This document shows, piece by piece, positions 1 to 64,000 of a stretch of 64,000 bases of DNA (the first letter of the stretch is position 1; the number at the start of each line of letters is the position of its first letter). The notes below the pieces were generated by a model, which made no database searches, was not told where the DNA came from, and saw only the letters and a list, made by a program, of their open reading frames with translations. Origin of the DNA: Myxococcota bacterium (GTDB lineage Bacteria; Myxococcota_A; UBA9160; UBA6930); NCBI GenBank assembly GCA_965223415.1, contig OZ245002.1, positions 3,040,001-3,104,000 of the forward strand. Reading direction: 5' to 3'. The position numbers and the translations under genes are program-made.

Positions 1-200
1 AGCTCCCGCAGACCCACGGTGATGCCCTGGCCGGAGCAGTAGGTTTCTGGATCGAGCAGCGCGGCCTTCACATCGTCGTAGCGGGACAGGGCCCAGAACG
101 AGAGCTCGGGGTTGTGGAAGGCCGGGAACTCGTCGCGCAGGCGTCGGTAGACCGGGTAGGGATCCTCGTGCAGCCTCGGCGAGTACGGATCGAAGTTCAT
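1..200 (-). CDS. Cytochrome P450 (N-terminal part; runs off the window edge)
   Basis: Not in the ORF track. Manual translation from ATG at 200 (GGAGG SD upstream): MNFDPYSPRLHEDPYPVYRRLRDEFPAFHNPELSFWALSRYDDVKAALLDPETYCSGQGI, a typical bacterial P450 N-terminus. Confidence 0.85.
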   Translation of the reverse strand, partial: MNFDPYSPRLHEDPYPVYRRLRDEFPAFHNPELSFWALSRYDDVKAALLDPETYCSGQGITVGLRE

Positions 201-339
201 GGCAGCCTCCGGCGCGATCGCGACGAGTGTACCCGCGATGAGACGGATGGTCCGCCTCGGAGCCGCACGAGGCCGACCGACGGGCCGCTGACGTACCGGC
301 GAGGAGGTTCAGCGTCGGCCGACGCGCTGGCGATGATCG

Positions 340-870
340 CTAGTCGTCGGTATCCGAGTCGTCATCGTCGTGTCCGCGCCCGTGCTCGCCCGAGGGGGAG
401 CCGACCGCGTCCTGCATGGCGTACGCGCTCGCCGCGCCGTGCCGATAGACCAGCTCGCCGCCCGAGTGCCCCACCTGCGCGCCGGCACCCAGGACGGCGA
501 GGGCCGCGACGACCGACGCCCAGCGGGCCATTCCGCCCGCGAGGCCGGGCAGGAGGCCCGCGGCGACCACGGCCAGGGCGAGCCCGGCCACCACCTGGAA
601 GCGCTCGGCCTGCTCTTCGTGGTCCTCGATGTACCGCTCGGCGACCACCTCCTCGACGCGGTCCTCCTGCTCCTCGCCGGTCTCCAGGGCCATCCAGCCC
701 GACCCCACCAGCAGCGCCTGGAGGAGGACGATGCCGACCCAGGTTCGGGGCGGGACGTGGTTCGAGCGGATCGCGACCGCCGCCAGCAGCGCGAGCGCCG
801 GGATCAGGACGGCGAGCGCGATGGGCAGGTGAACGACTGCGGGGTGCAAGGGGTCCGGTACCGGGAACAT
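340..870 (-). CDS. DUF2231-like membrane protein
   Basis: PLHPAVVHLPIAL start, several TM helices, GHSGGELVYRHG motif, acidic tail. Confidence 0.8.
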   Translation of the reverse strand: MFPVPDPLHPAVVHLPIALAVLIPALALLAAVAIRSNHVPPRTWVGIVLLQALLVGSGWMALETGEEQEDRVEEVVAERYIEDHEEQAERFQVVAGLALAVVAAGLLPGLAGGMARWASVVAALAVLGAGAQVGHSGGELVYRHGAASAYAMQDAVGSPSGEHGRGHDDDDSDTDD

Positions 871-989
871 CGTGGAATCCTCCGTTTGCGAGTTCGCGAC
901 AGGAGCCCGACCATGGCTCCCGGCGGGTCACCCGGCATCCGGCAAGTGTCGGAAGCGGTAAGCCCTCGATACGGAAGGGGATTCGATCG

Positions 990-1547
990 GTGCCCCGTAC
1001 AGCTGCCGGAGATTCCCAGCTTCGGGTGATCCTGACGTTCCTGCTCGGAGGGATCGCCATCGGCGGGGGCATCGACCTCTGGATGGACTGGCCCACGTCT
1101 CCTGGCGCCTTCCACGTCGGCTTCGAGGTCGCCGTCCTCGTCCTGTCCCTCGGGGGCGTGGTGTTCCTGTGGAGTGGCTGGGTGCGGACGCGTCACTCAC
1201 TCGATCGGACTCGCGAGGCGTCGGTCCGGCTGACCGAGGAGCGGGACGCCTGGCGGCAGCGTGCCGAGAAGCTCCTTCGGGGCCTCGGCGAGGAGATCGA
1301 CGCCCAGCTCCGCAGCTGGGAGCTGACGGCGGCCGAGCGCGAGGTCGCGCTCTTCCTGCTGAAGGGCTACGAGCACAAGGAGATCGCGGCGCTGCTCGAT
1401 CGGAGCGATCGCACGATCCGTCAGCACGCCGTTTCCGTCTATCGGAAGTCGAACCTGTCGGGCCGCGCCGAGCTCGCCGCGTTCTTCCTCGAAGATCTGC
1501 TCCTGCCTCCGGAGACCCCCCCATTTCCAGCGGACGGCGCGCCATGA
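990..1547 (+). CDS. Membrane-anchored LuxR-family HTH regulator
   Basis: Two N-terminal hydrophobic helices, then LTAAEREVALFLLKGYEHKEIAALLDRSDRTIRQHAVSVYRKSNLSGRAEL; GTG start at 990 inferred. Confidence 0.85.
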   Translation: MPRTAAGDSQLRVILTFLLGGIAIGGGIDLWMDWPTSPGAFHVGFEVAVLVLSLGGVVFLWSGWVRTRHSLDRTREASVRLTEERDAWRQRAEKLLRGLGEEIDAQLRSWELTAAEREVALFLLKGYEHKEIAALLDRSDRTIRQHAVSVYRKSNLSGRAELAAFFLEDLLLPPETPPFPADGAP

Positions 1548-1596
1548 GAGGCCTCGCGGCCGTTTCGGCAAGCTCGAGACGTCGGCGTCGCCCTGC

Positions 1597-2625
1597 TCAG
1601 GGTTGGATCGCCCCGTATCGGATCAACGTCTCCGCACTGGCGCGAAGCGCCTCGTCGGCCGGGATCAAGTCGCGGCCCAACAGTTCGCGGAGCTTGGCGG
1701 AGGACGAGAAGCGCCGCTTGCCGAGCTCCATCGCGATCGTCTTCATGTCCGCGTTGAACAGGGCCATCAGCCGCACGACGAAGTCCGGCATCCCGAAGCG
1801 AGGGAGCTTGGCGGCGTGCTGGGGGCAAGCGTCGCGCAGGATCTCCGCGACCTCCTTCATCGAAAGGAAGTCGTCGGCGACGATGTAGCGCTCGCCGATC
1901 GTGGAGGGATCCTCCATGGCCTTGATGTGCGCAGCCGAGACATCGCGCACGTCCACGACCTGGATGCCGACATCGGGCACGGCCGGGAACTTGCCCTCGA
2001 GCAACTGGAGGACGACGCCGACCGAGGTCTTGACCTGCTCGCTCAGTACCGGGCCGTAGACGCCGACCGGGTTGATCGCCGTAAGACCGATGCCCTGGCC
2101 CTCGCTCGCGACGAAGTCCCAGGCGGCTCGTTCTGCCAGGGTCTTCGAGGCGGAGTAGGCGCCGCAGTCGGCGGCGTTCTCGGGGCAGCTCCAGTCTGCC
2201 TCGGTGAGGGTCGCGGGCAGGTCGTCGCCCCAGCCATAGGCGATGGCCGCGCAGGAAGAGGTGAGGACGACGCGATCGACGCCGGATCCCCGCGCCGCTC
2301 GGAGAACGCGAAGGGCGCCATCGCGCGCAGGGCGGATCAGGTCGTCGGGATCCCTCGGGGCCGCGAGCGGGAAGGGCGAGGCCAGGTGGTGGATCACGTC
2401 GACCCCGGACACGGCTTCCGCCCAGCCATCGTCCGACTCGAGGTCGGCCTCCACCAACTCCAGCTCGGCTGCGCGCGGCGTGTGCTTGCCGAGGACGTTC
2501 TTGAGGACGTCACCCTTGGCGAGGGAGCGGACGGTTCCGCGAACGCGATGGCCTCCCTCGAGCAGGTCGAGGATCAGCTGCTGGGCGATGAAGCCCGAGG
2601 CGCCGGTGACGAGCGTGCTGGTCAT
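1597..2625 (-). CDS. NAD-dependent epimerase/dehydratase (aldehyde reductase, extended SDR)
   Basis: TGASGFIA Rossmann motif, HLASP, TSS, YSASK catalytic motif. Confidence 0.9.
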   Translation of the reverse strand: MTSTLVTGASGFIAQQLILDLLEGGHRVRGTVRSLAKGDVLKNVLGKHTPRAAELELVEADLESDDGWAEAVSGVDVIHHLASPFPLAAPRDPDDLIRPARDGALRVLRAARGSGVDRVVLTSSCAAIAYGWGDDLPATLTEADWSCPENAADCGAYSASKTLAERAAWDFVASEGQGIGLTAINPVGVYGPVLSEQVKTSVGVVLQLLEGKFPAVPDVGIQVVDVRDVSAAHIKAMEDPSTIGERYIVADDFLSMKEVAEILRDACPQHAAKLPRFGMPDFVVRLMALFNADMKTIAMELGKRRFSSSAKLRELLGRDLIPADEALRASAETLIRYGAIQP

Positions 2626-2656
2626 GGTGTCTCCTGCAGATGGACGAGAGAATAGG

Positions 2657-2692
2657 TGACCGATGGTCAGATATATAGTCGACTGTCGGTCA
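2657..2692. promoter_or_regulatory. Putative TetR operator pair
   Basis: TGACC-GAT-GGTCA palindrome (2657-2669) and a degenerate copy CGACT-GTC-GGTCA (2680-2692) between the divergent SDR and TetR genes. Confidence 0.6.
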
Positions 2693-2729
2693 GTTGTCAC
2701 CCCTCGGTCCGAGAGCGACACTTCCGCCC

Positions 2730-3395
2730 GTGGCCGACGCCCCCAGGACCCACTACCAGCGCGCACGCCGCAAGGCCGAGAAGGACGAGCGCCGCGCCGT
2801 CATCCTGGCCGCGGCGGCTGCCCTGCTGCACTCGACGGGCTTCGAGGGCTTCTCGATGGCGGCACTGGGCAAGAAGGCGGGCATCGCCAAGGGCACCCTC
2901 TATCTCTACTTCGAGACCCGCGAGGAGGTCTTGCTCGCGCTCTGGGTCGAGGCCTTGCGTGATTGGAGTCGGGCTCTGCGCGCGAGTCTGCGTGAGGGCA
3001 TGAGCGATCAAGACTTCGTTGCGTGCTTCCAAACCTCATCGCTCGCGGACCCGAACTTCCTGACGCTTCGCTCACGCCTCGAGAGCGTCATCGAGCACAA
3101 CGTGTCCGTGGATCGCCTCGTGGAGGCGAAGCGAACCATGCGCGATCTGCTCCTCGAACTCTCCCCGCGAATCGAGCGTGCACTCGACCTGGAGGACGAT
3201 CGGGGATCGCGACTGCTGATCGCTCTGGGAGCGCTCCTGCTCGGTGCCCAGCAGTCGCGCACCGGTCCCGCCGTGCAGTCCCTCGATTTGCCCGAGGACG
3301 TCGCGGAGTTCATGCGGGTTGAACCCGGGACGGATCTCTTTCGCGACCACGCCCGGATGATCATTGCAGGAACCCGCGCCGCGGGTCGGGGCTAG
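2730..3395 (+). CDS. TetR-family transcriptional regulator
   Basis: GFEGFSMAALGKKAGIAKGTLYLYFETREEV HTH; GTG start inferred. Confidence 0.9.
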   Translation: MADAPRTHYQRARRKAEKDERRAVILAAAAALLHSTGFEGFSMAALGKKAGIAKGTLYLYFETREEVLLALWVEALRDWSRALRASLREGMSDQDFVACFQTSSLADPNFLTLRSRLESVIEHNVSVDRLVEAKRTMRDLLLELSPRIERALDLEDDRGSRLLIALGALLLGAQQSRTGPAVQSLDLPEDVAEFMRVEPGTDLFRDHARMIIAGTRAAGRG

Positions 3396-3477
3396 GCCCG
3401 GCGCCTCGAGCAGCGCCCTTCGGAGAGTGCTGCGGCACCTGCATCGACGAGACGTCCTTCACGCCCGGCCTCTGCTC

Positions 3478-4377
3478 CTAGCGCCGTTCGAGCACCGCAT
3501 CGCCCGCGCGCTCGAGGATCCGCTCCGTGCGACGCCGCATCTGCGTCTCGACGTCCGGCGCAAGGCCCCACTCGCCCATCGACGCGGCACCGGCCGAGGC
3601 CACGAAGAGCTCCCAAACGGGCAGGTCGAAGAGGTCGATCGGGGCGAGCGCGAGGTAGGCCTCGGTGAAGGCATCCGCGGCGCGCTCGCCTTGTCGCCAG
3701 GTCAGCTCCACCCGCGCGCCCGCGAGGTCGCACAGCGGGTCGCCGAGGGCGGCGTCCTCCCAGTCGAGAACGGCGGCGATCGCGCCTCCGTTCCAGAGGA
3801 CGTTGCCGGGCCAGAAGTCGCCGTGGAGCAGGACGGAGGGATTCGAGGCCTCGAGGGAGAGGCCGCGCAAGGCGGCGCGCAGGGCTTCGGTCATCGGGAG
3901 CGCCGGAAGGAACTCGAGCGCTCCCGCGACGGGGTCCTCCCGGGGCGGAAGCGACGGGAGCGGGAGGCTCGCGGCGTCGAGGGCGTGCAGCCGGGCGAGG
4001 AAGCTGGCCATCGTGCGGAGGGCGTCGGGCAGGAGCGCGTCGGGGAGCTCGGTCGTGCCCTCGACGTAGACCATCACGAGACAGGCGGGGTCCGCGCCCC
4101 CGCCGTCGTCGAGGAAGAGCGGCTCCGGCACTGGGAGCCCCGCGCCGTGGAGGGCCTCGAGCAGTGCGTGCTCGGTGTGAGCGGCGTCCGCGGCGGTGCC
4201 CTTCCCGTCGGCCGCCCCGGGCTGCCGCACGACCACGCGCCGGATGCCGCCGGAGGGCAATGCGAGCTCGAGCACCTCGACGCGAGCGGAGACCCCCCCG
4301 CGCAGGACCCGATGACCCAGGACCGTGGCGTCCGGCGCCACCCGTCGCGCCAGCCGCTCGCGGGAGTTCGGGGGCAT
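3478..4377 (-). CDS. Aminoglycoside phosphotransferase (APH)-family kinase
   Basis: LHGDFWPGNVLW (Brenner motif) and VLDWEDAALGDP. Confidence 0.85.
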   Translation of the reverse strand: MPPNSRERLARRVAPDATVLGHRVLRGGVSARVEVLELALPSGGIRRVVVRQPGAADGKGTAADAAHTEHALLEALHGAGLPVPEPLFLDDGGGADPACLVMVYVEGTTELPDALLPDALRTMASFLARLHALDAASLPLPSLPPREDPVAGALEFLPALPMTEALRAALRGLSLEASNPSVLLHGDFWPGNVLWNGGAIAAVLDWEDAALGDPLCDLAGARVELTWRQGERAADAFTEAYLALAPIDLFDLPVWELFVASAGAASMGEWGLAPDVETQMRRRTERILERAGDAVLERR

Positions 4378-4494
4378 GCCGGAGCATCGCGCATGCGGGT
4401 TCCGAAGGCAGCTACCGTGTCCCATCGAACGGAGGGTCCAGTACCGTGGGGATCCGCCTTCGCAGCCGACCGGCCCCCAGGGTGAGGAAGGGCC

Positions 4495-4653
4495 ATGAAC
4501 TGGGAAGCCGCAGGCGCGATCGGCGAGCGCGTGGGAGTGCTCGCGGTCGTCACCGTCATCTACCTGGCGAACCAGGTTCGCTATGCGCGCCCGGATCTCG
4601 AGTTCTCGAAGTGGTTGTTCGAGGTGGCCAGGATCGAGAAGCCGTCGGAGTGA
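4495..4653 (+). pseudogene. 52-aa remnant or mini-protein resembling 'MNWxAxGAIGE' membrane-anchored hypothetical proteins
   Basis: GAGGAAGG SD; MNWEAAGAIGERVGVLAVVTVIYLANQVRYARPDLEFSKWLFEVARIEKPSE*. Confidence 0.5.
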
Positions 4654-4792
4654 GTGCCACGACGCGGATGTCTGCCCCACGGGGGCTTCAGCGTCGGTTT
4701 CTCTTGAACTGACACACCGCTCCACGAGAGGATGGGACAACGGACGGGACTAGGAGTCTGGTACGAGCGGGTCGTTGCTGTGCGGAGCGCAA

Positions 4793-6268
4793 GTGCGGGT
4801 TCTCGTCGTCGACCTGAACAACTTCTCACGCTATCCGACGATGTCGGTCGGGTTGATCGCGGGCATCCTGCGCGGTGCGGGGATCGGGGTCGACGTCCTC
4901 TCGCCTTTCGCGCTCGGCATCGAGGGCTATCCGCGCACCGTCCGGCCCCCCGCCTGGGGTCTGGCCGGCCAGGCCCTCCGGTTCTGGAGCGCCACCACCC
5001 GGAGTCGGCTCGTCCGGCAGGCGCGGGCGGCCGCCCTTCGCTCGGTCCGGCCGCCCAGAGAAGCGAACCACGAGGTGATCCTGCGGGGCGTCGAGGAGAG
5101 GCTCGAGGTCGGTGCGGAGGTGGTCCTGATCTCGGCGTACACGATGTACTTCGAGGTCAGTCGGAAGATCTGCGCGCTCGCCCAGCGGTACGGAAGGCCG
5201 GTGCTCGTCGGAGGCAACGCCTTTTGCGAGCCCGAGATCGTCGGCCGGTGGCTCGGGATCCCGGGGCTCTCGGCCGTGTTCGGCGGCGAGCCCGAGCCGG
5301 TGCTGGTCGACCTCGTCGTCGGCCTGGCGGCGGGACGCGACGTCTCCCAGATGTCGGGTGTCTCCGTCGCCGGCCGACCCGCCCGGCCGCCCGCGCCTCC
5401 CCTGCGCGACCTCGATGCCCTTCCGTTCCCCGACTACAGCGACTTCCCCTGGCACCGCTACCCGAATCGGATCGTCCCGATGATGGCCGGTCGTGGGTGC
5501 GGCTGGGGCGCCTGCGCCTTCTGTGGCGACGTCGTGACCTCGGCGGGCCGTCGGTTCCGGACTCGCACGCCCCACGACGTGCTCGAGGAGATGAGGCACC
5601 AGCACGGGAAGCACGAGACCGATCTCTTCACGTTCCTGGATCTGAAGCTCAACTCGAGTCGCGCCGTGTGGAAGGCCCTGGCCGAGGAGACCCAGCGGGT
5701 CGTGCCGGGGGCGCGCTGGACCGCATCGCTCCACGTCGATGCTCGCAGCAACGACGACCTCGAAGCCCGGGACCTGCGGGAGGCGCGACGGGGCGGGCTC
5801 GTTCGCATCACCACGGGGCTCGAGTCGGCGAGCCCCCTCGTCCTGAAGGGGATGGCGAAGGGCACGGACCCCGAGCGGACGAGCGAGGTGCTGCACCATG
5901 CCCACGAGGCCGGGATCAGCGTCCGACTCACCGTCCTGGTCGGCTATCCGGGAGAGCAGGCCGGCGACGTCGAAGCCACGGCCCGGTACCTCGAGCGCCA
6001 CCGCGACTTCGTCGATCGCGTGGTCGTCAACCGTCTCGCCATCATGCCGGGATCGGGTCTGGCCAGGGAGCTGCGTTCCCACCCCGAGCGCTTCCCCGAG
6101 ATCTCGGACACGCGTCTCGACCTCGACTCCGCGACCATCGACCACTGGAACGAGAGCTTCGTCGGAGAGGGCTACCGGCGTGCGATCTGGGGCTTGCTCC
6201 GGGTCGTGCACCGCATCAACCGCAAGCCCCTGACCGGGGTCTCGCGGGAGTTCGAAGGGGTCATGTAG
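4793..6268 (+). CDS. B12-binding-domain radical SAM protein
   Basis: N-terminal cobalamin-binding-like region (VLVGGN, VFGGEPE), LDALPFPDY, GRGCGWGACAFC (CX4CX2C), TTGLESAS. Confidence 0.85.
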   Translation: MRVLVVDLNNFSRYPTMSVGLIAGILRGAGIGVDVLSPFALGIEGYPRTVRPPAWGLAGQALRFWSATTRSRLVRQARAAALRSVRPPREANHEVILRGVEERLEVGAEVVLISAYTMYFEVSRKICALAQRYGRPVLVGGNAFCEPEIVGRWLGIPGLSAVFGGEPEPVLVDLVVGLAAGRDVSQMSGVSVAGRPARPPAPPLRDLDALPFPDYSDFPWHRYPNRIVPMMAGRGCGWGACAFCGDVVTSAGRRFRTRTPHDVLEEMRHQHGKHETDLFTFLDLKLNSSRAVWKALAEETQRVVPGARWTASLHVDARSNDDLEARDLREARRGGLVRITTGLESASPLVLKGMAKGTDPERTSEVLHHAHEAGISVRLTVLVGYPGEQAGDVEATARYLERHRDFVDRVVVNRLAIMPGSGLARELRSHPERFPEISDTRLDLDSATIDHWNESFVGEGYRRAIWGLLRVVHRINRKPLTGVSREFEGVM

Positions 6269-6294
6269 ACTCGGGCAGGTCAAGGAGCATCGCC

Positions 6295-7023
6295 ATGGAC
6301 GCCTCGCCTCACGCCTACTCCGCCGAGCCCACGAGGAACCCCTTCCGCTTCGCGCTCGCCCTTTGGCGTCTGATCCGAAACGACCCGAGCGAGACCACGC
6401 CCGAGGCGGCGATCGTGGAGATGGGATTCGCGCGCTCCCGGATCGGTCGCCGCTTCGCCCGTTGGGAGGAGGTCGTCACGTACCTGAAGCGCGATCCGCG
6501 CACGGCGAAGGCGATCCAGGAGCGTCGCGCCTTCGGGCCGATCGCCCTCGATCCGCTGGCCGCCCTTCCGCCCGGGACCCTCGGACGCGTCTTCGCGGAG
6601 CACTGTCGGGCCCGGGAGCTGAACCCGAACCTGATCCACGTGCCGCCGGACGACGAGGTCGGCTGGGTGCTGAATCACCTCTATCAGACCCATGACATCT
6701 GGCACGTGGTGACGGGTTGGGACAACGACCTGCCGGGCGAGGTCGGGCTGGGCACCTTCTACGCGGGCCAGTTCGGATCCCCTTCCTTCTTCTCGTTCAT
6801 GCTCGCTCTGATCCTGCTCAACACCGTCCTGCGAAGGAACGACGCGGGCCCGGTGATGACTGCCATGAGCGAGGGCTACCGAGCGGGCCAGCGGGCCGAG
6901 CCGCTCTTCGGCACCGACTGGGCCGCGCTCTGGGACGCGCCCCTCGACGAGGTCCGTTCGCGTTTCGGAGTCGAGGCTCGCGAGGGAGTGGTCGAGCCTC
7001 CGCGGCTGGGCGCAGTCGGGTGA
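6295..7023 (+). CDS. Coq4-family protein
   Basis: LAALPPGTLG and HDIWHVVTGWDNDLPGE (HDxxH-x11-E metal motif); AAGGAG SD. Confidence 0.85.
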   Translation: MDASPHAYSAEPTRNPFRFALALWRLIRNDPSETTPEAAIVEMGFARSRIGRRFARWEEVVTYLKRDPRTAKAIQERRAFGPIALDPLAALPPGTLGRVFAEHCRARELNPNLIHVPPDDEVGWVLNHLYQTHDIWHVVTGWDNDLPGEVGLGTFYAGQFGSPSFFSFMLALILLNTVLRRNDAGPVMTAMSEGYRAGQRAEPLFGTDWAALWDAPLDEVRSRFGVEAREGVVEPPRLGAVG

Positions 7024-7100
7024 GAGCGCGGGTCCCACGAGCGCCTGTGCCCCCAGGACGACCGGGGCCCCAGGCGCTGCTCCGAAGGCCGGAGGCACGC

Positions 7101-7487
7101 ATGCGAAAGACGATGCCTGTTCGGGAGTGCATGAGTCGCCTCCCCGCTGAGGTCGACCGCCACGAGACGCTCAGTGCGGTTCTGGATCACATGCATGTGC
7201 AGCGCTGCCATCACGTCCCCGTCATGGACGGACCGCGGCTGTTCGGCATCCTTTCGAGCCACGACCTGCTCGACCACGCCGTCCGAGCCGGGCCGGCCAG
7301 CCGGGAGCTCCTCGCCGGCGACGTCTGCACGCAGGGTCCGCTGCGGGTGGAGCCGATGGCACCGATCGTGGAGGTGGCTCGGGCCATGGTCGAGCACCAC
7401 GTGAGCAGCGCCCTCGTCACCGAGGGCGACGTGCTCGTGGGGATCTTCACCACGAACGACGCGCTGCGGCTCATCTCCCAGCTCTGA
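7101..7487 (+). CDS. CBS-pair domain protein
   Basis: HHVPVMDGPRLFGILS and SSALVTEGDVLVGIFTTNDAL CBS motifs; GGAGG SD. Confidence 0.85.
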   Translation: MRKTMPVRECMSRLPAEVDRHETLSAVLDHMHVQRCHHVPVMDGPRLFGILSSHDLLDHAVRAGPASRELLAGDVCTQGPLRVEPMAPIVEVARAMVEHHVSSALVTEGDVLVGIFTTNDALRLISQL

Positions 7488-7652
7488 GGTAGCCGTGGCT
7501 GGTGAGTGTGTCGTGGGCTGCGGCGGCTGGAGCTTCCGCGCCCAGCTGCTCGGCGACGAGCGGCACGGAGCCGACGAGCAGGCGCCCCTGGACCCGGCCC
7601 GCGACGCCGCTCCCATACGCGGGCGTGACAGGGGCGGGCGAGGCGCGCTCGA

Positions 7653-8552
7653 TCATCGGCGCCTGGCCCGTGGCGTCCGGAACCACCGGCCCAGCTCCTC
7701 GAACTCGTCGCGTCGTGGCGAGGTCCTGCGCCAGGCGAGGCCGATCGTTCGCCTGGGAGCGGGTCGAACGAAGGGGACGGTCACCAGGTCGGCATCGAGC
7801 GCGACGGCTCCCCCAGTCGCGATCGACGGGAGCAGCGTCACGCCGGCACCGCTCGCGACCATGGGGACCAGGGTCGAGAGACTGCTGGCGCTCAGGTCCC
7901 CCAGCTCCGAGGCGCCGGCCCGGCTGCAAACCGAGAGGGCCTGGCCCCGAAGGCAATGACCGTCCTCCAGCAGCAGCACGTCCTCGCCGGACAGGTCGGC
8001 CTCCCGGACACGCTTGCGGCTCGCGAGGCGATGGCCCTGCGGCACCGCCAGCAGGAAGGAGTCGTCGAACAGGGGCAGGGTGGCGACGTCGCCGAGCGGA
8101 GCCTCGAGGGCCACGAGGAGGAGGTCGAGGGCACCGCGCACGAGGTCCTCGACCAGCAGGGCGGTCTGCTTCTCGTGCAGCTCGAGCCGGAGCTTCGGGT
8201 GCGCGCGGCGCACCGCGGGCAACACCGCGGGCAGCAGGTACGGCGCGACCGTCGGGATTACCCCGAGCCGTAGCGGTCCGGTCAGGGGCTGATGCAGGCT
8301 TCGCGCTGCGTCCTGCAGCTCGCCGACCGCCGTGAGCACGTGGCGCGCACGTCGCAGGATCTCGCGGCCGGCGGGCGTCACCAGCATCGGCTTGCGCCCG
8401 CGCTCGAAGAGCCGGACCTCGAGGGTTTCCTCGAGCTGGCGCACCTGGGTGCTCAAGCCCGGCTGGGTGACGTGACAGGCGTCGGCCGCGGCCTGGAACG
8501 TTCCGTGGTCCTCGATCGCGACGATGTACTCGAGCTGGCGAATCGTGGGCAT
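7653..8552 (-). CDS. oxyR: H2O2-responsive LysR regulator OxyR
   Basis: LysR HTH, LLLEDGHCLRGQALSVC with both redox cysteines, divergent from catalase. Confidence 0.92.
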   Translation of the reverse strand: MPTIRQLEYIVAIEDHGTFQAAADACHVTQPGLSTQVRQLEETLEVRLFERGRKPMLVTPAGREILRRARHVLTAVGELQDAARSLHQPLTGPLRLGVIPTVAPYLLPAVLPAVRRAHPKLRLELHEKQTALLVEDLVRGALDLLLVALEAPLGDVATLPLFDDSFLLAVPQGHRLASRKRVREADLSGEDVLLLEDGHCLRGQALSVCSRAGASELGDLSASSLSTLVPMVASGAGVTLLPSIATGGAVALDADLVTVPFVRPAPRRTIGLAWRRTSPRRDEFEELGRWFRTPRARRR

Positions 8553-8596
8553 AAGTAAAACTTATGATAAGAAGAAGAACAATCAATTGGATTAAT
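8551..8596. promoter_or_regulatory. OxyR-type binding site
   Basis: ATAA-N7-TTAT (8551-8565) and ATCA-N7-TAAT (8582-8596) in the AT-rich oxyR/katA intergenic region. Confidence 0.7.
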
Positions 8597-8649
8597 GATC
8601 CGCCGAGGCCGAGGCTCTCCTCATCGATCCTCAACGAAAGGAGAACCTC

Positions 8650-10113
8650 ATGACCGATCGACTCCGTACCGAGTCCGGCGCCCCGGTGGCCGACAACCAG
8701 AACTCGCAGAGCGCAGGGCCCGGGGGGGCCCTGCTGCTCCAGGATCAGCATCTGCTCGAGAAGCTGGCCCGCTTCAATCGGGAGCGGATTCCCGAGCGCG
8801 TCGTTCACGCCGTCGGGTCCGGGGCCCACGGCTTCTTCGAGGTCACCAACCCGGATCTCCCCCGCTGGACCCGGATGGCCATGATGCGCGGCCTCGGCGA
8901 GCAGACGGAGGTCTTCGCGCGGTTCTCGACCGTCGCGGGCTCGAAGGGCGCCCCCGATTCGGTGCGGGACCCGCGCGGCTTCGCCGTCAAGTTCTACACG
9001 GAGGAGGGCAACTGGGACCTGGCGGGGAACAACACGCCGATCTTCTTCCTGCGCGATCCGATCAAGTTCCCGGACTTCATCCACAGCCAGAAGTACGACC
9101 CGTTCACGAACCGGCAGGAGCCCGACAACGTGTGGGACTTCTTCTCCCACAGCCCCGAGGCGACCCACCAGTTCACCTGGCTGTTCGGGGACCGCGGCAT
9201 CCCCGCCAGCTACCGGCACATGAACGGCTACGGCTCCCACACCTTCCAGTGGGTCAACGCCGAGGGCGAGCGCCACTGGGTGAAGTTCCACTTCAAGACG
9301 AATCAGGGGGTCCGCTGCCTCGGCGACGAGGAATCGGCGCGAATCGCGGGCGAGAACCCTCAGGCCCACCAGCAGGATCTCCAGGAGGCGATCGAGAGGG
9401 GCGACTTCCCGTCGTGGACCCTGAAGGTGCAGCTCATGCCCGAGGCCCACGCCGCAGCGTATCGCTTCGACCCCTTCGACCTGACGAAGGTCTGGCCCCA
9501 CGCGGACTACCCGCTCGTCGAGGTCGGCACGCTCACGCTGAACCGGAACCCGGAGAACTACTTCGCCGAGGTCGAGCAGGCGGCGTTCGATCCGGGCCAC
9601 TTCGTCCCCGGCGTCGGTCCCTCGCCGGACAAGATGCTGCAGGGGCGGCTCTTCGCCTACGGAGACGCCCACCGCTACCGGCTGGGGATCAACCACACGC
9701 GCCTCCCGGTGAACGCGCCTCGGAGCGTCCCCGGGGGCGTGACCAACTACGGGCGGGACGGATCGATGCGGGTCGACGTTCCGTCCCGACGGGAGAAGAA
9801 CTACGAGCCCAACAGCTTCGACGGGCCGGTGGAGAGCGGAGAGCCCGTGTACGCCGGCCTCGCGGCCTCCGGCGTGTCGGGGAGCTACACGTCCACACGC
9901 CACCCCGAGGACGACGACTACGTGCAGGCCGGGGCGCTCTATCGCCTGATGTCGCGGGAGGAGCGGGAGCGGCTGGTCGGGCGCATCGCCGGGAGCCTCG
10001 GGTCGGTGAGTCGGGACGACATCGTCGCTCGCTCCCTCGCGCACTTCCGCAACGCGGATGCCGAGTACGGCGCGCGGCTGGAGGCGGCGCTCAAGGAGGC
10101 GCGCGCCTCCTAG
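8650..10113 (+). CDS. katA: Monofunctional small-subunit heme catalase
   Basis: FNRERIPERVVHAVGSG, RFSTV, RDPRGFAVKFYTEEGNWD, RLFAYGDAHRYRLG. Confidence 0.97.
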   Translation: MTDRLRTESGAPVADNQNSQSAGPGGALLLQDQHLLEKLARFNRERIPERVVHAVGSGAHGFFEVTNPDLPRWTRMAMMRGLGEQTEVFARFSTVAGSKGAPDSVRDPRGFAVKFYTEEGNWDLAGNNTPIFFLRDPIKFPDFIHSQKYDPFTNRQEPDNVWDFFSHSPEATHQFTWLFGDRGIPASYRHMNGYGSHTFQWVNAEGERHWVKFHFKTNQGVRCLGDEESARIAGENPQAHQQDLQEAIERGDFPSWTLKVQLMPEAHAAAYRFDPFDLTKVWPHADYPLVEVGTLTLNRNPENYFAEVEQAAFDPGHFVPGVGPSPDKMLQGRLFAYGDAHRYRLGINHTRLPVNAPRSVPGGVTNYGRDGSMRVDVPSRREKNYEPNSFDGPVESGEPVYAGLAASGVSGSYTSTRHPEDDDYVQAGALYRLMSREERERLVGRIAGSLGSVSRDDIVARSLAHFRNADAEYGARLEAALKEARAS

Positions 10114-10128
10114 GGCGGAGGGGGCGAG

Positions 10129-10165
10129 GCGTCCGGGCGGGAGCAGTTCCCTTCCGCCCGGACGC
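10129..10165. terminator. GC-rich hairpin between convergent genes
   Basis: GCGTCCGGGCGG / CCGCCCGGACGC 12-bp stem. Confidence 0.55.
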
Positions 10166-10210
10166 TAGGCCCCGAGGGACCGATCCCTCCGCGCAAATCC
10201 TGGCCTCGCC

Positions 10211-10702
10211 CTACAGGTAGCGCGGCACCCTTCGGCGATACGCCGTGTAGGCCTCGCCGTACTGCTCCTCGAGCCAGGGCTCCTCCGCGAAGGGCGCCAG
10301 CAGGAGGACGAGCGCCCTCAGCAGATGGGTCACGGCGACCACGCCCGAGTTCGCGAAGATCGCGACACCGACGAAGAGGAAGAAGTCGCCGACGTACTGC
10401 GGATTCCGGGTGATGAGATAGGGCCCACGAGCGACGAGCCCGTCCGCCAGCCCGGAGGTCTTCTTGGCGCCCAGCGTCACCATGCCCCAGGTGACCAGGG
10501 CAGCGCCCAGGAAGGCCACCGGCAGCGCCAGCCCGAAGCGGAGGGGGCTCGGCCAAACTCCGCTGTTCCAGTCGAGCACCACGAAGGCCGGGTTGCTGAG
10601 GAAGACGAGCCCGAACAGCGCCCACAGCAGGTAGCCCGCGAGAAGTGCGATGTGCGAAAGCAGGTTCACGTACAGCAGGAGCCGAGCCCCGTCGGTGTTC
10701 AT
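10211..10702 (-). CDS. Isoprenylcysteine carboxyl methyltransferase / PEMT-family membrane methyltransferase
   Basis: LVARGPYLITRNPQYVG and EEPWLEEQYGEAYTAYRRRVPRYL. Confidence 0.85.
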   Translation of the reverse strand: MNTDGARLLLYVNLLSHIALLAGYLLWALFGLVFLSNPAFVVLDWNSGVWPSPLRFGLALPVAFLGAALVTWGMVTLGAKKTSGLADGLVARGPYLITRNPQYVGDFFLFVGVAIFANSGVVAVTHLLRALVLLLAPFAEEPWLEEQYGEAYTAYRRRVPRYL

Positions 10703-10722
10703 GCCTCACCTCCGCCAGCGTT

Positions 10723-10750
10723 CAATATATGAATACCTAATCAGATATTG
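10723..10750. promoter_or_regulatory. SmtB/CadC-type (ArsR) operator
   Basis: Imperfect inverted repeat CAATATATGAATACCTAATCAGATATTG; 18/24 identical to the operator upstream of the ArsR gene at 19638-19661. Confidence 0.65.
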
Positions 10751-10774
10751 GTACCAAGCCCCCATTCACAAGAA

Positions 10775-10802
10775 TTGACTGACTGGGTAAGTCATTTATA
10801 TT
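10775..10802 (+). promoter_or_regulatory. Sigma70-like promoter overlapped by a TetR-like palindrome
   Basis: TTGACT-N16-TATATT 6 nt before the ATG; TGACT-N9-AGTCA inverted repeat overlaps it. Confidence 0.55.
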
Positions 10803-10808
10803 GCCCCC

Positions 10809-11504
10809 ATGCCGAGGGCCATCCCTGGAGATCGCTTCCACGACCTGGTCGAGGCTGCCACGAGCGTCTTCCTGGAGCAGGGCTACCGGCGTACCCAGAT
10901 GGCCGACGTCGCAGGGCGCATGGGCGTGGCCAAGGGCACGGTCTACCTCTACGTCGCGAGCAAGGAGGCCCTTTTCGACGCGGTCGTCCGCCACGCCGAC
11001 CGCCCGGAGCGGCTGGCACTGCCCGAGGAGCTGCCCGTGCCGACCCCGTCGCCCGGCGAGACGCTGGAGGCGGTCCGGAAGCGGGTCGCGGAGGCCAGCG
11101 TTCCCACACTCACCGATGCACTCGCCCGGCGGCGCGTCGTGGACGTGCGGGCGGAGCTCGAGGCCATCCTCCACGAGCTGTACCAGCTCCTGGCTCGGCA
11201 CCGCGTCGGCATCAAGCTGCTGGACTCCTGTGCCCAGGACAAGCCGGGGCTCGCCGCCGTCTGGTACGGGGCGGGCCGCGAGGGCGTGCAGGATCTCCTG
11301 CGGCGCTACCTCGAGGATCGCATCCGCCGCGGCCGGCTGGCGCCCCTGGAGGACCGGGCTGTCACGGCTCGCATCGTGCTCGAGACGGCGGTCTTCTGGG
11401 CCGTGCACCGCCACTGGGATCCCTCGCCCCAGGCCGTCGATGAGGAGGCGGCCGAACGTGCCGTCGTGGAGTTCGTCACGCGCGCCCTGCTCAGCGTCCC
11501 CTGA
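10809..11504 (+). CDS. TetR-family transcriptional regulator
   Basis: GYRRTQMADVAGRMGVAKGTVYLYVASKEALF. Confidence 0.9.
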   Translation: MPRAIPGDRFHDLVEAATSVFLEQGYRRTQMADVAGRMGVAKGTVYLYVASKEALFDAVVRHADRPERLALPEELPVPTPSPGETLEAVRKRVAEASVPTLTDALARRRVVDVRAELEAILHELYQLLARHRVGIKLLDSCAQDKPGLAAVWYGAGREGVQDLLRRYLEDRIRRGRLAPLEDRAVTARIVLETAVFWAVHRHWDPSPQAVDEEAAERAVVEFVTRALLSVP

Positions 11505-11523
11505 GCCGGAGGATCCCCCCGCC

Positions 11524-13554
11524 ATGTCGAGCCCTTCCCGAGCGGCGCGAGCGCTCCTCTGCCGGCGTCATTTCTTCCCCCTCCGGGGCCTCGCCGATCG
11601 GCTTCTCGCGATCTCCGGGCTCCTCCTCGTCTCGTTCGCAGGGCCCAGTTCTCACGGGAGCGAGCCGCTGGCTCACGGCGGGTCCGTCGCCGGCTGGCCC
11701 GCCTACGGCTCGGACCCCGCCGGCACCCGCCATTCGCCCCTGCGGCAGCTCCATCCCGGCAACGTGGATCGGCTCGAAGTCGCGTGGAGCGTGCGGACCG
11801 GCGATCTGGACGCCGAGCCGCCTCCTCCCCCGCACATGGCCTTCCAGGCGACGCCGATCCTGGTGGACGGACGTCTGTTGGTGCCGACGCCGCTCGGGCG
11901 GGTGCTGGCGCTCGACCCGGAGACGGGAGAGGAGATCTGGCGCTTCACGAGCACGGTCCGCGGTCACGAGTACCCGGAGTACACCTCCCGGGGCGTCGCG
12001 GCCTGGCTCGATCCCGATCGGCGGCCGGGGGCGTCCTGCCGGCGGCGGATCTTCGCCGCGACGGTCGATTCCCGGCTCTTCGCCATCGACGGCGCGACCG
12101 GGAATCCCTGCCCGGACTTCGGCTCCGACGGTCAGGTCTCCCTGCGCGAGGGCGTCGGTGAGCTGCGCCCCTGGGACTACGCGACGAGCTCGCCTCCCGT
12201 GGTCGCGGGAGACCTCGTCGTCATCGGCTCCGCCATCGGCGACAACCAACGGGTCGACGCGCCGCGCGGCGTCGTGCGCGCCTACGACGCGCGAAGTGGT
12301 GCTCTCCGCTGGCACTGGGATCCGGTTCCGCGGGCCGCCGGCGACCCCCAGCATGCGAGCTGGAGACCGAGCGCCGCGGAGCGCACGGGTGCCGCCAATG
12401 CGTGGGCGCCGCTCTCGGTGGACGCGGAGCGGGACCTGCTCTTCGTCCCGACGAGCAGCCCGAGCCCCGACTACTACGGGGGCGAGCGACCCGGCGACAA
12501 CCGCTATGCAAATTCCGTCGTGGCGCTTCGCGCCAGCACGGGAGAAGTGGTCTGGCACTTCCAGGTGGTTCACCACGATCTCTGGGACTACGACGTGCCC
12601 GCGCAGCCCACGCTCACCACGGTCCGGCGTGAGGGGTGGGAGGTTCCGGTCGTCGTACAGGCCACGAAGATGGGCCACCTCTTCGTCCTGCATCGGGAGA
12701 CGGGCGATCCGGTCTTCGATGTCGAGGAGAGGCCGGTGCCCCCGTCCGACGTCCCCGGGGAGACCGCCTCGCCCACACAGCCCTTCCCGGTGATTCCCGC
12801 GCCGCTGGTCCCGCAGCTCCTGCGTCCGGACGAGGCCTGGGGCCTCACGCCCTGGGATCGGGGCCGCTGTCGAGAGCGCCTGGAGCGCCTTCGCTTCGAC
12901 GGGATCTTCACGCCGCCGGGCCTCGAGGGGACGCTTCTTTACCCCGGCTACTCGGGCGGGACCAACTGGGGCGGTGTCGCCATCGATCCCGTTCGTCGGG
13001 CCGTGATCGTGAACTCCACCAACCTGGCGTTCGAGATCCGGTTGATCCCACGGGAGAGCTTCGAGGCTGAGAAGGCGGCGGGCCAGGCGATGGTGCGCGA
13101 GTTCGCTCCCCAGGCGGGCACGCCCTACGGGATGACCCGCGAGCCGATCCTCTCGCCGTTCTTCCTGCCCTGCAATCCGCCGCCGTGGGGAACGCTGGCC
13201 GCGATCTCCCTCGACACCGGCGAGCGGCTCTGGGAGAGCCCGCTCGGCACCGTGCCCGATCGGATCCCGTTTCCGATCCCCGTCGACCTGGGCCTTCCGA
13301 ACCTGGGAGGGCCGATGGTGACGGCGGGCGGTCTGGTGTTCATCGGGGCCGCGATGGACAGCTACTTGCGGGCCTACGACGCCGCCACCGGTGAGGAGCT
13401 CTGGAAGGACCGCCTCCCCGCCGGCGGCAACGCCACCCCGATGACCTATCGGCTCGGGCCCGAGAGCCGGCAGTTCGTCGTGATCGCCGCCGGTGGCCAC
13501 GGGAAGCTGGGCACGCGCCGAGGCGATTCGATCGTGGCGTACGCGCTGCCCTAG
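11524..13554 (+). CDS. PQQ-dependent dehydrogenase (glucose/quinate/shikimate-like)
   Basis: FQATP, VVHHDLWDYDVPAQP, GGTNWGG, GGPMVTAGGLVFIG, GNATPMTY, AAGGHG; short hydrophobic N-terminus; start approximate. Confidence 0.9.
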   Translation: MSSPSRAARALLCRRHFFPLRGLADRLLAISGLLLVSFAGPSSHGSEPLAHGGSVAGWPAYGSDPAGTRHSPLRQLHPGNVDRLEVAWSVRTGDLDAEPPPPPHMAFQATPILVDGRLLVPTPLGRVLALDPETGEEIWRFTSTVRGHEYPEYTSRGVAAWLDPDRRPGASCRRRIFAATVDSRLFAIDGATGNPCPDFGSDGQVSLREGVGELRPWDYATSSPPVVAGDLVVIGSAIGDNQRVDAPRGVVRAYDARSGALRWHWDPVPRAAGDPQHASWRPSAAERTGAANAWAPLSVDAERDLLFVPTSSPSPDYYGGERPGDNRYANSVVALRASTGEVVWHFQVVHHDLWDYDVPAQPTLTTVRREGWEVPVVVQATKMGHLFVLHRETGDPVFDVEERPVPPSDVPGETASPTQPFPVIPAPLVPQLLRPDEAWGLTPWDRGRCRERLERLRFDGIFTPPGLEGTLLYPGYSGGTNWGGVAIDPVRRAVIVNSTNLAFEIRLIPRESFEAEKAAGQAMVREFAPQAGTPYGMTREPILSPFFLPCNPPPWGTLAAISLDTGERLWESPLGTVPDRIPFPIPVDLGLPNLGGPMVTAGGLVFIGAAMDSYLRAYDAATGEELWKDRLPAGGNATPMTYRLGPESRQFVVIAAGGHGKLGTRRGDSIVAYALP

Positions 13555-13585
13555 ACTGTCCACGTCGACCGCCCGGAGGTTCGCC

Positions 13586-14539
13586 ATGAGTGCGCCCTAC
13601 GTCCTCGCCCCCGAGTTCGCCAAGCAGCCCAGCTTCACGCTCCCCGCCAATCGCTTGCTGCTCCGGGGCTTCAACCTGCTCCTCAAGCTGCAGCACCGCG
13701 GCTTCACCTGGGGCGCCGGGGTTCGCGTTCGCGAGCACACGGTGCGGGGTGGCGAGGGCCACGCCCTCCGCGTCTGGGAGATCGCCCCGGAGGATCTCTC
13801 CGGGCCGGCGCCGGCCCTGGTCGACTACCACGGCGGCGGCTTCTTCCTCTCCTACGCGCCGCTTCACCTCACCGTCACGGAGCGCTACGCCCGGGAGGGC
13901 CGCTGCAGGGTGTTCTTCCCCGACTACCGGCTCTCGATCGGCCATCCCTTCCCCGCCGCCTTCGACGACTGCTACGACACCCTGGCCTGGGTGCACGCCA
14001 ACGCCGCCGAGCTCGGGGTCGACCCGGCCCGGGTCGCCCTGATCGGTGACAGTGCGGGCGGGGCGCTCGCGGCGGGCGTCGCCCAGAAGGCGGTGGACCG
14101 GAACGAGAATCCGGTGTGCGCGCAGATCCTGATCTACTCGGTGACCGACCACGAGACCAAGACCGACTCGGCGCTCCGCTTCGACGACACCCCCTTCTGG
14201 AAGACCGCCTCCAACCGGAACATGTGGAAGGTCTACCTGCGCGACACGGACTACGGGCGGAGCGGCGGCGCGAAGCCCGTTCCGGCCTACGCCGCGCCCC
14301 TCCACCGCGAGGAGTTCGCAGGGCTGCCGCCGGCCTGGGTCGAGGTGGCGGAGTACGACCCCCTGCGCGACGAGGGCCTGCAGTACGCCGAGGCGCTCGG
14401 GGCCGCCGGGGTCCCGGTGGAGACGCGCGAGGTCGAGGCCGCGATCCATGGCTACGATCTGGTCGAGGACAGCCCCACCGCCGGGGCCATCTTCAAGGAG
14501 CGCATGGCCGCGATCCAGCGCTTCTTCGACCGGCCCTAG
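13586..14539 (+). CDS. HSL-family alpha/beta hydrolase (esterase)
   Basis: HGGG oxyanion motif, GDSAGG, EYDPLRDEG, HGY. Confidence 0.92.
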   Translation: MSAPYVLAPEFAKQPSFTLPANRLLLRGFNLLLKLQHRGFTWGAGVRVREHTVRGGEGHALRVWEIAPEDLSGPAPALVDYHGGGFFLSYAPLHLTVTERYAREGRCRVFFPDYRLSIGHPFPAAFDDCYDTLAWVHANAAELGVDPARVALIGDSAGGALAAGVAQKAVDRNENPVCAQILIYSVTDHETKTDSALRFDDTPFWKTASNRNMWKVYLRDTDYGRSGGAKPVPAYAAPLHREEFAGLPPAWVEVAEYDPLRDEGLQYAEALGAAGVPVETREVEAAIHGYDLVEDSPTAGAIFKERMAAIQRFFDRP

Positions 14540-14572
14540 CCGCGACGCAATACCGGAGACGAGGACCACCGG

Positions 14573-15529
14573 ATGCCCCACACCTCCAAACCCCCGCTGC
14601 TCCTGCACGACGTCATCGAAGATCGCGCTGCGGTCGTCGGACTGCTCGAGCGGGGCGCACCCTACCATCCCCTCGGCGGCTGGTTCCGTCCGGACCAGGA
14701 AGCCGCGGAGGCGACGTCGCCCCTCTGGTTCCAGCAGACCTGGATGGATCCCCAGGCGGCGATGGAGGGGTCGGAGCTCTTCGTCTGGCACGAGCGCGTC
14801 ACCGCCGCCGCGCGCGACTTCTACGATGCCGAGGTGGTCGTTCCGCACACCCTGTTCGTGAATCTGATGCCCGCGCTCTCGCGCTGCGGCCCTTGCCACA
14901 CCGACAACCCGTTCTTCCGCGGTCGTGATCGCAGCAACACGCCCATGTTCCTGTTGCGCCGGATGTTCTGGTCGGGTCTCTTCGACCGCTGGGCGACGGC
15001 CCAGGCTACCTCGATCTGGTGGATGGACGACGTCGAGGGGGGCGGGCTCGCCTACTGGCCCGACGGCCCCGACAAGCCGCCGCAACGTCACGCGAGCCCG
15101 ATGGCGAACACGGCGCTGGTCGGCGACAACCACGGCATGTTCCACCAGGTGGAGCCGGTGGGACCCGCCGGTGCAGGAGACCTGCTCGTCACGCCGAACG
15201 CCGCGCTCGAGCCCGCCGCCGACGGAAGCGGCGATTGGGTCGTGAACGACGGCGGGGCCGAGTGCTACCGGGCGCCCCTCGAGGCGATCCGCGTGAGCGT
15301 GCTCTGGAAGGCGCACGTCTATCCGAGCGAGGCGGAGCGGCGCCGGCTCGCGGACGACACCCTCTCCCTGGAGGACGTGGCGCGGCTCTTCAACGAGGAC
15401 CTGGCCGAGCGCGACGTCGACCTGCGCTGCGATCCGAGCCGGCTCGACGACCTGGCGCTGCTGCAGGCCCTGGCCGAGATCTACCCCGATCCCGTTCCGG
15501 TCGGCGCCCGTCCGAGCATCTTCGACTAA
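14573..15529 (+). CDS. Hypothetical protein, possible Fe(II)/2OG oxygenase fold
   Basis: HTD...FHQV spacing compatible with an HxD...H triad; coding-like codon usage. Confidence 0.55.
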   Translation: MPHTSKPPLLLHDVIEDRAAVVGLLERGAPYHPLGGWFRPDQEAAEATSPLWFQQTWMDPQAAMEGSELFVWHERVTAAARDFYDAEVVVPHTLFVNLMPALSRCGPCHTDNPFFRGRDRSNTPMFLLRRMFWSGLFDRWATAQATSIWWMDDVEGGGLAYWPDGPDKPPQRHASPMANTALVGDNHGMFHQVEPVGPAGAGDLLVTPNAALEPAADGSGDWVVNDGGAECYRAPLEAIRVSVLWKAHVYPSEAERRRLADDTLSLEDVARLFNEDLAERDVDLRCDPSRLDDLALLQALAEIYPDPVPVGARPSIFD

Positions 15530-15604
15530 GAAGACTCCGGAGCCCCCGTCGCGCCCCGCCCGGACGCCGACAACCGTGTTCGGGGGCCTTCCGTCTCCCT
15601 CCCG

Positions 15605-16195
15605 TCAACTGCGCTCGAACAGGCTCAGGAACTGCGGAGTCAGAAGGAGCGAGAACTCGCTGCTGCAGTGACGCAGGGGTGTCGCCTCGGCGAAGCGACG
15701 CACCCGGCGGGGCGTCAGGCGGTGTCGGTGGAGCTCGCCCGCGCGGAAAGGGTTCCCGAACAAGCGCCAGGCGGAAGGGGCCGAATAGAGCCCGCGAACG
15801 GGCTCGGCGGGGTAGACCAGGAGCAGGCGCCCACCGGGCCGGAGGAGGCGAGCCATCTCGACCAGCGCGGCCGACGGATCGACCAAGTGCTCGATGGTGT
15901 GGAACGAGTATATCTTGTCGAACGACGCGCTCCCGAACGCGGTCGACTCGAGGTCCATCACGTGGGTCTGCTCGGCAACGCCGTGGCGAACGGCCTCCGG
16001 GTTCACGTCGATTCCGATCGCACCGGGGCAGTTTGCCTGCACCTTCCGGAGCAGGAAGCCGCGCCCACAGCCGAGCTCGAGCACGCGATCGTCGTGCGCC
16101 GGCGCCAGCAGGCGCTGCACGCGCCGCAGGTGCCGGCCGGTCTCGATCGGCGTGTTCATCAGCGCGTAGGTCTCGGAGGCGTACGCGCGTGACAT
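15605..16195 (-). CDS. Class I SAM-dependent methyltransferase
   Basis: VLELGCGRG, GIDVN, SFDKIYSFHTIEHL, LLRPGG. Confidence 0.85.
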   Translation of the reverse strand: MSRAYASETYALMNTPIETGRHLRRVQRLLAPAHDDRVLELGCGRGFLLRKVQANCPGAIGIDVNPEAVRHGVAEQTHVMDLESTAFGSASFDKIYSFHTIEHLVDPSAALVEMARLLRPGGRLLLVYPAEPVRGLYSAPSAWRLFGNPFRAGELHRHRLTPRRVRRFAEATPLRHCSSEFSLLLTPQFLSLFERS

Positions 16196-16450
16196 GAAGC
16201 GCCTCCGTGTCCTCTGCGTGCAGCCATGCGATCGGTTCGGCGGGGACGAGCGCCAGCTCGTGACCAGCGTACCCCGCCTGGCCGAGCACGGCATCGACGC
16301 GCGACGCCCTTCGCCTGGGCCGCGGCGACGCCGGACTTCCTCCAGGACACAGGTCTGGAGCCACCGGTGTTCTGGCTCGAATGGATGGCACCGTTGGGCC
16401 ATCGGGATCTCGTGGCACACCAGGGGCGAAAGGACCATCCGGCCGAATGA
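16194..16450 (+). pseudogene. Remnant of a GT4-type glycosyltransferase N-terminus
   Basis: MKRLRVLCVQPCDRFGGDERQLVTSVPRLAEHGIDA resembles GT-B N-termini; protein-like sequence continues briefly in another frame and then ends. Confidence 0.45.
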
Positions 16451-16465
16451 CGGCCGCGGCGCGCG

Positions 16466-16945
16466 TCACCCTTCGCCCGGCCGACCCAGAGAGTTCCGAA
16501 CGGAGAGGTACAGCATGACGACGGCGAACCCCAGCTTCGGCAGTGCGCCGAGCTTCCCCGGAGGCGTGTGCTCAACGTAGACCGGATCGATCGGATGCAG
16601 CGCGCCGACGACGAAGCCGAAGCAGGACTCCACGACCAGGAAAGCGAACATCAGGGGGATCAGGCTCCGGTAGCGCCAGAGGACGATGCCGTAGACGATC
16701 ACGAACAACATCTGGACCATGCCGCCGTTCGCGCTGAACAGGTAGATGAGGTTGTTCGGGTCCGGGTCGCCCTCGAAGACGATGATGCTCGCGATCGAGT
16801 TGACGCCGCTGTCCGGTGCCAGGAAGTGGACCGTGGAACGGAACAGCATCACCGCCACCAGCAAGCAGAAGCCGTAGAAGGGGATGGCACCGCCGCGGTA
16901 GTCGTTGTCCGCCTCTCGGGGTAGGAGGACGCCCGGGGTGCTCAT
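16466..16945 (-). CDS. Hypothetical membrane protein (paralog A)
   Basis: About 4 TM; NDYRGG, HFLAPDSGVNSIASIIVFEGDPDP, LWRYRSLIPLM, HTPPG. Confidence 0.8.
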   Translation of the reverse strand: MSTPGVLLPREADNDYRGGAIPFYGFCLLVAVMLFRSTVHFLAPDSGVNSIASIIVFEGDPDPNNLIYLFSANGGMVQMLFVIVYGIVLWRYRSLIPLMFAFLVVESCFGFVVGALHPIDPVYVEHTPPGKLGALPKLGFAVVMLYLSVRNSLGRPGEG

Positions 16946-17418
16946 GCGGGCTCCTCCGCCGCCTTCCGGACCGCGAGGAGGAACAGGCCGCCGATCAACA
17001 GGAGCTTCGGTCCCCGGACCAGCATCGCCGGGGGCGTGCGCTCGAAGTACTCGGGGGTGAGCGGGTGCATCGCAGTCACCACGAAACCGAAGACCATGCC
17101 CAGGAGCATCAATGCGAGCATCAGGGGCACGAGGCTCCTGTACCGCCAGAGCACGATCCCGTAGAGGAGAACGAATAGCATCTCGTGCATGCCCGCGATC
17201 GATGCGAACATGTGGGCGATCGGAGTCGGGTCGGGATCCCCTTCGAACACGATGATGCTCGCGATGGTGTTCTTGCCGCCGTCGGGCGTGAGGAAGTGGA
17301 CCGTAGCGCTGAAGAGCTGCTCGGCGACCAGGAAGCAGAAGCCGTAGAGGGCGATCGCACCGCCGCGATACTCGTTGCCCGCCCGTCGCGGGACGATGAC
17401 CTCGAGGATCTCCGTCAT
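16942..17418 (-). CDS. Hypothetical membrane protein (paralog B)
   Basis: About 4 TM; NEYRGG, HFLTPDGGKNTIASIIVFEGDPDP, LWRYRSLVPLM, RTPPA; ATGA overlap with paralog A. Confidence 0.8.
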   Translation of the reverse strand: MTEILEVIVPRRAGNEYRGGAIALYGFCFLVAEQLFSATVHFLTPDGGKNTIASIIVFEGDPDPTPIAHMFASIAGMHEMLFVLLYGIVLWRYRSLVPLMLALMLLGMVFGFVVTAMHPLTPEYFERTPPAMLVRGPKLLLIGGLFLLAVRKAAEEPA

Positions 17419-17550
17419 CCGTGCGCTCCATCCTGCGGTATGCGCTGATGGATGGCAATCTCGCATCTCGAAGAAGCACTTCCGGTAGGATCGCCAGCCA
17501 GTGACCGTTCGTGAGGCCATGCAGGAGCACTCGAGTCGGACCGGGCGATC

Positions 17551-18987
17551 GTGAGCCCCGCCGAGCCGGGCTGGCTCTCGACGCTCCCGGCCCTCGTCAC
17601 GATCGGGCTGGCGTTCGCGACTCGCAGGGTGATCGTGGCCCTCCTCGCCGGCGTCGTCACCGGGAGCGTCGTCCTGCTGCTCACCGGGGACGGCCCTGCC
17701 GAGGCCAATCCGATCTCCCGGTTCCTCCTGCCCGCCCTCGCCTCGCCGAGCTTCGCGCAGGTTCTGCTGATCTACCTCGGCTGCCTCGGCGGGCTGATCG
17801 GCCTGTGGGAGAGGACGGGCGGGGCCCGGCACTTCGCCCTGGTGCTGGGCGGCCGGGTCGCGCGGGGCCCGCGTTCGAGCCTGCTCTACGGGTGGATGCT
17901 CGGATGCGTCTTCCACCAGGGAGGCACCGTCAGCACCGTGCTGGCCGGAACGAGCGTTCGGCCCGTCACCGATCGCCACCGGGTGAGCCACGAGGAGCTC
18001 GCCTACGTGGTGGACTCGACGGCCTCGCCGGTCGCGACCGTGCTGGCCTTCAACGTCTGGCCCGCCTACGTCGCCGGCCTCGTTGCCGGAACGGTGCCGC
18101 TCCTCTCCGATGCGGCTGCCGGCGAGGCGTTCTTCTGGCGATCGGTTCCCTACAACTTCTACGGCGCGTTCGCGGTGCTGTGCACGCTGCTCTTCTCCCT
18201 CGGCATGCTCCCCTGGATCGGCGCCCGAATGGTCGCCGCCCGGAAGCGCGCCCGGGAGGAGGGGGCCCTCGACGCGCAGGGCGCCCAGCCGATCTTGTCG
18301 GCGATCGCGACCTCCGCACCGGCGGCCGCTGGCGGCTACCGGCCGAGCCTGCTCGACTTCGTCCTGCCCGTCGGCACCCTGATCAGCGTGGCCGTGCTCC
18401 CGACCCTGGTGCTGGGCCGCAGCTTCGCCAACGAGGCCTTCGTCGCAGCACTGCTCTCCGCCGTCGCGGTCGCGTTCGTGAGAGGCCTGCCGGCCCGGGA
18501 GATCGGAGCGGGGATCCTCGGCGGTTTCCGCGGCATGAGCCTCGGCGTCGCCGTCCTGGCGCTCGCGATCACGCTGGGTGACGTGTCGAAGGAGCTCGGC
18601 ACCGCCCACTTCATCGTGGGCAGTCTGGGCGAGGCCGTATCGGCCGCCGCACTGCCCGGCCTGCTCACCGCGCTGTGCATGGTCATCGCATTCTCCACCG
18701 GAACCTCCTGGGGCACCTACGCGGTGGTGTTCCCGTTGGCGATGCCGCTCGCCTGGGCGGTCCACCCCGATGCGGCCTACCTGCAGGTGTGCTTCGGCGC
18801 AGTGCTGGGCGGCGCGGTGTTCGGCGACCAGTGCTCGCCCATCTCCGATACCACCATCCTCACCAGCATGTTCACCGGATGCGACCTTCTCGACCACGTA
18901 CGCACCCAGCTCCCGCTGGCCCTTGCCGTGGGGTCCGTGGCCGCCGCCTGCTCCACGCTCGCCGCGATCTGGCAGAGCTCAGCGTGA
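17551..18987 (+). CDS. Na+/H+ antiporter NhaC-family transporter
   Basis: Multi-TM; LAYVVDSTASP, FSTGTSWGT, GAVFGDQCSPISDTTIL, DHVRTQLP. Confidence 0.9.
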   Translation: MSPAEPGWLSTLPALVTIGLAFATRRVIVALLAGVVTGSVVLLLTGDGPAEANPISRFLLPALASPSFAQVLLIYLGCLGGLIGLWERTGGARHFALVLGGRVARGPRSSLLYGWMLGCVFHQGGTVSTVLAGTSVRPVTDRHRVSHEELAYVVDSTASPVATVLAFNVWPAYVAGLVAGTVPLLSDAAAGEAFFWRSVPYNFYGAFAVLCTLLFSLGMLPWIGARMVAARKRAREEGALDAQGAQPILSAIATSAPAAAGGYRPSLLDFVLPVGTLISVAVLPTLVLGRSFANEAFVAALLSAVAVAFVRGLPAREIGAGILGGFRGMSLGVAVLALAITLGDVSKELGTAHFIVGSLGEAVSAAALPGLLTALCMVIAFSTGTSWGTYAVVFPLAMPLAWAVHPDAAYLQVCFGAVLGGAVFGDQCSPISDTTILTSMFTGCDLLDHVRTQLPLALAVGSVAAACSTLAAIWQSSA

Positions 18988-19000
18988 GACCGCAGCGACG

Positions 19001-19228
19001 ATGGCCCGGAGGGCCGCGTTGCGTTCGCGCCGGCACGGGACCTCTCCGGCTCGCGTCGTGGAGCGCCTGCGGATGGACGAGGCCTGCCGACTCCTGGCCG
19101 AGAACCCGCACCCGATCGAGGTGATTGCCGACCAGGTGGGTTACGCGAGCCCCTTCTCGTTCTCCGCCGCCTTCAAGCGGGTCGTCGGAGAGCCGCCTTC
19201 CCGGTACCGGGCCCGGGGTGCATCTTGA
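19001..19228 (+). pseudogene. C-terminal fragment of an AraC-family regulator
   Basis: GTSPARVVERLRMDEACRLL...IEVIADQVGYASPFSFSAAFKRVVGEPPSRYR: second HTH only, no ligand domain or first HTH. Confidence 0.7.
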
Positions 19229-19243
19229 GCCCGCCTTCCGGGA

Positions 19244-19624
19244 TCAGCCGGGGGAGGTGTGCCGGAGGTGCTCGCGGGAGAGGTCCAGCAGCATCTGCAC
19301 GTGGGCGTCGTCCAGGCTGTAGTGCACCCTGCGGCCGGCCCGTCGCGCCCTGACCACGCCGGCCGTTCGCAGCAGCCGGAGCGCGTGGGAGACGTTCGTT
19401 TCCGGCGTCCCGGTGGAGGCCGCCAGGTCGCAGACGCAGAGCTCGCCCGCCTCGAGGAGGGCGTAGAGCAGGCGCGCGCGGGTGGCGTCGCCCAGCAGCC
19501 GGAAGAGCTGGGTGAGCTCATCGAGCTCGTCGTCCGGGAGGAGTCGGGCTCGTGTGGCCTCGACACGCTCCTTGTCGACCACCGTGGTGGAGCAGGCATC
19601 GGGGGCGGGGGCTTTCCTGGGCAT
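19244..19624 (-). CDS. ArsR/SmtB metalloregulator (SmtB/ZiaR/CadC type)
   Basis: N-terminal Cys, ELCVCDLA box, VSHALRLLR, alpha5-type DDAHV...REH site. Confidence 0.9.
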   Translation of the reverse strand: MPRKAPAPDACSTTVVDKERVEATRARLLPDDELDELTQLFRLLGDATRARLLYALLEAGELCVCDLAASTGTPETNVSHALRLLRTAGVVRARRAGRRVHYSLDDAHVQMLLDLSREHLRHTSPG

Positions 19625-19637
19625 GGCCGAACCTCGC

Positions 19638-19661
19638 ATACCTGAATAGCCGATCAGGTAT
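19638..19661. promoter_or_regulatory. ArsR/SmtB autoregulatory operator
   Basis: ATACCTGA-N8-TCAGGTAT perfect 8-bp inverted repeat directly upstream of the ArsR gene. Confidence 0.75.
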
Positions 19662-19688
19662 CGATTCGTGAGGCCCGCCGGCCGGGCC

Positions 19689-19724
19689 GCACGGTCCGCC
19701 CCCCCGCCGGGGGGCGGACCGTGC
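19689..19724. terminator. Strong GC hairpin downstream of the large secreted-protein gene
   Basis: GCACGGTCCGCCCCCC / GGGGGGCGGACCGTGC 16-bp stem. Confidence 0.6.
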
Positions 19725-19735
19725 CGAGCCGAGCC

Positions 19736-22700
19736 TCAGGCCCGCCGGCGCCGGCGCAGGAAGCCGAGGAGCGGCACGAGCAGCGCCAGCTCCGGGCCGA
19801 AGCCGCAGAGCGGAGGCGAGGAAGCCGCCTCGGTCGCCTTCCACGCCGTGGTGCACTGGGGATCCGGGCCATTGGGATCGCCATTGCCCGGGCCCAGAAC
19901 CGACACGCCGCCGTCGAAGTCCGTGCCGAGCTGGCCGTCGTTGTCCTTGCCGTCCTGGCAGGCCGGGGCCTCCTCGTCCGCGTCCGGGAGCCAGCAACCC
20001 GGGTCGTTGGCATCGTCGATCATGCCGTCGCCGTCGTTGTCGACGCCGTCGTCGCAGGCCGGGTTCTCGACGTTGGGGGTGGCGCCGTTCGCGCAGCCCG
20101 GGTCGACCGCGTCGACCAGGCCGTCGCCGTCGTTGTCGATGAAGTCGCCGCACGCGCCCGTGACGCTGCCCGCGTTGGCCGGATCGGTGCCCGCGTCGAG
20201 CTCGTCCCGGTCGAACACGCCGTCCTCGTCCGCGTCGATACCGACCCGGTCGCCGGAGCCCGGCGGCACGCAGGTGTAGGTGATCTCCTGGCCCGCGGTC
20301 TGGGCGATGAGCCGCAGCTGGGCGTCGGTGTGGGTCTCGGAGCTGCGGTCGCTCTGGAAGTGCGAGAGCCCCGGCCGGTAGACCCAGCCCCTCGCCTCTC
20401 CGTTCACCACGCCCTTCGCCACCAGGTCGCACTCGGTGACCGTGCCGCCGAGGACCTTCGAATCGAAGGCGGTCCCGGCCTGGGCGACCAGGAGCGTGAT
20501 GCGGCCGTTCGTGTCCGCGTCGCCGGCGCCCGCCAGGGTCACCTGCTGTCCGACGATGGGCGCCAGGTCCGAGGGGAACTGCAGGCTGAACTGCTCGAGG
20601 TCGTCCTCTTCCTGGGGGGTCAGGTTGAAGACGCTGCCCGGGTTCCCGCCGCCGAGGAAGGTCTTCACCGTGTCGACGCTGCCGTCGTGGAGGAATCCGG
20701 TGCCCCGCACCTGATCCCCGGTGAAGCTTCCCAGGGCCGAGGCCCCGAACATGCCGACCTTCTGATACATGTTGCGCATGTGGGCGACCTTGAAGTTCTG
20801 GGGCTCGCCCTCGAAGGTCATTTCGCCCCCCGTCCCGAAGAAGCCGTCCACCGGGTCGAGGTTGTGGCAGCCGTCGCAGTCATCGACGGTGTCGCTCGAG
20901 TTGGGGACCGTCCCCCCGTTGACGAAGATCTGGTCGTGGGCGCACTCCGCGTTCCCGGCACCGCAGCTGAAGAACTTGGTCTCGCCAGCCAGGGCGGCGC
21001 CCGTGTAGACGTTGTCCAGGGGAGCGACCGGGTTGGGCGGCAGCTGCACCTGGAGCATGAAGTCCGAGAACTTCTGCATGTCCGTGGTCGAGATCAGGCC
21101 GTCGTGGCCGACCAGGCCCTCGAAGGCGACGATGAAGTTCCGGAAGGAGAGGTCCTCGTCACACGGAGCCGTCGTGCTCTGGTTCGTGGGATCGCCGCTG
21201 CTCACGTTCACGTAGCCCGTCGCGTTGCAGCCATCGAGGCCGAAGAAGCCGTCGACCCGGTCGCCCCGCCAGTGCATGGCCCCGTGGGTGGACATGCCGC
21301 GGAGCGTCTGGGTCGTCATCGGGCCCTTCATCGGATGGAGGCTGAACTGGTCGTACCCGCTGGGAATGATCGTCTGCGTGACCAAGAAGCCCAGGGAATC
21401 AGCCGGGTCGAGGAGCGGCGTGGCGATCGGCTGCGAGTTCGTCGAGACGTGGTCGTCCGGATTGCCCAGGTTCCAGGCCAGGCTGTCGAAATCGCCGAAG
21501 ATGTGGCAGCTCGAGCAGGAGGCCTCGCCATTGCCCGAGGTGAGCACGGCGTCGTAGAGGACGGGGCGCCCGTCCTTGAGCGACTCCGGCTCCGGGTTCA
21601 GGAGCGGGAGCCGGTAGGTCTCCGTGCCCGCGGTGGTGTCCACCACGGCGACGGAGTTGTCGAAGCGGGTCGTCACGTAGAGCCGGCCGCGGGCCTCGTC
21701 GAGGGCCAGGCCGCTCGGGCCGCCGGCCACGTCGATGTAGTTGGCGCTCTCGGTCGTCGGGTCGAAGTTCGCCTCGAAGAGCGGATCCTCGATGTCTGCC
21801 GTCGCGAAGACACCGACCTTGCCCGACCCGAAGGCCGCCACATAGAGGGTGGCACCGGCCGAGTCGACCACCGCCTGCAGGGGCGTGGCCAGGCTGTGGT
21901 CCTTCTGGGTCGGGTCCACGAGGTCCGGCACGTCGGTGTGGAGCCTCGAGTAGTCGATGTGCTGGTTCAGGTGCTGCGGGTCGACGGAGGGGCCCGTGGG
22001 GTCGAGGACGCTGATGCGCGTCTCCGACAGACGGCCCTGGACGGTGCTGCCGCCGTGGCCGCCCGGGCCCTCGAAGCGCACGTGGTTCGGGCTCTCGGTG
22101 TTCGTCACGTACACCTTGCCCGTCACCGGGTTCACGACCATGTTGAAGAGGATCGTGCCCACGTGGTCGAACTCGACCACGCTTCCGCTGGCGAGCGTGT
22201 TGGCGTTGATCGAGAACACGTCGTGGTCGGGCAGGCTCAGATTGACGCAGCCCGTCCAGTCGCGACCCACGGCGTCCCGCCAGGCGGCGCCGTCCCACTT
22301 CACGATGATGCCGGTCTCGGGCGCCGGGTCGCCGGCTGCGTTGTCGTCGGGGCCGGGGACACCGCCCGGCGCGGTTCCGCCGCCCGGGCACGACGCGGTG
22401 CCGGCGCTGTCGAAGCCGTCGGGGACGACGCTCTCGAAGATCGTCGTGGTCTGGTTGCCCGAGTGGAAGGCCGCGGCGTAGACCGTGTTCCCGTCGGCGC
22501 TCACGGCGAGGGCGCGCGGCGTATCGGCGAAGAAGCTCACGATCTCGAGCGGATCGCCGCCGATCGAGCTGCCCGGCGCGGTCGCCGAGAACACCCAGAC
22601 GTCCGCCCGGCCGATGCCCTCGGTCGTGAGCTGGGCATCGCCTGCGCCGGGCACGCTGTTGATGGAGCTGTGGGTCCGGTGCTGGCCCCGGTGCGCCGTC

Positions 22701-23110
22701 GTGATGAACGCGCGGCCCGCTCCGGTGCCGGCGAACACGATGTCCCGGGGCTCGTCGCCCACCAGCAGGGTTCGGACGACCCGGCCGCTCGGGACGTCCA
22801 CGATGCTCACGCTGTCCGAGAGATGGTTCACCACCCAGACCTCGTCGTTCGTCCGCGCTGCGACCGCCACGGGCTCGAGGCCCACCGGCACGGAGCCGGT
22901 CGGGTGGATGCCGTCGTCGTCCACGTCGAAGATTTCGAGCCGGTTGGCCGGCGTGTTCGCGACGAACAGGCGCGCGCCGTCCGGCGAGAGGGCGATCGGC
23001 CGGACCGGGCCCGACTCGAACGCGACGAAGGAGGGCTGGGCCCCGGCCGACCCGCCCACGAGGACGAGGCAGGCCAGGAGCGCGGCGAAGACGGAGGTGG
23101 AGCGGAGCAT
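19736..23110 (-). CDS. Secreted YVTN-type beta-propeller + di-heme c (cytochrome c peroxidase-like) protein with C-terminal anchor
   Basis: Signal peptide, YVTN-like repeats (LFVANT, VWVVNHLSDSVS, VYVTN), CSSCH and CDGCH, three C-x-D-x-x-D-N-D-G repeats, CGFGPEL-TM-RRRRR tail. Confidence 0.85.
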   Translation of the reverse strand: MLRSTSVFAALLACLVLVGGSAGAQPSFVAFESGPVRPIALSPDGARLFVANTPANRLEIFDVDDDGIHPTGSVPVGLEPVAVAARTNDEVWVVNHLSDSVSIVDVPSGRVVRTLLVGDEPRDIVFAGTGAGRAFITTAHRGQHRTHSSINSVPGAGDAQLTTEGIGRADVWVFSATAPGSSIGGDPLEIVSFFADTPRALAVSADGNTVYAAAFHSGNQTTTIFESVVPDGFDSAGTASCPGGGTAPGGVPGPDDNAAGDPAPETGIIVKWDGAAWRDAVGRDWTGCVNLSLPDHDVFSINANTLASGSVVEFDHVGTILFNMVVNPVTGKVYVTNTESPNHVRFEGPGGHGGSTVQGRLSETRISVLDPTGPSVDPQHLNQHIDYSRLHTDVPDLVDPTQKDHSLATPLQAVVDSAGATLYVAAFGSGKVGVFATADIEDPLFEANFDPTTESANYIDVAGGPSGLALDEARGRLYVTTRFDNSVAVVDTTAGTETYRLPLLNPEPESLKDGRPVLYDAVLTSGNGEASCSSCHIFGDFDSLAWNLGNPDDHVSTNSQPIATPLLDPADSLGFLVTQTIIPSGYDQFSLHPMKGPMTTQTLRGMSTHGAMHWRGDRVDGFFGLDGCNATGYVNVSSGDPTNQSTTAPCDEDLSFRNFIVAFEGLVGHDGLISTTDMQKFSDFMLQVQLPPNPVAPLDNVYTGAALAGETKFFSCGAGNAECAHDQIFVNGGTVPNSSDTVDDCDGCHNLDPVDGFFGTGGEMTFEGEPQNFKVAHMRNMYQKVGMFGASALGSFTGDQVRGTGFLHDGSVDTVKTFLGGGNPGSVFNLTPQEEDDLEQFSLQFPSDLAPIVGQQVTLAGAGDADTNGRITLLVAQAGTAFDSKVLGGTVTECDLVAKGVVNGEARGWVYRPGLSHFQSDRSSETHTDAQLRLIAQTAGQEITYTCVPPGSGDRVGIDADEDGVFDRDELDAGTDPANAGSVTGACGDFIDNDGDGLVDAVDPGCANGATPNVENPACDDGVDNDGDGMIDDANDPGCWLPDADEEAPACQDGKDNDGQLGTDFDGGVSVLGPGNGDPNGPDPQCTTAWKATEAASSPPLCGFGPELALLVPLLGFLRRRRRA

Positions 23111-23258
23111 GCAAGTCACGGCGGACCTTCCCGAAAATGAAGGGAACATGAGTAGGAGCGAGCCTCAAGAGGGCCGGCCCGAAGCTCGCTCGCGAACACG
23201 CCATCCTCTCACAGATGGGGGGATGAGTCCAACCCGGCTCACCACGAGCCGATTCGGG

Positions 23259-23918
23259 CTAGGCCCCCGCGCCGTTCCGCGTCACCGACGCTCGGGAGAG
23301 CACGCACCAGCTCCCCCAGCCCGCCTCGGCCGTCCTTCCTTCCCAATGGCCGGGCAGGACCGCGGCCACGTCCTCGGCGGGGAGGTAGATCGGCGTGCGG
23401 TCGCCGTTCGAGCTGACCCACACGAGCGCGCCGTCAGGCGCGAGGACCCGGTCGATCTCCGAGGGAAAGAGCAGCGCGTTCTCGAGCACGATCGACCGCG
23501 CAGCACCATCCGCCAACGGCAGTGCCGCGCCGTCCGCGCAGACGCGGTAGCCGGCGTCGGCGGGCGCCCTGCGCAGCATCTCCATCGACAGATCGATCGC
23601 CACCACCGAGCCGAAGCGCTCTCGCAGGTGCCGTGTTCCGAAACCCGTTCCCGATCCCACCTCGACGCAGACGCCGTCGGGCACGGCTCCCCGCTCGAGA
23701 GCGTCCTTCAGCGGCTCCGTGCGGGTCTCGTTCCGGCGGGTGTGCCACTCGGACGCGAGGCCGTCGAAGAGCTCCGCGACACGGGCGGCGCGCTCGGGGG
23801 TCCAGGAGGCGGGGTCGAAGGCAGCCTGCCGCGTGACCTCGCGGATCCGCATCGCGGCTTCGGGCATCGTCGGGCGTTCCGGTGCCTCGGGATGGGTGCG
23901 CGGCAGGTTCTCGATCAT
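23259..23918 (-). CDS. Class I SAM-dependent methyltransferase
   Basis: VEVGSGTG, AIDLSMEML, ADGAALPLAD, RVLAPDG. Confidence 0.85.
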   Translation of the reverse strand: MIENLPRTHPEAPERPTMPEAAMRIREVTRQAAFDPASWTPERAARVAELFDGLASEWHTRRNETRTEPLKDALERGAVPDGVCVEVGSGTGFGTRHLRERFGSVVAIDLSMEMLRRAPADAGYRVCADGAALPLADGAARSIVLENALLFPSEIDRVLAPDGALVWVSSNGDRTPIYLPAEDVAAVLPGHWEGRTAEAGWGSWCVLSRASVTRNGAGA

Positions 23919-23971
23919 GGGGCGAGTATCGCACTCCCCGGGGCGGCGACCGGCGTACACTTCCGGCGTTC

Positions 23972-24670
23972 ATGACGCCCTCTCGCGCCGACGGGCGAAG
24001 CGCATCGGTCCGTTTGCGGAGTGTCCTCCGCCTGCTCGTCCTGCTGGCGCTCCACGGCGGCATCCTCCTCGCCGCCGGCGGCGACGCGCGCTGGCCGGCG
24101 GCCTGGGTCTACCTGGGCGTCTGGGGGCTCGGCGCAGGCCTCTCGGTCCTGGCGCTGAGCCCGGAGCTCCTCGAGGAGCGCAGCGGCCTGGGGGAAGGCG
24201 CGAAGCGCTGGGACATTCCCCTGGCCGTTGGCATGGCCCACGGCCCGGTGCTCATCCTGCTCGTGGCGGGCCTCGACCACCGGCACGGATGGCCGCCCTC
24301 CCCGGGGCCGCCCGCCGTGGTGGCAGGTCTGGTCGCCGTCCTCGGCGGACAGGGCCTGACCTTCTGGGCGATGAAGACGAACGCGTTCTTCGCGCCCGTT
24401 TGCCGGATCCAGACCGAGCGCGGCCATCGCGTCGTTCTCGACGGGCCGTACCGGTTCGTGCGGCACCCCGGCTACGCCGGCGCGATCCTCTTCTACCTGG
24501 GCGCCGCGCTCCTTCTCGAATCGGTGTGGGCGCTCGGCGCCAGCGGGTGCGTCGCGATCGCCACCGTGGCTCGGACGGCTCGCGAGGACCGGACCCTCGC
24601 GACGGAGCTGCCGGGCTACGGGGCCTACCGCGCCCGGGTGGGATCCCGCCTGATCCCGGGCGTCTGGTAG
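23972..24670 (+). CDS. Isoprenylcysteine carboxyl methyltransferase-family membrane protein
   Basis: NAFFAPVCRIQTERGHRVVLDGPYRFVRHPGY, EDRTLATELPGY, RLIPGVW. Confidence 0.88.
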   Translation: MTPSRADGRSASVRLRSVLRLLVLLALHGGILLAAGGDARWPAAWVYLGVWGLGAGLSVLALSPELLEERSGLGEGAKRWDIPLAVGMAHGPVLILLVAGLDHRHGWPPSPGPPAVVAGLVAVLGGQGLTFWAMKTNAFFAPVCRIQTERGHRVVLDGPYRFVRHPGYAGAILFYLGAALLLESVWALGASGCVAIATVARTAREDRTLATELPGYGAYRARVGSRLIPGVW

Positions 24671-24688
24671 CGCGCGGCCGCCGCTCGG

Positions 24689-24719
24689 CACGGCCCCGGG
24701 CACCGCGCCCGGGGCCGTG
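24689..24719. terminator. GC hairpin after the ICMT-family gene
   Basis: CACGGCCCCGGGC / GCCCGGGGCCGTG 13-bp stem, 5-nt loop. Confidence 0.55.
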
Positions 24720-24827
24720 TGGGGGCGATGGTGGCGGGTCGGGTCTCGCCCCCGAGCGAGGCCCACCTTGGATTGCGGTTGGCATGAAGTCAAATGATGA
24801 TTTAGACAGTTCGCATGAGAAAAGAGA

Positions 24828-25763
24828 ATGGTTTTGAACACGACCCACCAGATCGACCTGCGTCGAATGCGCACCGTGGTCGAGGTGGCGCGGGCCGAGG
24901 CCATCACGACGGCGGCGGAGACCCTGGGTCTCACCCAATCCGCAGTCTCCCGAACCGTCGCGGAGGTGGAGGATGCCCTGGGCGTGCGCCTCTTCGAGCG
25001 CCTGCCTCGGGGCATCCGGCCGACGGACGCGGGCCAGCGGTTCGTCGCCCGCGCCCGGCGTTTGCTGACCGACGCCGACGATCTCGTCTCGGAGGTCCGG
25101 GCGACGCCCACCCTCGTGACCGGCCGACTGCGCATCGGTCTGACCTCCGCGGGGAGTCAGGCCACGCGCCCCCTGGCCCGCCTCGCCGCCGGCTACCCGG
25201 GCGTCGCCATCGAAACCGTGAACGGCACGGCCGAGACGCTCTGCCCCCGCGTCCTCCAGGGCGAGCTGGATCTCGTCGTCGGCCCGTCGAGCTATCTCCG
25301 GCGCTGGCGCGAGCTCGAGGTGACACGCCTGGCCCGCATGTACTTCGGCTGCGTGTTCCGCAAGGGCCATCCCCTCGCCGGCGCGGAGAGGCCCAGCGAG
25401 GAGGAGGTGCTCGGCTACCCCGTCATCCTGCCGGAGAGTGTGGAGCCGACCTACTCGGATATCGGCCAGCGCTACCTGCACCACGGCCTCCCGCCGCTGC
25501 AGCCCCGCTACGTCACCGACGATTTCGACCTGGCCCTGCGCATCGTCTACCGGACGGACGCGTTCTATCCACTCATGATCCCCAGCGATTCCTTCGAGGA
25601 GCTGGAGCGCAACTTCTTCGTGCTGCGCGACGGCGTGGAGATGCCGCTCCGCTACCTGAGCTACGCACGGGCAGCCCACCGGCCGCGCACCGCCCTCGTG
25701 GAAGCCTTCGAGGCCCTGCTCGTCGAGCATCTGCACCACGCGGAGGAACCGGCCCGGATCTGA
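24828..25763 (+). CDS. LysR-family transcriptional regulator
   Basis: ITTAAETLGLTQSAVSRTVAEVEDALGVRLFER HTH plus substrate-binding domain. Confidence 0.92.
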   Translation: MVLNTTHQIDLRRMRTVVEVARAEAITTAAETLGLTQSAVSRTVAEVEDALGVRLFERLPRGIRPTDAGQRFVARARRLLTDADDLVSEVRATPTLVTGRLRIGLTSAGSQATRPLARLAAGYPGVAIETVNGTAETLCPRVLQGELDLVVGPSSYLRRWRELEVTRLARMYFGCVFRKGHPLAGAERPSEEEVLGYPVILPESVEPTYSDIGQRYLHHGLPPLQPRYVTDDFDLALRIVYRTDAFYPLMIPSDSFEELERNFFVLRDGVEMPLRYLSYARAAHRPRTALVEAFEALLVEHLHHAEEPARI

Positions 25764-25813
25764 GCCGACGCCGGGAGCGGAGGGAAGCGGGATGCCTGCC
25801 GTCAGGCCGCCCT

Positions 25814-27148
25814 TCAGCGCGGCGGGATGGTCCTCGTTCGGAAGCGAAAGCGCCGACCGTCCCTCTCGAGTGCGATCGTGACCACTTGTTCGTTCTGTGC
25901 GACGTCGATGAGGTGGCGCCAGGCGTCCATGGAATTGATCGATCGATCGCCGACGACGGTGAGTCGATCGCCTTGCTCGAGCCCGAGCTGGTGCCAGAAG
26001 CTCCCTCGGGCGACGCGCCGGACTCGAAGGCCCAGCATCTCCCCGCCCGCGCCCGCCGCTTTCGCGTAGTCCGGTGTCAGCGAGGCCTGCTGGAGGAGCA
26101 GAGGCCGATCCCGAAGACCGACATTGCGCCACTGGGCCATCCATCCCTCGCGACCCTCGCCCTGGGAGGCGACCTCCATCAGGGAGACGGCGTCAGAGGG
26201 AAGCTCGCGCCGGCCGAGCGCCGGCCCGGCCGCATCGAGCCGCAGCTCGATGTTGCCTTCGCTCGTGCTCAGGACGACGGCTTCGGCCGCGACGCGAGTC
26301 AGCCGCAGCGCTGGAGCGTCGGGGAGGACGTCCCCGAGCTCGAGGACGTAGCGCAGCGACTGCTCCCGGTCCTCCAGGGTGGCCGCCGGGGTGAGCGACG
26401 AGTCGAGCGAAAGCCGGGTGGAGACGACGCGCAGGCGCGATGCCCGATCGCTCGGGAGAGGCCTGGCCCCTTCGGGCGAGGTCGACCCGCGGGCGAGCGG
26501 CGGCACGAAGTCCGCCGGCGTGACCTTGCGCATGAGCCGCATCTCGAGGATGAAGAACGCGGCCTCCGACGCCGGGAGCCCCGAGCGCGCGACGAACGCG
26601 TCGAAGTCCGCCCGCGTGCGCTCCAGCTCTCCCCGCAGCTCGACGCGCCAATCTCCCGCTTCGCGAGTGAAGTACTGGAGCCCCCGGTCGGGCCGGTCCG
26701 CGCGGCCGAACTTGTAGAGGCGACCGCGTGCCTCGCTTCCGTCGACCACGATCTCTCTCAGGACGTCGCCCTCTCGGAGGTCCACTCCGATGAGCCCCTG
26801 GTCGAGCGCGAATCGGAGCAGCTCGGCCTCGTCCATCCTCTTCAGCGCCTTCGGCGGGACGAGGAGGCGCAGGAGCATGACCTGGATCTGGTCCGCCGGA
26901 TGGAGCGGGTCCAGCTCCCGCGCGTCCCCGCGCAAGGCCAGCTGCTGGAGGCCCGTGTAGTAGGCCCTGCCCGAGCCGTCGAGCAGATCGACGAAGGCCG
27001 GATCCCGCGCGGCGACGGCGGCGACCCAGCGCGCGGCCAGTCGCTCGACGGCCTCCGGGTCCGTGCCCGCGAAGACGGGCGCCCGAGTGGCGAGGAGCCC
27101 GCAAACGGCGAGTCCCATCGCGACGAGCGAGATCCATCGGGCCCTCAT
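25814..27148 (-). CDS. Exported protein with C-terminal GspC-like (HR + PDZ) region
   Basis: Signal peptide; AATLEDREQ...LELGDVLP...LTRVAAEAVVL (HR-like); GLRVRRVARGSFWHQLGLEQGDRLTVV...IALERDG (PDZ). Confidence 0.6.
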   Translation of the reverse strand: MRARWISLVAMGLAVCGLLATRAPVFAGTDPEAVERLAARWVAAVAARDPAFVDLLDGSGRAYYTGLQQLALRGDARELDPLHPADQIQVMLLRLLVPPKALKRMDEAELLRFALDQGLIGVDLREGDVLREIVVDGSEARGRLYKFGRADRPDRGLQYFTREAGDWRVELRGELERTRADFDAFVARSGLPASEAAFFILEMRLMRKVTPADFVPPLARGSTSPEGARPLPSDRASRLRVVSTRLSLDSSLTPAATLEDREQSLRYVLELGDVLPDAPALRLTRVAAEAVVLSTSEGNIELRLDAAGPALGRRELPSDAVSLMEVASQGEGREGWMAQWRNVGLRDRPLLLQQASLTPDYAKAAGAGGEMLGLRVRRVARGSFWHQLGLEQGDRLTVVGDRSINSMDAWRHLIDVAQNEQVVTIALERDGRRFRFRTRTIPPR

Positions 27149-29410
27149 CTACAACGCCTCGTCGAGGCGGTTCAGCGACTCGCGGCACGCCTCCCCGAGG
27201 TCGCGGGCTGCCCTCAAGGCAGACGCCCCGGGGAGCCGCGGCTGCTCGGCGAGAAGGCGCTCGCGCGCGCCGCGGCAGTGCTCGGCGGCGGCCCCCGCCT
27301 CGCCGGAGAGCCGGCGGAGCAGCTCGTCCCGGATCTCGCCCCGGCTCTCCGCCTCCGCGAGCTGTCGCGCGAAGGCCCTGTCCAGGTTCCAGGCCGCGTA
27401 GCCGAGGCGAGCCGCGGCCTCCTCCGGGTCGCAGCCGGCTGTCACACAGAGGTTGGCGAGGGCGAAGTCCACGAGCCCGAGGGCCATCTCCGCCTGGTTC
27501 CGGGCGGCCTCCGCGAAGGAAAGGGGCTCGTAGATGGCCAGACCCGCCATGGGCTGCGGCACCTTCCACGCTTCGGGGACCACGCCCTCCTCGTCGATCG
27601 GTCTGAACAAGCCCAGGAAGTTCAGCGACGCGCTCATCTCGCGCATCCGGGAGATCTCGTCCGCGCCGACGTCGTCGTACGTGGCATCGTTGCTGTTGAA
27701 GAGGTTGTAGTTGCCCTGGAGCAGGTAGTAGTAGAAGAGCGAGGAAAGCTCGGCCTTCTGCACGACATAGCGTCCGGTCGTCGTCACCATGGCATTGGCT
27801 TCGGAGGTTCCGGGACGCGCGAGCTCGGGGCCCAGGGTCTGGCCCGGCATCATCCGGCCCGTGGCCGCGTCGAAGGTCACCGGCACCATGGCGGTCGGCG
27901 TCAGGTTGCCCAGCTTGATGCGAAGGCCGAGCACCTTGCCGATCATGTAGGGGTACCCCACGGTCGCACTGAAGGTCCAGCGGGCCGGGTCGAGAATGGC
28001 CCCGCCGATCAGGTTCGCGTCCGGCGTGGTTCCCCAGAGGAAGGGGATGGAGTGCCGCTCCTTCTCGGGAAGGACCTGCGCTGCGATCTCCTCGGTGACG
28101 GAATGGTCCGCCCGGATCGTCTTCCCGTCGAACGGGGAGACACAGGTGACTGTCCACAGATCGCAGTAGAGACCGTCGAGAGTGACGCCGGGGGAGCCGA
28201 AGCTGTTGAAGTGCACGTCCGGGTTCCCGGTGGTCTCGCCGGTCTCGACGTCGATGAAGTTCACGTTGCCTTCCCCGTCGGAGGCGTTCACGATCCGGTA
28301 GTCGGGGCTCAGGCTCGGGGTGGCCGCCGTCTCGCCGTGGATGACGTTCTCCCACGCCTTGCGGAGGCCCCAGCCCTCCGCGTCGCTGTGGGTGAAGTCG
28401 TAGGCGATCAGGCGCGCGTGGTCCGGCTTCCCCACCGGGCCGGGGTAGGTGAACATGTACCGGGCACGGTTCGAGACGCCCGGGATGGCCGGGCGGACCG
28501 CCAGGTTGTTCGGCTGCGGCGTCGTGTTGTTGGCGTCGTAGGCCAGGCAGGTGAGCTCGTCGAGCTCGCCGGATTTGTCCATCTCTCCGCCGCTGATGGC
28601 GAGGTACATCGTGGCGAGGTTCGGGCAATCGTGGGCCGAGAAGGGGTCCGGCTCCTTCACGACGACCGGCGAGCCGTCGCGGCGATCGAGCCAGATATGC
28701 CAGCCCGAGGCGAAGACGTTGCCGACGAGGCCGGCCTCGCCTTCGTTCAGCAGACGGAGATCGTTCGACGCGAGCGTGTTGCCGCTGTAGTCGGAGAAGC
28801 GGGAGAACCAGATCCGTGCACCCGTGTCCTGGTCGAGCTTCCACACGCCGTAGTTGTCGGCGACGTAGAGTGCGCCCTCCTCGTCGACCATCGGCGCCTG
28901 GATCCCGGCGCTCGACGCCACGGCGTTGCCCTGGCCGGCCAGGTCGGGAACGCCGTCGCCGTCCGCGTCGTCGCTCGTCCACTCCCGGGTGCGCCAGACG
29001 ACCTTGCCGGTGAGATCCAGCGCCACGACCGTCGAGGTGCCGCCACCGCGGGGAGAGACGGCGACGATCAGGCCGTTCGCCGCCTCGGTGCTCCCGTTCG
29101 AGAGAAGCGCCGAGACCGGCGGCGAATCCGGCTCGGTCCAGCTCAGGTACTCGCTCTGTCCCGCGAGCCGGCGCCGCTCGAAGCTGGTGACGAGGGTGGA
29201 GCCCGAGTTCCGGTTGTCGCCCCAGGTGCCCATGTAGGCGGAGTCGAGGCTCCGCGGCCACACCTTGCCGTGCTCCTGGACGCCGCGATCGGAGATCCGC
29301 GTCGGCGCCGGGCCGAGCTCCGGGCCACCCGGTGCCTGCTTCGAGCAGCCGTGGAGGAAGATGGCGACGAGCGCAAGCGCGGCGAGAATCCCTGCGAGGG
29401 TGCGGATCAT
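27149..29410 (-). CDS. Large lipoprotein with beta-propeller-like repeats
   Basis: Lipobox-like FLHGC; VVALDLTGKVVW, VWKLDQDTGARIW, NFIDVETGE repeats; DADGDG loop; helical C-terminus. Confidence 0.7.
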   Translation of the reverse strand: MIRTLAGILAALALVAIFLHGCSKQAPGGPELGPAPTRISDRGVQEHGKVWPRSLDSAYMGTWGDNRNSGSTLVTSFERRRLAGQSEYLSWTEPDSPPVSALLSNGSTEAANGLIVAVSPRGGGTSTVVALDLTGKVVWRTREWTSDDADGDGVPDLAGQGNAVASSAGIQAPMVDEEGALYVADNYGVWKLDQDTGARIWFSRFSDYSGNTLASNDLRLLNEGEAGLVGNVFASGWHIWLDRRDGSPVVVKEPDPFSAHDCPNLATMYLAISGGEMDKSGELDELTCLAYDANNTTPQPNNLAVRPAIPGVSNRARYMFTYPGPVGKPDHARLIAYDFTHSDAEGWGLRKAWENVIHGETAATPSLSPDYRIVNASDGEGNVNFIDVETGETTGNPDVHFNSFGSPGVTLDGLYCDLWTVTCVSPFDGKTIRADHSVTEEIAAQVLPEKERHSIPFLWGTTPDANLIGGAILDPARWTFSATVGYPYMIGKVLGLRIKLGNLTPTAMVPVTFDAATGRMMPGQTLGPELARPGTSEANAMVTTTGRYVVQKAELSSLFYYYLLQGNYNLFNSNDATYDDVGADEISRMREMSASLNFLGLFRPIDEEGVVPEAWKVPQPMAGLAIYEPLSFAEAARNQAEMALGLVDFALANLCVTAGCDPEEAAARLGYAAWNLDRAFARQLAEAESRGEIRDELLRRLSGEAGAAAEHCRGARERLLAEQPRLPGASALRAARDLGEACRESLNRLDEAL

Positions 29411-29478
29411 GCGGTGCCTCCTGCGGGCTTCGTGAGCCGTGAGACTGCGGCATCCGCCCGGCCCCGGCCTGGGCCATC

Positions 29479-30165
29479 ATGGCCCAGATGGCCACCCACG
29501 ACGTCCTCACGAAGCGGGAGAAGGAGGTCGTCCTCGAGCTCCTGGACGGCGGCCGCGTGGCCACCATCGCCGCGCTCTTCGGCGTCAGCCATCGCACCGT
29601 GGGGAACCACCTGAAGGCGGCTTTCGCCAAGCTCGGCGTCCATTCGCAGCCGGAGCTGATCTCGCTCGCGCGCGCGGACCCGGGTCGGCTCGGCCTCGAA
29701 GAGGCCCTGAGCGCCCGCTCCCAGATCGCCCAGGCGGAGCTGGAGCGGCGCTGCGAGCGAGCCATCGAGCGACTGATGGCCCGGGTCGAGGAGGCCCACT
29801 GCGGGCCCGCCGGGCTGGGCCAGCTCCGTGCCGCGGTTCGCGCGGCCCTGCCTCTCGACCCGGAGACCCGCCGCGAATGGCGGGACTGGCTCGAGCTGAA
29901 GGCGCGCATGGACGCACGGGGCGATCCGGGCGCGGGGGGGCAGCGCATGGTCGACGAGTGGCGCGACTCGACCGCCACGACGGTGGCGCGGCTGCAGGAT
30001 GCCGGGCTCCTGAGAACGGACCTCGAGCCCGGCGACGTCCTCCGCTCCCTCGGCGCGCTCGCCCTCGGCGCAGGGACACGACTGCTCGGGAACGCCAGTC
30101 CGAACGCCGTGAAGCAGGAGCTGCGGATGCTCGACGGCTTCGTCGATGCGCTTCGGGCCGACTAA
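29479..30165 (+). CDS. Hybrid regulator: LuxR HTH + TetR (BetI-type) C-terminal domain
   Basis: LTKREKEVV...IAALFGVSHRTVGNHLKAAFAKLGVHSQ followed by ALPLDPETRREWRDW...LQDAGLLRTDLEP. Confidence 0.75.
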   Translation: MAQMATHDVLTKREKEVVLELLDGGRVATIAALFGVSHRTVGNHLKAAFAKLGVHSQPELISLARADPGRLGLEEALSARSQIAQAELERRCERAIERLMARVEEAHCGPAGLGQLRAAVRAALPLDPETRREWRDWLELKARMDARGDPGAGGQRMVDEWRDSTATTVARLQDAGLLRTDLEPGDVLRSLGALALGAGTRLLGNASPNAVKQELRMLDGFVDALRAD

Positions 30166-30168
30166 CTA

Positions 30169-31827
30169 CTTCCCGTCCGAGAAGAGCCGTTCGTCGGCCT
30201 CTTAGTGGATCGTTGGCGGTCTTCGCGGGCGTTGAGAGTAGCGATGTCACAGCAGTCCCGGAGCCGTCGGGGTGAGTGAGCGACCGTGTTCCGATGCGCG
30301 GGCGCACGTGTCCACCGACCGAACCACTCTCAGGGGTTCAGGCGAACTCGCGAGTCAGCAGGTGGCGGGCCAAGGCGACGAGGTTGAAGCTCGTCACACT
30401 GGCCCAGACATAGGCCTTGAAGGACGCCAGGCCCCGCCAGGTGCATCGGTCCATCTGGAACGCTCGCTTGAGCGTCGAGATCACGCCCTCGATCCCCGAG
30501 CGGAAGTCACGAAGGCGCCGGAAGACCCAGGCGCTGCGCACCATCTCGTGGACCTCGAGTCCGCTCTTCTTGTTGAAGGCCATGTCTTCCACGCCGAGCG
30601 CCTTGGCCTTGGCAACGTTGTCCATGGACGCGAAGCCTCCGTCCATCGCCACTTGGCGGGGTGCCTTGCCGAAGAGATCTGCATGGCGCTCGAGCGTACG
30701 TTCGACCAGCGTCGAGTCCGTAGGGTTTCCTTCCTCGATGACACAGTCGAGGACGAGTGACGACCTGCCGCCAGTCAGACAGACCTTGTGACCGTAGTAG
30801 GTGCCTCGATTGTCCTTCACGAGGATGTCCGAGTGCGGCTCGAAGATCGACACGATCTTCTCGGCTGCAGGGACGCGCTCGCCTTCGAGGACACGGCGAC
30901 GGCTCTGATCGATGACGCGCTCGACGAGGGGAAGCACCGCGAGGAGCTCTTCGCGAAGCGGCGTCGTGTCTTCGACTCGGGCGACCCTCTCCGCGACGCT
31001 ACGGGCCGCTTGGCAGACCTCTTCCGTGGCCCGGATCATGCACCGATAGCTCGCGACCAGGTTGATCGACCGCCGGTGGAACTTGATCGCGTAGGCGCGT
31101 CGCTTCACGCAACGACGACGATCCGGGAACATCTTGCGCAGCGAAGGGCGTTGCTTCGCCATCCTTCGCAAAATCCGCGTCATCACCCGAACGCTGTCCC
31201 AGAGCAGGGCCGAGTCGGCGGGCTCGTGGATGTTCGCCTCGACGACCGTCGTATCCGCCCGAATCGTCTCGCCTCGTTCGATTCCTTCCCGGCGAGCCAG
31301 GCCGATCAACGCACGGTGGATGGCTTCCCACGTCTCGGGCCGGATCCGTTTGACGTTGTCCTGAAGGGTCTGGAAGCGGGGCCAGTCACCGAGCCCGAGT
31401 CCTACGAAGCTGCGGAAGGCGGCCGAGTCCTGGAGGTGAAACTCCAACTCCCGGTAGCTCAGCCCGTGGATCTGCTTGAGTAGGGCGATTCGAAGGACCT
31501 GATCGCCGCTGAGGCCCCGACGGCCGGTATCGGCGCGACGTTCCCCGATCAGATCTCCGTGCACAACAGCACCCAAGCGCGGATCCGCCCCGAGGATCCT
31601 GGCGATCATCTGCAGCTCTCGGGTATGTTGATGCGGACCCCATGTGGGCGTGAGTGAGAGCTGAGTTTCTCGGAATCGGCGCATCGCTTCACCCCCCGGT
31701 TGGCGAATTGCTGTGTATGTTCGGTAGGTTGGCACCACCTAACATACACCAATCGAAACTCGATCGGGAGGCGCGTTTGCGCCAATTCCTTTTCTTCTCA
31801 GTGACTTACGAGTTCTTGGACGGGAAG
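30169..31827 (-). mobile_element. Complete insertion sequence (ISNCY/IS5-like DDE), 1659 bp
   Basis: TIRs CTTCCCGTCCGAGAA / CTTCCCGTCCAAGAA (14/15); 6-bp direct repeat TAACTA at 30163-30168 and 31828-31833; single transposase. Confidence 0.88.
30338..31684 (-). CDS. DDE transposase
   Basis: RADTTVVEANIHEP (D), VAMDGGFAS (D), FRSGIEGVISTLKR (E); LSYRELEFHL N-terminal region. Confidence 0.92.
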   Translation of the reverse strand: MRRFRETQLSLTPTWGPHQHTRELQMIARILGADPRLGAVVHGDLIGERRADTGRRGLSGDQVLRIALLKQIHGLSYRELEFHLQDSAAFRSFVGLGLGDWPRFQTLQDNVKRIRPETWEAIHRALIGLARREGIERGETIRADTTVVEANIHEPADSALLWDSVRVMTRILRRMAKQRPSLRKMFPDRRRCVKRRAYAIKFHRRSINLVASYRCMIRATEEVCQAARSVAERVARVEDTTPLREELLAVLPLVERVIDQSRRRVLEGERVPAAEKIVSIFEPHSDILVKDNRGTYYGHKVCLTGGRSSLVLDCVIEEGNPTDSTLVERTLERHADLFGKAPRQVAMDGGFASMDNVAKAKALGVEDMAFNKKSGLEVHEMVRSAWVFRRLRDFRSGIEGVISTLKRAFQMDRCTWRGLASFKAYVWASVTSFNLVALARHLLTREFA

Positions 31828-31830
31828 TAA

Positions 31831-32436
31831 CTAGCTGAACCGGCGACGGCACCAGCCCACGAGGCTGCCGAAGATCGGCACCATCAACACCCAGGGGAGC
31901 TGGGTCTGGAACGTGATCTCGCGGCCGGCGATCTCGAACAGGACGAAGTTCAGCCACGGGCCGGTGGGGATGAGGGGCGCCCAGGAGAGCTGCCACTCCG
32001 GGTTCACCTGGGCGTGGATCGCGTACTCGACGTAGACGTTCTGGCCCACGAACCAGACCAGGACGGCGAGAGCGGCCGGCCAGGTGAAGCGACGGAACGC
32101 CGTGTCCCGGAAGCCGTGGACCGCCCAGACGAGAGGCAGCGCGATCAGGCAGACCGCCGCGTCGAAGAGCGAGGTGAGCACCCAGTTCAGGTGGATGGGG
32201 ATGGCCTCGTTCATGGCCGGCGCACGGCGAACGTCGACCGGCAGGCCGTCCACCAGGCCGTAGGTGTACCAGACCTCCCAGCCCGCGGCGCACACGGCGA
32301 ACGAGAGCCCGTAGACCGCCACGGCCCAGCGCGGGATGCGGCCCAGCAAGAACAGGATGGCCACCGCGACGAGGGGGACGAAGGCGGTCAAGTAGAGGCC
32401 GCCTACGACGGCGGCCTCGGCTTCGGTCATCGGCAC
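31831..32436 (-). CDS. Hypothetical membrane protein
   Basis: Several TM helices, WEVWYTYGLVDG motif; coding-like composition. Confidence 0.75.
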   Translation of the reverse strand: MPMTEAEAAVVGGLYLTAFVPLVAVAILFLLGRIPRWAVAVYGLSFAVCAAGWEVWYTYGLVDGLPVDVRRAPAMNEAIPIHLNWVLTSLFDAAVCLIALPLVWAVHGFRDTAFRRFTWPAALAVLVWFVGQNVYVEYAIHAQVNPEWQLSWAPLIPTGPWLNFVLFEIAGREITFQTQLPWVLMVPIFGSLVGWCRRRFS

Positions 32437-32458
32437 GGGCGGACGGTACCGCTCCGCG

Positions 32459-33124
32459 CTAACTCGCGAAGGCCGCCTTGCCGCTCATGGCCTCGCGGTC
32501 GCGCGCCCAGGTGACGACCCCGTCCTCCTTCGGGTCCACGAGGGCGAGCACCGTCCACAGCTGCGGGTGGTCGTGGAGGCGGATGCCGCCGAGAGTGAGC
32601 AGCAGGTCGCCCGCCTGCAGCCCCGCCTTCTCGGCGAAGCCGCCCGGCTGGATCGAGCCGATCTCGAGGCCGACCCCGGTCTGCCGCGTCATGGCGCCGA
32701 GGAAGGCCCCCCACGCGGTGCCGGGCACGGTGATCCCCCGCTCGATGTAGAGGCGGAGGTCGTTCACGATTTGCTCGCCGTGGCCGAAGACCGTGTCGCG
32801 ACCCACGATGTCGAGGAACGCGCCGAAGCCCGATTGCACGACGGTGATGCGCGTGCCCGTCTCCTCCTGCTCGAGCCGGACGGCGATCTCGGTGCCGGCA
32901 CAAGGCTCGTGATCCTTGCGGACGCGGAGCAGCCGCTCCGCCTCGACCTCGAGCGGCGTGCAGCTCGCGCCGGGCACGTCCAGCGGAACCAGCGACGGGA
33001 AGCCCGCGAGCACGTAGCGCACGTCGGCGCCGCCCTCTCCGGGGAGCGTGCGTTCGGTCAGCGCCTTCCAGACGGCGCCGGGGGCCATCTCCACGACGAA
33101 CGTCGCTTCGAACTCGTCCTTCAT
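32459..33124 (-). CDS. SRPBCC/START-like + PDZ domain protein
   Basis: VWKALTE...EVEAERLLRV...GTRITVVQSGF (SRPBCC) then GLEIGSIQPGGFAEKAGLQAGDLLLTLGG (PDZ). Confidence 0.7.
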   Translation of the reverse strand: MKDEFEATFVVEMAPGAVWKALTERTLPGEGGADVRYVLAGFPSLVPLDVPGASCTPLEVEAERLLRVRKDHEPCAGTEIAVRLEQEETGTRITVVQSGFGAFLDIVGRDTVFGHGEQIVNDLRLYIERGITVPGTAWGAFLGAMTRQTGVGLEIGSIQPGGFAEKAGLQAGDLLLTLGGIRLHDHPQLWTVLALVDPKEDGVVTWARDREAMSGKAAFAS

Positions 33125-33702
33125 GCTGGGTCCTCCAATTCCGGGTAGACCGCGAAGGCGATGCGAAAGCGCTCGCCTTCGGACTCTCCGTGCTTGGCGA
33201 GCAGGGCCCTCAAGGTGTCGACGTACTCGGACAGGAACGCCGCGCGCGCCGCCTCGTCGGCGAAGCGCACCTCGGCCAGGGCCGTGGCGCTCGGGATCGT
33301 CTCGCCCTCGGACGCGGCCCGGTCGAGGAGCCCCGCGGCGTCCTGCTGCAGGCGCTCACCGAGCTCGCAGAGCTGGGCGAGGGACACCTGATCGCGGAGC
33401 AGGGAGGCCAGGCGCTCCGGATCCGTGGCGAAGCGCGACGACACGACGAAGCGCCGCGCCACGGCCTGGTAGAGCTGCTCCACGAAGTTGCCCTTCCGCC
33501 GCTCGCCGGCGTGGCGCACCAGTCCCACCCGGGCCAGCTCCTTCAGGTGGTAGCTGACCGATTGGCGCGAGCGGCCGAAGGCCCGGGCGACCCCGGCGGC
33601 GGTGTCCGGCGTGCGGAGGGCCTCCAGGATCCTCGCCCGGAGCGGATGGGCGAGGGCGCCGATCTGTTGGGGATTCTCGAGGAGGGCGACGGGGGGCTGC
33701 AT
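33121..33702 (-). CDS. ArsR-like winged-helix regulator with extended C-terminus
   Basis: ALAHPLRARILEAL...SRQSVSYHLKELARVGLV; ATGA-coupled to the downstream gene. Confidence 0.85.
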   Translation of the reverse strand: MQPPVALLENPQQIGALAHPLRARILEALRTPDTAAGVARAFGRSRQSVSYHLKELARVGLVRHAGERRKGNFVEQLYQAVARRFVVSSRFATDPERLASLLRDQVSLAQLCELGERLQQDAAGLLDRAASEGETIPSATALAEVRFADEAARAAFLSEYVDTLRALLAKHGESEGERFRIAFAVYPELEDPA

Positions 33703-33709
33703 CGGCCCG

Positions 33710-33739
33710 ACTGTAGGACGGTTTCTTCTGTCTAGTCAA
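33710..33739 (-). promoter_or_regulatory. Sigma70 promoter, probably leaderless
   Basis: TTGACT-N18-TACAGT on the minus strand, 7 nt before the ATG at 33702. Confidence 0.65.
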
Positions 33740-33775
33740 GAATCTTTTTCTACAAATGGAAGCTACCCTGGGGCC

Positions 33776-35194
33776 GTGAGTCCCACCCGCCGCCAGCTCC
33801 TGAAGTGGGGAGTCGGGGCCGGGGCCCTGGCTGGAGCCGGGGTCGTCGGCGCCCGGGCCGTGCTGCTCCCCCCGGCGCCGAGCCGGGAGCCGGGCCACGT
33901 GGGCGACCTCGCGGTGCGGTTCGTCGAAGCCCTCGATTCCGAGGAGCGGGCCGACGCGCTCGTCGACTACGAGCACCCTATGCGCCAGTACCACAACCGG
34001 GGCGTCGATACGGGCGGCGCCTGGGTGATCGGCCTCGGCCGGGAGGCCCGAGGGATCCTGGTCGACCTGGTCCACGCCGGGCTCTCGGAGCGCGGGCGCG
34101 CGCGGATCCCGAACCAGTTCTTCCTGAGCTGGCCCGGCGTCCACGCGACCCGGGTCGTCGTCTGCGGCGACCCGCGCACGCCGCCGTACCAGATCCTGGT
34201 GACCGGGCCGCACCTGAACCTCCGTCTCGGCGGACGCAGCCGCGAGGGCGTGGCCTTCGGCGGGCCGCAGGTCTACGGCGATCAGCGGGGCAACGGTGAG
34301 GTCGGCCTTCCCGGCAACGTCTACCGGTATCAGCTCGAGGCCGGGCAGCGCCTCGTCGCCAGCTTGACGCAGGGGGAGCGCCGTACGGTCCGCCGGCCGA
34401 AGGCGCCGCCGCAGACGGCGATCGAGGTGCAGGGGAGGGCGGGGCGATTCGACGGGCTCGCCGTCGCGGATCTCGCGGTGGAGAGCCGCCGGCTCGCGCG
34501 CGCGCTCGTCGGCGGGATCCTCGAGAGCTACGCAGAGGAAGACGCCGCCTACGCCTGGGAGTGCATCGAGCACAACGGCGGCGTCGACGCCCTGCACCTC
34601 GCCGACTACGACGTCGATCACCAGGGCGGGCGCCGGGCCGGCGAGGGACCGTCCCAGATCATCCGCCTGGAGGGGCCGGCGGCGGTCTTCCACTACCGGG
34701 GCGAGCCTCACCTCCACGCCTTCCTGAACGTGGCGATGGACGGGGAGCGCCCGCTGAGCGTGGGCGAGGTGGTCGCCCACAACCCCGAGCCCCTGGGCCC
34801 GGAGGGCGTGAAGGCGCTCTTCGAGGAGGTGATGCTCGCCTCGTCGGACGCGGACCTCGCCTACTATCCCCTCGAGTCGGTTGCCGGCCGTCTGCGCGCC
34901 GGTGAGATCCGGACGGGCGACCTGTACAACCTCGAGAGCTGGCGGGAGCAGGTGGTCGTCGTGTCGGTGAAGGGCGCCGATCTCGCGGAGCCCCAGCTCG
35001 AAGCGCTCCGCCGGCGCGGAGACGCCGTTCGTTCCGGCAGCACCTATCGCATCGCCACCTTCGGCTACGCCGCCGAGCACCTGGCGGACGAGGCGCTGGG
35101 CGACGTCGGGTCGGAGGAGGAGACGGGGTCGATGCTCCGCGAGCTGGCGATCGTCCACCTGGCCGACCACGGGTTTCCTTCCGTCGGGGGCTAG
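33776..35194 (+). CDS. Tat-exported DUF3500-like protein with a C-terminal 5'-nucleotidase-C-like domain
   Basis: TRRQLLK twin-arginine signal; GPHLNLR, FGGPQVYG, IRLEGP...GEPHLHAF; tail ADLAYY...GEIRTGDLY...YRIATFGY. Confidence 0.65.
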   Translation: MSPTRRQLLKWGVGAGALAGAGVVGARAVLLPPAPSREPGHVGDLAVRFVEALDSEERADALVDYEHPMRQYHNRGVDTGGAWVIGLGREARGILVDLVHAGLSERGRARIPNQFFLSWPGVHATRVVVCGDPRTPPYQILVTGPHLNLRLGGRSREGVAFGGPQVYGDQRGNGEVGLPGNVYRYQLEAGQRLVASLTQGERRTVRRPKAPPQTAIEVQGRAGRFDGLAVADLAVESRRLARALVGGILESYAEEDAAYAWECIEHNGGVDALHLADYDVDHQGGRRAGEGPSQIIRLEGPAAVFHYRGEPHLHAFLNVAMDGERPLSVGEVVAHNPEPLGPEGVKALFEEVMLASSDADLAYYPLESVAGRLRAGEIRTGDLYNLESWREQVVVVSVKGADLAEPQLEALRRRGDAVRSGSTYRIATFGYAAEHLADEALGDVGSEEETGSMLRELAIVHLADHGFPSVGG

Positions 35195-35268
35195 CCCGCG
35201 CGCCCGAGAGATGCGCTCCCCCCTTTGCGCCGAGGGTCGCGGTATCCTCGTCCGCTGGAGGGAATCCC

Positions 35269-36243
35269 GTGCCGAGCCCCCATCCGGACCCCGCGGCCCC
35301 GAGCCGCTTCTTCCGCGCCGAGCAGCTCGCGGATCTCGAACGGGACGGCGTGGTCTGTGCGCGGGGTCTCCTCGACACCGACGCCATCGCCGGCCTCCGC
35401 ACCGCCCTCGAGGACGCGATCGCCAAGCTCAGCGTCCTCGGCAAGAACGCCCTCAACCGCGAGAGCAAGGGCTTCCACGGCGACATCTTCGTGTGGAAGC
35501 TCCACGACGCCTTTCGAGACCTGGCGCTCTTCTCTCCCCTGCCCGCGCTCGCGCATCAGGTGCTGGGCACGCCCACCGTGCGTTTCTTCTACGAGCAGTT
35601 CGTCGTCAAGCGGGCCGGCAGCCCGGTGGACACGCCCTGGCACCAGGACATTCCCTTCTGGCCCGTGGTGGGCAGCCAGATCGTCTCGTTCTGGATCACC
35701 CTCGACCCGGTCACCCGTGAGTCGAGCGGGCTCGAGTTCGTGCGTGGCTCACACCGCTGGGAGGAGCGCTTCAAGGCCGTGACGCCGGGCCACGACCCGT
35801 ACATGATGGACACGGACCTGCCGATCGCGCCGAACTACGCGGAGCACCGCGACGACCACGACGTGATTGGCTGGGACATGGATCCGGGCGACGTGCTCGT
35901 GTTCGGCCCGGTCGTCTGCCACGGCTCCGCGGGCAACGCGTCGAACGAGGTCGACCGCCGTGCGCTCGCCTTCCGCTACTGCGGCCCCGACGTCCGGTAC
36001 GCGCCGCGCCACGCGACCATGCCGCTCCTCTGGGACCACGGCCTCGAGGCCGGCGATCCCCTGGGCGGCGGCCTCTTCCCCCAGGTCTGGCCCCGCGTGA
36101 TCGACGAGGAGATCGCCCGGCGCATGGAAGGGCCGGAGCCACCCAGCGGGAGCCAGGTGGGCGCCTTCCTGGAGCACCTCGCCGAGACGGGTTTCGGGCC
36201 CGACGGCGGCAAGCGGACCTTCTTCGAGGGAGCGGGAAGCTGA
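35269..36243 (+). CDS. Phytanoyl-CoA dioxygenase (PhyH)-family Fe(II)/2OG oxygenase
   Basis: TPWHQD, WITLDPV, GSHRW, PGDVLVF...HGSAGN...RRAL. Confidence 0.92.
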   Translation: MPSPHPDPAAPSRFFRAEQLADLERDGVVCARGLLDTDAIAGLRTALEDAIAKLSVLGKNALNRESKGFHGDIFVWKLHDAFRDLALFSPLPALAHQVLGTPTVRFFYEQFVVKRAGSPVDTPWHQDIPFWPVVGSQIVSFWITLDPVTRESSGLEFVRGSHRWEERFKAVTPGHDPYMMDTDLPIAPNYAEHRDDHDVIGWDMDPGDVLVFGPVVCHGSAGNASNEVDRRALAFRYCGPDVRYAPRHATMPLLWDHGLEAGDPLGGGLFPQVWPRVIDEEIARRMEGPEPPSGSQVGAFLEHLAETGFGPDGGKRTFFEGAGS

Positions 36244-36377
36244 GGCGACGCCGCGCGGAGCTCCTGCTCGTCGGACTCGTCGCCTTCGACTGCGGCGCGG
36301 AGCAGCCGGAGGTCGGCGTTCCGCCGGCCGATCCGTCCCTCCCGGCGCCGGAGCCCCTCGCGGGCTGGGCGACCTGG

Positions 36378-37517
36378 GTGATGGGCGCCTACCTGGATTG
36401 GAGCGCCTGGCGCGAGTCGCGCTCCGGCTACATCGCGATGTTCGCCCGGGACGGTCGGGTGGTGCACGCCTCGGCGACGGGCTGGGCGGATCGCGAAGAG
36501 GGCGTGCCGATGCGGATCGACACGCCGGTGCGCATGGCCTCGATGACGAAGCCGGTCACCGCTGTCGCGGCCCACATTCTGATCGAGGAGGGCCGGCTCG
36601 GGCTGGGCGATCCGGTCGCGCGCTGGGTGCCGGCCTTCGCCGGGACGCGCGTGGCCGCGGCCGTCGACCGCGACGGGTCCGGGGAGCTCCCCACCGTGCC
36701 GCCGGACCCGGTGCTCACGGTTCGCCACCTCCTCCAGTTCACCGCCGGAATCGGCGGCGGAGACGACGAGGCGAGTGACCTCGGCAGGCTCTGGTCGGAG
36801 GGGTACGTGTACGCCCGGGAGGGCTCCCTGGCCGAGCGCATCGATCGCCTCGCGGAGCTGCCCCTCTACGAGCATCCGGGAGAGCAGTGGCGCTACGGCG
36901 GGAGCGCCGACGTGCTGGCTCGCGTGGTGGAGGTCGCGGCGGGCGAGCCTTTCGATCGCTTCCTGGCGCGGCGCATCTTCGAGCCCCTCGGTATGGAGGC
37001 GACGCGCTTCCTCGGCGCGGTGGAGGATCCGGGCACGAGCCTCCCGCGGGTCTACACCCAGGACGAAGACGGCGAGCTCGTGCGGGTGGACGACGCGAAG
37101 GTCGACCGGCTCGCGTGGACGCCCGGCGGCAGCGGCCTCGTCTCGACCGCCGCCGACTACATGCGCTTCGCCCTCATGCTCTGGAACGGCGGGAGCTACG
37201 ACGGCGCGCGCATCCTCTCCCCCGCGACGGTCGCGAACCTGCGCCAGCCCCACGTCCGCTCCGGAGTGCTCCGCGAGTTCGACATGGAGGGCATCGGCTG
37301 GGGCCTCGGCCTCGCCGTCATCGTCGACGCCGACGCCACGCCCACCCCCGACCGCAACGGCGACTACTGGTGGGCCGGCTACTACGGCACCACCTTCTTC
37401 ATCAGCCCCGAGACCGGCCTGGTCGGCATCGTCCTCTCCCAGAACGAGCCCAGCGAGCACAGCGGCCTCCCCCTCGAGCTCTACCTCGTCCAGGGCCTCG
37501 CCTTCGCCGGGCTCTAG
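36378..37517 (+). CDS. Serine hydrolase, beta-lactamase family (start may extend to CTG at 36240)
   Basis: ASMTK (SxxK), PGEQWRYG, WWAGYYGT. Confidence 0.9.
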   Translation: MMGAYLDWSAWRESRSGYIAMFARDGRVVHASATGWADREEGVPMRIDTPVRMASMTKPVTAVAAHILIEEGRLGLGDPVARWVPAFAGTRVAAAVDRDGSGELPTVPPDPVLTVRHLLQFTAGIGGGDDEASDLGRLWSEGYVYAREGSLAERIDRLAELPLYEHPGEQWRYGGSADVLARVVEVAAGEPFDRFLARRIFEPLGMEATRFLGAVEDPGTSLPRVYTQDEDGELVRVDDAKVDRLAWTPGGSGLVSTAADYMRFALMLWNGGSYDGARILSPATVANLRQPHVRSGVLREFDMEGIGWGLGLAVIVDADATPTPDRNGDYWWAGYYGTTFFISPETGLVGIVLSQNEPSEHSGLPLELYLVQGLAFAGL

Positions 37518-37524
37518 CTCGAAG

Positions 37525-37609
37525 AGCGCAAGATCGGGGACGTTGCTTGCAACTTGCGTTCTCGCGCCCCAAGAACGCAAGTTGCAAGGAACGTCCCCAC
37601 TCTTGCGCT
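37525..37609. repeat. Long inverted repeat (REPIN-like / terminator)
   Basis: 38-bp arms, 35/38 paired, 9-nt loop, followed by a T-run. Confidence 0.8.
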
Positions 37610-37846
37610 TTTTGGTTCCGGCTGGCTTTCTCGTGGAGAACCGCTACTACTTCTTCATCGGTTTCCCCGCCGCCCGTACCGAAATCGCGCGCGGCTCACC
37701 GATGCGGCGAACAGCAGGACCTCTCACCTCCCGACCGCCTGGTCGAGGTCGCGCCGCCCCAACCCAGTCTTTCCCTTTCCTGTTGTCTGGGTGAGAAGCA
37801 CCAGCCGTGCCGCGGCCCCGGGCTCGCCGCACGGCGGAGAACGCCA

Positions 37847-39142
37847 TTGTCCAGCGCACACGCGCACACCACGGCGGAGGGCGGCTTCGACCGCTTCCGT
37901 CTCGATTCCACACTCAACCGCGGCCTACGGGCTGCGGGCTTTCAGGAGCCCCGACCGATCCAGAAGGAGACGATCCCCGCCTGTCTCGAGGGCCGGGACG
38001 TCATGGGCCTGGCCCAGACCGGCACCGGCAAGACGGCCGCCTTCGCGCTGCCGATCCTCCAGGGGCTGATCGAGGAGCCCGGCGAGGGCCCTCTCGTCCT
38101 CGTGCTGGCGCCGACCCGCGAGCTCGCCGTCCAGATCGACGCCGAATTTCGCCTCCTCGCCAAGCACACCGACATCCGCACGACGACCATTTTCGGCGGG
38201 GTCGCCGCCAGCACCCAGGTCCGCGCACTCCGCCGGAGGCCCGAGATCGTGATCGGCTGTCCCGGTCGCGTCCTCGACCTGCTGCAGCAGCGGCAGCTGA
38301 ACCTGTCCGGCGTCGACACCCTGGTCCTCGACGAGGCGGACCACATGTTCGACATGGGCTTCCTGCCCGACATCCGCAAGATCCTGGCGGCGCTTCCCGA
38401 CGAGCGGCAGAGCCTGCTCTTCTCGGCCACGATGCCGAAGGCGATCCGGGAGCTGGCCGAGCGGGCGCTCGACGATCCCCACGTCGTCGAGCTCGACCAC
38501 TCCGCGCCGGCGGAGCGCATCGAGCATGCCCTCTACCCGGTGGACGAGGGGCGCAAGCGGGAGCTCCTCGAACGCCTGCTCTCGGGGGACGACTGCGGTT
38601 CGGCGATCGTGTTCACCCGCACGAAGCACCGAGCGAAGCGGCTGGCACTCCAGCTCGACAAGGAGGGCCACCGGGCCGTCGGCCTGCAGGGCAACATGTC
38701 GCAGCCCCAGCGGGACAGGGCGATGCGCGGCTTCCGCGAAGGTCGCTTCGACGTCCTGGTCGCGACGGACATCGCGGCCCGGGGCCTCGACGTCGCCGGT
38801 GTCGACTACGTCATCAACTTCGATCCGCCGAGCACGCCGGACATCTACACCCACCGCATCGGCCGGACGGGCCGCTCCGACGCGAGCGGTCGGGCCTGCA
38901 CTTTCGTCACGACGGCGGACCGCGCCTGGATCCGCGATACCGAGCGGGCGCTGGGTGAGCCGATCTCGCGCTGCGAGCTGCCGGGCTTCGAGAGCAAGGG
39001 CGGTACCGCTTCCCCGCGATCATCCGATCGCGGCGGGAGCCGGAGCCGGTCCCGGAGCCGAGCCGGGAGCGGAAGCCGAGGCCGGAACGGAAGCGGCGGC
39101 GGCCGGTCGCAAGGAGCGGGGCGCTCGCGGCGTCGCCGCTGA
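37847..39142 (+). CDS. rhlE: DEAD-box RNA helicase, RhlE-like
   Basis: [37 protein letters not shown]-rich tail; TTG start after GGAGA. Confidence 0.9.
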
Positions 39143-39183
39143 GTTGGTACCTCTTCCGCCGGCGCGATCGTCTCGGAGGGTCC

Positions 39184-41409
39184 ATGAGCCAGTCCCCGCC
39201 CATCATCTACACTTGGACGGACGAGGCGCCGGCCCTGGCGACCCAGGCCTTCCTGCCGATCATCCGGGCCTTCGCCAGCGCGACCGGCGTGCCCGTGGAG
39301 ACGCGGGACATCTCGCTGGCCGGCCGTCTCCTCGCGGCCTTTCGGGACCGCCTGACGCCGGAGCAGCGGGAGCCCGACGGCCTGGCGCTACTGGGCGAGC
39401 TCGTGAAGACGCCGGAAGCCGCGGTCATCAAGCTGCCGAACATCAGCGCCTCCGTCCCGCAGATGAAGGCGGCGATCGCGGAGCTCCAGGCCGCGGGCTA
39501 CCCGCTGCCGGACTACCCGGAGGAGCCGGCGAACGACGAGGAGCGGGCGATCAAGGCCCGCTACGACAAGGTGAAGGGCAGCGCCGTGAACCCGGTGCTG
39601 CGCGAGGGGAACTCGGACCGGCGCGCGCCGAAGGCCGTGAAGGAGTACGCCCGGCAGAACCCCCACCGCATGGGCGCCTGGGCGGAGGGCTCGAAGACCC
39701 ACGTCGCGACGATGGGCGCCGGCGATTTCCGTCACAACGAGAAGTCGGTCACCGTCCCCGCGCCGGCGACGGTCCGCATCGAGCACGTGGCGGGGGACGG
39801 GGCGACGACGATCCTGAAGGAAGGCATCGAGCTGCTTCCCGGCGAGGTGGTCGACGCCACCTTCATGAGCCGGGCTGCCCTGGTGTCATTCCTTCGGGAG
39901 CAGATCCGCGATGCCAAGGCGAAGGGCGTCCTCTTCTCGCTGCACATGAAAGCCACGATGATGAAGGTCTCGGACCCGATCATCTTCGGCCACGCGGTGC
40001 GCGTCTTCTTCGCGGACGTCTTCGAGAAGCACGGCGCCGTGCTCGACGAGCTGGGCGTGGACGTGAACAACGGCTTCGGCGACCTGCTCGAGAAGATCGC
40101 CGAGCTCTCGGACAAGGAGCGCAAGCCGATCGAGGCGGACATCGAGGCGGCCTACGTCGCCGGGCCGGCCCTGGCGATGGTGAACTCCGACAAGGGCATC
40201 ACCAACCTCCACGTGCCGAGCGACGTGATCATCGACGCGTCGATGCCGCCGATGATCCGCGACAGCGGCGGCATGTGGAACCCGGACGGCGAGCTCCAGG
40301 ACTGCAAGGCCGTCATCCCCGACAGCAGCTACTCCAGCGTCTACCAGGCGGTGATCGAGGATTGCCAGCGCCACGGCGCTTATGATCCGGCGACCATGGG
40401 CAGCGTTCCCAACGTCGGGTTGATGGCCCAGAAGGCCGAGGAGTACGGCTCCCACGACAAGACCTTCGAGATGGCCGGCGACGGCAGCGTCCGCGTAGTC
40501 GACGCCGCGGGGAGCGTGCTGATCGAGCATCCCGTGGAGCAGGGCGACATCTGGCGGGCCTGCCAGGTGAAGGACGCCGCGGTTCGCGATTGGGTGAAGC
40601 TGGCCGTTACGCGGGCCCGCGCGACCGGGGCGCCCGCGGTCTTCTGGCTCGATCGCGAGCGTGCCCACGACGCCCAGCTCATCGCGAAGGTGGAGGCCTA
40701 CCTCGGGGAGCACGACACGAGCGGCCTCGATCTTCGCATCCTCTCGCCGGCCCTGGCCACCCGCCTCTCCCTCGAGCGGATCCGCCGTGGCGAGGACACC
40801 ATCTCGGTCACCGGAAACGTCCTGCGCGACTACCTGACCGATCTCTTTCCCATCCTCGAGATCGGCACCAGCGCCAAGATGCTCTCGGTCGTGCCGCTGA
40901 TGAACGGCGGCGGCCTCTTCGAGACGGGCGCCGGCGGCTCGGCGCCGAAGCACGTGCAGCAGTTCGAGCAAGAGGGCCACCTGCGCTGGGACTCCCTCGG
41001 CGAGTTCCTGGCCCTCGCCGCAGCGCTCGAGCACCTGGGCGAGCGCTTCGACAACGCGGCGGCCCGACTGCTCGGCGAGACCCTCGACGAGGCCACGGCC
41101 CAGCTGCTTCTGAACCGAAAGGCGCCGTCGCGCAAGGTGCACGAGCTCGACAACCGCGGCAGCCAGTTCTACCTGGCGCTCTACTGGGCCCGGGCGCTGG
41201 CGGACCAGACCACCGATCCCGGGCTCGCGGAGCGCTTCGCGCCGGTGGCCGAGGCGCTTTCGTCGAACGAGGAGGCCATCGTCCTGGAGCTGAACGCCGC
41301 CCAGGGCGCGCCCCAGGACCTCGGCGGCTACTACCGGCCGGATCCGGCGCGGGCGGAGAGCGCGATGCGTCCGAGCGCCACCCTGAACGGGATCATCGAC
41401 CGGATCTGA
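39184..41409 (+). CDS. icd: Monomeric NADP-dependent isocitrate dehydrogenase
   Basis: [57 protein letters not shown]; 741 aa. Confidence 0.97.
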
Positions 41410-41418
41410 CGTCTCGCC

Positions 41419-42528
41419 ATGGTGCAGGGGAGCTGCGATCCGCGTTTCGAGGCCGTGGGCGACGCGTTCGCCCAGGGCTTCGCCGAAGGCGACCTCGGGG
41501 CAAGCTGTGCCGTGACCCTGGACGGGGAGCTGGTGGTCGACCTGTGGGGCGGCCACCGGGATCTGGCGCGCCGGCTTCCCTGGGAGCGGGACACGATCGT
41601 CAACGTCTGGTCGACGGCGAAGATGGTGACGGCGCTGTGCGTGCTGATGCTGCACGAGCGCGGCGCCCTCTCGGTCGACGCGCCCATGGCGGAGTACTGG
41701 CCGGCCTTCGCGGCGAACGGCAAGCAAGGCGTCCTCGTGCGCCACGTCCTGGGCCACACCGCCGGGCTCCCGGTCTTCGACGAGCCGCCGGACGATCTCG
41801 AGGTGTTCGACTGGGAGGCCTGCTGCGCGAAGCTGGCCGCCCAGGCGCCTCGATGGACGCCGAGAGAGGGCTCCGGCTACCACTCCGAGACCCAGGGCTG
41901 GCTGCTCGGCGAGCTCGTGCGGCGCGTCGACGGTCGCACCCTCGGCACCTTCTTCCGGGAAGAGATGGCGGACCCGCTCGCCCTCGACCTGCACATAGGC
42001 CTCGACGATCGCCACTTCCCGCGCGTGGCGGATGTGGCGACGCTACACGCGGTTCCGAACGCGCCGCCGGACCCGGAACTCCACGCCCTGGAGCAGCCGG
42101 CGGGGGTCCGGAGTGCGGCGCTGGTGAACACGGCTGCCTGGCGCCGGGCCGAGCTTCCCGCGTCGAACGGTCACGGCAACGCCCGCTCCATCGCACCGGC
42201 CATGGCGCCCCTCGCGAACGGCGGCCGGCTCGGTGATCGCGTGCTGCTCTCCCCCGCCACGATCGGGCGCGCCCTCGAGGTGCAGGCCGACGGCGTCGAC
42301 CGCGTCACAGGCCGGCACTTCAAGCTCGGCATGGGCTACGGCCTCCACTGCCCGCAGACACCCCTGGGCGCCACCGACCGGACGCTCTGGTGGGCGGGAT
42401 GGGGCGGCTCGATGTGCGTGGTCGACACCGAGCGCCGCCTCACTGTCTCCTATGCGATGAACCGCATGCTCGGCGAGGGCGACCTGCGAGCCCCCAGAGT
42501 GATCTTCGCAGCCCACGCCGCGCACTAG
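41419..42528 (+). CDS. Serine hydrolase (beta-lactamase-family esterase)
   Basis: WSTAK (SxxK), GYH, WAGWGGS. Confidence 0.9.
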   Translation: MVQGSCDPRFEAVGDAFAQGFAEGDLGASCAVTLDGELVVDLWGGHRDLARRLPWERDTIVNVWSTAKMVTALCVLMLHERGALSVDAPMAEYWPAFAANGKQGVLVRHVLGHTAGLPVFDEPPDDLEVFDWEACCAKLAAQAPRWTPREGSGYHSETQGWLLGELVRRVDGRTLGTFFREEMADPLALDLHIGLDDRHFPRVADVATLHAVPNAPPDPELHALEQPAGVRSAALVNTAAWRRAELPASNGHGNARSIAPAMAPLANGGRLGDRVLLSPATIGRALEVQADGVDRVTGRHFKLGMGYGLHCPQTPLGATDRTLWWAGWGGSMCVVDTERRLTVSYAMNRMLGEGDLRAPRVIFAAHAAH

Positions 42529-42530
42529 CT

Positions 42531-42599
42531 GTTGCGTTGGGGGCCGGTTCCGTTAGTTGCGTTGACAACGCAACTAACGGAACCGGCCCCCAACGCAAC
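42531..42599. repeat. Perfect 69-bp palindrome (REPIN-like)
   Basis: 34-bp arms GTTGCGTTGGGGGCCGGTTCCGTTAGTTGCGTTG, 1-nt centre, no mismatches. Confidence 0.9.
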
Positions 42600-42602
42600 G
42601 GA

Positions 42603-43358
42603 TTAGTCCTCGGGGCGCAGGGGGCGTGTCGCCAGCTCGGCGCCTCCGGTCACCGGAAGGGTGTGGCCGGTGATGTAGGCCGCGCGGTCGCAGGCGAGGA
42701 AGGCCACCGCCTCGGCGATGTCGGAGGGCCGGCCCATGCGTCCGAGCAGGAAGCGCAGGCCCGCCTGCTCGATCTGCTCGTCGGAGAGCTTGCCGAGGAT
42801 CTGGGTGGCGATCGGTCCCGGGGCGACACCGTTCACCCGGATGCCGTGGGGCGCGAGCTCGACCGCCAGGTCGCGGGTGAAGGCGACGATGCCGCCCTTG
42901 GACGCCGCGTAGGCCACATGGGGCACGGTGAAGCGGAACGCCGCCATCGAGGCGAGGTTCACGATCGCTCCGGACGACGCCTCCTTCAGCCGGGGCAGGG
43001 CGCGCCGGGTGCAGAGGAACATCGAGCGCAGGTTTGTCGTCTGCGTGCGGTCCCACTCCTCGAGCGAGGTCTCCTCGAAGCTCTTGATGATCGTGATGCC
43101 CGCGTTGTTCACCAGCACGTCGATGCCACCGAGCGCCTCGGCGGCGCCGTCGATCATCCGGGCGACGTCGTCCTCGGAGCCGACGTCGCCGGCGAAGGCG
43201 CCGCCGCGGGTCGCCGCGGCGGCCTGTTCGGCGGACGACTCGTCGAGGTCGAGACAGGCCACGGCCGCCCCGTCGGCTGCGAACCGCTCCGCGATCGCGC
43301 GCCCGATGCCCGCCCCCGCGCCGGTGACGACGACACGACGTCCCTCGTAGTCCTTCAT
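42603..43358 (-). CDS. Short-chain dehydrogenase/reductase
   Basis: TGAGAGIG, NNAG, YAASK. Confidence 0.93.
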   Translation of the reverse strand: MKDYEGRRVVVTGAGAGIGRAIAERFAADGAAVACLDLDESSAEQAAAATRGGAFAGDVGSEDDVARMIDGAAEALGGIDVLVNNAGITIIKSFEETSLEEWDRTQTTNLRSMFLCTRRALPRLKEASSGAIVNLASMAAFRFTVPHVAYAASKGGIVAFTRDLAVELAPHGIRVNGVAPGPIATQILGKLSDEQIEQAGLRFLLGRMGRPSDIAEAVAFLACDRAAYITGHTLPVTGGAELATRPLRPED

Positions 43359-43433
43359 CGGCGGAAGCTTGCGGCATTTCGGTCACCTTGCCCAGGCTGG
43401 CCGACCCGCGCCATCTGGTGAATCGTCTCCCTC

Positions 43434-44513
43434 ATGCAGTCCATGAACGAGCTCGCCTTCTACACCCTGGCCGGCGCTCCACGCACGCCCCGGGACCTGA
43501 TCGCGGAGGTGCAGCAGGCGGAGGCGCTTGGCATCGGCGCCGCCTTCATCTCCGAGCGCTTCAACATCAAGGAGGCGGCGACCCTCTCCGGCGCCGTCGG
43601 CGCGGTCTCGAACGAGATCGGCATCGCCACCGCGGCCACCAACCACAACACTCGCCACCCGATGGTCACCGCCGCGTTCGCGATGACGATGCACCGCCTG
43701 ACCGGCGGCCGCTTCTCCCTGGGCCTCGGCCGCGGCATCGGGCCGATGTTCGACGCCTACGGCCTCCCCCACATCAAGACCGCCCAGATCGAGGACTTCG
43801 TCGGGCTGATGCGGCGCATCTGGCGCGGGGAGGTGGTGGTCGGTCACGACGGGCCCGCTGGCAAGTACCCGCTGCTCACGATGGGGCCGGACTACGACGA
43901 GCACATCCCGATGGCGTTCACCGCCTTCGGCCCGAACTCCCTGGCCCTCGGCGGTCGCGCCTTCGATGCGGTCGTGCTGCACACCTTCTTCACCGACGAG
44001 ACGACCGCCCGCTGCGTCGCGGCGGTGAAGCGGGCCGCGGAGGAGGCCGGTCGCGACCCGGCAGCGGTGCGCGTGTGGTCGTGCTTCGCCACGATCGGCG
44101 ACCACCTGCCAGAGGATCTCCGCCTCAAGAAGACCGTCGGCCGCATGGCCACCTACCTCCAGGCCTACGGGGACCTGATGGTGCGCACCAACCGGTGGGA
44201 TCCGGCCGTCCTCCAGCGCTTCCGGGAGGATTCGTTCGTGGCGGGCTTCCGCGGCGCCCTCGACGCCTCCGCTACCACCGAGGAGCTCGAGCACGTGGCC
44301 ACCCTCATCCCCGAAGCCTGGCTCGCGCCCGCCGCCAGCGGGAGCCCGGAGCAGTGCGTGGCGAAGATCCAGGGGCAGCTCGAGCTCGGGTGTGACGGCG
44401 TCATCCTCCACGGTGCCAGCCCCCAGGAGCTCGAGCCCGTCGTCGCGGCCTATCGCAAGGCGCGTCCCAGCGGACGCTACGACCACCTGGCGGCGAACCC
44501 GGCGGGCGCATGA
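43434..44513 (+). CDS. LLM-class, probably F420-dependent, oxidoreductase (TIGR03857-like)
   Basis: ISERFNIKEAATLSGA, ATNHNTRHP, GRFSLGLGRG, ILHGASP. Confidence 0.8.
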   Translation: MQSMNELAFYTLAGAPRTPRDLIAEVQQAEALGIGAAFISERFNIKEAATLSGAVGAVSNEIGIATAATNHNTRHPMVTAAFAMTMHRLTGGRFSLGLGRGIGPMFDAYGLPHIKTAQIEDFVGLMRRIWRGEVVVGHDGPAGKYPLLTMGPDYDEHIPMAFTAFGPNSLALGGRAFDAVVLHTFFTDETTARCVAAVKRAAEEAGRDPAAVRVWSCFATIGDHLPEDLRLKKTVGRMATYLQAYGDLMVRTNRWDPAVLQRFREDSFVAGFRGALDASATTEELEHVATLIPEAWLAPAASGSPEQCVAKIQGQLELGCDGVILHGASPQELEPVVAAYRKARPSGRYDHLAANPAGA

Positions 44514-45574
44514 CGGCGAGCGAGATTCCCGGCCCCGAGGACGTCACGCCCGCCTTCCTCAGCCGCTGCCTCGGCGCGGAGGTGAAGGGTTTCCGGAGCG
44601 AGCGCATCGGCACCGGCCAGATCGGCCAGTGCATCCGCTACGACCTGGAGCTGGCCGACGCGGGTGCCGCGGCGCCGCGCACCGTCGTCGGGAAGTTCCC
44701 TTCCGACGATCCCCAGAGCCGCCAGACCGGCGTCCAGCTGCGCAACTTCCTGAAGGAGGTCTCCTTCTACCAGCAGCTCCAGGGGCGGCTCTCGGTGCAC
44801 ACGCCGCACTGCTACTTCGCCGCCATCGAAGGCGAAGGGCCGAGCTTCGCCCTCCTGCTCGAGGACCTGGCGCCCCGCCGCCAGGGCGACCAGCTCGCCG
44901 GCTGCTCACCGGCGGTCGCCCGCGCCGCCGTCCACGAGCTGGTCGGCCTGCACGCGCCCTCCTGGTGCGACGAGAGCCTCCGCGGGCTCGACTGGCTCGG
45001 CGCTCCGAACGACCTGACGGTGCAGATCGGCCGCGCGCTCTACGCCGGCCAGCTGCCCGCCTTCCTGGATCGCTTCCGGGAGCGCCTCGAGCCGGACGAG
45101 GCGGCGATCATCGAGCGCGCCGCCGATTCCCAGGGCCCGCCCTTCGAGCTCCTCGCCGACGTCTTCAGCCTCGTCCACGTCGACTATCGCCTCGACAACC
45201 TGATGATCGACGAGGCAGCGGAGCCCCCCGAGGTCGCGGTGGTGGACTGGCAGAGCCTCACCCTCGGCAACCCCCTCTCGGACGTCGCCTATTTCCTGGG
45301 CGCGGGCCTGCTGCCGGACGTCCGCCGTGAGGTGGAGCGCGAGATCGTGGAGGGCTACCACCGGGCGCTCCAAGAGGCCGGCGTGGGCGGCTACGACTGG
45401 GACCGCTGCTGGAGCGACTATCGTCGCGGGGTGTTCGCGGGCTTCGCGGTCACCGTGGTGGCGGCACCGATGGTCCAGCGGACCGAGCGGGGGGATGAGA
45501 TGTTCACGGCGATGGCTCGGCGGCATGCACGGCATGCACTGGATCTCGGGAGTGAGGAGTTCCTCGCGGGGTAG
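44510..45574 (+). CDS. APH/ecdysteroid-kinase-like phosphotransferase
   Basis: HVDYRLDNLM, VVDWQ, DVAYFLG; ATGA overlap with the LLM gene. Confidence 0.85.
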   Translation: MTASEIPGPEDVTPAFLSRCLGAEVKGFRSERIGTGQIGQCIRYDLELADAGAAAPRTVVGKFPSDDPQSRQTGVQLRNFLKEVSFYQQLQGRLSVHTPHCYFAAIEGEGPSFALLLEDLAPRRQGDQLAGCSPAVARAAVHELVGLHAPSWCDESLRGLDWLGAPNDLTVQIGRALYAGQLPAFLDRFRERLEPDEAAIIERAADSQGPPFELLADVFSLVHVDYRLDNLMIDEAAEPPEVAVVDWQSLTLGNPLSDVAYFLGAGLLPDVRREVEREIVEGYHRALQEAGVGGYDWDRCWSDYRRGVFAGFAVTVVAAPMVQRTERGDEMFTAMARRHARHALDLGSEEFLAG

Positions 45575-45614
45575 GTCACCGGCGCCTTCGCGGGACACGA
45601 CGGATGGTATCGGG

Positions 45615-48600
45615 CTACCCCCGCAACCGGCGCCGCACCGCGCCTAGCACCGCCAGGACCGGCAGCAGCTCGGCCCCGAGCCCGCAGGCGCTCGTGAAGC
45701 GCTTCTCCTGGTTCCCCGCCGGATCGTTCCCGCACTGGGGATCCGGCGAGCCGCTGCCTCCGCCGTCCCAGTCGATGAGGCCGTCGCCGTCGTCGTCGAC
45801 GCCGTTCGAGCACTGGGGCGGGACCACCGTCCAGACGAAGCTCGTGGCGGCGACGGCCGGACCGTCGGACACGCCGACGATGACGGTGTAGACGCCGTCG
45901 GCGCCCAGGTCGGGCGGGCCCTCGATGCGGCTGGTGGCTTCGTTCCAGCTGGTGCCGGGCGGCAGGCCCGAGGCTTCGACATGGAGCAGGTCGCCGTCCG
46001 GGTCCGCGGTCGCAACGGGGATGAACAGGGGCTGGGCGGCAGCGCTCAGCTGCGGTGCGATCGGCGCGATCGCCGGAGGCGCGTTCACGATCGGCACCGG
46101 CGGCTGGAGGTAGAGGCGGCCCGGGGGAATCTGGGATTTCGTGACGCCCGGGCCCTCCCAGGACACGTCCAGCACCTGCTGGCCGCCGCGCTCGAAGAAG
46201 GTCACCTCGATGGCGTGGGGTCCCGCGGTCAGGCCCAGGACCGTGCCCGAGGCCTCCTGGGTCGCGTGCAGGCCGTCGTTGTCGACGACGAGGACATCGT
46301 CGATCAGGAGCTGGCTGCCGTCGTCGGAGCTCGTGTAGAAGGTCCAGTCGCCGGCCGTCGGTACGTCGACCCAGGCGGTGAAGCGGAAGGCGAAATCGTC
46401 GTCGCGCAGCCGGGGAGAGATGTCGAAGGTGTCGACGCTGCCGATCGTGATCGGGGTCTCGGCGTCGAAGTCGGGCAGGACGCTCAGGCCCGTGATCTCG
46501 AAGTACTCGTAGTCGACGCCGATGCGCGGGAAGGCCGGGTCGATGCGGAGGATCCAGTCGTACAGCCGATCGAGGCCGGGCTGGTGCACGAGGCCCTTCA
46601 GGAGCGGCGGCATGGCGATCGGGCCCAGGGCGGCGGCGCGCTGCAACGCGATCGAGGTCATGGGATTGCCGGGCGTCACCACGTGGGCATCGGGCACGCC
46701 GAGGTCGTCCATCACCGGGCCCCACACGAGGCCCTGGCTCTCGACCGGGGTGGTGTAGCGCGCGTCGAACACGGCGCGGTTGGTGGTGCCCGGCTGGTGA
46801 CACGCGGCGCAGTTGGCGTCGAGCCAGGAGCGCGCCCGATTCTCGAGGGACGCGGTGACGTCTTCGAGGACCGGCGCGGCCGGGTAGGTGGGAATCTGTG
46901 CCTCCATCAGGGATGGCGTGAAGAGGCCGAGGTGGTTCCAGGTGCGGAGCTGGTTGTCGCTGCGACCGGTGGCCGGGTACGTGAGGGATCGGTTCAGTCC
47001 GTGGGTGCGGGGGCCCAGCGGGCGTCCCGGTGAGAAGCCGTGGCACGAGCGACAGTCGAGGCGGCTCGGGAAGGTCCAGGTCTGCTGGCGCGTTCCGCCG
47101 CCGATGGTCGCGATGTCGACGATGCGGGTCTCGCGAGCCGTCAGCAGATAGGCATCGGTTCCGTCCTCGAGCCAGCGGTAGGCGAGCCCGTACCACTCGC
47201 TGTCGTTTCCCCGCACGAGCAGGCGCGTCTCGAGCCGGGTCGTCTGGATCGGGTCCGCGTCGTCCACGCCCAGCTCGAAGTGCTTCATCAGCACGGAGCC
47301 GTTCGGGAAATCCCAGTCCCCCGTCTCCGACCACGCGATCTGCTCGCCGGGCTGATCGTGCGTGCCGTCGTTCGGCACCGCCGCCCAACGCTGCTTCAGG
47401 GCGTCGTCGGACCAGAACGGGACCGGCTCGAAGGGGACGAAGAAGGGCGCAGGCTGCAGGCTCCCGAGATCCGCGAAGGCGCCGATCTGGGAGAGCCAGG
47501 GCGGCGCGTCCGCCGGCGGACCGGAGAGGCGCACCAGGGACTGGAGGGGAACCGTGCCCGCGACGCTGCCCAGGAGGATCTCTCCCTGTCCGTCCTGGCC
47601 GAAGGTGCCGAGGGCGCCCGGCGCGAAGGTGGTGAGGAGCTCCTTCGTCGCCGTCATCGACACCGGGTCGAGGGTGATGGCCCAGATGTTCGCGGTGACG
47701 TAGTCGCCGGCGATGTAGCGCCCCTCGAGCTCCGGGAACTGGCTGCCGCGGTAGACGTAGCCTCCGATGATGGCCCGCGCCTCGGCGCGCACGAAGTCGA
47801 TGACCGGGTCCGTCAGGGTGCCGAGCACCACCGGCGGGGCGGAGCGCGGCCCGCTGACGAGACCCTCGCGGAACGGCCATCCGAAGTTGCCGCCCTGGAC
47901 GAGGACATTCACCTCTTCCCGGGTCGAGGCGCCCACCTCGCCGGACCAGAGTCGCCCGGATTCCGGGTCGACGGCGATTCGGTGGGGGTTGCGATGGCCG
48001 ATGGACCAGTACTCCTCGAAGGTCAGTCCGCCGGGAGAAGGCCAGGGGTTCGTGTCCGGGATGCAGTAGTGGCGTCCCGACATCTCGTCCGGATTCCCGG
48101 TGACGGCCTGCATGCGGCGGATGGGCGTGTGGCTGCCCGTAGGACACACCACGGTGTCGTCGGGCTGCACGATTCCATCTACGTCGAGACGCAGGGTGCC
48201 GCCTTCCAGGTTGGTGTCGATCTGCTGGGCCGTGTCGTATCGGAACTGGTCGCCGATCGCGAGGTAGAGGTATCCGTCGTGGCCGAAGACCGGTCCGCCG
48301 CCGCGATGGGAGCCGTTGTAGAGCCGGATGTTCAGCAGGGGTTCTTCGCTGGTCGGGTCGCCCACCAGCACGGCGGCCTGGGCGTCGAAGACCTCGAAGC
48401 GCGACAGACGCAGGTAGGTGCCGAAGAAGCCGCCGGTCGAGCCGCGCGGATAGGCCGGGTCGCAGCTCGCCAGGTCGACCTGTTTCAGGCTGCCGTCCAA
48501 CGGGCAGTGGGAGCTGTAGTAGACGAAGAAGCTGCGCTCGTGGAGGGCGCCGGGGATACCGAAGTCCGGATGGAAGGCCAGGCCGAGGAAGCCGCCGTCC

Positions 48601-48971
48601 CACACCTCGGCGACGCGGTCGGTGAGATCGAGGAAGGGATCCGCCGTCGCGGCCGCCGGGTCGTTCGGGAACGAGACGAGGATGCCCTGCCGCGAGCCCA
48701 CGTAGAGGCGATCCGACGCGGGATTGGTCTCCGCCGGGTTGGCGGCGATGACCAGGGTGTCCACCAGCGGGAGCGAGGGGAAGGCGTCGCCCACGTCCCA
48801 GGTGGAGTTGCCCGGCCCGAGCGGTGTGAGGGAGGGCAGGGCGCCGTTCAGGAAGGCGCCGACCGGGACCGGAGCGTCCAGGCCGTAGGGCTGGGCGCGT
48901 AGCTCGGCAGCGGCTCCCAGGAGCAGGAGCAGGGACGTCCAGGTCAGGAATCGGCGCGGCGGCTTCGGCAT
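45615..48971 (-). CDS. Secreted glucose/sorbosone-dehydrogenase-like propeller + di-heme c + PA14 + Ig-like protein with C-terminal anchor
   Basis: GFLGLAFHPDF, HRGG, GHRNP, GGNFGWP (GSDH); CRSCH and CAACH; FYTSSDDGSQL...DNDGLH (PA14); ASGLPPG (Ig); CGLGAEL-TM-RRR tail. Confidence 0.85.
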   Translation of the reverse strand: MPKPPRRFLTWTSLLLLLGAAAELRAQPYGLDAPVPVGAFLNGALPSLTPLGPGNSTWDVGDAFPSLPLVDTLVIAANPAETNPASDRLYVGSRQGILVSFPNDPAAATADPFLDLTDRVAEVWDGGFLGLAFHPDFGIPGALHERSFFVYYSSHCPLDGSLKQVDLASCDPAYPRGSTGGFFGTYLRLSRFEVFDAQAAVLVGDPTSEEPLLNIRLYNGSHRGGGPVFGHDGYLYLAIGDQFRYDTAQQIDTNLEGGTLRLDVDGIVQPDDTVVCPTGSHTPIRRMQAVTGNPDEMSGRHYCIPDTNPWPSPGGLTFEEYWSIGHRNPHRIAVDPESGRLWSGEVGASTREEVNVLVQGGNFGWPFREGLVSGPRSAPPVVLGTLTDPVIDFVRAEARAIIGGYVYRGSQFPELEGRYIAGDYVTANIWAITLDPVSMTATKELLTTFAPGALGTFGQDGQGEILLGSVAGTVPLQSLVRLSGPPADAPPWLSQIGAFADLGSLQPAPFFVPFEPVPFWSDDALKQRWAAVPNDGTHDQPGEQIAWSETGDWDFPNGSVLMKHFELGVDDADPIQTTRLETRLLVRGNDSEWYGLAYRWLEDGTDAYLLTARETRIVDIATIGGGTRQQTWTFPSRLDCRSCHGFSPGRPLGPRTHGLNRSLTYPATGRSDNQLRTWNHLGLFTPSLMEAQIPTYPAAPVLEDVTASLENRARSWLDANCAACHQPGTTNRAVFDARYTTPVESQGLVWGPVMDDLGVPDAHVVTPGNPMTSIALQRAAALGPIAMPPLLKGLVHQPGLDRLYDWILRIDPAFPRIGVDYEYFEITGLSVLPDFDAETPITIGSVDTFDISPRLRDDDFAFRFTAWVDVPTAGDWTFYTSSDDGSQLLIDDVLVVDNDGLHATQEASGTVLGLTAGPHAIEVTFFERGGQQVLDVSWEGPGVTKSQIPPGRLYLQPPVPIVNAPPAIAPIAPQLSAAAQPLFIPVATADPDGDLLHVEASGLPPGTSWNEATSRIEGPPDLGADGVYTVIVGVSDGPAVAATSFVWTVVPPQCSNGVDDDGDGLIDWDGGGSGSPDPQCGNDPAGNQEKRFTSACGLGAELLPVLAVLGAVRRRLRG

Positions 48972-49090
48972 GGGACGGGGGCGGGCGGCCCCACCTGGCG
49001 CCCAGCCAGGAAGTGGCACCCAGGCCGTGAGAGGTGGCACATCCCCGCGGGGTTCCATCGGGAGCTTCGAGGCGGCATGATCGTGCAGCC

Positions 49091-49609
49091 ATGACGACGG
49101 ACGAACCCATCCCGAGCCGCGCCTCGGGTCGCACCCCGCGCCGGGTCTGGATGCGGCTCGCGCTGCTGTTCAGCAATCCCACCGGGCTGCGCATCGACCG
49201 CTGGCTCGTCGCCACGACCGGGTTCTCCCTGATCAACCAGTTCTACTCCCGTGCGGGGGGCTTCCGGCCGCGCCCCTGTCTGCTGCTGACGACCCGGCAC
49301 CACAAGAGCGGCCGCGCGCGCAGCGTGGTCCTGCCCTACTGCCGCGACGGGGAGGCCTGGCTCGTGGTGGGCTCCCACGGAGGGCGTCCCACCGACGCGG
49401 TCTGGGCCATGAACCTGCGCGCGCATCCCGACGTGGAGATCCGGGTCGGCCGGCGCCGCATCCCGGCGACCGCGCGCGAAGCGGCCGGCGACGAGCGCGA
49501 ACGGGTGTGGGGGATCGTCAGCGAGGGCGGCGCCTACGTCGGATACCAGAAGGCGGCGCACCCGCGGGTCATTCCCGTGTTCGTGCTGGATGCGCGCGCG
49601 GTGAGCTAG
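49091..49609 (+). CDS. Deazaflavin (F420H2)-dependent nitroreductase/quinone reductase (Ddn family)
   Basis: LLLTTRHHKSGRARSVVL, VVGSHGG, WAMNLRAHP, YQKAAHPRVIPVFVL. Confidence 0.85.
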   Translation: MTTDEPIPSRASGRTPRRVWMRLALLFSNPTGLRIDRWLVATTGFSLINQFYSRAGGFRPRPCLLLTTRHHKSGRARSVVLPYCRDGEAWLVVGSHGGRPTDAVWAMNLRAHPDVEIRVGRRRIPATAREAAGDERERVWGIVSEGGAYVGYQKAAHPRVIPVFVLDARAVS

Positions 49610-52600
49610 CGCCCGGGCGCCGCCCGGACCCGATGGGTCAGGCGCGCCGCCAGCCTCCTCGCGTCCGCCATGAGGGTGTAGGCCACCGGCACGACCACCA
49701 GGGTCAGCAGCATGGACGAGGACAGGCCGCCAATGATCAGGATGCCCATCGGGTTTCGCCACTCCGCCGCGTCCGAGGTAGCGAGGGCCACGGGCACCAT
49801 GCCGGCCACGGTGGAGACGGCCGTCATCATCACGGGCCGCAGGCGGGCCGGCCCGGCCTGGCGCATGGCCGCGTGGGGGTCGACTCCCTCGTCGACCCGC
49901 TGGTTGGCGTAGTCCACCAGCAGGATGCCGTTCTTCATCACCAGGCCCATCAACGCCAGGATGCCGATCTGGGCGAAGATGCTGAGCTCGGTTCCGGTGA
50001 CGTAGAGGCCGGCGAAGGCTCCGACGAAGGAGAGCGGGGCGGTCAGCATGATGATCGCCGGTTGGGCGAAGCTGTTGAACTGGCTGGCGATCACCATGTA
50101 GAGCGCCACCAGGGCCATGACGAAGGCGAAGCTCACGTCCGCTGCCGACTCCTTGGCGTGCTCGGTCTGACCGGCGTGCTTGTGGCTCGCGCCGGGAGGG
50201 AAGGTCGCCTCGGCGACGATCCGCTCGAGCCGTGCGATCGCGGTGCCTTCCGCCACGCCTTCCGGCACGTTGGCCAGGAGCTTCACCTGGCGCGCGCGAT
50301 CCCTGCGGTCGATCTGGACCGGCGCCGGGGCCACGGTGAGGGCAGCGACGTTGGCGAGATCGACCAGTGAGCCGTCGCTGGCCCGCACCTGCAGGCGGCC
50401 GATCTCGGCCAGGTCGTCCCGCTGGCTCTCCTCGAGACGCACCCGCACGTCGTGGCGCTCGCCCGCCTCCTCGTAGGTGCCCACCTCCATGCCGCCGATG
50501 AGGGCGCGCACGGTGTCGGCCACCGCGCGCACCGGCGTGCCCAGGTCCGCCGCCCGGCGGCGATCGATCTGCACCTGTACCTCGGGCTTGCCGATCTCGT
50601 AGGAGGACTGCACGTCGAGGAAGTGGGGATCACCGGTCATGCGGGCCACGAGCTCGTCCGCGAGCAGGGCGAGGGCGTCTAGGTCCGGGCCGAGCAGGCT
50701 GTACTCGAGGTCGAAGGAGGTGAAGCCCCCACCTTCGGCCCAGTCCACCTTGAAGACGGTGACCCGTCGCGCCTCGGGGATGGCGGCCCGGAGCTCCGCC
50801 CGCGCCAGGTCCATGATCTCGAACTGGGTCGGCTCCCGTTCGCCCTTGTGGGCGAGCTGCACATAGAGGAGGGCCTCGCTCACCCGTCCGCGCCCGCCGC
50901 CGCCGACGGTGACCGACACGAGCTCCGTGTGCGGAAGCTCCCCCGCGATCGCGGCGGCGCGGGTGCCGACCGCCTTGGCCTGTTGGATGCCCGCACCGGT
51001 GGGCAGCTCGATCAGGGCCTGGTACTCGCCCCGGTCGACCTTCGGGTCGAGGCTCACCGGGACGATGCCGGCCAGCAGGACGCCGCCGGTGGTGGCCGCG
51101 ACCGCGATGCCCAGCACGGCGATCCGGTGGGCCAGCGACCAGTCGAGCAGCCTCCCGTAGAGCCGCTCGAGGGCTGCGTGGCCCCGCTCGAAGAGCCGGT
51201 ACAGCCGTCCGTGGCGCTCGTCCCGCCGAAGCAGCCGCGAGCAGAGCATCGGTGTCAGGGTCAGGGCCACGAGCAGGGACACGATCACGGCGAAGCTGAT
51301 GGCAAGCCCGTACTCGAAGAAGTAGCGCCCGACGAAGCCCTGCATGAAGGCGATCGGGACGAAGACCGAGAGGATCGATAGGGTGCCGGCGAAGAGCGCC
51401 GTCGAGACCACGTCGGTCCCGCGGCTCGCCGCCCGGGTGGCCTCTTCTCCCTCCTGCACCCGCCGGTGGATGTTCTCCAGCACCACGATGGCGTCGTCGA
51501 CCAGGAGCCCGATCGAGACCGACAACGCCATCATCGTGAACATGTTCAGGGTGAAGCCCATGGCGTAGAAGAGCGTGAAGGTCGCGATGATGGAGGTGGG
51601 GATGGCGATCCCCACCAGCAGGGTCGAGCGGAGGCTGCGCAGGAAGGCGAGGGTGGCGAGCATCGCGAGCAGGCCGCCCAGGAGGAGGTCGGTGGCGACG
51701 TCGCGGGCGGCGGACTCGATGAAGCGCGAGTTGTCTCGCGCGAGCACGAGGCGGACACCCTCCGGCGCCTCCGCGCGCAGGGTTTCGAGCTCGGCCCGGA
51801 TGGCGCGCGCGATCTCGACCGTGTTGCGATCGCTCTGCTTGCGCACCGCCAGGGACACGACCGGCAGGCCATCGAGCTCCGCGTAGGTGCGCTCGTCGGT
51901 GAGCCCGTCCTCGACGCGGGCCACGTCGCCGAGGCGCGTCGGCGCACCGGCGCGGTAGGCGACGACCAGGTCCCGGAACTCGGCGACCGCCTCGATCTCG
52001 CCGAGGGTCTTGACCGAGAACTCGGCCGTGCCTCCGGCGGCCTCGAGGCGCCCGCCGGGCACCTGGGCGTGCTCACTGCGGATCGCCCGGGCCACGTCGG
52101 CGACGGTGAGGCCGTAGCTGCGCAGCCGGTTGCCGTCGACCCACACACGGATCTCGCGCTCCCGCCCCCCTTCGATCGAGATCGAGCCCACGCCGGGAAT
52201 GCGCTGGAGCCGCTCCTTCACCACGTCGTCGGCGTAGTCCGTGAGCTCCCGGATCGGCAGCGGGCCCGCGACCATCACCGAGAGGAAGGGCATCGAGCCC
52301 ATGGCGAACTTCTCGACGACGGGGCTGCGCACGTCACGCGGCAGGTCGCCCATCGCGCGGCTCACCTTGTCGCGCACGTCCTGGGCCTTGACGTCGAGAT
52401 CCTCTTCGAGCTCGAACTTCACGATCACGTTCGAGAGGCCTTCGCGGCTCTCGGAGGTGAACTCTTCGATGCCGCCGATTCCCGAGACCTGCTCCTCCAG
52501 GACGTCGGTCACCTCGGTCTCGACGGCCTGGGGCGTGGCGCCGTCGAGGAGCGTGGTGATCGACACGATGCCCGGATCCACCTCCGGGAAGAGATCGACC

Positions 52601-52698
52601 CCTACCCGCGAGAGGGAGACGCCGCCGAAGCCGACCAGGGCCGCGATCAGCATCACGGCGAAGACCGGCCGGCGGATGGCGAGATCAGTGATCCGCAC
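49606..52698 (-). CDS. RND efflux transporter permease
   Basis: 1030 aa; GLLVDDAIVVLEN, KNGILLVD, RLRPVMMT. Confidence 0.95.
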   Translation of the reverse strand: MRITDLAIRRPVFAVMLIAALVGFGGVSLSRVGVDLFPEVDPGIVSITTLLDGATPQAVETEVTDVLEEQVSGIGGIEEFTSESREGLSNVIVKFELEEDLDVKAQDVRDKVSRAMGDLPRDVRSPVVEKFAMGSMPFLSVMVAGPLPIRELTDYADDVVKERLQRIPGVGSISIEGGREREIRVWVDGNRLRSYGLTVADVARAIRSEHAQVPGGRLEAAGGTAEFSVKTLGEIEAVAEFRDLVVAYRAGAPTRLGDVARVEDGLTDERTYAELDGLPVVSLAVRKQSDRNTVEIARAIRAELETLRAEAPEGVRLVLARDNSRFIESAARDVATDLLLGGLLAMLATLAFLRSLRSTLLVGIAIPTSIIATFTLFYAMGFTLNMFTMMALSVSIGLLVDDAIVVLENIHRRVQEGEEATRAASRGTDVVSTALFAGTLSILSVFVPIAFMQGFVGRYFFEYGLAISFAVIVSLLVALTLTPMLCSRLLRRDERHGRLYRLFERGHAALERLYGRLLDWSLAHRIAVLGIAVAATTGGVLLAGIVPVSLDPKVDRGEYQALIELPTGAGIQQAKAVGTRAAAIAGELPHTELVSVTVGGGGRGRVSEALLYVQLAHKGEREPTQFEIMDLARAELRAAIPEARRVTVFKVDWAEGGGFTSFDLEYSLLGPDLDALALLADELVARMTGDPHFLDVQSSYEIGKPEVQVQIDRRRAADLGTPVRAVADTVRALIGGMEVGTYEEAGERHDVRVRLEESQRDDLAEIGRLQVRASDGSLVDLANVAALTVAPAPVQIDRRDRARQVKLLANVPEGVAEGTAIARLERIVAEATFPPGASHKHAGQTEHAKESAADVSFAFVMALVALYMVIASQFNSFAQPAIIMLTAPLSFVGAFAGLYVTGTELSIFAQIGILALMGLVMKNGILLVDYANQRVDEGVDPHAAMRQAGPARLRPVMMTAVSTVAGMVPVALATSDAAEWRNPMGILIIGGLSSSMLLTLVVVPVAYTLMADARRLAARLTHRVRAAPGR

Positions 52699-53797
52699 GG
52701 GCCACGTCCAGGGCCACGGCGGCGCCCTCGGTCACGCTCGGCAGGTTCGGCCCCGCGAGCACGATCTCGCCTTCCGAGAGACCGCGGACCACCTCCAGGC
52801 GCAGGGCGTCGAGCTCGCGGACGGCGACGTCCCGGCGCCGGGCGCGGCCGTCCTGCTCGACGAATACGTAGCGCCGCTCGCCGGCGCCGAGGACAGCCGC
52901 CCGCCCGACGACCAGCGCCGGTCGCGGCTCCGGGAAGAGCTCGGCCTTCGCGAACAGGCCCGGTCGCACGCGGTGCTCCGGATTCTCGATCGGCACGCGC
53001 ACCTCGAAGGCCCGGGAGGCGGGATCCGCCATCGGGTTGACGGTGCCAACGTGCCCGTCGAACACGCCGCCGATGCCGTCGAGCCGCACCCGCGCGGCCA
53101 TGCCCGTCTGCACCTTCCCGACGTGGAGCTCCGGTACCTGGATCACCGCTTCGACGACGTCGACCTTCATGAGCTGCACGACGGCTCCGGGACCGGCCAT
53201 TCCGCCCATGCGCACGCCCTCGTCCACGTAGCGGCGCGTGATCACCCCGGCGTAGGGGGCCGCGACCTCGGTGTCCTCGAGGTTCTGACGAGCCCGGGCG
53301 AGGGAGGCGCCGGCGGCGTCCCGTCGTGCCGACGCGATCTCCCGCATCGTGCGCGCGTCGTCGAGCCGGCCCTGGGAGGCCACGCCCTGGGCGTGGAGGC
53401 GCTGGGCGCGCTCCCAGTCGCGCTCCGCCTTCGCAGCTTCGGCGGCCGAGAGCCGCGCGGCGTGGGTCGCCTCGTCCCGCCCGATCCGGTAGTCGACCTG
53501 ACGAACGGTGAACAGGCGATCACCGGCTTCGACGAGGTCGCCCTCGTTCACGTGGATGGCCTCGACGATGCCCGGGACGACGGGCCCCAGCTCGGTGGTC
53601 TTGTCGGCCACGACCGTGCCCGTGCCGAAGATCGGCTCCACCACCTCCTCGCTGCGCACGACGGCGGCGACGACCGGGAGGGGCGCCGCCTCGACGACGG
53701 GCCGGACGCGGGGCGTGTCCGCCGCCGGGCTGGAATCCCCCGCCCCGCAGGCCGACGCCAGCAGAAGGACAGCGCCCAGGAGCGTTCGTCTCCGCAT
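52685..53797 (-). CDS. RND periplasmic adaptor (MFP) lipoprotein
   Basis: LASAC lipobox, lipoyl/hairpin motifs (VNEGDLVEAGD, APYAGVIT), RPGLFA. Confidence 0.9.
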   Translation of the reverse strand: MRRRTLLGAVLLLASACGAGDSSPAADTPRVRPVVEAAPLPVVAAVVRSEEVVEPIFGTGTVVADKTTELGPVVPGIVEAIHVNEGDLVEAGDRLFTVRQVDYRIGRDEATHAARLSAAEAAKAERDWERAQRLHAQGVASQGRLDDARTMREIASARRDAAGASLARARQNLEDTEVAAPYAGVITRRYVDEGVRMGGMAGPGAVVQLMKVDVVEAVIQVPELHVGKVQTGMAARVRLDGIGGVFDGHVGTVNPMADPASRAFEVRVPIENPEHRVRPGLFAKAELFPEPRPALVVGRAAVLGAGERRYVFVEQDGRARRRDVAVRELDALRLEVVRGLSEGEIVLAGPNLPSVTEGAAVALDVARADH

Positions 53798-54435
53798 CAC
53801 GCCGCGTCCTCGAACAGCCGGGCGATTCCGGCGCGGAGCTCCGTGCCCAGCTTCGCGAGGGAGGCGTGGGGATCCGCTTCCAGGGTCTGCATCAGCACGG
53901 TCGCCACGGATCCCAGCAGGAAGTCCGCGAAGGTCCGCGGCGACACCACGCGCAGTCGCCCGGCGGCGCGCGCCGCCTCTGCCGACCTCTCCACCCACTC
54001 GCTGAACTCGCGGTACACCGCGTGGTCCTGGTCGCCGAGGGTCTGGCGGATCTTCCAGGGGAGCGTCTGGGAATCGCGGACGAACAGCTGGAGGACGGGC
54101 CGGTCCGTCTCGAAGACGCCGCACAGGGCGTCGACCACCGCTAGCAGGCGCTCGACCGGATCCGGAATCCCGTCCACCGCCTCGCCGAGACGGCGGCGGA
54201 TGCCGAGGGACACCTCACGGAGGACGGCCAGGTAGAGCTCCTCCTTGCCGCCGAACAGGGCGTAGATCGTGGAGTTGGAGACCTCGGCCCGGCTGGCGAT
54301 CTCGCCCACCTGGGCGCCGCCCCAGCCCTTCTCGGCGAAGACCGGAGTGGCCGCGGCGAGCACGTCGGCCCGCCGGAGCTCCAGCTCCTGGCGCCTGCGG
54401 GCCTCGCGGGGGGACGGAAGGGCGGGATCAGCCAT
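53797..54435 (-). CDS. TetR-family regulator of the RND locus
   Basis: VFAEKGWGGAQVGEIASRAEVSNSTIYALFGGKEELY. Confidence 0.9.
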   Translation of the reverse strand: MADPALPSPREARRRQELELRRADVLAAATPVFAEKGWGGAQVGEIASRAEVSNSTIYALFGGKEELYLAVLREVSLGIRRRLGEAVDGIPDPVERLLAVVDALCGVFETDRPVLQLFVRDSQTLPWKIRQTLGDQDHAVYREFSEWVERSAEAARAAGRLRVVSPRTFADFLLGSVATVLMQTLEADPHASLAKLGTELRAGIARLFEDAA

Positions 54436-54455
54436 TCCGCGAATGGTAACACGAA

Positions 54456-54866
54456 TTACCCCACCAGCTCGCGGAGCTGGGCGCCCAGCCGGGCGAGGTT
54501 CTGGTGGAAGGCGATGATCCCTGCCGTCCCGCAGATCGCGAAGTTGGCGAGCAGCTCGGGCAGGCGCGGGACCGCCTGCTCGCCTGGCGGGCCTTCCACC
54601 ATCAGCAGCGGCGCTCCCAGGACGGCCACGCACAGCACGACGAGGTTGACGCTGGTCTCGGCCACGGTCACCGCCGGCGCCCAGCCCGGGCGCAGGCGGA
54701 TCAGCGCGAAGCAGCCGAGGCACGCCAGGTAGTAGAGGGCGCGCAGCCCCGGAGCCGCCGCGAAGCCCACCGCGCGCAGGTTGGCGCCCGCCACGCCGTC
54801 GAGCACCGCGAAGGCGATCGTCGCCGCGTAGTAGAGCTCGTGCCAGCCGCGAAGCCGAAGGCGCAT
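54456..54866 (-). CDS. Hypothetical membrane protein
   Basis: About 4 hydrophobic helices; GGGAG SD. Confidence 0.7.
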   Translation of the reverse strand: MRLRLRGWHELYYAATIAFAVLDGVAGANLRAVGFAAAPGLRALYYLACLGCFALIRLRPGWAPAVTVAETSVNLVVLCVAVLGAPLLMVEGPPGEQAVPRLPELLANFAICGTAGIIAFHQNLARLGAQLRELVG

Positions 54867-54896
54867 GCTCCCGGATCGGCGGCCCCGGTCCGCGCC

Positions 54897-56345
54897 TCAA
54901 GCCCACGGGAGCGGCACCGCGAGACCGAGGCGCCGCGCCGCGGAGCGGGCCGCCCAGAAGCCGCACTGGCCGTGAACGCCGCCGCCCGGCGGCGTGGAGG
55001 CGGAGCAGAGGAAGAGCTGCGGGTTCGGCGTCGCGTAGGGGTCGAGCCGCGCCACCGGGCGGGTCCACAGCTGGAAGGCGTCGGCCACGCCGCCGGTGAT
55101 GGCGCCGCCGCGGTAGTTCGCGTTCGAGCGCTGGAGGTCTGCCGTGTTCGTTGGGTGGCGGGCGAGGATGCGATCGCGAAAGCCCGGCGCGAAGCGCTCC
55201 ACCTGCGCTTCGATCGCGTCGCCGAGGTCGACGGTCGATCCGTGCGGAACGTGACAGTAGGCGTAGCCCGTATGTCGCCCCTCGGGCGCGCGGGTCGCGT
55301 CGAACTGGCTCTGCTGGCAGAGGATGAGGAAAGGCCGCTCGGGATGGCGTCCGCGGAAGAGCCCCTCCTCCGAGGCGCAGATCTCCTCGAGGGTGCCGCC
55401 CACGTGCACCGTCGAGGCCTCCAGGCAGGCCGGGTCGCGCCAGGGGATCGGGCCGTCGAGGGCCCAGTCGAGCTTGAAAACGCCGGGGCCGTAGCGATAG
55501 CGGGCGAGACGGTGTCGGTAGTCGGCCGGGAGCGCGTCACCGGCAATGCGGGAGAGGATCTCCGGCGAGGTGTCGAAGAGGACGACGCGGGCGTGGGCGA
55601 GCTCCAGGAGGCCGTCGACCCGGCGGTTCGTCTCGATGCGTCCGCCCAGGCTCGCCAGGTAGGAAGCCAGAGCCTTCGTGATCGCATGGGAGCCGCCGCG
55701 AGCGACGGGCCAATCGTCGGTGTGGGCGGTGAGGGCGAACAGCACGCCCAGCGCCGAGGTAAGGGGCCGGGTGAGGGGCAGGATCGAGTGACCGGCGCAG
55801 CCGGCGAGGAGCGCGCGGGCCGGCTCGTCGCGGAACACCAGCCGGGCCAGGAGGTTGGCGGACGGCGCCGCCCGCAGACCGAAACGGAGCATCAGCCACG
55901 GGTGGGTGGGCAGGCGGAGGGGGGCCAGGACGTCGGCCAGAAGCTCGTGGGTGCGCGGCACGAACGGCCCCAGGAGGCGGCGGTAGGCCGGGCCGTCCCG
56001 GCCGAGCGCCGCGGCGGTGTCGTCCAGGGAGCGGCGCAGCAGGGCGGCCGGTCCGTCGTCCAGCGGGTGGGCCACCGAGGCCGGCGGGCGGATCCACTCG
56101 AGCCCGTGGTCCGCGAGGGGCAGCTGGCGGAAGAAGGGCGAGAGGACGCCCATCGGGTGGACCGCGGAGCAGACGTCGTGGACGAAGCCCGGCAGGGTGA
56201 GTTCGGCGCTGCGTGTTCCGCCGCCGATCTCGGCACCGGCCTCGAGCACCTGCACGGAGGCTCCGGCCTGCGCCAGGGCGACGGCGGCCGCCAGCCCGTT
56301 CGGGCCCGAGCCGACCACGACGGCGTCCACCGCTTGCTCGGGCAT
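54897..56345 (-). CDS. Phytoene-desaturase-family FAD oxidoreductase
   Basis: GSGPNGL, HDVCSAVHP, LCSASTPPGGGVHGQCG. Confidence 0.9.
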   Translation of the reverse strand: MPEQAVDAVVVGSGPNGLAAAVALAQAGASVQVLEAGAEIGGGTRSAELTLPGFVHDVCSAVHPMGVLSPFFRQLPLADHGLEWIRPPASVAHPLDDGPAALLRRSLDDTAAALGRDGPAYRRLLGPFVPRTHELLADVLAPLRLPTHPWLMLRFGLRAAPSANLLARLVFRDEPARALLAGCAGHSILPLTRPLTSALGVLFALTAHTDDWPVARGGSHAITKALASYLASLGGRIETNRRVDGLLELAHARVVLFDTSPEILSRIAGDALPADYRHRLARYRYGPGVFKLDWALDGPIPWRDPACLEASTVHVGGTLEEICASEEGLFRGRHPERPFLILCQQSQFDATRAPEGRHTGYAYCHVPHGSTVDLGDAIEAQVERFAPGFRDRILARHPTNTADLQRSNANYRGGAITGGVADAFQLWTRPVARLDPYATPNPQLFLCSASTPPGGGVHGQCGFWAARSAARRLGLAVPLPWA

Positions 56346-56349
56346 GGGG

Positions 56350-58047
56350 TCAGGCGGCGGCGCCTCGCCCGCGCAGGATGGCCTCCGCGTACTCGCCGGT
56401 CGGCCAGGGCTGAACCGCCCGCATCGGCCCGATCTCGGTCTCGCCCTCTTCGAGCAGCCCGGTCGCTGCGTCGTGGATGCGCCACTTCATGCTGCGGCCG
56501 AACAAGGGCTGCGATTCCACCATGACGACCCGCAGCTCGCCCTCCTCGAAGCCGCACTGCTCCTGGACGGCGGCCAGCAGCTGCTCGTTGTTCAGGTGGC
56601 CGTCGCCGAAGTTCCAGCCGATCACGCCCCCGCACAAGACCTCGCCGTCCGACCACTCGTAGTCGTCGATGTCGTCGACGGCGCGGGGCAGCGCCTCGAG
56701 GAGCGGCCTTCCCTCCAGGTGCATGAAGCGGTGGGCCATGGACAGAGTCACGGCCATGTCGACCATCTCCGGCTCCGGGAGCATGGTCTCGAGCTGCTCG
56801 CGCATCGTTCCCGAGGCCCGGGTGAGCTTGCGGAGCTTCTCCAGGCTGCCCTTCTTGAACAGCCAGATGTTGTAGGCCCAGTTGCCGGCGTAGTAGCGCA
56901 TCGAGAGCAGGAAGGAGACGTGCCGCGGGAAGAAGTTCCCGTAGCAGGGAACGGCAACGAGCCAGAACAGCAGGAACACCACGAGCAGCGGCATCGCACC
57001 GAGGGCGGTGAGCCCGGCCTCCGGATGGAAGCCGAACAGGAAGATGCCGCCGTAGACCATCAGGATGTTCCACTCGATGGGCATCCCGCTCGGGTTGTTC
57101 GAGGCGATGAAGCCGTGGAAGCAGAACATCACGAACAACATGAAGCCGGTGACGAGGGGGCTCCCGGCGGAGAGCAGCAACACGAACGGGATCATGTACT
57201 CGGTGAAGGTCCCGGTGTGGGCCATGACTGCCGCCATCCGTGAGGGCCGCAGGTCGTCCGGGTAGGAGGTGAAGAGGCGCTTCTTCAGCCAGCTCGGGAA
57301 GAACGGCCCGTTGTTCATCATCACCATGATGACGGAAGGGAAGTGGTGGTTGACCTTGGAGGTCGCCGCCCAGAACCAGATGCCGCACCAGACGGCCTTG
57401 CAGGCGGAGATCCACAGGTCGTCGCCGCTGGCGAAGACGAGGCAGGTCAAGGCTACCCAGTAGTGCTCGGCGCGGGCGGCGAGGAAGAGGGTTTTGTCCA
57501 TCACGCCGATCAGCGGGACGAGGAAGAAGACGGGCAGCAGGAGGCCCGGCGTCACCTCCGGCGCGACCAGGGCGCGCAGCAGGCAAAGCAGCGTGGCGGC
57601 GTAGAGGCCGACGTCCAGCCAGCTGCGACGAATGCCGCCGAGGACCGGAGCCTCGGGAAAGAGAGGGAGCTTGGTGGTGCCGGGTCGCAGGAAGTAGAGG
57701 AAGCCGCCGATCGGCGGCTTGAAGCGGGCGTTCATCGGGCCCGAGGAGCAGCCGAAGCCGGCCAGCTCGTAGAAGATCGACCACACGACGGCCTTCTGGA
57801 ACGCCACCGCCGTGAAGGCCCAGTCGCCGAAGAAGCCCGGGTAGCCGGCGGAGAAGGAGACCCAGAAGGCCCAGCCGCCGGCGTACAGGAAGACGTACTT
57901 CGCCCAGTAGAGAATCAGCACGATCGGCGGGTTCGGGTTGACCTGCGAGGCCCAGGTGCGACACACGAGCCGCACGCGTTCCGGGAAGGGCGCTCCCAGG
58001 ATGCGCTCGGGCTCGTAGGGCGGGAGGTCGGGCGCTGCGGTCGTCAT
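56350..58047 (-). CDS. DUF3556-like membrane protein
   Basis: FQKAVVW, GPMNARF, RPGTTKLP, DKTLFLAARAEHY, SKVNHHFP, PIEWN, SFLLSMRYYAGNW, GWNFGDGHL. Confidence 0.8.
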   Translation of the reverse strand: MTTAAPDLPPYEPERILGAPFPERVRLVCRTWASQVNPNPPIVLILYWAKYVFLYAGGWAFWVSFSAGYPGFFGDWAFTAVAFQKAVVWSIFYELAGFGCSSGPMNARFKPPIGGFLYFLRPGTTKLPLFPEAPVLGGIRRSWLDVGLYAATLLCLLRALVAPEVTPGLLLPVFFLVPLIGVMDKTLFLAARAEHYWVALTCLVFASGDDLWISACKAVWCGIWFWAATSKVNHHFPSVIMVMMNNGPFFPSWLKKRLFTSYPDDLRPSRMAAVMAHTGTFTEYMIPFVLLLSAGSPLVTGFMLFVMFCFHGFIASNNPSGMPIEWNILMVYGGIFLFGFHPEAGLTALGAMPLLVVFLLFWLVAVPCYGNFFPRHVSFLLSMRYYAGNWAYNIWLFKKGSLEKLRKLTRASGTMREQLETMLPEPEMVDMAVTLSMAHRFMHLEGRPLLEALPRAVDDIDDYEWSDGEVLCGGVIGWNFGDGHLNNEQLLAAVQEQCGFEEGELRVVMVESQPLFGRSMKWRIHDAATGLLEEGETEIGPMRAVQPWPTGEYAEAILRGRGAAA

Positions 58048-58478
58048 CCGGAGAACTCGTCCGCGCTGTGGCGAGCCATCTCCTCGAGGAACCACTGCGG
58101 GTACTGGCCCACGAACTTCTGGACGTCCCAGTAGTCGCTCCACTTCGAGATCAGGCCGGCGCGCATCTCGTGCATCGTCGCGAAGGTGTGGCTGGCCTTC
58201 TCGCCGGTCTTGAAGACCCACGTCTCCGTGTGGTCGAGGAACACCACGTCGCCGTCGGCGGCGAGGTGGCGGAGCTCCTGCTCCTGGCTCGCCAGGTGGT
58301 CGAAGGCGATCCGCAGGCGCTTCACCACGTTCTCGGGCCCGCGGGCGCCCGGGTCCTCGGTGGGCACGTCCTGGTAGTGCACTTCCGGGTGGAGACAGCT
58401 CTTCACGGTCTCCCAATCCATGCGGGAGAGCGCCTCCCACATCTTCTCGACGGTCTTCCGATGATCTTCGTTCGACAC
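58044..58478 (-). CDS. NTF2/SnoaL-like protein (limonene epoxide hydrolase-like)
   Basis: YQDVP, ADGDVVFLDHTETW, ISKWSDYWD. Confidence 0.8.
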   Translation of the reverse strand: MSNEDHRKTVEKMWEALSRMDWETVKSCLHPEVHYQDVPTEDPGARGPENVVKRLRIAFDHLASQEQELRHLAADGDVVFLDHTETWVFKTGEKASHTFATMHEMRAGLISKWSDYWDVQKFVGQYPQWFLEEMARHSADEFSG

Positions 58479-58497
58479 GGGCGTACCCTAGCCCAGG

Positions 58498-59580
58498 ATG
58501 GATGAGAGAATCACGCCGCTCCGCGTCTACGGCCCGGAGGAGTCCTTCTTCACGGGAAAGCTCGAGGCCTATCTCTACTACAAGGAACTCCCCTTCGAGC
58601 GCATCGAGGTACCACCGACCCGGGTGGACGGGGGAATCCCCCAGGTGCCGGTCGTGGAGCTCGCGGACGGCCGTCGGATGACCGACACCACGCCGATCCT
58701 GGCATGGCTCGAGAAACGGTTCCCGGACCCTCCGGTGATCCCCGCCGACCCGCTCCAGGCCTTCGTCAGCCAACTGATCGAGGATTACGCCGACGAGTGG
58801 CTGTGGCGTCCCGCGATGCACTACCGCTGGTCCTACCGGCAGGATGCGATGCACGTGAGCCGCAGGCTCGCGGAGGGGCCGGGTAGCGCCAACCCGTTAC
58901 CGGCCTTCGTGCTGCGACCCCTCGTTCGCCTCCGGCAGCGCACCCTGTTCGTGCGCCGCGACGGGGTGACCCGTGAGACGTGGGATCACGTCGAGGAGAC
59001 CTACAGGACCGCGTTGCGCCAGCTGGAGGCGATTCTCGCCGACCGGCCGTTCCTGCTCGGCAGCGCCCCGACGCTCGCCGACTACGGCTACTTCGGCTCG
59101 ATGTTCCGGCACTTCGGGATCGACCCGACGGCGTCCTCGATCATGCGCGAGACGGCGCCGGCGGTGTACGCCTGGGTGGCGAGGGTCTGGGCGGCGCGGG
59201 CCAGCCGCACGCGGGGCGAGCTCGAGGTGGGGATCCCCGCCGAGTGGGAACCGGTGCTCGGCACGATCGGCACGACCTGGTTGCCCCACCTGTGCGCCAA
59301 CGCCGAGGCCTGGAAGGAGGGCCGGAAGCGCTTCGACGTCCAGATCGAGGGTGTGCCCTACCGGAACCTCCGCACCGCGCGCTACCGGGTGTGGTGCCTG
59401 GAGGAGCTGCGCGGGCACTTCGAGGCGCTGCCCGAGGCGGCGCAGCCCGGGGCTCGCACTCTCCTCGAGAAGCACGGCTGCTGGGAGCCCCTCTGGCGGG
59501 TCGACGCGCCGCCCTCCGGGGTGGATCCGGAGGGGAGGGCGCCGTTCACGCCGAGCGCCTCCATGACCGGCCTCGACTAG
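58498..59580 (+). CDS. Glutathione S-transferase-like protein
   Basis: SFFTGKLEAYL, QVPVVEL, TDTTPI, EDYADEWLWRPAMHYRW, PFLLGSAPTLAD. Confidence 0.85.
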   Translation: MDERITPLRVYGPEESFFTGKLEAYLYYKELPFERIEVPPTRVDGGIPQVPVVELADGRRMTDTTPILAWLEKRFPDPPVIPADPLQAFVSQLIEDYADEWLWRPAMHYRWSYRQDAMHVSRRLAEGPGSANPLPAFVLRPLVRLRQRTLFVRRDGVTRETWDHVEETYRTALRQLEAILADRPFLLGSAPTLADYGYFGSMFRHFGIDPTASSIMRETAPAVYAWVARVWAARASRTRGELEVGIPAEWEPVLGTIGTTWLPHLCANAEAWKEGRKRFDVQIEGVPYRNLRTARYRVWCLEELRGHFEALPEAAQPGARTLLEKHGCWEPLWRVDAPPSGVDPEGRAPFTPSASMTGLD

Positions 59581-61067
59581 GCCGCCTCCACCTCTTCGAT
59601 GCAGCGGTACTCGGAGAAGTCCGGCCGCCTCATCTCCTTCCGGAAGCGGTCCGGCGACCACGGGTAGAGGTTCGGCAGCCCCGTCTTGTCGAGGTACCAG
59701 CTGTTGCAGCCGCCGCTCACCCAGATGGTGCGGGGGAGGGCGGCGCGCAGCTCTGCGTTGTAGGCCTCGAAGGCCTCCTGCTTCGGCGCGATGGCTTCGA
59801 GGCCCCGGTGCTTCATCTCGTCGAGGCACTGGATCAGGTAGTCGACCTGGTACTCGCTGATCGTGATCAGCGAGAGGTTGCCGATCGGGCCGGTGGGGCC
59901 CTCGAGCATCCAGAAGTTCGGGAAGCCGGGGATGCACATGGCGCGGTGGGCGCGCGGGTTGCCGTCCCAGAGCTTCTCGAGGTCGACGCCGTTCTCACCG
60001 GTGACCCGGGTCGGCAGGACGAAGGCGGCGGCGTTGAAGCCCGTGGCGAGCACCAGGACGTCGAGATCGTGGTGCCGCCCGTCGTCGGTGACGACGCCGC
60101 CCTCGTCGACGCGATCGATCCCCTCGGTGACGAGCTCGGCGTTGTCCCGGGTGATCGCGGGGTAGAAGTCCGAGCAGATCACGATGCGCTTGCAGCCGGC
60201 CTCGTAGTCCGGCGTGAGCTTCCGTTTCAGCTCGGGGTCGCTGACGTGGAGGTCGAGGTTCTCCTGGCACGCGTCCGCGAGCCGCCGGTGCGCCTTCTCG
60301 TCTCCGAGCACGGCGCCGCCGATCAGCCGGCTCATGACGAAGTAGTACCCGTAGTAGAGGACGCGGGCGGCGAACGGGACGGCCCGGACGAAGCGCTTCC
60401 AGCCCTCCGAGTACTTCTTCTGGGGAAGCGGCACCATCCATTGGGGCGTTCGCTGGAAGACCGAGAGGTGACCGACCTCCGCGGCGATGGCGCCGGCGAT
60501 TTGCGCCGCGGTGGAGCCGGTGCCGACGATGCCCACCCGCTTTCCCGCGAGATCGACCGAATGGTCCCAGCGCGCCGAGTGGAAGGCTGCGCCTTCGAAC
60601 TCGTCGAGGCCCGGGATGTCCGGGAGCACCGGCTGGTGCAGGACGCCTGTCGCCGTCACGACGACGTCGAACATCCGTACCTCGCCGGTTCCGGTCTCGA
60701 GCCGCCAGCGCGGCGCTTCGTAGGTGAGTTCCGTGACGGGCGTGTCGAACTGCACCAACTCCGTCACGCCGAACCTCTCCGCCGTCTTCTCCATGTACGC
60801 CTGGATCTCCGGGCCGTAGGAGAAGCGGTGGGACCAGTCCGGGTTCGGCGCGAAGGTGAAGGAATACCAGTAGGAGGGGACGTCGCAGGAAAGCCCTGGA
60901 TAGGTGTTCTCGCGCCAGGTGCCGCCCACCCGGTCGGTCTTCTCGTAGACCGTGAGATCGGTGTAGCCCGCGCGGCGCAGCTTCACGACGGCGGCGATGC
61001 CGGACATGCCGGCGCCGATGATGGCGATGGAGGGCTGACGCCCCTCTCGGGCCCAGGCGTGGACCAT
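59577..61067 (-). CDS. Baeyer-Villiger / flavin-containing monooxygenase
   Basis: GAGMSG, GGTWRENTYPG, FEGAAFHSARWD fingerprint, GTGSTA, ATGF. Confidence 0.93.
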   Translation of the reverse strand: MVHAWAREGRQPSIAIIGAGMSGIAAVVKLRRAGYTDLTVYEKTDRVGGTWRENTYPGLSCDVPSYWYSFTFAPNPDWSHRFSYGPEIQAYMEKTAERFGVTELVQFDTPVTELTYEAPRWRLETGTGEVRMFDVVVTATGVLHQPVLPDIPGLDEFEGAAFHSARWDHSVDLAGKRVGIVGTGSTAAQIAGAIAAEVGHLSVFQRTPQWMVPLPQKKYSEGWKRFVRAVPFAARVLYYGYYFVMSRLIGGAVLGDEKAHRRLADACQENLDLHVSDPELKRKLTPDYEAGCKRIVICSDFYPAITRDNAELVTEGIDRVDEGGVVTDDGRHHDLDVLVLATGFNAAAFVLPTRVTGENGVDLEKLWDGNPRAHRAMCIPGFPNFWMLEGPTGPIGNLSLITISEYQVDYLIQCLDEMKHRGLEAIAPKQEAFEAYNAELRAALPRTIWVSGGCNSWYLDKTGLPNLYPWSPDRFRKEMRRPDFSEYRCIEEVEAA

Positions 61068-61079
61068 CTTCCTGCTCCT

Positions 61080-62372
61080 CTATGCGGCCTTCAGCTGATT
61101 GTCGCCCGCGAAGGCGGGGCACTTCCGGGCAGCGGGCGGGATGTCGGCGAGGGAGAGAGGCTTCGCGATCTCGGCGTGGGTGGGGCCGAAGCGTCGCGCG
61201 AGGGGCACCAGCGCCTCCAGGTCGAAGCCGTAGAGCTTTGCCGCATTCAGGCCGACCATCTGCTGGATCTCCGTCGGATCCACCCCCTCGAAGGTGAGGC
61301 GGAGGTGCTCGCGGGTGTAGGGGTGGGTTCCCTCGACGTGCGGGTAGTCACTGCCCCAGAGGATGCGGTCGATGCCCAGCCGATGTCGCGCCGCGCACTC
61401 CTTGGGCGGCAGGAAGCTCGCCCCCACGTGGCACTGCCGCGCGAAGTACTCCGAGGGGGTGAGCGACATCTTCGCGACGGTCGGGCCACCGAAGATGTGC
61501 TCGGAGCATTGGTCGTTGTACTTCATGCGATGGAAGAAGTTGTCGAGCTCCTCCAGCACGCGGGGGGCCCAGTCGACGCCCGTCTCGGTGAGCACGAACT
61601 GGAGACCCGGGTGTCGCTCGAAGACGCCGCTGAACATCAGGTGCCAGAGGGAGCGGTGGGCCCACCAGGTCACCTCCAGCATGAACATGGCCATGGACTG
61701 GGGCAGGTACATGCCGAAGTCCGGGGTGGATCCGCCCGTGTGGTGGTTGAGGGGCATCCCCAGCTCCTCGCAGACGGCGAAGATGGGCTCGTACTCCGGG
61801 GCATAGAGGGGAGGGATGCCGGAGCCGGGGGGCGCTCCCGGCAGCAGCACGCCGCCGCGGAGCCCGTTCTCCTTCGCCCAGCGGATCTCCGCGACCGATT
61901 CCTCGACGTAGGGGAGGAAGACCTGGGCGACGCCGGCTCGCCGCTCCGGCTCCTCTTTGCAGAAATCCGCGAGCCAGCGGTTGTAGGCCTGGATGCCGGC
62001 CCAGCGGCGCGGGTGGTCGTCGCCGATCTCCGCCTCGCCGAACTCGCTCATCATGGTGGGCGCGAAAGGAGGCGAGGTGTTGGGGAAGATCACCTCGGCG
62101 ACGACGCCGTCGGCCTCGGTCTCGCGCAGGCGGCGGGTGGTGTCCCAGTTGCGGTCGCCGTCGATCTCCGGATCGCCGTCGACGCCAATGCTCCGCTTGC
62201 CCATCACCTGACGCATGATCTTGGCGAGCTGAGCCTGCTGCTCGACCCAGGCGCGGAACTCGCCCTGCCACTTCCGCTCCAGGTAGGGGCCGAAGCCCTC
62301 GGGATCCGAGCCCGCGTGGGTGTCGGCGGTGATGAGCAGGTAGCGATCGAGGCCTTCGAGGGAGCTGGGCAT
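61080..62372 (-). CDS. Amidohydrolase family 2 protein
   Basis: ADTHAG, NHHTG, FERHPGLQFVLTE, WGSDYPHVEG. Confidence 0.9.
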   Translation of the reverse strand: MPSSLEGLDRYLLITADTHAGSDPEGFGPYLERKWQGEFRAWVEQQAQLAKIMRQVMGKRSIGVDGDPEIDGDRNWDTTRRLRETEADGVVAEVIFPNTSPPFAPTMMSEFGEAEIGDDHPRRWAGIQAYNRWLADFCKEEPERRAGVAQVFLPYVEESVAEIRWAKENGLRGGVLLPGAPPGSGIPPLYAPEYEPIFAVCEELGMPLNHHTGGSTPDFGMYLPQSMAMFMLEVTWWAHRSLWHLMFSGVFERHPGLQFVLTETGVDWAPRVLEELDNFFHRMKYNDQCSEHIFGGPTVAKMSLTPSEYFARQCHVGASFLPPKECAARHRLGIDRILWGSDYPHVEGTHPYTREHLRLTFEGVDPTEIQQMVGLNAAKLYGFDLEALVPLARRFGPTHAEIAKPLSLADIPPAARKCPAFAGDNQLKAA

Positions 62373-62415
62373 GGTCTCCTCCTCGCCGGGAGACTAGCGC
62401 GCTAGGGTGCAAGCC

Positions 62416-62880
62416 ATGCCCGTCTGGAAGCCGCTGGCCGGCGCTCTCGCCCTCGCGGCGGTCGGATGCCGTGCGCCTGCACCCGCAGCCCCGGTTCCCC
62501 CCGTGCCCTACCGCTCCCACGTCGACGTCCAGCAGCTCATGGCACGGATCCTCTTTCCGGTGAGCGACGAGATCTGGGACTCGTCGGGCACCATCATCAC
62601 CGCCGAGGGCCGCACCGAGCTGGCGCCGACCACGGACGAGGGCTGGGAGCGGGTGCACGACCGCGCCCTGCTCGTGGCCGAGCTCGGCAACCTGCTGATG
62701 CTGCCGGGGCGGTCCCAGAGCCCCGAGTGGGACGCCTACGCCCGCGGCATGAGCGCCGCCGCCCTCGAATCCGTCGTGGCCGCCCAGGCTCGGGACCCGG
62801 ACGCGCTCTTCGACGCCGGCGGCCGGCTCTACCAGACCTGCAAGGCCTGCCACGACCGCTACTGGCTGACGGACGAGTAG
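62416..62880 (+). CDS. Cytochrome c'-like (class II) lipoprotein
   Basis: AVGC lipobox; helical; C-terminal CKACH heme motif. Confidence 0.8.
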   Translation: MPVWKPLAGALALAAVGCRAPAPAAPVPPVPYRSHVDVQQLMARILFPVSDEIWDSSGTIITAEGRTELAPTTDEGWERVHDRALLVAELGNLLMLPGRSQSPEWDAYARGMSAAALESVVAAQARDPDALFDAGGRLYQTCKACHDRYWLTDE

Positions 62881-62883
62881 CCG

Positions 62884-63444
62884 GTGTCGCTCCTGCCCTT
62901 CTGCGAGTGGCTCGCCTCGACGCCCTGGAGCGTCGCCCTCGTCGAGTCGCTGTGGGCCTACCCCCTGATCGAGACCACCCACGTGCTCTCGCTGATGCTC
63001 TTCGTCGGCACGGTCTTCTTCGTCGACCTGCGGCTCCTGGGCTGGGCGCTGCGCGACGTTCCCGTTTCCGAGGTCACTGCGCGCATCCTGCCCTGGACCG
63101 TCTCCGGCTTCGCCATCGCCGCGCTGACTGGCGCACTGCTCTTCTACGCCATTCCGGTCCGCACCTACCTGAGCCTTTTCTTCCGCATCAAGGTCGTGAT
63201 GCTGGTCGTCGTGGCCATCAGCATCACGAGCTTCCACCGCTACATGAACCGCACCGGGGCCGTCTGGGACCATGATCCCGTGCCCCCGCCGCGTGCGCGG
63301 CTGGCCGGCGCCGTGTCCCTCGTCTCCTGGGCCACGGTGATCGTGATGGGCCGCCTGATCGCCTACAACTGGTTCGACTGTGATCGGCAGCCCCAGCCCG
63401 CCTTCGTGAACTGGGCGGCCGGCTGTCCCCTCGAAGGGCCCTGA
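62884..63444 (+). CDS. DUF6644-like membrane protein
   Basis: YPLIETTHVL, DLRLLG, TGALLF, FRIK, GRLIAY. Confidence 0.75.
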   Translation: MSLLPFCEWLASTPWSVALVESLWAYPLIETTHVLSLMLFVGTVFFVDLRLLGWALRDVPVSEVTARILPWTVSGFAIAALTGALLFYAIPVRTYLSLFFRIKVVMLVVVAISITSFHRYMNRTGAVWDHDPVPPPRARLAGAVSLVSWATVIVMGRLIAYNWFDCDRQPQPAFVNWAAGCPLEGP

Positions 63445-63447
63445 GCG

Positions 63448-63918
63448 ATGACGCTCTTCGAGGTCTTCGACCGGTTGGAGCAGACGGCGCTCGGGGCGGC
63501 GGTTCGCGATTCCGTGTGGCTTTTCCCCGTGATCGAAGCCGGTCATCTCCTGGGCCTGGCGGTGCTGGGTGGCTCCGTGCTCCTCCTCGACCTCCGGCTC
63601 CTTGGCCTCGGCCTGGGAGCACGCCCGGTCGCCTACGTGCGGGAGCAGACCGGGCCATGGGTCGTCGCGGCGCTCGTCGTGCTCGTCGCCACGGGCATCC
63701 CGCTCTTCCTCTCGGAGGCGGTCAAGTGCTACTTCAGCCCGGCCTTCTGGGTGAAGATGGGAGCCCTGGCCGCCGCCCTCGTGTTCACCTTCGGCGTGCG
63801 CAATCGCCTGGCCGGGCGCGAGGGGCTGGGGCCCGCGGCGGCCCGGATGCTCGGGACCGCGTCCATGGCCCTGTGGCTCACGGTCGCCGCGGCAGGGCGA
63901 TGGATCGGGTTCTCCTAG
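63448..63918 (+). CDS. DUF6644-like membrane protein (paralog)
   Basis: FPVIEAGHLL, DLRLLG, TGIPLF, FWVK, GRWIGF. Confidence 0.75.
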   Translation: MTLFEVFDRLEQTALGAAVRDSVWLFPVIEAGHLLGLAVLGGSVLLLDLRLLGLGLGARPVAYVREQTGPWVVAALVVLVATGIPLFLSEAVKCYFSPAFWVKMGALAAALVFTFGVRNRLAGREGLGPAAARMLGTASMALWLTVAAAGRWIGFS

Positions 63919-64000
63919 CGCGGCGAACGATCGGGTCGTCACGGCCGCTTCGGCTCCCGGGGATCGAAGCCGTCCCGCGGCGCCCCCGTTCCCGATGAGC

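Follow-up and report, generated by a model that had tools for sequence, protein, structure and literature searches.

The window, by which we mean the whole stretch of 64,000 nucleotides that was analysed, carries on its minus strand two large genes, here called P0001 and P0002, whose products end in similar Cys-containing tails. Their features are the following.

19736..19807, minus strand: Cys tail of P0001, subtype A (CGFGPEL, 11 hydrophobic residues, Arg cluster, stop); member of a 13-gene family
19736..23110, minus strand: P0001 cargo gene, 1124 aa; signal peptide, YVTN/YncE-like beta-propeller, two CxxCH motifs, acidic repeats, tail
19853..20152, minus strand: three acidic double-disulfide repeats of P0001, NF033662-like, upstream of the tail
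23039..23110, minus strand: predicted signal peptide of P0001, residues 1-24, read from the sequence
45615..45686, minus strand: Cys tail of P0002, subtype A (CGLGAEL, 11 hydrophobic residues, Arg cluster, stop)
45615..48971, minus strand: P0002 cargo gene, 1118 aa; signal peptide, propeller, cytochrome, PA14, Ig-like domain, repeat, tail
45732..45812, minus strand: one acidic double-disulfide repeat of P0002, upstream of the tail
48894..48971, minus strand: predicted signal peptide of P0002, residues 1-26, read from the sequence

As a preliminary description of this DNA had it, the translation of 23110-19736 ends in CGFGPELALLVPLLGFLRRRRRA and that of 48971-45615 in CGLGAELLPVLAVLGAVRRRLRG, with 23 residues from the Cys to the stop in both; in P0001 the Cys codon occupies 19807-19805 and the stop codon 19738-19736. 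The two proteins are also, as had been claimed, unrelated outside their ends: BLASTP clearly aligned only the last 75 residues (E 1e-7), with E >= 0.01 for all remaining segments. The two CxxCH motifs of P0001 belong to a weak MbnH/MauG-like match, while P0002 consists of a glucose/sorbosone dehydrogenase-type propeller, an SO2930-like di-heme cytochrome, PA14 and Ig-like domains and a single acidic repeat. 3' of the P0001 tail, neither a terminator-like nor a promoter-like site was called.

Further carriers were sought in the genome, defined by the motif CG[LFI]GxE[LV] at most 55 residues from the C-terminus, followed by a hydrophobic run and an Arg cluster. Among 5218 script-called genes, 13 end in this way, with 11 hydrophobic residues in the run, so that 11 genes join P0001 and P0002. 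Away from the C-terminus the motif occurs twice in the 5218 genes, never with a hydrophobic run or Arg cluster, and 20 shuffled proteomes yielded no full tail and one bare motif. The constant length of 23 residues holds for P0001 and P0002 but is not general, since in the genome the distance between the Cys and the end ranges from 23 to 51 residues. Only a single pair of the 13 genes is homologous outside the tail region, and a signal peptide could be discerned by eye in 11 of them, the other two looking truncated. Redox enzymes do not dominate the cargo, among which are a subtilase, a metallophosphoesterase, a lipase-like hydrolase and proteins of the FG-GAP, beta-helix and propeller types. 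Across 34 aligned tails the C, G, G and E of the motif are invariant, and the tail profile has Glu at position 6 in 100% and Pro at position 12 in 95%. The residue before the Cys is often Gly, Ser or Ala, the first basic residue lies 16 residues from the Cys, and the run after the Glu, at 11 residues, is short for a transmembrane helix.

A shared Cys- and Asp-containing module had been noted ahead of both tails. It is indeed present in P0001 and P0002, but it appears to be the already-known repeat NF033662 (acid_disulf_rpt in NCBIfam) and is not a part of the signal; against a cut-off of 41 bits, the model scores 40.7 in P0001, 19.8 in P0002 and 58.1 in a third tail protein of the genome. One might suspect that the tail is the mere end of this module, spread by domain shuffling, with its Cys engaged in a structural disulfide. 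The repeats lie just upstream of 7 of the 13 tails, and the preceding Cys is often 15-17 residues off. However, the other six tails lack a repeat, two of them have no other Cys closer than 58 and 215 residues, and in the wider set an acidic repeat lies within 60 residues of only 38 of 148 tail matches, many of which are fragments. Moreover, with two Cys in each acidic repeat, the Cys of the tail is a supernumerary one, and judging by this repeat pattern the Cys of the P0001 tail would have no obvious disulfide partner. The repeat-free members largely refute this explanation, and its probability seems to us close to negligible.

What the tail might do is indicated by the homologs of P0001. When 119 of them were assigned to tail classes by regular expressions, 12 had subtype A, 6 subtype B (one residue longer), 15 a PEP-CTERM-like tail, 52 a VPxL/IPTL-like tail, 5 another transmembrane-Arg tail and 29 no tail. 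Because homologs swap the Cys tail with PEP-CTERM and similar tails, the tail appears to act as a sorting signal, and this claim, taken alone, we consider highly probable. None of the 14 tails of this genome scored against existing CTERM models reaches a curated cut-off, and together with 51 tails of relatives just one of 65 does so (TIGR03382, 16.9 against a cut-off of 15.85 bits, in a relative). The family and its scores bear out the proposal that secreted proteins carry a three-part signal at the C-terminus, specific to this lineage and not described before.

The same interchange could mean that we are dealing with a form of PEP-CTERM that contains a Cys and is cleaved by exosortase, with G-x-E-L in the role of V-P-E-P. 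In keeping with this, the tail Glu is invariant, the first basic residue is offset by 17 from the Cys (by 19 from the Val for 35 PEP-like tails in the genome), one PEP tail of the genome reads PEPELALLV and resembles GPELALLV of P0001, and a DUF7467 tail gene follows a PEP-CTERM gene. The genome also has two exosortases, both above the TIGR02602 cut-off, and of 16 genomes sampled, 15 have exosortases; the one without them is from the order almost devoid of the tail. Yet the two exosortases are accounted for by the roughly 35 ordinary PEP-like tails of the genome, exosortases are equally common in genomes without a detected tail, and none recurs among the clustered neighbours of tail genes. Since such a variant would also leave the invariant Cys unexplained, and no tail reaches the cut-off of a PEP-family model, we find this reading quite unlikely.

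The tail is common within one Myxococcota class. At E <= 0.001 it matches 1725 protein clusters, which is a lower bound, and in 131 of the best 148 motif-bearing matches the Cys is no more than 35 residues from the C-terminus. The motif takes two forms, CG[LFI]GxE and CGL[LVI]GxE, and subtype A or B is found in 111 of 168 relatives from the same Myxococcota class. In a sample, 27 of 58 in-class genomes have the tail, compared with 2 of 242 out-of-class genomes, each with a single weak match (E 3e-4 and 5e-4); these genome counts are not independent because of kinship. Records titled Spirochaetales do not widen the range, as the tail coordinates of four such genomes are identical to those of class genomes already counted. 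A genome titled Thermoanaerobaculia has one match, but the contig that carries it is 2.7 kb long and possibly misbinned. A search of the ESM Atlas gave only leads below 0.8, in Myxococcota clusters.

This range is complementary to that of myxosortase. No protein in 169 class genomes exceeds the cut-off of the myxosortase model (NF040914/Mrt_core), the best score being 48.7 bits against 100, whereas in a control search the model found a single-copy protein in 237 of 242 Myxococcota genomes of other classes and in 0 of 59 in-class genomes. In a CPBP-core tree of 87 sequences (a quick one, of 109 columns) the 20 myxosortases cluster together (SH-aLRT 99), and none of the 67 class sequences falls among them. 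On model scores, the count of 0 in 169 genomes and the tree, we rejected canonical myxosortase as the tail enzyme. The earlier idea of a MYXO-CTERM variant is not supported, since the models are not reached and the cognate myxosortase was not found in the 169 class genomes. It could still be argued that the tail is a much-diverged MYXO-CTERM descendant, still cut by a myxosortase ortholog too altered to be recognised. Both occur in the same phylum, the invariant Cys often follows Gly, Ser or Ala, the tail occurs exactly where myxosortase is absent, and there is a sub-threshold score for TIGR03901 (16.6 bits at best, cut-off 20) besides the one TIGR03382 pass. Lineage-specific MYXO-CTERM forms may score low on the models (10.1101/2023.06.07.544157). 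Against such descent stand the Mrt_core scores, the position of the class sequences outside the myxosortase group, and the invariant Glu and 95% Pro of the tail, as the MYXO-CTERM transmembrane region is without charged or Pro residues (Fig. 1 legend, 10.1101/2023.06.07.544157). We judge it improbable.

All four described Cys tails have CPBP proteases assigned to them (10.1101/2023.06.07.544157). No CPBP group separates five tail-rich from five apparently tail-free genomes, although one of the latter (G153) carries subtype B and is an imperfect control. A group seemingly restricted to tail-rich genomes was set aside because it lacks the first catalytic Glu and lies near PEP-CTERM and glycosylation genes. 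Synteny offered no conserved neighbour around 20 myxosortase genes that could be traced into this genome. A single-copy CPBP gene between greA and ridA is carried by 129 of the order's 145 genomes and by none of 23 from the other order, with relatives in 5 of 5 other-class genomes; any order-wide gene would be distributed in the same way. The candidate CPBPs of this genome are at genome coordinates 3678189, 2754902, 2035533 and 4869841. No protease that tracks the tail was found in these comparisons, which agrees with the notion that the tail is never cleaved and instead permanently anchors periplasmic cargo in the inner membrane, its helix strengthened by lipid attached to the Cys or by dimerisation through the Cys. 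The helix is short (11 residues after the Glu), the heme-c cargo P0001 and P0002 could function in the periplasm, and uncleaved MYXO-CTERM proteins are partly surface-exposed in M. xanthus anyway (PMC11980579). However, a plain anchor would not need a C-G-x-G-x-E that is invariant across two subtypes, and the module fills the same slot as cleaved signals, so that we regard permanent anchoring as very unlikely.

As to lipidation, the MYXO-CTERM working model has lipidation, cleavage and then type II secretion, with Lgt as the leading lipidation candidate (PMC11980579). This genome has a second Lgt, at genome coordinates 3948152-3948916. Relatives of this protein are encoded by 32 of 168 class genomes, and 31 of the 32 also have the tail. 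The extra Lgt gene immediately follows a tail gene, in the same orientation, at 12 of 34 loci. Eleven of these tail genes encode members of a single family, DUF7467, and their Lgt neighbours fall in a single subclade of the Lgt tree, so that they count as one event; with one apparently separate case, the 12 loci reflect about two evolutionary events. In two genomes (G093 and G116) the Lgt-adjacent tail is the only one detected. The paralog retains the equivalents of E. coli Lgt R143, G154, Y235, R239 and R246. Two or more Lgt copies occur in 74 of 111 tail-positive and 12 of 57 tail-negative genomes with both subtypes counted; an earlier count without subtype B (70 of 90 and 16 of 78) overstated the link. 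Neither Lgt nor any other enzyme follows the tail strictly. A single Lgt is present in 37 of the 111 tail-positive genomes, and four single-Lgt genomes that are 95-97% complete have 5 to 13 tails and, even in a lax search, the housekeeping Lgt alone. The second Lgt of this genome adjoins no tail gene, and the same subfamily is found in 143 of 242 other-class genomes and is thus not tail-specific. Neither an Lgt nor a CPBP gene was seen close to the tail at 78 metagenome loci, most of them on short contigs, or at 30 subtype-B loci of about 3 kb. When the neighbours at 68 genome and 78 metagenome loci were clustered, the only recurrent membrane enzymes were the Lgt paralog and PAP2, whose gene is convergent with that of the paralog.

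What the analysis shows directly is that the tails form a family, where this family occurs, that it trades places with other sorting tails and that no myxosortase can be detected in the class. The reading we favour, with moderate confidence, is that the tail is a portable sorting module of one Myxococcota class without myxosortase, lipidated by an Lgt-family enzyme and cleaved by a CPBP protease other than myxosortase; we infer that its cargo is cleaved, lipidated and displayed at the surface. The protein would be exported by Sec through its N-terminal signal peptide, after which the short helix and the Arg cluster would stop transfer in the inner membrane and leave the Cys on the periplasmic face. 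Gene neighbourhood and partial co-occurrence suggest that diacylglyceryl would then be attached to the Cys, by the dedicated Lgt paralog where one exists and elsewhere by the housekeeping Lgt. By analogy, an Rce1-like (CPBP) protease would cut C-terminal to the Cys, the best-placed candidate being the single-copy protein encoded between greA and ridA, and type II secretion would presumably export the cargo. The invariant Glu and the frequent Pro in the short helix are left unaccounted for by this model. One could go further and speculate that the class swapped MYXO-CTERM and myxosortase for a mirror-image lipoprotein signal, with a dedicated Lgt paralog and a non-myxosortase, perhaps even non-CPBP, protease. 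We think this possible but rather doubtful; if true, the Lgt paralog would be the Cys-lipidating enzyme sought for all Cys-CTERM systems.

The tail would be the fifth Cys-containing C-terminal sorting signal beside four in print. It is found on no fewer than 1725 protein clusters and labels what are probably the surface proteins of an uncultured, abundant lineage. The published claim that MYXO-CTERM and MrtX span Myxococcota needs qualification, as one class has no detectable myxosortase and has this tail instead. The question raised in the myxosortase paper (PMC11980579), namely which enzyme lipidates the Cys, is touched as well, since the Lgt paralogs directly behind tail genes constitute named gene pairs relevant to it.

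Among known signals, MYXO-CTERM (TIGR03901, TIGR03382; myxosortase MrtX/MrtC/MrtP, NF040914; Guo, Haft, Wall 2025, PMC11980579; Haft preprint, 10.1101/2023.06.07.544157) shares with the tail the phylum, the Cys, the hydrophobic segment, the Arg cluster and many unrelated signal-peptide cargo proteins. Type II secretion is present with both, GspD being above its cut-off in this genome. The tail is shorter, with 16 residues from Cys to first Arg and no spacer, has a fixed CG[LFI]GxE or CGL[LVI]GxE, differs from a helix free of charge and Pro, and in 64 of 65 cases scores below the models. CGP-CTERM (TIGR04288; MrtA, NF040590; Thermococcales) likewise has a short Cys-Gly motif that abuts the helix without a spacer, but it is archaeal and reads Cys-Gly-Pro rather than CG[LFI]G. 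None of the 65 tails matches TIGR04288, and the best MrtA score in the genome is 50.1 of 200 bits, reached by a protein in which the first catalytic Glu is missing. The CGP-CTERM enzyme was assigned as the one universal single-copy CPBP, the only kind of argument available for the greA-ridA protein. Synerg-CTERM (TIGR04564, MrtS) and JDVT-CTERM (NF033191, MrtJ), which belong to other phyla, also have a single invariant Cys. In Synerg-CTERM it is followed by a Leu-rich helix with a conserved Pro, as here, and its model is the most frequent weak match (5 of 34 tails), at best 16 of 22.5 bits. JDVT-CTERM has a DP motif nine residues after the Cys, an adjacent MrtJ and usually one target per genome, whereas the tail profile has no DP and this genome has 13 targets. 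The cognate enzymes are far below their cut-offs in the genome (MrtS 43.6 of 130, MrtJ 28.2 of 75 bits).

The exosortase signals, PEP-CTERM and IPTL-like, have a similar length and a conserved Glu and occupy the same slot on homologs in the same genomes, but lack the Cys; neither a Pro-Glu-Pro motif nor a described variant with a model match was found in the tail. GlyGly-CTERM (TIGR03501) gives at best 13.7 of 15.5 bits, and rhombosortase (TIGR03902) was rejected as the enzyme, the five rhomboids of the genome scoring at most 37.5 of 84. Finally, the bacterial lipoprotein signal peptide (Lgt, LspA) likewise has a Cys-Gly ending a 13-16-residue hydrophobic stretch bounded by basic residues, and an Lgt paralog is linked to tail genes. 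Unlike it, the tail is reversed, C-terminal and without a canonical lipobox, and cleavage would fall after the Cys. From the Cys to the first basic residue there are 16 residues in the tail, whereas the median is 13 for the 79 signal peptides of putative lipoproteins in this genome. In other words, the geometry of the tail is near that of a reversed lipoprotein signal.

Both ORFs and both tails delineated in the preliminary description were correct as written, and its view that the two proteins are otherwise not homologous held, their sole clear similarity being the final 75 residues. They are listed here with other genes of the window.

19736-23110 (-): P0001, beta-propeller protein with two heme-c motifs
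45615-48971 (-): P0002, glucose/sorbosone dehydrogenase-type propeller with an SO2930-like di-heme cytochrome, PA14 and an Ig-like domain
16469-17418 (-): neighboring pair of similar membrane proteins, each about 158 aa long, apparently tandem paralogs
30341-31564 (-): transposase-like gene
62503-64000: small co-oriented genes for a cytochrome-like protein, two related membrane proteins and a secreted protein

The Cys/Asp module that had been noted before both tails is indeed present, but it appears to correspond to the already described acidic double-disulfide repeat NF033662. The tail itself is shared far more widely. In the source genome (5.83 Mb, one contig, 71% G+C, 97% complete; genes called by a custom codon-usage script), C-G-[LFI]-G-x-E-[LV] followed by a hydrophobic run with a median length of 11 residues and then an Arg cluster forms the C-terminus of 13 called genes. 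The motif occurs elsewhere in called proteins twice, both times without the hydrophobic run and Arg cluster, and 20 shuffled proteomes of this genome contained no full tail. The cargo includes subtilase, metallophosphoesterase, lipase-like hydrolase, FG-GAP, beta-helix and propeller proteins. Just one pair among the 13 shows homology outside the tail region, and an N-terminal signal peptide, as judged by eye, is present in 11 of them; two appear truncated.

Three extra tails are found in reading frames that are short or broken (genome positions 3015519, 3574245 and 3898379; spans 3015519-3015620, 3574245-3574355 and about 3898310-3898380 of the source contig), and a dehydrogenase-type gene (L007:6552-7403) has retained its tail despite an internal deletion. 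This reads as turnover of cargo genes. Proteins P0007, P0140 and P0145 carry two tails each, one of them internal, and could result from gene fusion or from read-through in gene calling; an internal MYXO-CTERM has been reported. A repeated element is found at about a dozen positions in the genome.

A profile built from the 13 source-genome tails (subtype A) had matches in 90 of 168 relatives of the same class. Homologs of P0001 revealed a subtype B, C-G-L-[LVI]-G-[ILV]-E-P, one residue longer than A, and its profile (six sequences) matched in 71 of the 168, adding 19 genomes. Including two more genomes from a phylum sample of 301 Myxococcota, each at least 90% complete, either subtype is present in 111/168 relatives: 109/145 in the order of the source genome versus 2/23 in the other order, with up to at least 32 tails per genome. 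In the phylum sample, subtype A was found in 27 of 58 class relatives versus 2 of 242 genomes outside the class (a single weak match each); this out-of-class figure covers subtype A, the subtype B figures being for class genomes only. Among 1.84 billion representatives there were 1725 tail matches at E <= 0.001. The six-residue motif is present in 148 of the best 150 of these, and in 131 of the 148 no more than 35 residues separate the Cys from the end. Record titles are mostly of Myxococcota, Myxococcales or Deltaproteobacteria MAGs, and the range presumably fits GTDB class UBA9160. None of 20 tail proteins looked up has a sorting domain in its name.

The tail also changes places with other C-terminal signals. 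When tails of 119 P0001 homologs were classified by regular expression, the C-terminal slot held subtype A in 12, subtype B in 6, a PEP-CTERM-like tail in 15, a VPxL/IPTL-like tail in 52, another TM-Arg tail in 5 and none in 29. One PEP representative passed TIGR02595, and three VPxL tails had no match among NCBIfam CTERM models at E 0.01. The tail of those 52 (among P0176-P0276), [VIL]P-x-[LIVM] plus helix and Arg, is possibly an IPTL-like lineage variant. Among 119 subtilase homologs, subtype A is found in 53 and the VPxL type in 5. Since the tail swaps with known cleaved signals, is borne by unrelated exported cargo and has four invariant residues, it is most simply read as another signal of that sort.

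Its action can be modeled on MYXO-CTERM, for which lipidation, cleavage and T2SS export are proposed by Guo, Haft and Wall 2025 (PMC11980579). By this analogy, the tail would halt transfer in the inner membrane, its Cys would be lipidated, cleavage would follow C-terminal to the Cys, and the cargo would be exported by the T2SS; GspD is present in the source genome. The tail geometry is roughly that of a reversed lipoprotein signal peptide. The first basic residue comes 16 residues after the Cys, versus a median of 13 in putative lipoprotein signal peptides, and mean hydropathy is 1.7 versus 2.3, lower because of Gly and Glu.

As to lipidation, the source genome has two Lgt genes. Relatives of the second (E <= 1e-20) are found in 32 of 168 class genomes, 31 of them tail-positive. 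At 12 of 34 paralog loci (33 in relatives plus the source genome; two cut upstream by a contig end), the gene immediately upstream, in the same orientation, carries the tail. A PEP-CTERM gene usually comes before this tail gene, and on the other side of the paralog lies a convergent PAP2-family gene. Eleven of the 12 neighbors are members of a single DUF7467 family, and the Lgt genes next to them fall in a single subclade of the Lgt tree, so that they count as one event; G159 provides a second, in which the cargo is unrelated and the Lgt does not belong to that subclade. The source genome has no tail gene beside its paralog. Residues R143, G154, Y235, R239, R246 and H103 are functionally important in E. 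coli Lgt; the paralog retains equivalents of the first five, and H103 is conserved neither in it nor in the housekeeping copy. More than one Lgt copy is present in 74/111 tail-positive versus 12/57 tail-negative genomes. Thirty-seven tail-positive genomes have a single Lgt; four of these are close to complete and carry 5 to 13 tails. The paralog subfamily is also present in 143 of 242 other-class genomes, though in 0/22 and 0/13 of two families that have myxosortase. These data fit, but do not prove, lipidation by Lgt-family enzymes, which might be a dedicated paralog in some genomes and the housekeeping enzyme elsewhere.

The second Lgt of the source genome (L057 / L101:10153-13029) and a gene for an ICMT/PEMT-family methyltransferase are arranged divergently, with a transposase adjacent to the Lgt. 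Together, lipidation, cleavage and carboxyl methylation would recall CAAX processing, but no other Lgt locus showed this pairing. Two tail-rich genera have yet another, third Lgt paralog, located next to a YegS/diacylglycerol-kinase-family gene (L123-L127; G072, G073, G155, G156, G069).

The source genome encodes five CPBPs, two exosortases and five rhomboids, none of which passes the Cys-tail-enzyme or rhombosortase models, and no CPBP group was found to track the tail in a comparison of five tail-rich with five apparently tail-free genomes. A single-copy CPBP between greA and ridA matches the tail range at order level (129/145 of the order, 0/23 of the other), but relatives with 34-43% identity occur in 5/5 other-class genomes. 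In M. xanthus, the two non-MrtX CPBPs had no action on TraA according to PMC11980579. Processing by an exosortase stays a live rival, because the tail shares length and Glu with PEP-CTERM-like tails and swaps with them. Separately, RHS-repeat proteins adjoin their own small CPBP (L202:2127-7848 in G015, L146 in G029, L153 in G025, L183 in G007), and these CPBPs form one clade (SH-aLRT 95). The RHS C-terminus in G015, G029 and G007 has a Cys, spacer, hydrophobic segment and Arg, and the CPBP of G015 is preceded by a divergent Lgt-like gene that scores 23.8 bits against a cut-off of 24.9. The arrangement resembles a second cassette, one dedicated to a Cys tail.

Full-text searches, with subscription journals outside their coverage, found no paper on the tail motif; none naming the lineage was among the matches listed for UBA9160 with CTERM, sorting or exosortase, and only PMC11980579 was found on C-terminal sorting and Lgt since 2023. 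The tail is a real, widespread Cys-containing C-terminal signal in two subtypes, apparently not previously described in the literature covered. Signals of this general kind are already known, the enzymes proposed for this one are candidates, and it comes from an uncultured lineage. In single-tail scans against NCBIfam, 1 of 65 tails (14 from the source genome, 51 from relatives) exceeded a CTERM cut-off (TIGR03382, 16.9 versus 15.85 bits), and five tails had no Pfam match. The MYXO-CTERM helix is described without charged or Pro residues in the Haft preprint (10.1101/2023.06.07.544157), whereas in this tail the frequency of Glu is 100% and that of Pro 95%. The decisive test of membership is the enzyme. 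In 169 class genomes nothing exceeded the cut-off of the myxosortase core model NF040914 (top 48.7 of 100 bits); in the phylum sample, exactly one such gene is present in 237/242 other Myxococcota and none in any of the 59 class genomes. In a tree of 87 CPBP cores (a quick tree with few columns and no bootstrap), the 20 myxosortases cluster together (SH-aLRT 99), and no protein of the class falls among them. The ranges of tail and myxosortase are therefore complementary in the genomes searched. The tail probably works like MYXO-CTERM, yet it is not a member by model, helix composition or enzyme.
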